From: Xanthomonas campestris pv. campestris str. ATCC 33913
GTDB lineage: Bacteria; Pseudomonadota; Gammaproteobacteria; Xanthomonadales; Xanthomonadaceae
DNA: 32,000 nucleotides
Assembly (NCBI RefSeq): GCF_000007145.1
Contig: NC_003902.1
Coordinates: 3,206,497 to 3,238,496, forward strand
Direction: 5' to 3'
Position numbers and translations under genes: made by a program. Positions 1 to 32,000 of the stretch are shown here, piece by piece. Numbering within the stretch: position 1 is the stretch's first letter; every line of letters starts with the position of its first letter. Under the pieces are notes generated by a model. The model saw only the letters and a program-made list of their open reading frames with translations, was not told the DNA's origin and ran no database searches.

Positions 1-593
1 CGGTTGCGCAACTGGTCGACTGGCGCGCCGAAGGCCTGCAACTCACGCTGGCCTTGAACCTGTCGCCCAATCTGCTGGGCGAGCAGGATTTTCTCGAACA
101 CCTGTGCGCCAAGCTGGCCGACAACGGCCTGGCACCGGCCGACCTGGTGCTGGAACTCACCGAAAGCGCCATCGTGGAGCCGGCCAATGCGCTGAGCATG
201 CTGGCGCGGCTGCGCCTGCATGGGTTCGGCCTGTCCATCGACGATTACGGCACCGGCTTTTCCTCGTTGCAGCGGCTGGCCAGCATCCCGTTTACCGAGC
301 TCAAACTCGACCGCAGCTTCGTGCATGCCGCGCACCGCAGCCGCAGCCAGCGCACCGTGCTGGAATCCACGCTGGAGCTGGCCCACCGGCTGGAACTCAC
401 TGCCGTGGCCGAGGGCGTGGAAACCCCGGAGGACTGGCGCCTGCTCCGCGAACTCGGCTGCGACCTGGCCCAGGGCTACCTGATGGCCTCCCCGATGCCG
501 GGCCCGATGTTGTCGGAGTGGTGGCGCGAACACGCCAGCCGCATCGCCCGTCTCTGCAGCAGCGAGCTTCCCACTGATGCCGACCTTGTCTGA
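1..593 (+). CDS. EAL-domain c-di-GMP phosphodiesterase, C-terminal part (5' end lies outside the window)
   Basis: The frame is open from the window edge to TGA at 591-593. The translation carries the conserved EAL-domain motifs in order: ALNLSP, ELTES, DDYGTGFSSLQRL, KLDRSF, AEGVET, AQGY. Confidence 0.85.
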   Translation, partial: VAQLVDWRAEGLQLTLALNLSPNLLGEQDFLEHLCAKLADNGLAPADLVLELTESAIVEPANALSMLARLRLHGFGLSIDDYGTGFSSLQRLASIPFTELKLDRSFVHAAHRSRSQRTVLESTLELAHRLELTAVAEGVETPEDWRLLRELGCDLAQGYLMASPMPGPMLSEWWREHASRIARLCSSELPTDADLV

Positions 594-1404
594 GCCCATG
601 AGCACGTCGACCGCGATCACCGAACAGGAATTCGGGCGCTTTCAGCGCTTCATTTTCGAAGCCGCCGGCATCAGCATTTCTTCCGGCAAGAAGGCCATGT
701 TGTGCGGACGGCTGGGCAAGCGCCTGCGCGAGCATCAGTTCGACAACTACACCCAATACCTGCAATTGCTGGAAAGCCGGCAGGATCGCGACGAGATCCA
801 GACCGCGATCGACCTGCTGACCACCAACGAAACCTATTTCTTCCGCGAGCCCAAGCACTTCGACCTGCTGCGCCGCCTGGCTGACGACCACCGTGGTGGG
901 CTGCCGCTGCGCTGCTGGAGCGCGGCCAGTTCCACCGGCGAAGAGGCCTACAGCATGGCGATGGTGCTCGACGACGCGCTGCAAGGCCGTGCGTTCGAGG
1001 TGGTCGGCACCGACATCAGCAGCCGCGTGGTGGCCAAGGCCCGCACCGGCCACTACGCCCTGCAGCGCATCGACGGCATTCCACAGGCGTATCTCAAGCG
1101 CTACTGCCTGCGCGGCCAGGGCGAGTACGCCGGCACCTTGCTGGTGGAGCGCCGCCTGCGTGACCGGGTCAAGTTCGTGCATGCCAATCTCAACGCCGCC
1201 TTGCCGATGCTGGGCAGCTTCGATGTGATCTTCCTGCGCAACGTGATGATTTATTTCAATGGCCAGACCAAGCGCGAAGTGATCCTGCGCGTGCTGGCCA
1301 ACCTCAAACCGGGCGGGCACTTCTGCATCGGCCATTCGGAAAGCCTGAGCGAGCTCGACATCGATCTCATCCAGGTGGCACCGTCGATCTTCCGTAAAGC
1401 CTGA
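577..1404 (+). CDS. cheR: CheR-type protein-glutamate O-methyltransferase
   Basis: 275-aa ORF. It has a CheR N-terminal helical region ([18 protein letters not shown]) and a SAM-binding region ([18 protein letters not shown] ... [12 protein letters not shown]). The start is uncertain: ATG 577 overlaps the EAL ORF by 17 nt, and ATG 598 is the alternative. Confidence 0.9.
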
Positions 1405-1418
1405 GCCAGGGATCCACC

Positions 1419-2528
1419 GTGTCCACAGCGTTCAACCGCCCCATCCCGCAGTCCCAGACCATCAAGGCAATGGTGGTCGATGATTCGGCGGTGGTACGCC
1501 AGGTGCTGGTGGGCGTGCTCAACGAAGCGCCCGGCATCGAGGTCATCGCCACCGCCGCCGACCCGTTGCTGGCCATCGAAAAAATGCGCCAGCAGTGGCC
1601 GGACGTGATCGTGCTGGATGTGGAAATGCCGCGCATGGATGGCATCACCTTCCTGCGCAAGATCATGAGCGAGCGCCCCACCCCGGTGGTGATCTGCTCC
1701 ACGCTCACCGAAAAAGGCGCGCGCGTCACCATGGATGCACTGGCCGCCGGCGCAGTGGCCGTGGTCACCAAACCGCGGCTGGGACTCAAGCAGTTCCTCA
1801 CCGACTCGGCCGACGAGCTGGTGGCCACCGTGCGCAGCGCCGCGCGCGCCAACGTCAAACGCCTGGCCGCACGCGTCACTGCCGCGCCGCTGGAGGCCGA
1901 GGTCAAGCACACCGCCGATGTGATCCTGCCTGCGCAAACCGGCCGTGCGTTGGCGCAGACCACCGAGCGGATCGTGGCCATCGGCACCTCCACCGGCGGC
2001 ACCCAGGCGCTGGAAGAAGTGCTCACCGCCTTGCCGCGCGTGTGCCCGGGTATCGTGATCGTGCAGCACATGCCGGAGAAGTTCACCGCCGCGTTTGCTG
2101 CACGCCTCAACGGCTTGTGCCAGATCGCAGTGAAAGAAGCCGCCAACAACGACCGCGTGATGCCGGGACGTGCGCTAATCGCACCCGGCGGCAAGCATCT
2201 GCTGCTGCGCCGCAGTGGCGCGCAATATTTTGTCGAAGTACTGGAAGGCCCGCCGGTGAACCGACATCGCCCGTCGGTCGATGTGCTGTTCCGCTCGGCT
2301 GCGCGCGCGGCCGGCAGCAATGCGCTGGGCATCATCATGACCGGCATGGGCGACGACGGTGCGGCCGGGCTGCTGGAAATGCGCCAGGCCGGTGCACGCA
2401 CAATCGCGCAGGACGAACACACCAGCATCGTGTTCGGCATGCCCAAGGAAGCGATCAAACGCGGCGGTGCAGACCGCATCCTGCCGCTTGGCGCGATGGC
2501 GCGCGAGATCGTGACCCAACTGCAATAG
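1419..2528 (+). CDS. cheB: CheB-type protein-glutamate methylesterase/deamidase with N-terminal receiver domain
   Basis: 369-aa ORF with a GTG start 14 nt after the cheR stop. The receiver domain shows KAMVVDDS and [11 protein letters not shown]. The esterase domain shows the catalytic motifs GTSTGG, VQHMP and MTGMGDDG. Confidence 0.9.
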
Positions 2529-2827
2529 CGATGCATCGGCCTGAGACAGGCAGCGGTGAAAGCTGGCGGTTGCGCCAAGTGCTTCGTGCAACGTCTTAGT
2601 CGGCTCTTCGATCGCGACATCACTGTGCCGGCTTTACGGCACATCGCGTCACGCCTGCGCGTAGCCAGCGAGAGGCGCAATCAGTACCGGCAGGTCGTCC
2701 GTCAACGTACGCACGTCATTGCGATCGCCACGCGCAAGACAGTACGACGTCGTAAATGCCCAACAGGCACGCAGCAAAGTGCACGCAGTCCTGCCCCCAC
2801 TGCTACGCCAGCTGTTTCTCCCCGTAG

Positions 2828-4390
2828 TTACAACTGCGAATCCAGCGGCAACCAGCCCAACACCTTGGCCGCGCCGCGACGCCACACACTGGCGGCCGGT
2901 TCGCGCGTCCACACCGCCGGTGGCTGCGCGGCATCGTCGTGCCAGCGCAATCCGCCCTGCTCCAACGTCACCCGGTAGCTCACCGGCGCGCTCACCTTGT
3001 GGTTGTATAGCCGCTCCAGCTCCGCGGTCACGGTGCGGTCTTCGAATAGCAGGCCCATCTCGGTGTTGAGATTCATCGCCCGCGGGTCCAGGTTGAACGA
3101 ACCGATGAAACCGGCGCTGTCGTCCACCACGAAGGCCTTGGTATGCAGGCTCGCACCACTGGAACCGAACAGGCTGCCATCCGGGCGCCCCATCGGCTTG
3201 AGCTCGTGCAGGCGCACGCCTTGTTGCAGCAGCGGAATGCGGTAGTCCGCATAGCCGCTGTGCACGGCCACGACATCGTTGGCGGCCAGTGAATTGGTCA
3301 ATACGCTGACGCGTACATCGCGCTTGCGCAGGCCACCGATCCAGCGCATGCCGTCGTCGCCGGGCACGAAATAAGGTGAGATCAATTTCAGTTCGCGGCG
3401 TGCGTTGGCCATCTCGCCGATCAGGATCGGCGTCATCCAGTCCGGTTGCGGTGGCGCACCTTCGGCCTTCTCCGGCGGGTCGGCCACGATGCGCGCCTGC
3501 TGCACCCAATGCACCGGGCGATTGCCCTGCATCAAGGCATGCACGCTTGGCGATTGGCGCAGGCGCTCCACGTACGGGTGCGCGCCCACCGACGCCATCC
3601 CGGCGTCCAGGCTGCCGCGCAGTTGCTCCAGCGCCTGCGGCTTGGCGGTGACCAGCGCCGCCAGCGGCAATGCATTGGGGCTGTTCCAGTAGGCATCGAA
3701 CACCTGTTCGGACTGACGCACCGTCGGGCCGATCAAGGCCGCGTCCATGTCCATGAAGTTGGTGTCGCGCGCGGCGTCGAAATATTCGTCGCCCACATTG
3801 CGCCCACCCACCACCGCGATGCGGCCATCGGCAATCCACGCCTTGTTGTGCATGCGTCGGTTGATGCTGAACATGCGCAGCACCATTTCCACGCCGCGCA
3901 TCAGCGTGCCCTCGCGTGCACGGGTGGGGTTGAACAGGCGGATCTCGATCAGCGGATGGCTGTCCAACGCGGCCAGCACCGAGTCGCTGCCATGGATGTT
4001 CATGTCGTCCAGCAACAGGCGCACGCGCACGCCACGGTCGGCCGCACGCAGCAATTCGTTGTGCAACAGGTTGCCGGTGAAGTCGGCATGCCAGATGTAG
4101 TACTGCAGATCCAGGCTGCGGCCGGCCGCACGCGCGGTCAACGCGCGCACCGCAAACGCATCGATGTTGTCGGACAGGATCACCATGCCGGTCTTGCCGG
4201 CATGCGCCTGCTGCAACGGAGCGACGACCTGGTCGATTGGCGTTGCCTGCGCCGCCACCGGCAAGGCATGGCTGGCAGGGCCGCGCTCGCGATCGGCAAA
4301 GCGGCCGTAGCCATACAGCGACAGCACGCTGCCCAGCGCCAGCACCAGCACGCCGATGCCCGCCCACTTGAAGATCTTGCGTTTGGTCAC
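2828..4390 (-). CDS. Phospholipase D family protein with two HKD motifs and an N-terminal membrane anchor (ClsC/YmdC-like cardiolipin synthase or phospholipase)
   Basis: 520-aa ORF with a GTG start at 4390. An N-terminal hydrophobic helix (IFKWAGIGVLVLALGSVLSLYGY) is present. There are two HxKxxxxD motifs with downstream G-x-x-N: MHNKAWIADG...GGRNVGDEY and LHTKAFVVDD...GSFNLDPR. Confidence 0.85.
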   Translation of the reverse strand: MTKRKIFKWAGIGVLVLALGSVLSLYGYGRFADRERGPASHALPVAAQATPIDQVVAPLQQAHAGKTGMVILSDNIDAFAVRALTARAAGRSLDLQYYIWHADFTGNLLHNELLRAADRGVRVRLLLDDMNIHGSDSVLAALDSHPLIEIRLFNPTRAREGTLMRGVEMVLRMFSINRRMHNKAWIADGRIAVVGGRNVGDEYFDAARDTNFMDMDAALIGPTVRQSEQVFDAYWNSPNALPLAALVTAKPQALEQLRGSLDAGMASVGAHPYVERLRQSPSVHALMQGNRPVHWVQQARIVADPPEKAEGAPPQPDWMTPILIGEMANARRELKLISPYFVPGDDGMRWIGGLRKRDVRVSVLTNSLAANDVVAVHSGYADYRIPLLQQGVRLHELKPMGRPDGSLFGSSGASLHTKAFVVDDSAGFIGSFNLDPRAMNLNTEMGLLFEDRTVTAELERLYNHKVSAPVSYRVTLEQGGLRWHDDAAQPPAVWTREPAASVWRRGAAKVLGWLPLDSQL

Positions 4391-4485
4391 TGCCGGTTCC
4401 GCGTTGAAGTGCGCGGCAGTCTAGGGAACCTCTGAACAACGCATGATACGCCCAGGGTTTCCTAGACATCTCAAGGCCATGGAAA

Positions 4486-4779
4486 ATGGTCGATTCGGAG
4501 GTGTCTATGAGCAGCAAGCGATATACGGATGAGTTCAAGATCGAGGCGGTCCGGCAAGTGACTGATCGTGGGTTCAAGGTGGCAGAAGTCGCCGAGCGGC
4601 TGGGTGTCACGACGCACAGCCTGTACGCCTGGCTGCGCACGTTCGGCAAGTCTGGCGTGGTGCATCGCGCCGAGGTGGACCAGAGCGCCGAGGTTCGGCG
4701 GCTGAAGGCAGAGTTGCGTCGAGTGACCGAGGAGCGCGACATCCTAAAAAAGGCCGCCGCGTACTTTGCCAAGGGGTAA
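4486..4779 (+). CDS. IS3-family transposase OrfA (helix-turn-helix DNA-binding part)
   Basis: 97-aa ORF. YTDEFKIEAVRQV...GFKVAEVAERLGVTTHSLYAWLR is a typical IS3 OrfA HTH, followed by a leucine-zipper-like region (EVRRLKAELRRVTEERDILKKAAAYF). Confidence 0.9.
   Translation: MVDSEVSMSSKRYTDEFKIEAVRQVTDRGFKVAEVAERLGVTTHSLYAWLRTFGKSGVVHRAEVDQSAEVRRLKAELRRVTEERDILKKAAAYFAKG
4746..4752 (+). promoter_or_regulatory. Programmed -1 ribosomal frameshift heptamer A_AAA_AAG joining OrfA to OrfB
   Basis: In the orfA frame the sequence reads CTA AAA AAG. A shift to -1 gives KKGRRVLCQGVKAKYAFMQAH..., which runs without a stop into the orfB frame. The site sits in the usual position, 25-30 nt before the orfA stop. 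Confidence 0.75.
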
Positions 4780-4796
4780 AGGCAAAGTACGCCTTC

Positions 4797-5651
4797 ATGC
4801 AAGCCCACTGCGGGGAATTCAGGGTGTGTGCAATGTGCCGGGTATTGCGGGTCAACCGGTCGGGTTATTACGCCTGGTTGTGCTCGCCCAACAGTGAGCG
4901 CGCCAAGGAAGATGATCGCTTGCTTGGACTAATCAAGCACCACTGGCTGGCCAGCGGCAGTGTCTATGGGCATCGCAAGATCACCACGGATCTGCGCGAT
5001 CTGGGTGAGCGTTGTAGTCGTCATCGGGTGCATCGGCTGATGCGCACCGAGGGACTGCGTGCCCAGGTGGGCTATGGTCGCAAACCGCGCTTCCATGGAG
5101 GAATGCAGTGCAAGGCGGCGGCCAACCTGCTTGACCGACAGTTCGACGTGACGGAGCCGGACACGGCCTGGGCGAGCGATTTCACCTTCATCCGCACGCA
5201 TGAAGGCTGGATGTATTTGGCTGTTGTGATCGATCTGTTTTCCAGGCAGGTCGTCGGCTGGGCGATGCGCGATCGGGCCGACACCGAGTTGGTCGTGCAG
5301 GCGGTGTTGTCTGCGGTGTGGCGGCGCAAACCCAACGCTGGTTGCTTGGTTCATTCGGACCAAGGGTCTGTCTACACCAGCGATGACTGGCGCAGTTTCC
5401 TGGCGTCCCATGGCTTGGTGTGCAGCATGAGTCGGCGTGGCAACTGCCACGACAACGCACCCGTGGAGAGCTTCTTCGGCCTGCTCAAACGCGAGCGGAT
5501 CAGGCGGCTGACCTATCCCACCAAGGACGCCGCTCGCGCCGAGGTATTCGACTACATCGAGATGTTCTACAACCCCAACCGCCGCCACGGTTCAACTGGC
5601 GACCTGTCACCTGTAGAGTTTGAACGGCGCTACGCGCAACGAGGGTCTTGA
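4797..5651 (+). CDS. IS3-family transposase OrfB (DDE/RNase H-like catalytic domain), normally made as an OrfAB fusion
   Basis: 284-aa ORF. It contains the conserved VNRSGYYAW motif and a DDE region (WASDFTFI ... HSDQGSVYTS ... GNCHDNAPVESFFGLLKRE). The frame is open upstream as far as the frameshift site. Confidence 0.9.
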   Translation: MQAHCGEFRVCAMCRVLRVNRSGYYAWLCSPNSERAKEDDRLLGLIKHHWLASGSVYGHRKITTDLRDLGERCSRHRVHRLMRTEGLRAQVGYGRKPRFHGGMQCKAAANLLDRQFDVTEPDTAWASDFTFIRTHEGWMYLAVVIDLFSRQVVGWAMRDRADTELVVQAVLSAVWRRKPNAGCLVHSDQGSVYTSDDWRSFLASHGLVCSMSRRGNCHDNAPVESFFGLLKRERIRRLTYPTKDAARAEVFDYIEMFYNPNRRHGSTGDLSPVEFERRYAQRGS

Positions 5652-5713
5652 GTGTCTACGGAACCCTGGGCGTATCAACGCGACACTACCCGCCTGATGT
5701 TGAGGGGTGATCC

Positions 5714-6694
5714 ATGCAACTGACGTTCGGTGACGCTGAGGGCCTGGGCAAGCGCAAGCAGACGCGCCGGGAGATCTTCCTGGCCGAGATGGAGCAGGTC
5801 GTCCCGTGGCAGCAATTGCTCGGGCTGGTCGCGCCGCACTATCCCGTGTCGGGCCGGCCAGGTCGGCAGCCGTACGCACTGGCGAGGATGTTGCGGATTC
5901 ATTTGCTGCAGCAGTGGTATGCGTTGAGCGATCCGGCGATGGAAGAAGCACTGCACGAGATCCCGACCTTGCGGCGGTTTGCCCAGCTCGGTGGCTTGGA
6001 CAACGTTCCGGACGAGACCACGATTCTCAACTTTCGCCGCCTGCTGGAGACCCATGGCCTTGCCGCGCGGATGCTGGAAGCTGTCAACGCGCATCTGGCG
6101 CGCAAGGGCCAGAGCCTGCGGTCGGGCACGATCGTCGATGCGACGCTGATCGCGGCGCCCAGTTCGACCAAGAACGCCGACCATGCGCGCGACCCCGAGA
6201 TGCATCAGACCAAGAAGGGCAATCAGTGGTATTTCGGGATGAAGGCGCACATCGGCGTGGATGAGTTTTCCGGGTTGGTGCACCACGTCCATTGCACGGC
6301 CGCCAACGTCGCCGACGTCACGGTGACGCACACGTTGCTGCATGGCAAAGAAGACAGCGTGTTTGGCGACAGCGGCTACACCGGTGCGGATAAGCGCGAA
6401 GAACTGCAGGACTGCGAGGCTGCATTTTTCATTGCTGCCAAGCGTTCGGTGCTTCAAGCCATCGGCAACAAGCGGGAGCGTGCTCGGGAACAGCGTTGGG
6501 AACACTTCAAGGCCAGCGTGCGCGCGAAGGTGGAGCATCCGTTCCGGGTGATCAAGCGCCAGTTCGGTTACACCAAGGTCCGCTATCGCGGCCTGGCGAA
6601 GAACACCGCGCAGGTGCTGACGCTGTTTGCGCTGTCAAACCTGTGGATGAAGCGAAAGCAGTTATTGCCTGCTATGGGGAGCGTGCGCCTGTAA
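5714..6694 (+). CDS. IS5-family DDE transposase
   Basis: 326-aa ORF with typical IS5-group motifs: the N-terminal region REIFLAEMEQVVPW, then IVDATLI, GMKAHIGVD, GDSGYTG and FRVIKRQFGYTKVRYRGL. Confidence 0.9.
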   Translation: MQLTFGDAEGLGKRKQTRREIFLAEMEQVVPWQQLLGLVAPHYPVSGRPGRQPYALARMLRIHLLQQWYALSDPAMEEALHEIPTLRRFAQLGGLDNVPDETTILNFRRLLETHGLAARMLEAVNAHLARKGQSLRSGTIVDATLIAAPSSTKNADHARDPEMHQTKKGNQWYFGMKAHIGVDEFSGLVHHVHCTAANVADVTVTHTLLHGKEDSVFGDSGYTGADKREELQDCEAAFFIAAKRSVLQAIGNKRERAREQRWEHFKASVRAKVEHPFRVIKRQFGYTKVRYRGLAKNTAQVLTLFALSNLWMKRKQLLPAMGSVRL

Positions 6695-6891
6695 CGCAGG
6701 CAACACCCTGCAAACGCGCCGGAAACGGCAAAAAAATCGAGGATCTGAGCGCCGTCAGCCTAGCCGATGTAGTTGGGCTCATCCTCCGACGCCGTTGATC
6801 AGACCATCCCTAGAGGCTCTGCGAGCAGGCTGGTGTGCAGACGCAGCGCATCGCAGCGGGCTCATCCTTGCGCGCATGCCGCGCGCAACGC

Positions 6892-6917
6892 GTGCAGGCG
6901 ACCGTCGCCGCCTGCAC
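6892..6917 (-). terminator. Candidate terminator hairpin downstream of the M13 peptidase gene
   Basis: 9-bp perfect GC-rich stem GTGCAGGCG/CGCCTGCAC with an 8-nt loop. It begins 16 nt past the stop codon on the minus strand. No U-tract follows, so the call is weak. Confidence 0.35.
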
Positions 6918-6932
6918 GCTGGTCCATCACGC

Positions 6933-9032
6933 TTACCAGATCGCCACGCGGTCCTTGTCGCCGCGCACCATCGCATCGCCCGGCTTGCACTGGAACGCCT
7001 GTGCGAACGCCGGCATGTTGGACGGCGCGCCGTTGGCGCGGAAGTTGGCCGGCGCATGCGGATCGGTGTTGAGGCGCACGCGCAGCTCGCCATCGGTGAA
7101 GTTGCGGCGCCACACCGTGGCCCAGTTCATGAAGAAGCGCTTGTCCTGGCTATGGCCGTCGATCTCCTTGTTGGCGGCCGGCTGTTCCTGCAACGCCATC
7201 TGCAGCGCGTCGTAGGCCACGGTGAGGCCGCCCAGGTCGCCGATGTTTTCGCCCAGGGTCAGCTTGCCTTTGACGTGCACGCCGGGAATCGCCTCGTAGC
7301 CATCGAACTGCGCCACCAGCTGATCGGTGCGCTGGGTGAACAGCTTGCGGTCGGCGTCGGTCCACCACGTGTCGAAGTTGCCCTTGGCATCGAACTGGCT
7401 GCCGGAGTCGTCGTAGCCATGCATCATCTCGTGCCCGATCACCGCACCGATGCCGCCGTAATTGAGCGCCGGGTCGGCCTTGGGATCGAAGAACGGCGGC
7501 TGCAGAATCGCCGCCGGGAACACGATCTCGTTGCGGGTGGCGTTGTAGTACGCGTTGACCGTCTGCGGCGTCATATGCCACTCGCGCTTGTCCACCGGCT
7601 TGCCGATCTTGTCGAGCATGTAGCGGTAATTGAACGCCTGCGCGGCCTGCATATTGGCCAGGAACCCGTCGCCCCGCGTTTCCAGCCCGCTCCAATCACG
7701 CCACTGGTCCGGATAGCCGATCTTGGGCGTGAAGCTGGCCCACTTTTCCAGTGCACGCTGCTTGGTCTCCGCGCTCATCCAGTCCAGCTTCTCCAGCCGC
7801 ACCTTCAGCGCGTTGGAGAGGTTCTGCACCAGCTGCTGCATCTGCGCTTTTGACTCGGCCGGGAATGCCGATTGCACGTAGAGCTGGCCCAGTGCCTCGC
7901 CCATGGCCTCGTTGACCGCGTTCAAGGTGCGCTTCCAGCGCGGCAGCATGTCCTGCTGCCCGCGCAACGTCTTGGCATAGAAATCGAAGTTGGCCTGCTC
8001 GAACGGCTTGGCCAGGTACGGCGCTGCCTCATCGATGCTGTGGAAGCGCAGATATGCCTTCCAGGTATCCACCGGCGTGTTGACGAGCATCTCGTCCAGC
8101 GCGCGGAAATACTCCGGCTGGCTCAGCGAGAAGGTGCCGGCCGGCACCTTCAGTGCACTGAAGAATGCCTGCCAATCGAAGTGCGGCGTGATCGCATTGG
8201 CGCCCGCCACATCGACCGGGTTGTAGCGCTTGGCCGGGTCACGCAGCTCGATGCGCGAGAGCGAGGCGTTGGCCAGCTGCGTCTCGAACGCCATCACCGC
8301 CTTGGCCTGTTCGGCCGCCTGTGCTGCCGGAATGCCGGACAGCTCCAGCACGCGGGCGATATAAGCCACGTACTGTTCGCGGATCTTTGCCTGGGCCGGA
8401 TCGGTGTAATAGCCCTTCTCCGGCAGGCCCAGACCGCCCTGCCCGGCATACGCAATCATCTGCTCGGAATTCTTGTAGTCGGCATTGGCGCCGAACGAGA
8501 ACAAAAAGCCCTGGCCCTTGGCATAGCTGTCGCGCAACCAGGCGGCAATCGCTGGCGCATCGCTAAGCGCATCAATCGCTTTTAGCTGCGGCTGCAGCGG
8601 GGTGATGCCGGCCTTGTCGATGGCCGCCTCGTCCGAGCCGGTCCGCCACAGGTCGGCGATCTTGGCATCCACCGAACCTGCGGACAGATTACCGCGCGCC
8701 AGTTGTTCCACCAGCGCGTGCTGGATGGTCAACGAGCGCTCGGCCAGCACTTCGAAACTGCCCCAGCTGGTGCGGTCGGACGGCACCGGGTTGGCCTTGA
8801 GCCACTTGGCGTTGACGAACCCGTTGAGGTCCTGGCATGCGGCAATGGCCGGATCCAGATCGCCGCTGCCGAAGGCCACGATCGGCGCATCCAGCTTGGA
8901 CACATCCACGCGCGTCGGCGCTGCAGATGCGGCGGCGGCCGGCTTGCTGGTGTCGTCGGAGGCGCCGCACGCGGACAGCGTCACGGCGATGGCCACCGCC
9001 AGGGACAGCGGGGCAAACTTGCTGAGGATCAT
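6933..9032 (-). CDS. M13-family zinc metallopeptidase (neprilysin/endothelin-converting-enzyme/PepO-like), predicted lipoprotein
   Basis: Contains the zinc motif HEMMHGYDD (HExxH), GENIGDLGG (ExxxD) and the substrate motif VNAYY. I chose ATG 9032 as the start because GGAG lies 6 nt upstream and it gives the signal peptide MILSKFAPLSLAVAIAVTLSAC with a canonical lipobox. The longer TTG start at 9122 was rejected. Confidence 0.9.
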   Translation of the reverse strand: MILSKFAPLSLAVAIAVTLSACGASDDTSKPAAAASAAPTRVDVSKLDAPIVAFGSGDLDPAIAACQDLNGFVNAKWLKANPVPSDRTSWGSFEVLAERSLTIQHALVEQLARGNLSAGSVDAKIADLWRTGSDEAAIDKAGITPLQPQLKAIDALSDAPAIAAWLRDSYAKGQGFLFSFGANADYKNSEQMIAYAGQGGLGLPEKGYYTDPAQAKIREQYVAYIARVLELSGIPAAQAAEQAKAVMAFETQLANASLSRIELRDPAKRYNPVDVAGANAITPHFDWQAFFSALKVPAGTFSLSQPEYFRALDEMLVNTPVDTWKAYLRFHSIDEAAPYLAKPFEQANFDFYAKTLRGQQDMLPRWKRTLNAVNEAMGEALGQLYVQSAFPAESKAQMQQLVQNLSNALKVRLEKLDWMSAETKQRALEKWASFTPKIGYPDQWRDWSGLETRGDGFLANMQAAQAFNYRYMLDKIGKPVDKREWHMTPQTVNAYYNATRNEIVFPAAILQPPFFDPKADPALNYGGIGAVIGHEMMHGYDDSGSQFDAKGNFDTWWTDADRKLFTQRTDQLVAQFDGYEAIPGVHVKGKLTLGENIGDLGGLTVAYDALQMALQEQPAANKEIDGHSQDKRFFMNWATVWRRNFTDGELRVRLNTDPHAPANFRANGAPSNMPAFAQAFQCKPGDAMVRGDKDRVAIW

Positions 9033-9197
9033 TGAATTCTCCAGGACAGGGGCCGCAGCGTGCGCGCGGCCGAAAAGAGTAGGTAATCGGCGCACTGCGC
9101 TGATCCCCCAAAAGTCACACAACAGGCGAACGCCCTAACGTCCGCCACCGCGCGCATCCAGCCGCTGCGGCATCGCACTCCAACGCGCCACTGCGCG

Positions 9198-9518
9198 CTA
9201 GGAGTGTTTGTAGAACGGCTTCAATAGCAGGTACACCGGGAAGGCGAGAACCATCAACACCAGCGCCGCATCGTGACTGGACGTTGCCTCCGCCCAGGAC
9301 TCCATCTGCCGCGACGGACCAAACAGGCCAAAGGCCACCAGCAGCACACCGGCCAGGCACACCAGCAAGGCCAGCCAGGTGGCTTCTGCAGAGACACTGC
9401 CGCCTGCCAGCGCGGCAAACGCGCCGCTGACTCCTGCCATCAGCACACCGAAGGTCGCGAGATAACTGCGGCAGTACAGGGCGCTCATCTGCTGCGTTTT
9501 ACGTTTGCCGGACATCAT
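9198..9518 (-). CDS. Hypothetical small integral membrane protein (about 3 predicted hydrophobic helices)
   Basis: The ORF lies downstream of gpmA on the same strand. It has hydrophobic segments (LATFGVLMAGVSGAFAALAGG, WLALLVCLAGVLLVAFGLFG, AALVLMVLAFPVYLLL) and no motif I recognise. The start is uncertain, with candidates at 9518, 9515, 9575 and 9593. Confidence 0.4.
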   Translation of the reverse strand: MMSGKRKTQQMSALYCRSYLATFGVLMAGVSGAFAALAGGSVSAEATWLALLVCLAGVLLVAFGLFGPSRQMESWAEATSSHDAALVLMVLAFPVYLLLKPFYKHS

Positions 9519-9662
9519 GTCTCGCAATGAAAGAAGCACCATTGGCAGCGCGCACCAACAGGCACGCCGCTGCATCACGGCCAACGCCGCCACGCCTCAT
9601 GCATGGCGGCAGCACCGGCCAATCCGGCAGCGGGCGTGCTGCGTGCACGCCCGCTGCGCGGC

Positions 9663-10412
9663 TTACTTGGCCTTGCCCTGGTTGGCCACGGCTTCGGCGG
9701 CGCGCTTGGCCGCTTCCGGGTCGCCCAGGTAGCGGTAGCTTTGCACCTGCAGGTTGTCGTCCAGCTCGAACAACAGCGGGATGCCGGTGGGAATGTTGAG
9801 CTCCAGGATCTGCGCGTTGGAGATGTCGTTGAGGTACTTGTACAGCGCGCGCAACGAGTTGCCGTGCGCGGTGACCAGCACGGTCTGGCCGGCCTTCAAC
9901 TGCGGGGCGATCGCGTCGTGCCAGTACGGCAACACGCGCACCAGCGTGGTCGCCAGCGACTCGGTGCCCGGCAATGCATTGCGGTCCAGCGTGGCATAGC
10001 GGCGGTCATGCCCGGGATGGCCCGGATCGGTGACGTCCATGGCCGGCGGCGGGATGTCGTAGGAACGGCGCCAGATCTTGACCTGCTCTTCGCCGTGCTT
10101 GGCCGCGGTTTCGGCCTTGTCCAGGCCCTGCAGGCCACCGTAGTGACGCTCATTGAGGCGCCAGCTCTTGTGCACCGGCAGCCAGTCCTGGTCGAGCTCC
10201 TTCAGCGCGCCCTGCAGCGTGTGGATGGCGCGCTTGAGCACCGAGGTGTACGCCACATCGAACTGCAGCCCTTCGTCCTTCATCAGCTTGCCGGCCGCGG
10301 CGGCTTCCTGGCGGCCCTGCTCGGTGAGATCCACGTCCACCCAGCCGGTGAAACGGTTGTCCAGGTTCCATTGGCTCTGGCCATGGCGCAGCAGTACGAG
10401 TTTGCGGGTCAC
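9663..10412 (-). CDS. gpmA: 2,3-bisphosphoglycerate-dependent phosphoglycerate mutase
   Basis: 249 aa. The N-terminus [29 protein letters not shown] carries the RHG catalytic histidine motif. [12 protein letters not shown] and [10 protein letters not shown] are also present. Confidence 0.95.
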
Positions 10413-10515
10413 TACGGTTCTCCGATTGGGGGCCGATCAACCGCTGATTGTAGCGGCAGCCGATGCCTGCCTGGCGTGCACGGCATCGCCACGGCGTGCG
10501 CGCGATGCTGCGGCC

Positions 10516-11226
10516 ATGCAGACATCCATCGACCCCGTGTTCGCCGGTTGGGACGGCAGCGTCGCTCAGGCGCGACAGTTGCAGCAGCAACTGGCCCAGC
10601 GCGTGGCGCTGCGCGATGAGGTTTCCGCCGCGCCTGCGCTGCTGGCCGGCTTCGATGTGGGCTTCGAAGACGATGGCCAGACCACGCGCGCGGCGGCCGT
10701 GCTGCTGGATGCGCAGACGCTGCTGCCGCTGGAAACCCACGTCGCCCGCGTGCCGACCTCGATGCCGTATGTGCCCGGCCTGCTGAGTTTTCGCGAGCTG
10801 CCCGCATTGCTGCGCGCGCTTGCGCTGCTGGCGCGCACGCCGGACCTGGTGTTCATCGATGGCCAGGGCATCGCGCATCCGCGCAGGTTCGGCATCGCCG
10901 CGCACTTTGGCGTGGTCACTGGCCTGCCCAGCATCGGCGTGGCCAAGCAACGCCTGGCCGGAACCTTCATCGAGCCCGGTGGGGAACGCGGCGACCACAG
11001 CCCCATCCTGCTGGCCGGTGCGCAGATCGGCTGGGCACTGCGCAGCAAGCCGCGCTGCAATCCGTTGATCGTCTCGCCCGGTCATCGCGTGTCGATGCAA
11101 GGCGCACTCGACTGGACCCTGCGCACGCTGCGCGCCTACCGCCTGCCCGAACCGACGCGGCTGGCCGACCGGCTGGCTTCACGGCGTGGCGAAATCGAGC
11201 TGCAGACGCAGCCGACGTTGCTGTAG
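10516..11226 (+). CDS. nfi: Endonuclease V (deoxyinosine 3' endonuclease)
   Basis: Motifs present: [60 protein letters not shown], and SPGHRVS...[14 protein letters not shown] 10516 was chosen as the start because the upstream part of the track ORF (10153-10515) is antisense to gpmA. Confidence 0.9.
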
Positions 11227-11591
11227 CTCGCGTGCTGCGGGGCAAGCGTGCAATTGCGGGCATCGATGCATGGTTCGTTGGATGTGGCTTGTCAGTTCTG
11301 GCGTGTGGATTCTGACTTCAAGCTTCTCGCGCGCAGCTCGCAGCTCGCAGCCGCCGTTGTCTTGCGGCTTGGACAACGCCGACCAGATCGACGTGCAGGT
11401 GCTCGTAGCTTTGGTACTTGAATGCGCGGCATTCACCAACCTGGCCACCTGCCGCAGCAGCACACCACCAGCCACCACCACTCACCCCATCACGTGCCGC
11501 ACGCACAGAACATTCCATCTTGCGTTGCAGCGCGCCCACGCCGCCGCCTGCATGGCAAGCTGCCGCTCTGCCCACTGCACGAGCCGCCGCC

Positions 11592-12482
11592 ATGACCACG
11601 CTGATCGCTCCCCGTGTCCACGATATTGGCGGCTTGCAGGTGCGCCGCGCCGTGCCGACCCTGCAGGCGCGCAGCGTCGGCCCGTTCGTGTTCGTCGACC
11701 ACATGGGCCCGGCAGTGCTGGAGCCCGATCACGGCATCGATGTCCGTCCGCATCCGCATATCGGCCTGGCCACCGTCACCTTCCTGTGGTCGGGCGAGAT
11801 CGGCCACCGCGACACGCTCGGCTCGGATCAGGTGATCCGCCCCGGTGACGTCAACTGGATGACCGCCGGCCGCGGCATCGCCCATTCCGAACGCACGCCG
11901 GGCCCCGAACGCGCACGCGAGCACGCCCTGCACGGCATGCAGACCTGGATCGCGTTGCCGCGCTCGGCCGAAGAAACCGCGCCCGCTTTCCATCACCACG
12001 CCGCCACCAGCCTGCCGCAGCAGCGCCGCAACGGCGTGTGGCTGCGGGTGATCGCCGGCCGCGCCTACGGCGAGGAATCGCCGGTGCGGGTGTTCAGCGG
12101 CACGCTCAACGTGGCGCTGGATCTGGACGCCGATGCCGAGATCGATCTGGATACCAGCCACGCCGAGCGCGCGCTCTACATCCTGGAGGGCGAGGCGCAA
12201 CTGGATGGCGCCGACGTGCCGGCGCGGCATCTGATTGTGCCCTCCGCCGGCACGCGCGGCAGGCTGCGCGCCAAGACCCCCCTCAAGGCGATGCTGCTCG
12301 GCGGCGAGCCGCTGGATGGCCCGCGCCACCTGTGGTGGAACTTCGTCTCCAGCTCACAAGAGCGCATCGAACAGGCCAAGGACGATTGGCAGGCCGGCCG
12401 CTTCGGCACCATCCCCGGCGACGATCAGGAGTTCATTCCGCTACCGGAAACGCCGGCGCCCAAACCCGTCAATTACCCCTGA
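11592..12482 (+). CDS. Pirin family (bicupin) protein
   Basis: 296 aa from ATG 11592. Pirin N-terminal cupin motifs are present: GPFVFVDHMGP, HPHIGLATVTFLWSGEIGHRDTLGS, and DVNWMTAGRGIAHSE. The 58 codons upstream in the track ORF are Pro/Ala-rich and not pirin-like. Confidence 0.85.
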   Translation: MTTLIAPRVHDIGGLQVRRAVPTLQARSVGPFVFVDHMGPAVLEPDHGIDVRPHPHIGLATVTFLWSGEIGHRDTLGSDQVIRPGDVNWMTAGRGIAHSERTPGPERAREHALHGMQTWIALPRSAEETAPAFHHHAATSLPQQRRNGVWLRVIAGRAYGEESPVRVFSGTLNVALDLDADAEIDLDTSHAERALYILEGEAQLDGADVPARHLIVPSAGTRGRLRAKTPLKAMLLGGEPLDGPRHLWWNFVSSSQERIEQAKDDWQAGRFGTIPGDDQEFIPLPETPAPKPVNYP

Positions 12483-12731
12483 AACCATGCGCGGATTCGC
12501 ACTGGCGGACACAACCGTGCCAGGTCTCGGAAGGGGAGTGCCACGCCACACAAGCGATGCCAGACGCAACTGCGACCCATCTTGAGCACGCCCACAAAAC
12601 TGTGGTAGTGATACCCGCGTAGTCGGAGCGCGTTGCGTGGACGGCACGCTCAAGCGGGGAGCTTGAGACGGTGCAGCGGCACGAAAGACGACAGCGCCCC
12701 GCATTGTCATCCATCGCCGGGGAACACTTGA

Positions 12732-13193
12732 ATGAAGTCCGCATCCTGCCTAGTCGGCCTGTCATTGCTGTTGGCCGCCGTCACCGCCCACGCCCAGTCC
12801 GCGCCCGTCTGCCCGCCATTGCCGCCGGCCTCCGGCCTGCAATGGACCCAGCTCGCCGGCGCCGATTACCTGGTCTGTAAAGCCACCACCGCCGATGGCC
12901 GCCAGGTCGTGGGCGTGATGCTGACCACCCGCGACCCGGCCATGGCGCTGGCACGCGACCGCCGCGCGGAAAAAGGCCAGATCCAGGAAGAGGAGTTCTA
13001 CTGGTACAAGCTCGATCTGGGCGGCCGCGAGGTCCCGGGCATGGAATCACGCCGCGTCACCGTGGTGGAGCTGGGCAAGAAGCGCTATGCACAGCTGTGG
13101 ATCGACGGCGCCAGCACCGAAGAACTGGCCTCGATGCAGTCGCTGGTGCAGAACATGGACCTGCAGCCGGCCAGCCTGGCACTGCAGCGCTAA
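12732..13193 (+). CDS. Hypothetical secreted protein (Sec signal peptide)
   Basis: 153-aa ORF. The N-terminus MKSASCLVGLSLLLAAVTAHA-QS has the n/h/c regions and AxA cleavage motif of a signal peptide. The mature part has a balanced, non-shadow composition. I recognise no family. Confidence 0.6.
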   Translation: MKSASCLVGLSLLLAAVTAHAQSAPVCPPLPPASGLQWTQLAGADYLVCKATTADGRQVVGVMLTTRDPAMALARDRRAEKGQIQEEEFYWYKLDLGGREVPGMESRRVTVVELGKKRYAQLWIDGASTEELASMQSLVQNMDLQPASLALQR

Positions 13194-13447
13194 ACAACGC
13201 CCGCAGATGGCAAGACCGGCGGCGGCCGGTCAGCCACATCGCTTCGCACTACGACTTGGAGCAGCCATCAAAACGACTGCGCAGCCGCCAGGCGGGCGCG
13301 GCCGGTGCTCGGAATCGGCATGTACCTACGTACACTCCGGTTCCTCCGCGCCGTCCGCACCCACCTGACGACTGCTCGCTACGTTTCCGCTCTTAATGCG
13401 CTAATGCAGCTGCGCGCCGGCATCCGCCAGCGCGCGCTGAATGCGCA

Positions 13448-13882
13448 TTAGCGCGTCGAACCGCCGGCAGCATCCACCAGCGCGTGCGGCTGCAGTTCGG
13501 TGGCAATGCGCACCTCGCCGGTGAGCAGGCGATGGATCGGGCACTTCTCCGCCACCTCCAGCAGACGTGCACGCTGGTCATCGTCCAGTGCGCCGTCCAG
13601 CACGATCGCGCGCGTGATCGATGTGCCCGCGGCGCCGCGCTGGGTGTAATGCAGGTGCACGTGCACCGCGGCCAATGGCCATTGCTTGCGCGCGGCCACC
13701 ATCGACACGGTGATGGCGGTGCAGGCACCCAATGCGCCCAGCACCTGCGCCTCTGGATCCGGCCCCGCATCCTGGCCACCGTTGGCCGGCTGGGTGTCGC
13801 CGATCCAGCGGTGCTGGCCATCGTGGACGGTGACCGTATAGGGCACCGCGCCGGTGACGACACTGACGGCGCGATCACTCAT
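13448..13882 (-). CDS. OsmC/Ohr-family peroxiredoxin-like protein
   Basis: 144 aa from ATG 13882, with GGGAGAA 7 nt upstream. OsmC-like features are present: the two conserved Cys contexts LGALGACTAITVSM and EKCPIHRLL. It lies 33 nt downstream of the pirin stop on the same strand, so the two are probably an operon. Confidence 0.8.
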   Translation of the reverse strand: MSDRAVSVVTGAVPYTVTVHDGQHRWIGDTQPANGGQDAGPDPEAQVLGALGACTAITVSMVAARKQWPLAAVHVHLHYTQRGAAGTSITRAIVLDGALDDDQRARLLEVAEKCPIHRLLTGEVRIATELQPHALVDAAGGSTR

Positions 13883-13915
13883 GTGCGCTTCTCCCACGCG
13901 GCAACCCGCCCCGGT

Positions 13916-14776
13916 TCAAAACCGCCCCTCCTGGAAATCGACGAACGCCTGCATCAATTCCTGCTTGGTGTTCATCACGAACGGGCCATGCCGCATCACC
14001 GGCTCGTTGATCGGCCGGCCGGCGACCAGGATCAAGCGCGCGCCGGCAGCACCGGCCTGCAGCCGCAGCCGCTCGCCACCGCCCAGCACCGCCAGCTCCT
14101 GCGCCGGCAACGGGCGTGCGCCCTCGCCCTCGCCGACCGTGGCCGCGCCTTCGAAGGCGTACGCGAACGCGTTGTGGCCGGCGGGCAGCAGATAGTCCCA
14201 GGACGTGTCCGGCGCCAGTGCGATATCCAGGTACACCGGCTCGGTGGCCGGCTGCACGATCGGCCCGTGCACATCGCCCACCGCGCCGGCAATCACCTTG
14301 ACCGTGACGCCCGCAGCCGGATACGCGACCGGGATCTTGTCCGGCGCGTATTCCTGATACTTGGGGTCGCTCATCTTGTCGCGCGCAGGCAGATTCACCC
14401 ACAGCTGGAAACCACGCATGCGCCCGGATTCCTGCTCGGGCATTTCCGAATGGATCAGGCCGCGCCCGGCGGTCATCCACTGCACGCTGCCTGGGGTCAG
14501 CAGGCCTTCGTTGCCGTGGTTGTCCTTGTGCCGCATGCGTCCGTCGAGCATGTACGTGACGGTCTCGAAGCCGCGGTGCGGATGGCTCGGAAAGCCGGCG
14601 ATGTAGTCTTCGGCCTGTTCGGTGCCGAACTCATCCAGCATCAGGAACGGGTCCAGTGCCGGCAGCTGCGGTGTGCCGATCACGCGGGTCAGCTTGACCC
14701 CGGCACCGTCGGAGGTGGGCATGCCGCGAATGGTCCGCAGCACGTGTGCCGCCGTGGAGGTGGTGGTGTCGCTCAT
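13916..14776 (-). CDS. Pirin family (bicupin) protein, YhhW/quercetinase-like
   Basis: 286 aa from ATG 14776, with GGGAG 7 nt upstream. Motifs present: GFPSHPHRGFETVTYMLDGRMRHKDNHGN, VQWMTAGRGLIHSEMP, and RGFQLWVNLP. The C-terminus is HGPFVMNTKQELMQAFVDFQEGRF. Confidence 0.85.
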   Translation of the reverse strand: MSDTTTSTAAHVLRTIRGMPTSDGAGVKLTRVIGTPQLPALDPFLMLDEFGTEQAEDYIAGFPSHPHRGFETVTYMLDGRMRHKDNHGNEGLLTPGSVQWMTAGRGLIHSEMPEQESGRMRGFQLWVNLPARDKMSDPKYQEYAPDKIPVAYPAAGVTVKVIAGAVGDVHGPIVQPATEPVYLDIALAPDTSWDYLLPAGHNAFAYAFEGAATVGEGEGARPLPAQELAVLGGGERLRLQAGAAGARLILVAGRPINEPVMRHGPFVMNTKQELMQAFVDFQEGRF

Positions 14777-15008
14777 CGAACGCTCCCTGTGCGCAAGTGG
14801 ATGCCTTGCATGATGGAGGCCGCTGGCATGGCGCCCAATCGCGACACGTGCAACCGACCGTTCCAAAACGCCGCGGCGCGCAGGCGCAATGCCGCACTGC
14901 AATGCCAGACACCATACGACCAAAGGCTTACCCGATCCCCGGGCGGCACCATTGACCGCGGACAGCCGGCGGGAGGACCCTTAGCGGGATCGTTCCTGAG
15001 GGGCATGC

Positions 15009-17081
15009 ATGAAAGGTATCTCGAAGCTGGCCTGGGGCGCGCTGGCGCTGCTGGCCGCGTTCTGCTTGGGCACCGTGGCGCTGCGGCGCGGCGAACACAT
15101 CAACGCGTTGTGGATCGTGGTGGCGGCGGTGTCGATCTATCTGATCGCCTACCGCTTCTATGGCCTGTTCATCGCCGACAAGGTGATGCAGCTCGACCCC
15201 ACCCGCGCCACCCCGGCGGTGACCAATAACGACGGTCTGGACTACGTGCCCACCAACAAGCACGTGCTGTTCGGGCACCACTTCGCCGCGATCGCCGGCG
15301 CCGGGCCGTTGGTCGGCCCGGTGCTCGCCGCGCAGATGGGCTACCTGCCCGGCCTGCTGTGGCTGGTGGTTGGCGTGGTGCTGGCCGGCGCGGTGCAGGA
15401 CTTCATGGTGCTGTTCCTGTCCACGCGCCGCAACGGCCGCTCGCTCGGCGACCTGGTGCGCGAAGAGATGGGCCAGGTGCCCGGCACCATCGCGCTGTTC
15501 GGCGCCTTCCTGATCATGATCATCATCCTGGCGGTGCTGGCGATGGTGGTGGTCAAGGCCTTGGCCGAGAGCCCGTGGGGCATGTTCACGGTGATCGCGA
15601 CGATGCCCATCGCGATCATGATGGGCGTGTACATGCGCTACATCCGCCCCGGCAAGATCGGCGAGATTTCGGTGGTGGGATTGATCCTGCTACTGGGTGC
15701 GATCTGGCTAGGTGGCCAGGTGGCCGCCGACCCGACCTGGGGCCCTGCCTTCACCTTCACCGCCAAGCAGATCACCTGGATGTTGATCGGCTACGGCTTC
15801 ATCGCCTCGGTGCTGCCGGTATGGCTGCTGCTGGCACCGCGCGACTATCTGTCCACCTTCCTCAAGATCGGCACCATCCTGGGCCTGGCGATCGGCATCC
15901 TGATCGTGATGCCCGACCTCAAGATGCCGGCGCTCACCCAGTTCGCTGCCAGCGGCGATGGCCCGGTGTGGAAGGGCGGCATCTTCCCGTTCCTGTTCAT
16001 CACCATCGCCTGCGGTGCGGTGTCCGGCTTCCATGCGTTGATCGCCTCCGGCACCACGCCCAAGCTGCTCGCCAACGAAGCGCACATGCGCTACATCGGC
16101 TACGGCGGCATGTTGATGGAATCGTTCGTGGCGATCATGGCGCTGGTGGCCGCGTCGATCATCGAACCCGGCATCTATTTCGCCATGAATAGCCCGGCCT
16201 CGTTGGTCGGCAGCGATACCGTCGCAGTGGCTGCCAAGGTCAGCGAATGGGGCTTTGCAATCACCCCGGAAGTGCTGGAAGCCACCGCGCGCGACATCGG
16301 CGAGCACAGCATCCTGGCGCGCGCCGGTGGTGCACCCACGCTGGCGGTAGGCATCGCGCAGATCCTGCACCACGTGCTGCCGGGCGAGAACACGATGGCG
16401 TTCTGGTACCACTTCGCGATCCTGTTCGAAGCGTTGTTCATCCTCACCGCAGTGGACGCGGGCACGCGTGCCGGCCGCTTCATGCTGCAGGACCTGCTGG
16501 GCAACTTCATCCCGGCACTGAAGAAGACCGAATCGTGGACCGCCAACATCATCGCCACCGCCGGTTGCGTGGCGCTGTGGGGCTACCTGCTCTACACCGG
16601 CGTGATCGATCCGTTCGGCGGTATCCAGACGCTGTGGCCGTTGTTCGGCATCTCCAACCAGATGCTGGCCGGCATCGCGTTGATGCTGGGCACAGTGGTG
16701 CTGTTCAAGATGAAGCGTGACCGCTACGCCTGGGTCACCATCGTGCCGGCGCTGTGGCTGCTGTTGTGCACCACCTACGCCGGGCTGATCAAGATCTTCG
16801 ACAGCAACCCGGCGCAGGGTTTCCTGGCGCAGGCGCACAAGTTCCAGGCCGCCATCGCCAGCAACACCATCACCGCACCGGCCAAGACCGTGCCGCAGAT
16901 GCAGCAGATCGTCACCAACGCCTACGTCAACACCGGGCTGACGGTGCTGTTCCTGTTCGTGGTGGGCTCGATCCTGATCTACGCAGTCAAAACGATCGTG
17001 GTCGCCCGCCGCAGCCCGCAGCGCAGCGATCGCGAAACCCCGTACGTGGCACTGCAGCCACACCAGATGGCGGATCTGTAA
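15009..17081 (+). CDS. cstA: Carbon starvation protein A family transporter (peptide/pyruvate uptake)
   Basis: 690-aa polytopic membrane protein. CstA N-terminal signature: [22 protein letters not shown]...TPA...[42 protein letters not shown] lies 6 nt upstream of the ATG. Confidence 0.95.
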
Positions 17082-17305
17082 TGGGCACTCAACTCGTTCT
17101 TGCCAGCCAATACCAGGCCCATCGCCGCATCTGGCGCCGCCTGGTGCAGACCGCACGCCTGTGCTGCGGCATCCCGGACTACGACAACTACGTGCGCCAC
17201 ATGCTGGAGAAACATCCGGACAAACCGGTCATGGACTACCCGGCGTTTTTCCGCGAACGCCAGGAAGCGCGTTACGGCGGCAAGGGCGGGTTCCGCTGCT
17301 GTTGA
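17081..17305 (+). CDS. YbdD/YjiX-family small protein (DUF466), CstA-associated
   Basis: 74 aa. The ATG overlaps the cstA stop (TAATG at 17079-17083). The conserved core is [46 protein letters not shown]. Confidence 0.85.
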
Positions 17306-17331
17306 TCGGTAATCGTGATCGATAGATGCAC

Positions 17332-17369
17332 ACGCAACAGGGCGCGATGCGAATCGCGCCCTGTTGCGT
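17332..17369 (+). terminator. Strong stem-loop downstream of the ybdD-like gene (candidate terminator)
   Basis: 16-bp perfect stem ACGCAACAGGGCGCGA / TCGCGCCCTGTTGCGT with a 6-nt loop TGCGAA. It begins 27 nt after the stop codon. No clear U-tract follows. Confidence 0.5.
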
Positions 17370-17430
17370 TGATGTGGACGCGAAATGCGGTTTTCTTTAT
17401 GCGATTGGACGGTGCGGCAGATTGGCTGCA

Positions 17431-17640
17431 GAGCGGTTGATCTGCGGCTTGGGTGGAGGCCCCCTTGCCCGCTCACCGTCGCGGGACACGCTGCAAGGTA
17501 GAGCGGCTGATCTGCGGCTTGGCTGCACAGCCTGCTCGCTCACCGTCGCGGGACACGTCGCAAGCTGGACAGGCTGATCTGTGGCTTGGCTGCAGGGCCC
17601 TTGCCCGCTCACCATCGCGGGACACGCTGCAAGTACGTCC
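17431..17640. repeat. Three head-to-tail copies (about 67-73 bp period) of a REP-like half-unit
   Basis: The copies start near 17431, 17501 and 17568. Each reads G(C/T)TGATCTG(C/T)GGCTTGG(C/G)TG...CCCGCTCACC(G/A)TCGCGGGACACG(C/T)(T/C)GCAAG (the middle copy has CTCGCTCACC). I found the alignment by eye. Confidence 0.8.
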
Positions 17641-17700
17641 TTGTAAGCTCTTACGCGGCATCCATGCCGCGTAAGGTCCCGCGACGGTGAGCGGGCAAGG
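17599..17700. repeat. Compound palindromic repeat unit A (REP/MITE-like)
   Basis: The 25-nt arms CCTTGCCCGCTCACCATCGCGGGAC (17599-17623) and GTCCCGCGACGGTGAGCGGGCAAGG (17676-17700) are complementary at 24 of 25 positions. A nested hairpin CTTACGCGGCA-TCCA-TGCCGCGTAAG lies at 17650-17675. Confidence 0.8.
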
Positions 17701-17851
17701 ACCAGTCAGGCGTGTCGGTGTGCATGGTTGCACGCAGCGCAATAAGCGCGTTTTTTGGATGACGGCGACTGACGGCGCGTCCGATCAGCGTCGCAACGCG
17801 ACGACTAACAGGCAGGCTTTCAACAAAGCGACCTACGAACGTTCTGGTGCG

Positions 17852-17948
17852 GTGCCCTCGCCGCTTGCGGGACCGTGTGGCGGCATGGATGCCGCCACCG
17901 AGCCTACAGGGAGGTACTTGCGGCGTGTCCCGCAAGCGGTGAGGGCAC
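17852..17948. repeat. Compound palindromic repeat unit B, same family as unit A in opposite orientation
   Basis: The arms GTGCCCTCGCCGCTTGCGGGAC (17852-17873) and GTCCCGCAAGCGGTGAGGGCAC (17927-17948) are complementary at 21 of 22 positions. The nested hairpin is GTGGCGGCA-TGGA-TGCCGCCAC. The reverse complement aligns with unit A through GCGGGACACGC.GCAAGTAC.TCC.TGTA.GCTC....GCGGCATCCATGCCGC. Confidence 0.8.
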
Positions 17949-18019
17949 CGCACGCGCGACCGACCAGACTTTTGATCCAAGCACTGACTGCAGCCAAACG
18001 AAGCAACGACGCGACACCC

Positions 18020-18697
18020 TCAACCAGCGCGCGTTTGCGCGAGCCGCTCGAACAATGCGTGCAAATCGCGCATATCGTCGAACACCTCCAGCACGCCGAT
18101 CCGTCGCAGGGTGTCGCCGTGCCCTTGCGGAATATGGCTGGCACCGGTAAAGCCCAGCACCTGCATGCCGGCCGCCAGCGCGGCGGTCGCACCGGTGGGG
18201 CTGTCTTCGATGACCAGGCAACGCTCCGGTGCTACACCGGCCGTGCGCGCGGCCAGCAGGTAAACATCCGGTGCGGGCTTGGGCCGCTCCACCATGTCGG
18301 CGCTGAAGATCCGCCCTGCCGCACGCGCCGTGAGCCCGGCCCGCTCCACCGATGCAATCACGTTGTGGCGGCGGCTATTGGAGGCCACCGCCAGCGGCAG
18401 CGGGATCTGCTCCAGCGCCTGTCGCACGCCCGCAATCGGCTGCACCTCGGCGGCGATCAAGGCTTCGCTGCGCGCCTGGATCTGCGCCAGCAAGGTTTCC
18501 GGCAACTGCAGCGCAAAGTGTTCTTCCACCCGCCGCAATACCTCGCGCGTGGTCTGCCCGAACGTGGTTTCCAGCAGATGTTCCAACGGCTCGGCCGGCA
18601 CGAACGCTGCCAGCGCCTCACGCATTACCCGGTCGGCCAGGATTTCGCTGTCGACAAGAACCCCATCGCAGTCACTGATCAGTAGCTCGTACGCCAT
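18020..18697 (-). CDS. HAD-superfamily hydrolase (subfamily IA, phosphatase/beta-phosphoglucomutase-like)
   Basis: HAD motif I is YELLISDCDGVLVDSE (DxDG). Motif II is AVASNS. Motifs III and IV are RPKPAPDVY and LVIEDSPTGATAALAAGM. The start is uncertain: ATG 18697 gives MAYELLISDCDG, and in-frame ATGs at 18706 and 18724 are alternatives. Confidence 0.8.
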   Translation of the reverse strand: MAYELLISDCDGVLVDSEILADRVMREALAAFVPAEPLEHLLETTFGQTTREVLRRVEEHFALQLPETLLAQIQARSEALIAAEVQPIAGVRQALEQIPLPLAVASNSRRHNVIASVERAGLTARAAGRIFSADMVERPKPAPDVYLLAARTAGVAPERCLVIEDSPTGATAALAAGMQVLGFTGASHIPQGHGDTLRRIGVLEVFDDMRDLHALFERLAQTRAG

Positions 18698-18958
18698 TGC
18701 ACCCATCTGCTTGCAAAGCGCCATTATGCCGACCCGGTCGTGACCGTCGGCTGTGGCGCAGCGCCCGCACAGGGGACGAAGACGCCCGCGCGCCCGTCGG
18801 CAAGGTCAGTCGCCAAGCAGACCCAGCCAGACGCCCGGTTACGCGCCTATGTCACGAAATCTTACCGCTTGCGATTTTTACAGCTGGTAGGATCGGCCCC
18901 GCTGTGGCGGGACGTGCCGCAGCGTCATCAGGAATGCGATCAGGAGAAGGAGATTTCG

Positions 18959-19723
18959 ATGCAGACGCGATTCCCCACCCTGCTCGTTCTTGCGACCTCG
19001 TTCTTCGCGGTCTCATGCACCGCCTCGCCCGGTGCCAAGGAGCAAACCACCATGTCAGCTACGCTGCAGGACCATGCCGTCGCTTTCCGCGACCCCGGTC
19101 TGACCGACATCGCCAACGCCATCGCGCACGGCGACATCGCACGGATCAAAACGCTCGCCCCCACCGTCGATCTGGCCGCACATGGCGATCAGAACGTGAC
19201 CTTGCTGGAATGGGCGATCTGGAACGAACAACCCCGCGCCCTGGACGCGCTGCTCGATGCAGGCGCGGACCCGGCGTTGCCGGGCATGGACCAGGAAACG
19301 GTCGTGCACATGGCCGCCATGGCGCAGGACCCGCAATACTTGAAGATTCTGCTGCAGCACAAGGCACCGATCGACGTGGTCAGCGCGCGTGCCGGCTGGA
19401 CGCCGCTGTTCCGCGCGGTGCAGAGCAAGCGCGATGCGCAGATCGGCCTGTTGCTCGACGCAGGCGCCGACGTGCAGCGCGTCGACCATACCGGTAACAG
19501 CCTGCTGCATCTGGCCGCGCAGAGCGGCGCCTCCAGCCCGACAGTGTTGCAATTGCTCAAGGCCGGTGTGAACCCCACGGTGCGCAATGCACAGCAGAAG
19601 ACCTTCCAGGCGTATTTCTTCACCACGCCGGACCGTCTGCTCAATGCCACCGGACAACAGGTCAGATCGGATGTGCGCGCATGGTTGAGCGCTCACAACA
19701 TTCCCGTGGAAAGCAGCCGCTAA
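18959..19723 (+). CDS. Ankyrin-repeat lipoprotein, candidate periplasmic immunity protein for the downstream lipase effector
   Basis: 254 aa from ATG 18959, preceded by the strong SD GGAGAAGGAG. The signal peptide MQTRFPTLLVLATSFFAVSC has a lipobox-like AVSC. There are 4-5 ankyrin-like repeats, for example TLLEWAIWNEQPRALDALLDAGADP, GWTPLFRAVQSKRDAQIGLLLDAGADV, and GNSLLHLAAQSGASSPTVLQLLKAGVNP. Confidence 0.8.
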   Translation: MQTRFPTLLVLATSFFAVSCTASPGAKEQTTMSATLQDHAVAFRDPGLTDIANAIAHGDIARIKTLAPTVDLAAHGDQNVTLLEWAIWNEQPRALDALLDAGADPALPGMDQETVVHMAAMAQDPQYLKILLQHKAPIDVVSARAGWTPLFRAVQSKRDAQIGLLLDAGADVQRVDHTGNSLLHLAAQSGASSPTVLQLLKAGVNPTVRNAQQKTFQAYFFTTPDRLLNATGQQVRSDVRAWLSAHNIPVESSR

Positions 19724-19759
19724 GCGCGCTTTCCGCACGACGCACGCAAGGAACCGCGC

Positions 19760-20956
19760 ATGTCCCCGTCAGAATCCACATCCTCCACCGCCGCATCCAC
19801 TCCGTTCGCAGAGTCGATGCGCGGACAACAACCGCAGCCGCAGGACCGGCAATTTCCGGAGCTGCTGCAAGATCTCTATGCCACTGCCAATCAACGCCGC
19901 GAAGGCGGTGCCGAAACCTTTGCGCCGCTGGCCAACGGCTGGTCGCGCATGGACGACAGTGCGCTGCAGCAGGCCGGCATCGATCCGGCACTGCTGCACG
20001 ACGCAAAAAGCGGCTTCGATGCCGCGTTCTATCGCAACGATCAAGGCCAGGTGGTACTCGGTTTTTGCGGAACCGACGAAGGCAAGGACTGGAAGCACAA
20101 CATCGGCCAGGGCCTGGGCTTCGACGATGCGCAATATGCATCGGCAATCCAGCTCGGCAGCCAGGCCAAACACGCCTTCGGCGACCAGGTGGTGATCTCC
20201 GGCCATTCGTTGGGCGGTGGTCTGGCATCGGCATCGGCCATGGTCAACGACATTCCCGCGGTGACGTACAACGCGGCCGGCGTCAACGACCGTACCCTCG
20301 AACGCGAGGGCCTGGATGCATCGGCAGCCAAGCAGTACGCCAGCGAGGAGTTGATTCGCGGCTACCACGTCAAGAACGAAATCCTCACCCATCTGCAGGA
20401 AGACAGCATTCCGCTGAAGTGGACGATGCCCAATGCGGCTGGCCACCAGATCGAATTGCCGGAGCCGGACCCGCTGTCGTTCGGGCAGCGGCTGGTACCC
20501 GGCATGATGCTCAAGCACCGCCTGGACCTGCACGGGGTGGACTCGGTGATCAAGGCGCAGGACATGCAATCGCCCGACCAGGCACGCGGCGCGTCGCTGC
20601 AGCCGGGCAGCCAGCTGTTCAACGATGCCGTGGTGCAACTGGATGGCCAGCGCGAGCGGCTGGGGCTGCGCGACGACACCGCGTTTCTCAACACTGCCGC
20701 CAGCGTGGCTGCGCGGGCAGGCAACGACGGCCTGCAGCGGATCGATCATCTGGTGCCCAACCGCGATGGCGATAGCCTGATCGCGGTGCAGGGCCGCATG
20801 GACGACCCCACCCATCTGCGCAGCCATGTGCAGACGGCGGCCGCGGCCAACGAACCGGCGCAGACCAATGTCGGCCAGCTGCAGCAGCACAACCAGCAGC
20901 ACGCGCATCCGCAGGCCCAGCAGCAGGACGAGCAGCGCCGGGTGATCCAGCAATAA
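19760..20956 (+). CDS. Lipase (class 3/DUF2974-like alpha/beta hydrolase) with a C-terminal XVIPCD-like domain, candidate antibacterial T4SS effector (X-Tfe type)
   Basis: 398 aa with AAGGAA 7 nt upstream of the ATG and no signal peptide. The lipase core is GFDAAFYRNDQGQVVLGFCGTDEGKDW...VVISGHSLGGGLASA, with GxSxG and Ser150. The C-terminus carries GLQRIDHLV (aa 324-332) and IAVQGRMDDPTHLRS (aa 341-355), followed by the Gln-rich tail QLQQHNQQHAHPQAQQQDEQRRVIQQ. Confidence 0.85.
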   Translation: MSPSESTSSTAASTPFAESMRGQQPQPQDRQFPELLQDLYATANQRREGGAETFAPLANGWSRMDDSALQQAGIDPALLHDAKSGFDAAFYRNDQGQVVLGFCGTDEGKDWKHNIGQGLGFDDAQYASAIQLGSQAKHAFGDQVVISGHSLGGGLASASAMVNDIPAVTYNAAGVNDRTLEREGLDASAAKQYASEELIRGYHVKNEILTHLQEDSIPLKWTMPNAAGHQIELPEPDPLSFGQRLVPGMMLKHRLDLHGVDSVIKAQDMQSPDQARGASLQPGSQLFNDAVVQLDGQRERLGLRDDTAFLNTAASVAARAGNDGLQRIDHLVPNRDGDSLIAVQGRMDDPTHLRSHVQTAAAANEPAQTNVGQLQQHNQQHAHPQAQQQDEQRRVIQQ

Positions 20957-21117
20957 GCTGCTTGGCAAACCGTGCCGCATGCAATCCTCGTCAGGTGGAC
21001 GCGTGCGGTGCGGGAAGGTCCAGCAAGTGACCATCTGTTTACTGCGGTCAACCAAGCCCACCGCAGAGCTCATGGAGCTGTTGCAGGCAATCGCTCCATG
21101 ACGCCGGCAAGGCAGCG

Positions 21118-22368
21118 TTAACCTGCCCCGGCCATCGCCCGCAAGGTAATGCCGACCAGATACGCCAGGTAGGTGCCGGTGGCATAGCCCATGGTGCCCA
21201 GCAGCACACCCACGGGCGCCAACGCGGGATGGAAGGCCGCAGCGACCACCGGCGCGGAAGCCGGCCCGCCGATGTTGGATTGCGAGCCGATCGCGAAATA
21301 GAAGAACGGTACCCGCAGCAGGCGGCCCAGGCCCAACAACAGCACGATGTGCACGGCAATCCAGCTCAGCCCGAGCAGGAACAGCCACGGGCGATCGAGC
21401 AAGGCCAGCAGGTCCATTTGCATGCCGATGCAGGCGATCAGGAAATACAGCAGCAAGGTCCCGATCTTCGAGGCGCCCGCGCCTTCCAAAGTGCGTGCGC
21501 GGGTGAAGCTGAGTAGCAGGCCCAGGCTGGTCGCCAGCACCACGACCCACACGAACGGCGTGTCCAGACTGAACTGGCGCGCCCAGCTCAGGTTCACCTT
21601 GCACCAGCCGGCCAAGGGGTTGGCGAGCGCATGCGCCAGGCCCACCCCGCCGAACGCCACGGCCACAATTACCATCAGGTCCGACAGGCTGGGAATGCGC
21701 GCGTGCTCGGCCTGGAAGCGCGCCATGCGCTCCTGCAAGGCATCCAGTGCGCGGGTATCGGCGCCGCTGCGCGCATCGATGCTGCGGGCGCGCCCGGCCA
21801 GGAAGATCAGCACCGCCATCCACACATAACCCACGCCAACATCGACCACGGCAAATTGCCCGAACGTGCTGGCATTCACCGCGAATACCTCGCGCATCGC
21901 CAGCATGTTGGCGCCACCGCCGATCCAGCTGCCGGCCAACGCCGCCATGCCAGCCCAGGTATCGCCGGCCACGGTGGCCGGGTGCAGCCAGCGCATCACC
22001 CAGAACGCGACCACCGCGCCCAGCATGATGCTCAGCGATGCGCCCAGATACATCGCCACCAGCTTGGGGCCCAGGCGCAGGATGGCGCGCAGGTCGATGC
22101 TCAGGGTCAGCAGGATCAGGGCGGCCGGCAGCAGCACGTCGCGGGCGATCGGGTTGTACAGCCACGTGTTGGCGCCATCGATCAGCCCTACCGTGTTGTA
22201 GATGCCCGGCAGCAGATAGCAGAGCAACAAGGCCGGCACCACTGCGTAGAACCGCTGCCAGGGGCCGCGTTCGCGGGCGGATGTCCAGAACACGGCGCCG
22301 AGGGTGGCGGCGATCAGACCGAACACGACAATGTCGTTCTGGATCAGTGCAACAGGGGGTGGGGTCAC
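21118..22368 (-). CDS. DUF819-type polytopic integral membrane protein
   Basis: About 12 hydrophobic segments are present. The conserved-looking C-terminal region is FAIGSQSNIGGPASAPVVAAAFHPALAPVGVLLGTMGYATGTYLAY. I prefer GTG 22368 as the start because it gives VTPPPVALIQNDIVVFGL just before the first helix. The 46 codons from ATG 22506 are Arg/Pro-rich and not membrane-protein-like. Confidence 0.65.
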   Translation of the reverse strand: MTPPPVALIQNDIVVFGLIAATLGAVFWTSARERGPWQRFYAVVPALLLCYLLPGIYNTVGLIDGANTWLYNPIARDVLLPAALILLTLSIDLRAILRLGPKLVAMYLGASLSIMLGAVVAFWVMRWLHPATVAGDTWAGMAALAGSWIGGGANMLAMREVFAVNASTFGQFAVVDVGVGYVWMAVLIFLAGRARSIDARSGADTRALDALQERMARFQAEHARIPSLSDLMVIVAVAFGGVGLAHALANPLAGWCKVNLSWARQFSLDTPFVWVVVLATSLGLLLSFTRARTLEGAGASKIGTLLLYFLIACIGMQMDLLALLDRPWLFLLGLSWIAVHIVLLLGLGRLLRVPFFYFAIGSQSNIGGPASAPVVAAAFHPALAPVGVLLGTMGYATGTYLAYLVGITLRAMAGAG

Positions 22369-22633
22369 GAGCGGTGGAGATCCTGGCAGATGGCCGCGCA
22401 GTGGCGGATCGTCCAAGCGTGGCCGATCACCCGAATCTAGCCGACCGGCGTGCCTGCGCAAAGCGCGGGGATGGATCGGGTTTTCCTGTGCGCACGCCTC
22501 GGACATGTGCGCACCGGTCTGTCAGGCAACCGGGCACCTGCGGGGACTTCTCCACCGACGGCTGATCTCAGGACAAGTTGGTTGCGCTTGCCGCTGGAAG
22601 ACGCCGCCAGCTCCTGTCCGCGAGGTCGCAAGC

Positions 22634-22849
22634 TCAGCCGTAACGCCGGACCAAACGATCGCCGTCGCCGGTATTGAGCACCACGCCGCTCGGCTCGCCG
22701 GTGGTCAGGCAGTGCAGTTTCGCCATCAGTTCGGCCTGTGCCAGGGCGCCCTGCTCTCTCAGGTAGCGCAGTGGCGACCACTGCGGGCGCGTGACCCACC
22801 AGCCGTTCTTTTCCGAATGGATACGTACGACGTAACGGGAGTCGTCCAT
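22634..22849 (-). CDS. Small DUF2188-like protein (hypothetical)
   Basis: 71 aa from ATG 22849, with GGAGGG 5 nt upstream. The sequence is MDDSRYVVRIHSEKNGWWVTRP...REQGALAQAELMAKL...GVVLNTGDGDRLVRRYG. It fits the DUF2188 pattern (GGW-x-V, a helix, then a dG-x-i-x-x-x-YG end) as I remember it. Confidence 0.5.
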   Translation of the reverse strand: MDDSRYVVRIHSEKNGWWVTRPQWSPLRYLREQGALAQAELMAKLHCLTTGEPSGVVLNTGDGDRLVRRYG

Positions 22850-23066
22850 CTGGCCCTCCGGCCGGTGATGCAGCGAAGCGAGACAACCGGCCTGGAGCGG
22901 CGGTGCCTGCATGGGAATCGGTGTCTGGCGGGTGTGCCGGCGCGCCCTTACTCAAGGGGCCGCGGGAGAGTGGCCCAAGGCCCCGCGTCCGGCATAGCCA
23001 GCATGTGCCTGTGGCTATGGCTGGCGCCGTCAGGCGGACACTGGCTCGCCGGTAGGAAAATTCTTA

Positions 23067-23082
23067 CGTGACACACGTCACG
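23067..23082. promoter_or_regulatory. Perfect inverted repeat CGTGA-N6-TCACG, a candidate CRP/Clp-family operator
   Basis: The sequence CGTGACACACGTCACG contains the core GTGA-N6-TCAC of the TGTGA-N6-TCACA consensus. Its centre lies about 56 bp upstream of the 31-codon ORF start, inside the divergent intergenic region. Confidence 0.25.
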
Positions 23083-23130
23083 CGCAGCGCTACATTCCGA
23101 TACAGATAAGTGCCTCTGGGGAGGGTTTGC

Positions 23131-23226
23131 ATGTATCTGCTGAGGAAGTTCCAATTCCCGGTCAAGACCGCCATGGTCGTTGGCTATGTCCTGGTGATTC
23201 GCGAAGCCGTGGTGCTCTGGATCTGA
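23131..23226 (+). CDS. Candidate 31-aa hydrophobic small protein (not in the ORF track because it is under 60 aa)
   Basis: ATG at 23131 is preceded by GGGGAGGG with a 5-nt spacer. The translation is MYLLRKFQFPVKTAMVVGYVLVIREAVVLWI, a basic N-terminus followed by a hydrophobic stretch. A stable hairpin begins 29 nt after the TGA stop. Confidence 0.3.
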   Translation: MYLLRKFQFPVKTAMVVGYVLVIREAVVLWI

Positions 23227-23254
23227 GCGCTTCGACCGCACATTGAACTGACTC

Positions 23255-23282
23255 GCAGAAGGTGCAGGGCGGCACCTTTTGC
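23255..23282 (+). terminator. Stem-loop after the small ORF (candidate intrinsic terminator)
   Basis: GCAGAAGGTGC-AGGGCG-GCACCTTTTGC forms an 11-bp stem with one G-U pair. In the shorter 7-bp form AAGGTGC/GCACCTT it is followed by TTGCGTT. Confidence 0.4.
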
Positions 23283-23787
23283 GTTGGTGTGGGCGCTTTG
23301 GAGCAGAGCGCGACGGCACGCGGCGATGGTCACAAACTGCGCGTTGCCGCTAGATCGTGAAGTGTCTGGTAGATGGTGCATGGCTGCACCGCCTGTGTTG
23401 GTTTGGCTGCTTTGCACCAACCGCGCGACTGGTCATGCCCGCGTCACGCATGCGATCGGTGCCGCGCCGTGAGCTGGGCGATGCAGCGGTGCGACTAGGC
23501 GTCTCATAGCGATGCACTCGGCGATGCACTTGAACCACCGCGCACCGCAATTACAGCCGCTTACGCGCAGTGTGTTTTTCAGCGCAACGCGTTGTTGAGA
23601 TGCTCGCCGCGTGCCCCGCTGCCGTCGCGTGCTGGTGCAGTGTGTACGTCACCTCGCGTAGGTTGAGATAACGCACATCCGTGCGGCATAGCAAGGCATC
23701 GACACTGCACGCATTGGCGATGCAGCACTTCGCGACGTGCCGCGGACACTTGCTAACCGGCCTATCTATACCAACAGCACGCGCGGC

Positions 23788-24417
23788 TCAATCTGCATCG
23801 ATCCAGCCACGCGCTTGCGCAGCAAGCAGGTCGGCCGGGGTGTCCACGTCCAGGGCGAGTGCCGGTGCGGTGACGCAGCACAGCGTCTGCGCATCCAGGC
23901 TGGCGAACAGCGCGCGCAGGCCGGTGTCGGCCAACAGCGGCACTTCGTTCCACACCGCGTGCGTGACTACCACCGGAATCCCGCGCACGCCTGCATAGCC
24001 GCTGGTGGCGCAACCCGATGCGGCCAGATCGGCTTCTTCCAGCAAGCTGCGCAGATGCGGCGTGTCCAGCGCGGGCTGGTCGCAGCCGAGGATCAGGCTG
24101 CGGCGCAGCGTGGTGTCTTCGTGTACGTGCGCGTGCAACGCGGCAAGACTGGTGCCCATGCCGTCGGCCCAGCCGGCATGCCGCACGATTTCCACATCCA
24201 GGCCGCGCAAGGCCTCCATCACCAAATCGGCATCGGCCCCCACCACCACCACACAGCGCCGCGGCGCGGTCTGCAATGCAATGCGGGCTGCGCGCCGCAC
24301 GAGGGGTTCGCCATCGCGCGTCAGCAATTGCTTGGAGCGACCGAGCCGCCGCGCCGCGCCTGCCGCCAACACCAACGCGGCATGGTCGCTGGTCACGCGC
24401 TGCGCTCCGCACGCCAT
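23788..24417 (-). CDS. MocA-like nucleotidyltransferase (molybdenum cofactor cytidylyltransferase family)
   Basis: 209 aa. The N-terminal signature is ALVLAAGAARRLGRSKQLL (LAAGxxxRxGxxK). The mid-region has ADGMGTSL and LILGCDQP. It is encoded near an MCD-type molybdoenzyme operon. The start could instead be GTG at 24396. Confidence 0.7.
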   Translation of the reverse strand: MACGAQRVTSDHAALVLAAGAARRLGRSKQLLTRDGEPLVRRAARIALQTAPRRCVVVVGADADLVMEALRGLDVEIVRHAGWADGMGTSLAALHAHVHEDTTLRRSLILGCDQPALDTPHLRSLLEEADLAASGCATSGYAGVRGIPVVVTHAVWNEVPLLADTGLRALFASLDAQTLCCVTAPALALDVDTPADLLAAQARGWIDAD

Positions 24418-25092
24418 GCAGCAAGCACTGACGTATCAGCCGGCGCACTGCAATGCTGCACACATGATCGCGCTGCCACCACGGTGTGGCGCGCGTGCGC
24501 GGCGGTGCGTGATGGCGCGGCGTGCGCTGGAAGCAAAGCGATCATGAGCGGGTTGTCTTGCGTGTAAGGATGCCTGCAGCGTAGGGCCAAACATGTGCGC
24601 AGTGGGTGACCACACAGCAAAGCCGCGCGCAGCGGCGGTGTGGATGCGCGACCACGGCGCTCGCTGGATCTTTATGCGCAATCGCACGACGGCGAGAGAA
24701 GTCTCATCTGCGTAGTGATTGATCGCGCCGCATAGCCGCGTGTAGCAGATGTGCAGACATGGCCACCAAGTTTTTCGCTGCTTTACGCACAACATTACGA
24801 CTGCTGGAGAGAACTCTTCGCGATGGCGCTATCGTCAAGCCGGGACACGCGCACCATAGCGACTAGCGCGACCTGCAGTGCACTACGACGTTGCGCGTCA
24901 CGCTCGGTGAGCGATGTCGGCACGAAGCGAATCGATAAGTCCTGACGTACTGCGACCTAGAGAACGACCACCAAGAACAGCGTTTCGGGGATGATGCCGA
25001 GGCAACGCCCGGCGATCACGCTGGCAGCAACCCAGGCTTGCGCATGCCGCCCTACGCGCAATGCGCCCAGGGCTCGAAAAAAACGAAAGATC

Positions 25093-26100
25093 CTAAAGCG
25101 CTGCAGCCTGGAGATCGGCCACTGCTTGCGTGGCTTCGGCGATGATGCCAAGCGCGATGCCATGCGGCGACGACGGCCCCAGGCGGATGCCGGCCGGCAG
25201 GCGCACGCGTTCCAGTGCGGCATCGTCATGACCGAGCGCGCGCAGGGCCTGCAATCGTGCCTGCCGTTTATTGCGACTACCCAGGATGCCGATGCAGGCC
25301 ACCTGAGACGACAGGCCGTGATGGGCAACCTGCAAATCGATGTCGCCGTCGTGGGCAAGGCTGTACAACGCGCAGTGTGCGTCCAGTTCCACCTCTGCCA
25401 ACGCCTGCGCAAGACCACGGCGATCGTAGTGCTCTGGGGCCAGCCCCGATGGCGGTTCGACCGGGCCATGCGGGCGCAGTACGCGCACTTCGATCCCGGC
25501 CTGCGTCGCCAGCGCGACCAGCGCCAGTACCGACGGATCCGCACCCACCAGCACCAGCCGCAGCGGCGGCGGCCGCGAGATCACGAATTCGCCGGGAGTG
25601 GCATCACTCGGTGTAGCCAGGTAACGCAGCGTGCCGTGCATGCGATCCAGCGCAACATGAAACGCGCGACGGTGCTGGCGCGCATTGCGCCAACGCGCGA
25701 GATACCCGCCCAGATCCTGCACCGCACACACCAGCACGCCGATGCGCCCACCGCAGCTCAGCTGTATATCGAGCACCTCGCTGCCTTCGCCGTAATCGAG
25801 CAAGCGCGGGCAGCCATCCTGCAGGACCGCCAGGGCTTCATGCGCGACCGCCGCTTCAACGCAACCGCCCGACACATACCCGGCCACCTGTCCGCTGCTG
25901 CTGATCGCCATCTGGCTGCCGAGCGGGCGCGGCGAGGAGCCGCGCACCTCCACCAGCGTGGCCAGCGCCACGCGCTGGCCGGCGCGGTGCCAGGCGGACA
26001 ACGTCGGCAACAGATCATCGTGCAGGGCGTACTCCGGCCAGGCCGGCCACGCGGTGGCAGCCGGCATACCGTGGCTGACAGGAGCCGCCACTGCATTCAC
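25093..26100 (-). CDS. paoD: XdhC/CoxI-family molybdenum cofactor insertion chaperone (PaoD-like)
   Basis: 335 aa. The GTG start overlaps the paoC stop (GTGA). The XdhC N-terminal region is ALATLVEVRGSSPRPLGSQMAISSSGQVAGYVSGGCVE. A Rossmann-like C-terminal part (LRLVLVGADPSVLALVALA) is present. Confidence 0.8.
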   Translation of the reverse strand: MNAVAAPVSHGMPAATAWPAWPEYALHDDLLPTLSAWHRAGQRVALATLVEVRGSSPRPLGSQMAISSSGQVAGYVSGGCVEAAVAHEALAVLQDGCPRLLDYGEGSEVLDIQLSCGGRIGVLVCAVQDLGGYLARWRNARQHRRAFHVALDRMHGTLRYLATPSDATPGEFVISRPPPLRLVLVGADPSVLALVALATQAGIEVRVLRPHGPVEPPSGLAPEHYDRRGLAQALAEVELDAHCALYSLAHDGDIDLQVAHHGLSSQVACIGILGSRNKRQARLQALRALGHDDAALERVRLPAGIRLGPSSPHGIALGIIAEATQAVADLQAAAL

Positions 26101-28304
26101 GCGCGCAGCGGCTCAGGCAGGTGTGGCAGCAGCTTGTCCAGCGTCACCGGGTAGTCGCGTACGCGCACGCCGGTGGCGTTGTAGACCGCATTGGCGATTG
26201 CCGCGGCGACCCCGCAGATGCCCAGCTCGCCCACGCCCTTGGCCTTCATCGGCGAGGACATCGGGTCGGTTTCTTCCAGGAACACCACGTCCTGATGCGG
26301 GATGTCCGCATGCACCGGCACTTCATAGCCGGCCAGGTCGTGGTTGACGAAAAAGCCCAACCGCTTGTCGACCACCAACTCTTCCATCAACGCCGAGCCG
26401 GCACCCATGGTCATCGCGCCAATCACCTGGCTGCGTGCGGTCTTGGGGTTGAGGATGCGCCCGGCCGCACACACGGCCAGCATGCGCCGGATGCGCACTT
26501 CGGCGGTCACCACGTCCACGCCGACCTCGACAAAATGCGCGCCGAAGGTGGACAACTGCTGCTTCTTGGCCAGGTCGCCAAACTCGATCTTGTCCTCGAC
26601 CACCAGCGGCCCCTGGGCAGCGGCATCACCCAAGGCGATGCGCTTGCCGCCGGCACGCACGTGCCCGTCGGCAAATTCGGCCTTGCTTGGATCCAGGCCC
26701 AGTTGCGTGGCGATGGCCTCGCGCAGTTTCACCGCCGCCGCATACACGCCGGCGGTGGAACTGTTGGCGCCCCACTGCCCGCCGGAACCGGCCGAGACAG
26801 GAAAGCTCGAATCGCCCAGGCGCACGTCTACCCAGTCCAGCGGCACGCCGAGCATCTCGGCGGCCGTCTGCGCAATGATGGTGTAAGAGCCGGTACCGAT
26901 ATCGGTCATGTCGGTTTCCACCACCACGCGGCCGCCCTGCTCCAGGCGCATGCGTGCACCGGAGGTGGTGGCGATCGCGTTGCGGAATGCCGACGCCACG
27001 CCCATGCCCACCAGCCAGCGCCCATCACGGGTGCTGCCGGGTTTGGCCTTGCGCTTGGACCAGCCAAATTGTTTTGCCCCGTCTTCCAGGCACTTGACCA
27101 GCTGCCGCTGCGAAAACGGCCGCTGCGGGTTTTCGGGATCCACCTGGGTGTCGTTGACGACGCGGAACTTCACCGGGTCCATGGCCAGCTTCTCGGCCAT
27201 TTCGTCCATGGCCACTTCCAGCGCCATCAATCCCGGTGCCTCGCCAGGCGCGCGCATGGCGTTGCCTTCGGGAAGGTCCAGCACGGCCAGGCGTGTGGTG
27301 ATCAGGCGATTGGCACCGGCATACAACAACTGCGTCTGTGAGGCAGCAATTTCCGGTGCACCGCCAGGCAGATCGCCCGACCAGCTCTCATGCGCAATGG
27401 CAGTGATCTTCCCGTCGCGCTGCGCGCCGATGCGGATGCGCTGCACGGTCGCCGGGCGATGGGTGGTGTTGTTGGCAATCAACGGCCGCGACAGCATCAC
27501 CTTCACCGGCCGCTTCACCTGGCGCGCGGCCAGTGCAGCAAGCACGGCGTCGGCACGCAGGAACAACTTGCCGCCGAACCCACCCCCGATATACGGCGAC
27601 ATCAGGCGCACGTTTTCCGGCGGAAGACCGAGCGTGCGTGCCAGATCGCCGGCACCCCAGTTGATCATCTGGTTGGAGGTCCAGACATTGAGCTTGTCGC
27701 CTTCCCACATGGCGATGGAGGCATGCGGCTCCATCATCGCGTGGGAATGATCGGGCGTGGTGTATTCGGCATCCAGCTGCACCGGTGCGGCCGCAAACGC
27801 ACCGGCAAAATCGCCGACAGTGCTGTTCGGTGCACCGCCTTCCTTGGTGACCTCGGCCTTGGGACGTGCGCGTGCCAGATCGTATTCGCCCACGTGGCGG
27901 CCGTAGTCCACCTTGATCAACTGTCCGGCCGCGCGTGCCTGCTCAAATGTCTCCGCCACCACCACCGCAATTGCCTGGTGATAGTGCTGAATCTCCGGGC
28001 CACCCAACAACTTGGCCGTATTGAGCTTGCCCTTTTGCAGCTTGCCGGCGTTTTGCGCGGTGACGATGCCGAGCACGCCGGGCGCATTGCGCGCAGCGCT
28101 CAAATCAATACTGCGAATCGTGCCCTTGGCAATGCCGGCGCCGACCACGTGGCCATAGGCCGCCTTGCCGGGCAGATCATGATGCTCATACGCGTACGGC
28201 GCCATGCCGGTGGTCTTGAGCGGGCCGTCGATGCGGTCGACCGGCTTGCCGACGATCTTGCCCTGGTCGATGGGATTGGTACCGGCGGGAGTGTCGAATT
28301 TCAT
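26097..28304 (-). CDS. paoC: Aldehyde oxidoreductase, molybdopterin-binding large subunit (xanthine dehydrogenase family, PaoC/YagR-like)
   Basis: 735 aa. From memory, it is collinear along its whole length with E. coli PaoC. Shared stretches include MKFDTPAGTNPIDQGKIVGKPVDRIDGPLKTTG, ISPYIGGGFGGK, EGNAMRAPGEAPG, DSSFPVSAGSGGQWGA, and RMLAVCAAGRILNPKTARSQVIGAMTMG. Confidence 0.9.
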   Translation of the reverse strand: MKFDTPAGTNPIDQGKIVGKPVDRIDGPLKTTGMAPYAYEHHDLPGKAAYGHVVGAGIAKGTIRSIDLSAARNAPGVLGIVTAQNAGKLQKGKLNTAKLLGGPEIQHYHQAIAVVVAETFEQARAAGQLIKVDYGRHVGEYDLARARPKAEVTKEGGAPNSTVGDFAGAFAAAPVQLDAEYTTPDHSHAMMEPHASIAMWEGDKLNVWTSNQMINWGAGDLARTLGLPPENVRLMSPYIGGGFGGKLFLRADAVLAALAARQVKRPVKVMLSRPLIANNTTHRPATVQRIRIGAQRDGKITAIAHESWSGDLPGGAPEIAASQTQLLYAGANRLITTRLAVLDLPEGNAMRAPGEAPGLMALEVAMDEMAEKLAMDPVKFRVVNDTQVDPENPQRPFSQRQLVKCLEDGAKQFGWSKRKAKPGSTRDGRWLVGMGVASAFRNAIATTSGARMRLEQGGRVVVETDMTDIGTGSYTIIAQTAAEMLGVPLDWVDVRLGDSSFPVSAGSGGQWGANSSTAGVYAAAVKLREAIATQLGLDPSKAEFADGHVRAGGKRIALGDAAAQGPLVVEDKIEFGDLAKKQQLSTFGAHFVEVGVDVVTAEVRIRRMLAVCAAGRILNPKTARSQVIGAMTMGAGSALMEELVVDKRLGFFVNHDLAGYEVPVHADIPHQDVVFLEETDPMSSPMKAKGVGELGICGVAAAIANAVYNATGVRVRDYPVTLDKLLPHLPEPLRA

Positions 28305-28305
28305 G

Positions 28306-29256
28306 TCAGGCCCTCGTGTCCGCCAGGATGGCGCTCAAGGTGCGTTCCACCAGCGGCACCTTGAATGCGTTGTGTTCGGTGGGCTGTGCGCCCTCCAGCA
28401 GGATGGCCGTGATGGCACGCCCGCCTTGGCGGGTCTGTGCTTCGGCGACCTCGTTCCGCCATGGCTTGTGCGCCACGCCGCCAATCGCCACCTGCGCATT
28501 GCCACTGCGCGGCACGATCGCCGCCACCGAGATCAATGCGAAGGCGTAGGACGCACGGTCGCGCACCTTGCGGTAGACGTGCGCGCCTTCCACCGGCTTG
28601 GGCAGGGTCACGGCCGTGATCAGTTCGCCACGCTCCAGCACGGTTTCGATATGCGGCGTCTTGCCCGGTGCGCGATAGAACTCGGCGATCGGGATGGCGC
28701 GGGTCTGCCCATCCGGGCGCACGGTTTCCACCACCGCATCCAGCGCGCGCATGGCCACCGCCATATCGCTGGGATGGGTGGCGATGCAATCTTCGCTGGC
28801 GCCGATCACCGCCAGCTGGCGGTTGAAGCCGCCGATTGCCGCACAGCCACTGCCCGGCAGCCGCTTGTTGCACGGCTGGTTGGTGTCATAGAAATACGGG
28901 CAGCGCGTGCGCTGCAGCAAATTGCCCGCAGTGGTGGCGCGGTTGCGCAGTTGCCCGGACGCGCCGGCCAGCAATGCGCGTGAGAGCACTGCGTAATCGC
29001 GGCGCACACGTGCATCCGCGGCCAGATCGGTATTGCGTACCAGCGCGCCGATACGCAGGCCGCCCTCGGGCGTCGCGTCGATGGTATCCAGCGTGAGGCC
29101 GTTGACATCGATCAGATGCGAGGGGGTTTCGATCTGCAGCTTCATCAGATCCAGCAGGTTGGTGCCGCCGGCGATGAACTTGGCGCCGGGCTGACGCGCG
29201 GCCTTGGCTGCGGCATCTGCCGGGGAGGTGGCGCGCTCGTAACTGAAAGCCTTCAT
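28306..29256 (-). CDS. paoB: Aldehyde oxidoreductase FAD-binding medium subunit (PaoB/YagS-like)
   Basis: 316 aa. [11 protein letters not shown]...[14 protein letters not shown] is the FAD-binding PCMH-type domain signature of the CO dehydrogenase/XDH medium subunit. The ATG overlaps the paoA stop (ATGA). Confidence 0.9.
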
Positions 29257-29903
29257 GCGCGGTCTCCGGCAACTTCGGTGATCGCCTCGACGATGTTGGA
29301 GTACGCACCGCAGCGGCAGATGTTGCCGCTCATGCGCTCCTGCAACTCCACCGTGGTGAGCCGCGTCTTGGCAGTGAGATCGTCGGTGACATGGCTGGGG
29401 ATGCCGCGCTTGACCTCATCCAGCACCGCCACCGCCGAGCAGATCTGCCCCGGTGTGCAATAGCCGCACTGGTAGCCATCATGTTTGACGAAGGCCGCCT
29501 GCATTGGATGCAGCTTGTCGGGCGTACCGAGCCCTTCGATGGTGGTGACCTTGGCGCCCTGATGCATCACCGCCAGCGACAGGCAGGAATTCATGCGCTG
29601 CCCGTCGACGATGACGGTGCAGGCACCGCATTGGCCGTGGTCGCAGCCCTTCTTGGTGCCGGTCAGATGCAGATGCTCGCGCAGCGCATCCAGCAAGGTG
29701 GTGCGGTTGTCCAGCGTCAGCGTCACCGGCTTGCCGTTGACTTCAAAGGCCACCTCGCTGGATGCGTTGGCGGGTTCGGCGGCCTGGCGCTGCGACAGCG
29801 CGTTGGCGGCGCCTGCAGCCATGGACTGACTGGCAGCGACGCTGGCGGCAGACGCCGTGCCAGCGATCAACACCTCGCGTCGGGTCATCTTGATATCTCT
29901 CAT
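29253..29903 (-). CDS. paoA: Aldehyde oxidoreductase [2Fe-2S] small subunit with twin-arginine (Tat) signal (PaoA/YagT-like)
   Basis: The Tat motif is [15 protein letters not shown]. The two 2Fe-2S cluster motifs are [12 protein letters not shown] and [10 protein letters not shown]...GNICRCGAY. The start is uncertain: ATG 29903 has GGAG 9 nt upstream, and alternatives are ATG 29888, ATG 29912 and TTG 29921. Confidence 0.9.
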
Positions 29904-30254
29904 GGCTGGCATCTCCAACAATGCTGGCTTATACAGTTCTTAAATAATGTGCAGCGCTGCCGGTCACAAGCGCGTGAGCGCGGCTGTGCGCGATGGCGGC
30001 AATGCAGTAGGTTGTCCCGATTCTAAGGCGCGGTTCTGCCGGCATTAGCTGCTGTAGCCGCATGCGTCTATGAAACACACTCATCACTGCCACGCCCGAA
30101 TTAGACGGCCCCTTCACTCAGTGATGCGCTGTGCGTGCCGCCACCTCTGTCGAGATCGCTGACACCCTCTGCCGCCACGCCGCACATCAGCAGCGCTATC
30201 GCATGACGCGCCGCAGGCAGGTGTTGGACCCTGCCCGCGCGCGCCGCGCCAGGC

Positions 30255-31262
30255 TCAGAATTCCAGCACGATCTTGCCCAGGTGACCACCGGCGTGTTGC
30301 AACGCAAACGCCTCGGCGATGTCCTCCAGCGCAAACGAACGATCGATCACCGGCCGCAACGGCAAACCGTCCAGTGCCCGCACCAACTCCTGCTGATGCC
30401 GGCGGCTACCCACCACCAAGCCTTGCAGCCGTTGCTGGCGTCCCATCATCTCGGCGGTGGGCACCGGGCCCGCGGCGCCGGTGAGCACACCGATCAAGGC
30501 GATGTGCCCGCCCACGCGCGCAGCCTTGATGGACTGCGCCAGCGTGCCCGGGCCGCCGACTTCCACCACGTGGTCCACACCGCGCCCGTTGGTGATCTCC
30601 AGCACCTGCGCCGCCCATTCGGTGTGCTGGCGATAATTGATGCAGTGGTCGGCACCGAGCGTACGCGCCGTCTCCAGCTTCTGGTCCGACGACGAGGTGA
30701 CGATCACCATGGCGCCCATCGCCTTGGCGAACTGCAGCGCGAAGATCGACACGCCGCCGGTGCCAAGCACCAGCACGGTGTCGCCGGCCTTGATCCGGCC
30801 ATTGACCACCAGGGCGCGCCACGCCGTGACGCCGGCGGTGGTCAAGGTGGCAGCTTCGGCATGGCTATAGCCGCGCGGCGCATGCGTGAAAGCCTGCGCA
30901 GCCGCGACCACGGCCGAGCGTGCATAGCCGTCTACGCCGTCGCCAGGCGTGGTGGCAAAGCCGGCATGCAACGGCTCGCCATCCAGCCACTGCGGGAAGA
31001 ACGTAGACACCACGTGGTCGCCCACGGCGAAATCGCTGACGGCCTCGCCCACCGCCTCTACCACGCCAGCACCGTCGGACATCGGGATGCGGCCATCGGC
31101 GGTTGGCATCTGTCCGCTGACAATGCCCAGGTCATGGAAATTCAGCGAACTGGCATGCAGCCGCACGCGGATCTGGCCTGCCGCGGGCTGGCCGGGATCG
31201 GGCAACGCGACGGAGCTCAGTGACGCCAGGCCTGCTGGTTGCTGCAAACGAATGCCACGCAT
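30255..31262 (-). CDS. Medium-chain dehydrogenase/reductase family oxidoreductase (zinc-type alcohol dehydrogenase / NADPH:quinone reductase-like)
   Basis: 335 aa from ATG 31262, with GAGGAG upstream. It has a GroES-like N-terminal domain (IRVRLHASSLNFHDL) and a Rossmann motif (VLVLGTGGVSIFALQFAKAMGA). The upstream 57 codons of the track ORF were rejected. Confidence 0.85.
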   Translation of the reverse strand: MRGIRLQQPAGLASLSSVALPDPGQPAAGQIRVRLHASSLNFHDLGIVSGQMPTADGRIPMSDGAGVVEAVGEAVSDFAVGDHVVSTFFPQWLDGEPLHAGFATTPGDGVDGYARSAVVAAAQAFTHAPRGYSHAEAATLTTAGVTAWRALVVNGRIKAGDTVLVLGTGGVSIFALQFAKAMGAMVIVTSSSDQKLETARTLGADHCINYRQHTEWAAQVLEITNGRGVDHVVEVGGPGTLAQSIKAARVGGHIALIGVLTGAAGPVPTAEMMGRQQRLQGLVVGSRRHQQELVRALDGLPLRPVIDRSFALEDIAEAFALQHAGGHLGKIVLEF

Positions 31263-31573
31263 CGTGGTCTCCTCATACTGATGGGCCGCCCGGGATACCA
31301 CGCGCGCCGTTACGCGCATGCGGTCGCGTCTGCTGTGTGCACTTGCCACGCCGTGAACAATTGCAGCGGACCTGCGTGACGCAGTGCATCGCCAACGCCA
31401 ACGCCAACAGGCAAGCGGGCTATACCGCGACATCAGAAACTGCGGCCGCGATGGGCTGAGCGGTCAGTCACAAATCCGGATTGCACGCGCGGCGCGCCTG
31501 GCTGGCATCGGGCGCCACCACGTACGCTGGCATGGCGGTTGCATCGGCTCTGCGTCCTGGACAAGGAAACACA

Positions 31574-32000
31574 GTGGTGTCGACAAGCAAGCAGTGGCGG
31601 CAACGTGCACAGCGCATCGCGCTGCATTTCGTGTTGACCGCATCCTGGATACTTCTGCTCGGTTCCGAATACTGGTCGATTCATGAGGAGCGCGACAGCG
31701 CCTTGCGGGCCGCGCAGACGCAGTCGTTGAACCTGGCCGACTCGCTGGCGCAGCACGCCAGCGACACCATGACCATCGCCGATGCGGTGTTGTCGGGGCT
31801 GGTTGCACGCCTGCAGCAGGACCGCGGCTCGGCAAACGAACATGCGGCGATGCATGCGTTTCTGGTCAGTGAGGCCCGCCGCTCGGAGCGCCTGCATGGC
31901 ATTTTCATCTACGCCGCCGATGGCCACTGGGTGAACTCGTCGCTGGGCAGCCTGCCGCGCACACACAACAATGCCGACCGCGCGTATTTCAAGTACCACC
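31574..32000 (+). CDS. Membrane sensor protein, N-terminal part (3' end outside the window)
   Basis: The frame from GTG 31574 (or 31577; AAGGAA lies at 31563-31568) has no stop up to the window end. It encodes a basic N-terminus, one TM helix (IALHFVLTASWILLLG) and a periplasmic region ending in NNADRAYFKYH. That ending is typical of Cache/PDC-type sensor domains of diguanylate cyclases and histidine kinases. It is absent from the ORF track because it has no stop. Confidence 0.55.
   Translation, partial: MVSTSKQWRQRAQRIALHFVLTASWILLLGSEYWSIHEERDSALRAAQTQSLNLADSLAQHASDTMTIADAVLSGLVARLQQDRGSANEHAAMHAFLVSEARRSERLHGIFIYAADGHWVNSSLGSLPRTHNNADRAYFKYH

Follow-up and report, generated by a model that had tools for sequence, protein, structure and literature searches.

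A probable Xanthomonas campestris copy of the X. citri XAC2885/XAC2884 pair: a predicted X-T4SS phospholipase effector and its ankyrin-repeat immunity lipoprotein

Results

Organization of the locus

The locus lies within a 32-kb window, which is the whole stretch of Xanthomonas campestris pv. campestris (Xcc) DNA that was analysed. It is a two-gene unit on the + strand that consists of an ankyrin-repeat lipoprotein gene (18959-19723) and a co-oriented lipase gene downstream (19760-20956). Both genes are separated by an intergenic gap of 36 nt (19724-19759). The features of the locus, in window coordinates, are as follows.

18947-18952, + strand: Shine-Dalgarno sequence AAGGAG, 6 nt 5' of the ATG at 18959, for the full-length ankyrin lipoprotein (sequence reading)
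18959-19723, + strand: X-Tfi ankyrin-repeat immunity lipoprotein gene, 254 aa, ATG at 18959 and TAA at 19721-19723; counterpart of X. citri XAC2884 and homologous to E. cloacae Tli
18959-19018, + strand: predicted lipoprotein signal peptide with lipobox AVSC, MQTRFPTLLVLATSFFAVSC; Cys20 is codon 19016-19018
19037-19054, + strand: candidate conserved internal start, with AAGGAG at 19037-19042 (Lys-Glu codons), a 9-nt spacer and ATG at 19052-19054 (Met32)
19085-19693, + strand: ankyrin solenoid of six helix-pair repeats, residues ~43-245 (AF2 model)
19748-19753, + strand: Shine-Dalgarno-like AAGGAA, 6 nt 5' of the lipase ATG (sequence reading)
19760-20956, + strand: predicted X-Tfe phospholipase effector gene, 398 aa, signal-less; counterpart of X. 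citri XAC2885
19817-20569, + strand: Tle6-type alpha/beta-hydrolase lipase domain, residues ~20-270, with Ser150 (20207-20209), Glu207 (20378-20380) and His258 (20531-20533)
20600-20887, + strand: XVIPCD core, predicted VirD4-binding secretion signal, residues 281-376 (PF20410)
20876-20953, + strand: glutamine-rich C-terminal tail that ends in ...QQQDEQRRVIQQ, with Arg and hydrophobic residues close to the end

All features that had been claimed by a first-pass annotation of this DNA were found where it had placed them, including the 36-nt gap and the good Shine-Dalgarno sequences of both genes (AAGGAG at 18947-18952 and AAGGAA at 19748-19753). The translations of both genes are identical to deposited Xcc proteins. 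The lipase matches AAM41994.1/AAY48462.1 exactly, under the names 'Phospholipase A1' and 'XVIPCD domain-containing protein'. The dN/dS values against four other Xanthomonas species range from 0.09 to 0.28 (0.09-0.28 for the ankyrin gene and 0.09-0.24 for the lipase gene), and purifying selection acts on both genes. Because of the exact matches and these dN/dS values, both ORFs are taken as real genes and not as chance ORFs. The gene order HAD-ankyrin-lipase-DUF819, a housekeeping context, is kept across Xanthomonas and neighbouring genera. The scans for sigma-70 promoters and intrinsic terminators between 18600 and 21200 gave nothing over the shuffled expectation, so that the 36-nt gap is the basis for the proposed operon structure.

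The catalytic domain of the lipase

The lipase consists of 398 aa without a signal peptide and contains GHSLGG, in which Ser150 is encoded by codon 20207-20209. When the single sequence was searched against E. cloacae Tle (7ubz_B), the match (E=9.6e-16) aligned the catalytic core only. The profile built from 32 sequences of the lipase family matched the same chain over residues 39-304 (E=2.4e-43), and it aligns S150, E207, and H258 with Ser341, Glu393, and His448 of Tle. Across these 32 diverse relatives, S150 is invariant and H258 is nearly invariant. E207 is invariant in the 18 sequences of the XVIPCD clade, and the wider set mostly has Glu or Asp at this position.

The AF2 model of the lipase matched 9cys_A in Foldseek (E=1.3e-8). 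The quality of the model is moderate (pLDDT 71) and its segment 208-280 is poorly predicted. The whole-chain TM against 9CYS is low (0.30/0.41) because the model has two domains and contains this segment. For these reasons the lid helix was not placed from the model, and any claim about the lid derives from homologues of about 25% identity.

A class-3-lipase-like core had been proposed for this protein. GHSLGG and Ser150 are present as described, and the Mbeg1-like family (formerly DUF2974) is passed marginally (21.7 bits vs 21.1); many orthologues are named 'DUF2974 domain-containing protein' by NCBI. Membership in Pfam Lipase_3 was rejected, as the score of 15.4 bits is below the threshold of 22 and the match covers the nucleophile elbow only. 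The family profile weakly reaches fungal class-3 lipases (1DT3, E=2e-5), and the relationship of the lipase to class-3 lipases is judged from these scores to be remote.

The XVIPCD and the delivery route

The lipase carries an XVIPCD at residues 281-376, where Pfam PF20410 (X-Tfes_XVIPCD) scored 69.3 bits (cut-off 24.9, E=4.7e-19). The phmmer search against solved XVIPCDs also matched 7MU9 (XAC2609, E=2.1e-12) and 7R6S (E=4.2e-11). These profile results bear out the XVIPCD-like region of the first-pass annotation, and the motifs that it had named (GLQRIDHLV, IAVQGRMDDPTHLRS, and the Gln-rich end ...QQQDEQRRVIQQ) are all present at the C-terminus. The tail QLQQHNQQHAHPQAQQQDEQRRVIQQ is rich in Gln, and a basic residue as well as hydrophobic ones lie close to its end. 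A Gln-rich X-Tfe tail with basic and hydrophobic residues has been described, and the translocation of XAC2609 and XAC3634 has been reported to need the extreme C-terminus (PMC8740702).

The residues of XAC2609 that are important for VirD4 binding are D363, F375, V377, D383, and P384 (PMC8740702). In the ungapped alignment with 7MU9, they correspond to D329, I341, V343, D349, and P350 of the Xcc lipase, so that four positions are identical and one has a conservative change (Phe375 to Ile341). The same Ile is found at this position in close X. citri homologues; XAC2885 nonetheless bound VirD4 in the two-hybrid assay (PMC8740702).

No T6SS-related domain was found in the lipase or in the window, and the XVIPCD is the delivery domain. 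The window was also searched for a second XVIPCD and none was found. The M13 peptidase at 6933-9122 was considered as a second X-Tfe and rejected, because its M13 domain reaches the C-terminus and the XVIPCD HMM has no match there. The search for T4SS structural genes (virB1-11 and virD4) in the 32 kb found none, in agreement with the first-pass annotation. As to the genome-level check that it had proposed, Xcc is described in the literature as a carrier of the chromosomal X-T4SS with an intact locus in B100 and a fragmented locus in 8004 and ATCC 33913 (PMC6536674). 'Fragmented' here denotes that virB5 and virB6 are located elsewhere in the genome and are not lost.

The 'orphan' status of the pair is not unusual, since most X-Tfe/X-Tfi pairs are located away from the virB locus. 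A remote position is normal, and the pair occupies a conserved housekeeping context. The rule for these pairs is an X-Tfi gene that is upstream of and co-oriented with the X-Tfe gene (PMC7777525), and the ankyrin gene is upstream in all 19 of the 19 XVIPCD-bearing relatives.

The signal and fold of the ankyrin protein

At the N-terminus of the ankyrin protein (MQTRFPTLLVLATSFFAVSC), a basic n-region and a hydrophobic core are accompanied by AVSC, which resembles a lipobox and contains Cys20. This N-terminus is predicted to be a lipoprotein signal, as had been proposed before, by sequence inspection and a PROSITE-style rule. Most Xanthomonadales homologues retain both this signal and the Cys.

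Pfam Ank_2, Ank, Ank_4, and Ank_3 each scored above their own cut-offs. The AF2 model (pLDDT 86.9) exhibits six helix-pair repeats over residues ~46-245 (46-56/60-69, 82-88/92-100, 115-121/126-133, 149-155/159-167, 182-189/194-201, and 216-220/230-245), and residues 1-38 are of low confidence or disordered. The earlier description of the protein as almost entirely ankyrin is thus correct for the mature protein. The top two Foldseek matches of this model in the PDB are both Tli, 9cys_I and 7ubz_A (TM 0.66/0.72, 224 columns, rmsd 3.7). The family profile of the ankyrin protein matched 7ubz_A in one collinear stretch (residues 50-245 against 14-219, E=2.9e-24), a match by sequence that is not specific to Tli, as generic ankyrin proteins reach higher bits than 7ubz_A.

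The internal start at Met32

The motif 'GAKEQxxM' is kept in nearly all of the 117 aligned ankyrin homologues. The anti-SD pairing before the internal start has a median of -7.7 kcal/mol vs -1.5 for other in-frame Met codons of the same genes, and 67% of the sites family-wide are at -5 or lower vs 7% of controls. The Glu codon of the motif is GAG in 16 of 17 cases, vs 45% elsewhere in the same genes. Some database entries begin at Met32 (223 aa). The Met32 start probably also gives a signal-less cytosolic isoform of 223 aa, as this codon-level pattern suggests. X-Tfi genes of X. citri have already been noted to contain alternative start codons (Sgro et al. 2019).

Correspondence to X. citri XAC2885/XAC2884

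The Xcc lipase shares a 90% cluster with X. citri proteins of 395 aa, with which it is 91% identical. XAC2885 was equated with these proteins because organism, length, and domain coordinates agree, and not through an accession number. In the literature, XAC2885 is an X-Tfe and predicted phospholipase, XAC2884 is located upstream and treated as its X-Tfi, and the VirD4 all-alpha domain captured fragments of XAC2885 in a yeast two-hybrid assay (PMC8740702).

We regard the locus as very probably the Xcc copy of the X-T4SS pair X-Tfe(XAC2885)/X-Tfi(XAC2884) of X. citri. The pair is called already known because the Xcc matches are exact and the X. citri cluster fits the published XAC2885. The first-pass reading of a T4SS-delivered lipase toxin with an ankyrin immunity protein gains support from PF20410, the VirD4-contact residues, and homology to XAC2885/XAC2884, and remains a prediction for the Xcc proteins.

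Relationship to Tle-Tli and the recurrence of the module

The crystal structure of the E. cloacae pair exhibits a Tli ankyrin solenoid of six repeats that sequesters the lid of Tle (PMC11470151). Tle has phospholipase A1/A2 activity, the Tle-Tli pair is antibacterial, and the deployment of active Tle in E. cloacae requires cytosolic Tli from alternative starts (PMC11470151). The statement that the neutralisation of a lipase by an ankyrin protein is uncharacterised is therefore outdated, as it has been solved in this homologous pair. The Xcc lipase is homologous to Tle6 and probably works in a similar way, but it is not a T6SS effector.

The activation of Tle6 involves a methylglyoxal (MODIC) crosslink between Arg180 and Lys461. 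In the 32-sequence profile, which extends up to chain residue 304, Lys461 of Tle aligns with Ser271 and Glu458 with Asp268, and no XVIPCD-clade sequence in this alignment has Lys at the Lys461 column. Arg180 falls outside the alignable region between the Xcc lipase and Tle. The use of a Serratia homologue as a bridge brought no improvement over the single-sequence search. A MODIC/AGE crosslink was rejected for the Xcc lipase on the basis of Ser271 at the Lys461 position.

An adjacent ankyrin ORF on the same strand was identified for 73 of 88 related lipase ORFs (80 loci). In loci L022, L080, L074, and L055, the lipase domain is fused to VgrG, PAAR, or a WXG100-like region that scores below the Pfam cut-off. 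Delivery domains that recurrently accompany the lipase-ankyrin module thus include VgrG, PAAR, WXG100-like, and XVIPCD types. Fusions of Tle6-type lipases to VgrG, PAAR, DUF4150, Rhs, and CdiA have been reported in papers of the Hayes laboratory. The T4SS/XVIPCD branch is unmentioned in the E. cloacae Tle-Tli papers of that laboratory (2023 preprint and 2024 paper), and Tle6 is unmentioned in the X-T4SS papers cited here.

Discussion

Proposed mechanism

The activity, binding, and secretion of the Xcc proteins are predicted here by homology. The ankyrin and lipase genes would be co-transcribed with the immunity gene first, given the 36-nt gap and the rule of the family. The 398-aa effector remains cytoplasmic, as its sequence has no signal peptide. 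Its XVIPCD would then bind the all-alpha domain of VirD4, and the chromosomal X-T4SS would inject it into a neighbouring Gram-negative cell, as suggested by domain homology, the contact residues, and the X. citri two-hybrid result. In the target, the Ser150-Glu207-His258 alpha/beta-hydrolase may cleave membrane phospholipids as its E. cloacae homologue suggests. The producer would be protected by the periplasmic six-repeat ankyrin lipoprotein, whose concave face may clamp the lipase and sequester its amphipathic lid helix so that the enzyme cannot engage membranes (by homology to Tli and 9CYS). The cytosolic Met32 isoform may guard against lipase action on the inner leaflet before export.

We tentatively propose, as a possibility held at somewhat less than even chances, that the ankyrin gene is a two-product gene that gives a periplasmic lipoprotein from the ATG at 18959 and a cytosolic protein from Met32. 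The dual start would be ancestral to the whole Tle6/Tli module whatever the machine (T4SS, T6SS, and probably T7SS), and the cytosolic isoform would pre-bind the lipase, either holding it inactive or making it competent. If this is true, the VirD4 coupling step must strip a tightly bound ankyrin solenoid off the effector before T4SS translocation. Through the conserved internal start, an immunity protein of the periplasm could also come to protect or prime a lipase in the cytoplasm.

Alternative explanations

The ankyrin protein could be both the antidote and an obligate activator or chaperone, where the cytosolic Met32 isoform binds new lipase and makes it competent. This is rather unlikely in our view, even though both proteins are homologous to Tle-Tli in which cytosolic Tli is needed for active Tle (PMC11470151), the internal SD-ATG shows strong conservation in Xcc and family-wide, and alternative starts are on record for X. 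citri X-Tfi genes (Sgro et al. 2019). Tle6 activation needs Lys461, which is Ser271 here and never Lys in the aligned XVIPCD-clade sequences, and a T4SS, which probably requires unfolding (discussed in PMC8740702), seems a difficult route for a domain that is crosslinked from N to C and topologically circular. Protection from self-poisoning (cis-intoxication) accounts equally well for a cytosolic isoform. The fragmented virB locus of Xcc 8004 and ATCC 33913 (PMC6536674) raises another reading, in which the lipase is no longer exported in such strains and the cassette is a decoupled remnant that is kept as a selfish toxin-antidote module or for its immunity value. An orphan ankyrin homologue of Methylobacterium with no lipase nearby indicates that an immunity gene can persist alone. 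However, neither Xcc gene is disrupted, the XVIPCD and tail are complete, dN/dS is about 0.1-0.25, the cassette is syntenic across Xanthomonas and neighbouring genera, the B100 locus is intact, and virB5 and virB6 of the other two strains are displaced, not lost (PMC6536674), which makes this reading improbable.

Ankyrin repeats are typical of eukaryote-directed effectors, and the ankyrin protein has weak sub-threshold NCBIfam matches to Legionella Ank effectors. The lipase might thus target a plant or an amoeba, with the ankyrin protein as a eukaryote-like effector and not an immunity protein. We consider this very improbable. The Legionella matches (45 bits vs 600) reflect generic repeats and were rejected as a sign of a eukaryote-directed effector, as they score 10-30 times below the cut-offs. 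The ankyrin protein has a lipoprotein signal and no secretion signal, the lipase bears the interbacterial XVIPCD, the homologous Tle-Tli pair is antibacterial, and deletion of the T4SS leaves virulence unchanged in X. citri and Xcc (PMC6536674). The interbacterial X-T4SS effector/immunity pair is the reading that we prefer.

Significance and comparison with known systems

The locus represents a rediscovered and catalogued X-T4SS effector/immunity pair, and its value is the correct X. campestris annotation with no new biology. The analysis adds, modestly, an explicit connection of the XAC2885-type X-Tfe family to Tle6-Tli, a complex of solved structure, and this connection gives a testable model of an X-Tfi that blocks its lipase via lid sequestration. 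The same toxin-antidote module is found behind T4SS, T6SS, and probably T7SS delivery domains, and the gene order switches with the position of the delivery domain.

Among the closest known systems is XAC2885/XAC2884 of X. citri 306, for which a lipase domain, a C-terminal XVIPCD (about residues 271-395), and an upstream ankyrin gene have likewise been published. The Xcc lipase is three residues longer than the XAC2885-type 395-aa protein and differs from it at about 9% of residues. X-Tfe(XAC0574)/XAC0573 of X. citri and TfcA (smlt2990) of S. maltophilia are also XVIPCD-tagged predicted lipases with the immunity gene upstream. XAC0574 has been listed as a phospholipase X-Tfe distinct from XAC2885 (PMC8740702). 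The T4SS of S. maltophilia depends on TfcA to kill E. coli, K. pneumoniae, and P. aeruginosa. The VirD4 two-hybrid of S. maltophilia was negative for some lipase-type candidates, a point against the proposed delivery.

The Tle-Tli pair of E. cloacae ATCC 13047 ('Tle6', T6SS; 9CYS and 7UBZ) has a homologous lipase with a matching Ser-Glu-His triad and a six-repeat ankyrin lipoprotein that are encoded by adjacent genes, and Tli has alternative start codons downstream of the signal peptide as does the Xcc ankyrin gene with its candidate start at Met32. The identity between the Xcc and E. cloacae proteins is only about 24-26%. The delivery differs, as the Xcc lipase is predicted to use the T4SS via a C-terminal XVIPCD whereas E. 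cloacae Tle uses the T6SS via an N-terminal domain, and the gene order is inverted with the Xcc immunity gene upstream. Slp of Serratia marcescens and the Tle6-type lipases that are fused to VgrG, PAAR, Rhs, or CdiA have the same lipase domain and a neighbouring ankyrin immunity gene. Their delivery is by the T6SS, the T5SS, or probably the T7SS, and the immunity gene follows the lipase gene, unlike in Xcc.

Gene pair and its locus

The features of the pair and its flanks are as follows.

18020-18724, -: HAD-family hydrolase gene, one flank of the pair
18947-18952, +: Shine-Dalgarno sequence AAGGAG of the ankyrin gene, purine-rich
ATG 18959 to TAA 19723, +: ankyrin ORF, 254 aa
19748-19753, +: Shine-Dalgarno sequence AAGGAA of the lipase gene, purine-rich
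ATG 19760 to TAA 20956, +: lipase ORF, 398 aa
21118-22506, -: DUF819 membrane-protein gene, other flank of the pair

The first-pass annotation had described a two-gene unit with a 36-nt intergenic gap and a Shine-Dalgarno (SD) sequence for each gene, and all of these were found in place. The ankyrin protein starts with MQTRFPTLLVLATSFFAVSC, which exhibits a basic n-region, a hydrophobic core, and a lipobox-like AVSC ending in Cys20, and it scores above every cut-off of Pfam Ank_2, Ank, Ank_4, and Ank_3. The lipase has no signal peptide; its sequence exhibits GHSLGG with Ser150, then GLQRIDHLV, IAVQGRMDDPTHLRS, and a Gln-rich tail. Both translations are 100% identical to deposited Xanthomonas campestris pv. 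campestris (Xcc) proteins, which include AAM41994.1 and AAY48462.1 for the lipase ('Phospholipase A1' or 'XVIPCD domain-containing protein') and CAP50793.1 for the ankyrin protein ('ankyrin repeat domain-containing protein'). The pair is under purifying selection, with dN/dS of 0.09-0.28 against four other Xanthomonas species. The exact matches and the low dN/dS indicate that both ORFs are real genes.

The HAD-ankyrin-lipase-DUF819 order is also found in X. melonis, X. euroxanthea, X. bonasiae, X. translucens, and Xanthomonas sp. NCPPB 1128. The DUF819 neighbour is kept in several Pseudoxanthomonas and Luteimonas loci and in one Stenotrophomonas locus. This conservation across Xanthomonas and other genera indicates that the locus is old, stable, and chromosomal, and is no island.

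Neither a T4SS gene nor a second XVIPCD was found in the 32-kb window, which agrees with the earlier remark that it holds no T4SS structural genes. The M13 peptidase (Peptidase_M13_N and Peptidase_M13) at 6933-9122 (-) was rejected as a second effector of the bactericidal Xanthomonadales T4SS (X-Tfe): some X-Tfes contain an M13 domain, but this protein stops at the catalytic domain and lacks an XVIPCD. Elsewhere in the window, the Xanthomonas sRNA sX9 (RF02228) matches 13320-13391 (+) with 69.9 bits against a gathering score of 44, upstream of an ORF at 13484-15229, in agreement with the Xanthomonas origin of the stretch. A 67-bp unit is repeated in 2.9 copies (81% matches) at 17438-17633, in noncoding DNA between cstA (15009-17081) and the HAD hydrolase gene. 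Spurious ORFs across this unit read as recurring 'ARSPSRDT' peptides, and the unit is a candidate intergenic repeat element of Xanthomonas. The ORF at 4797-5651 (+), in a stretch of slightly lower GC (~0.61-0.62), exhibits HTH_21 and an rve integrase core, which suggests an IS3-family transposase.

Secretion domain and match to a published pair

PF20410 (X-Tfes_XVIPCD) matches residues 281-376 of the lipase (E=4.7e-19, 69.3 bits against a gathering score of 24.9). The lipase also matches two solved XVIPCDs, namely 7MU9 from X-Tfe(XAC2609) (E=2e-12) and 7R6S from S. maltophilia TfcB. Residues D363, F375, V377, D383, and P384 of XAC2609 have been reported to matter for VirD4 binding and killing (Oka et al., PMC8740702). 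Since the alignment to 7MU9 has no gaps, these residues can be transferred to D329, I341, V343, D349, and P350 of the lipase. The lipase ends in ...QQQDEQRRVIQQ, with the Arg and hydrophobic residues that are typical for XVIPCD C-termini. The proposal of an XVIPCD, which had hinged mainly on a significant profile match, is upheld by the PF20410 and solved-domain matches, the conserved contact residues, and the tail. The C-terminal ~100 residues of the recently solved PDB entry 9p3h_A (444 aa, 'conserved hypothetical protein') also match the XVIPCD profile (E=3e-11), and this protein seems to be a further X-Tfe with a solved structure.

A published X-Tfe of X. citri 306, XAC2885, has 395 aa, of which residues 271-395 are the XVIPCD; it is a predicted phospholipase and was a prey of the VirD4 all-alpha domain in a yeast two-hybrid assay. 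XAC2884 is treated as its cognate immunity protein (X-Tfi), and both were deleted together. The 395-aa X. citri proteins share the 90%-identity cluster of the lipase and are 91% identical to it. With organism, length, and domain position as the criteria, rather than an accession number, the pair is identified as the X. campestris copy of this published, already annotated X-Tfe/X-Tfi pair. Hundreds of Xanthomonas database entries for this lipase already carry the name 'XVIPCD domain-containing protein', 'DUF2974 domain-containing protein', or 'phospholipase'. X-Tfi genes have been reported to lie upstream of their X-Tfe genes, and usually only some of the pairs are near the virB locus (PMC6536674; PMC7777525). 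The interpretation of the locus as a T4SS lipase toxin with an ankyrin antidote is supported.

Both proteins resemble the Tle-Tli complex

The 'class-3-lipase-like' core of the first-pass annotation stood only in part: Lipase_3 is under its cut-off (15.4 bits against 22) and Mbeg1-like/DUF2974 is just over (21.7 bits against 21.1). Among all solved structures, the best match of the lipase is Tle, a T6SS effector of Enterobacter cloacae (7UBZ/9CYS, E=9.6e-16). A profile of 32 diverse lipase relatives matches chain residues 39-304 of Tle (E=2.4e-43), where the Tle triad of Ser341, Glu393, and His448 (paper's numbering) falls on Ser150, Glu207, and His258 of the lipase. Foldseek also found 9cys_A (E=1.3e-8) with the moderate AF2 model of the lipase (pLDDT 71). 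The AF2 model of the ankyrin protein (pLDDT 86.9) exhibits six helix pairs, with residues 1-38 disordered. When Foldseek compared this model with the whole PDB, its two best matches were the Tli chains from the Tle-Tli complex (TM 0.66/0.72, 224 columns, rmsd 3.7). The ankyrin family profile matches Tli in one collinear stretch (E=2.9e-24), but generic ankyrin proteins outscore Tli in bits, and sequence by itself is therefore not specific. With Tle as the best match of the lipase and Tli as the best Foldseek matches of the ankyrin protein, the two partners correspond to the two members of a single solved toxin-immunity complex.

In the Tle-Tli structure, six ankyrin repeats form a solenoid that cradles the lipase, with an interface of ~3,900 Å², and keeps the amphipathic lid helix of the lipase sequestered (PMC11470151). 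The name Tle6 has been proposed for such lipases, which are invariably encoded with ankyrin immunity genes (PMC11470151).

Distribution of the module across delivery systems

One genome per species was scanned, which gave 80 loci, and HMMs for the lipase domain, XVIPCD, and ankyrin family were run on every ORF of these loci. An adjoining ankyrin ORF on the same strand was found for 73 of the 88 lipase ORFs. All 19 XVIPCD-positive lipase ORFs belong to Xanthomonadales/Lysobacterales, and the ankyrin gene is upstream in 19/19. The XVIPCD-negative lipase ORFs have it downstream only in 45 of 69 cases. They include fusions to VgrG (loci L022 and L080), to PAAR (L074), and, in an actinobacterium (L055), to a WXG100-like region just under the Pfam cut-off. 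Short Slp-like proteins from Serratia, Yersinia, and Photorhabdus are also among them.

Expanded cassettes were seen at L022, L014, L015, L016, L025, L052, L064, and L078. The Terasakiispira locus (L022:1292-7224) carries a VgrG-lipase gene followed by three tandem ankyrin genes, and several Lysobacteraceae loci carry two tandem lipase-ankyrin pairs. Such tandem arrangements suggest diversified toxin/immunity alleles. An ankyrin homologue 62% identical to the Xcc protein occurs on the Methylobacterium sp. NMS14P chromosome (CP087106.1, L081:5001-5672) with no lipase gene nearby; RuvC, ResIII, and solute-binding-protein genes are among its neighbours. It starts at the Met32 equivalent with its own GAGGAG, and no signal peptide is encoded in the frame upstream of it. 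This homologue could represent stand-alone immunity acquired by a bacterium outside Xanthomonadales.

Internal start of the ankyrin gene

Met32 (ATG 19052) lies 12 codons after Cys20 and is preceded at 9-nt spacing by AAGGAG (19037-19042), which is made by the Lys-Glu codons of 'GAKEQxxM'. This motif is kept in nearly all of 117 aligned homologues, at what should be a free linker; where Gln or Arg replaces Lys, the GGAG core is kept. Predicted anti-SD pairing at Met32 has a median of -7.7 kcal/mol against -1.5 at other in-frame Met codons of the same genes, and reaches <= -6 at 81% of Met32 sites against 2% of control codons. When all members of the family are considered, a pairing energy of <= -5 is reached by 67% of the Met codons that shortly precede the first ankyrin helix, against 7% of controls. 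The Glu codon is GAG in 16/17 XVIPCD-clade genes against 45% elsewhere in those genes, although these sequences are related and the counts are not independent.

The database calls of 269, 254, and 223 aa reflect the same start ambiguity and correspond to GTG 18914, ATG 18959, and ATG 19052. The GTG call adds 15 residues before the signal peptide and has no obvious SD. Some entries of this gene are misnamed 'ABC transporter permease'. Possible alternative starts have already been noted in X. citri X-Tfi genes (Sgro et al. 2019, PMC6536674), and deployment of Tle in its active form requires cytosolic Tli, which is presumably made from starts further downstream (Jensen et al.). The conserved SD-ATG together with these two precedents makes a cytosolic ankyrin isoform from Met32 plausible.

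Proposed mechanism and comparison with known systems

In the most likely mechanism, the two genes would be transcribed as one unit. The XVIPCD would be recognised by VirD4, and the X-T4SS would inject the lipase into rival Gram-negative cells, where the Ser-Glu-His hydrolase would degrade membrane phospholipids. The periplasmic ankyrin lipoprotein would clamp the lipase, hide its lid, and protect the producer, and the Met32 cytosolic isoform may cover the cytoplasmic side.

In a less likely reading, the ankyrin protein is also an obligate activator. A methylglyoxal crosslink that joins Arg180 to Lys461 activates Tle, and it arises only when Tle is bound to Tli. The profile alignment places Tle HGIGQAIDCIEQQKDE opposite HGVDSVIKAQDMQSPD of the window, with Glu458 on Asp268, and leaves Arg180 outside its alignable part. 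This chemistry probably does not carry over to the Xcc lipase, because Ser271 occupies the Lys461 column and every XVIPCD-clade sequence lacks Lys there. It is unlikely that the cassette is a remnant, decoupled from secretion where the virB locus is fragmented. The X-T4SS is present in Xcc B100, and its locus is fragmented in Xcc 8004 and ATCC 33913, with virB5 and virB6 elsewhere in the genome (PMC6536674); the pair itself exhibits low dN/dS. A eukaryote-directed role is very unlikely, as the lipase carries the secretion domain of bactericidal effectors.

Two papers of the Hayes laboratory list T6SS and CdiA fusions, with Xanthomonas and T4SS absent from both, and no link of Tle6 to the X-T4SS was found in the literature searched. 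The T4SS-Tle6 link is one modest addition of this analysis. The pair is confirmed, but it is the Xcc version of an X-Tfe/X-Tfi pair that had been published and annotated before; the novelty that is left is this link and the family-wide internal start. The first-pass remark that neutralisation of a lipase by an ankyrin protein is uncharacterised is out of date, as this supposedly open mechanism has, by homology, a solved counterpart in the Tle-Tli complex (PMC11470151).
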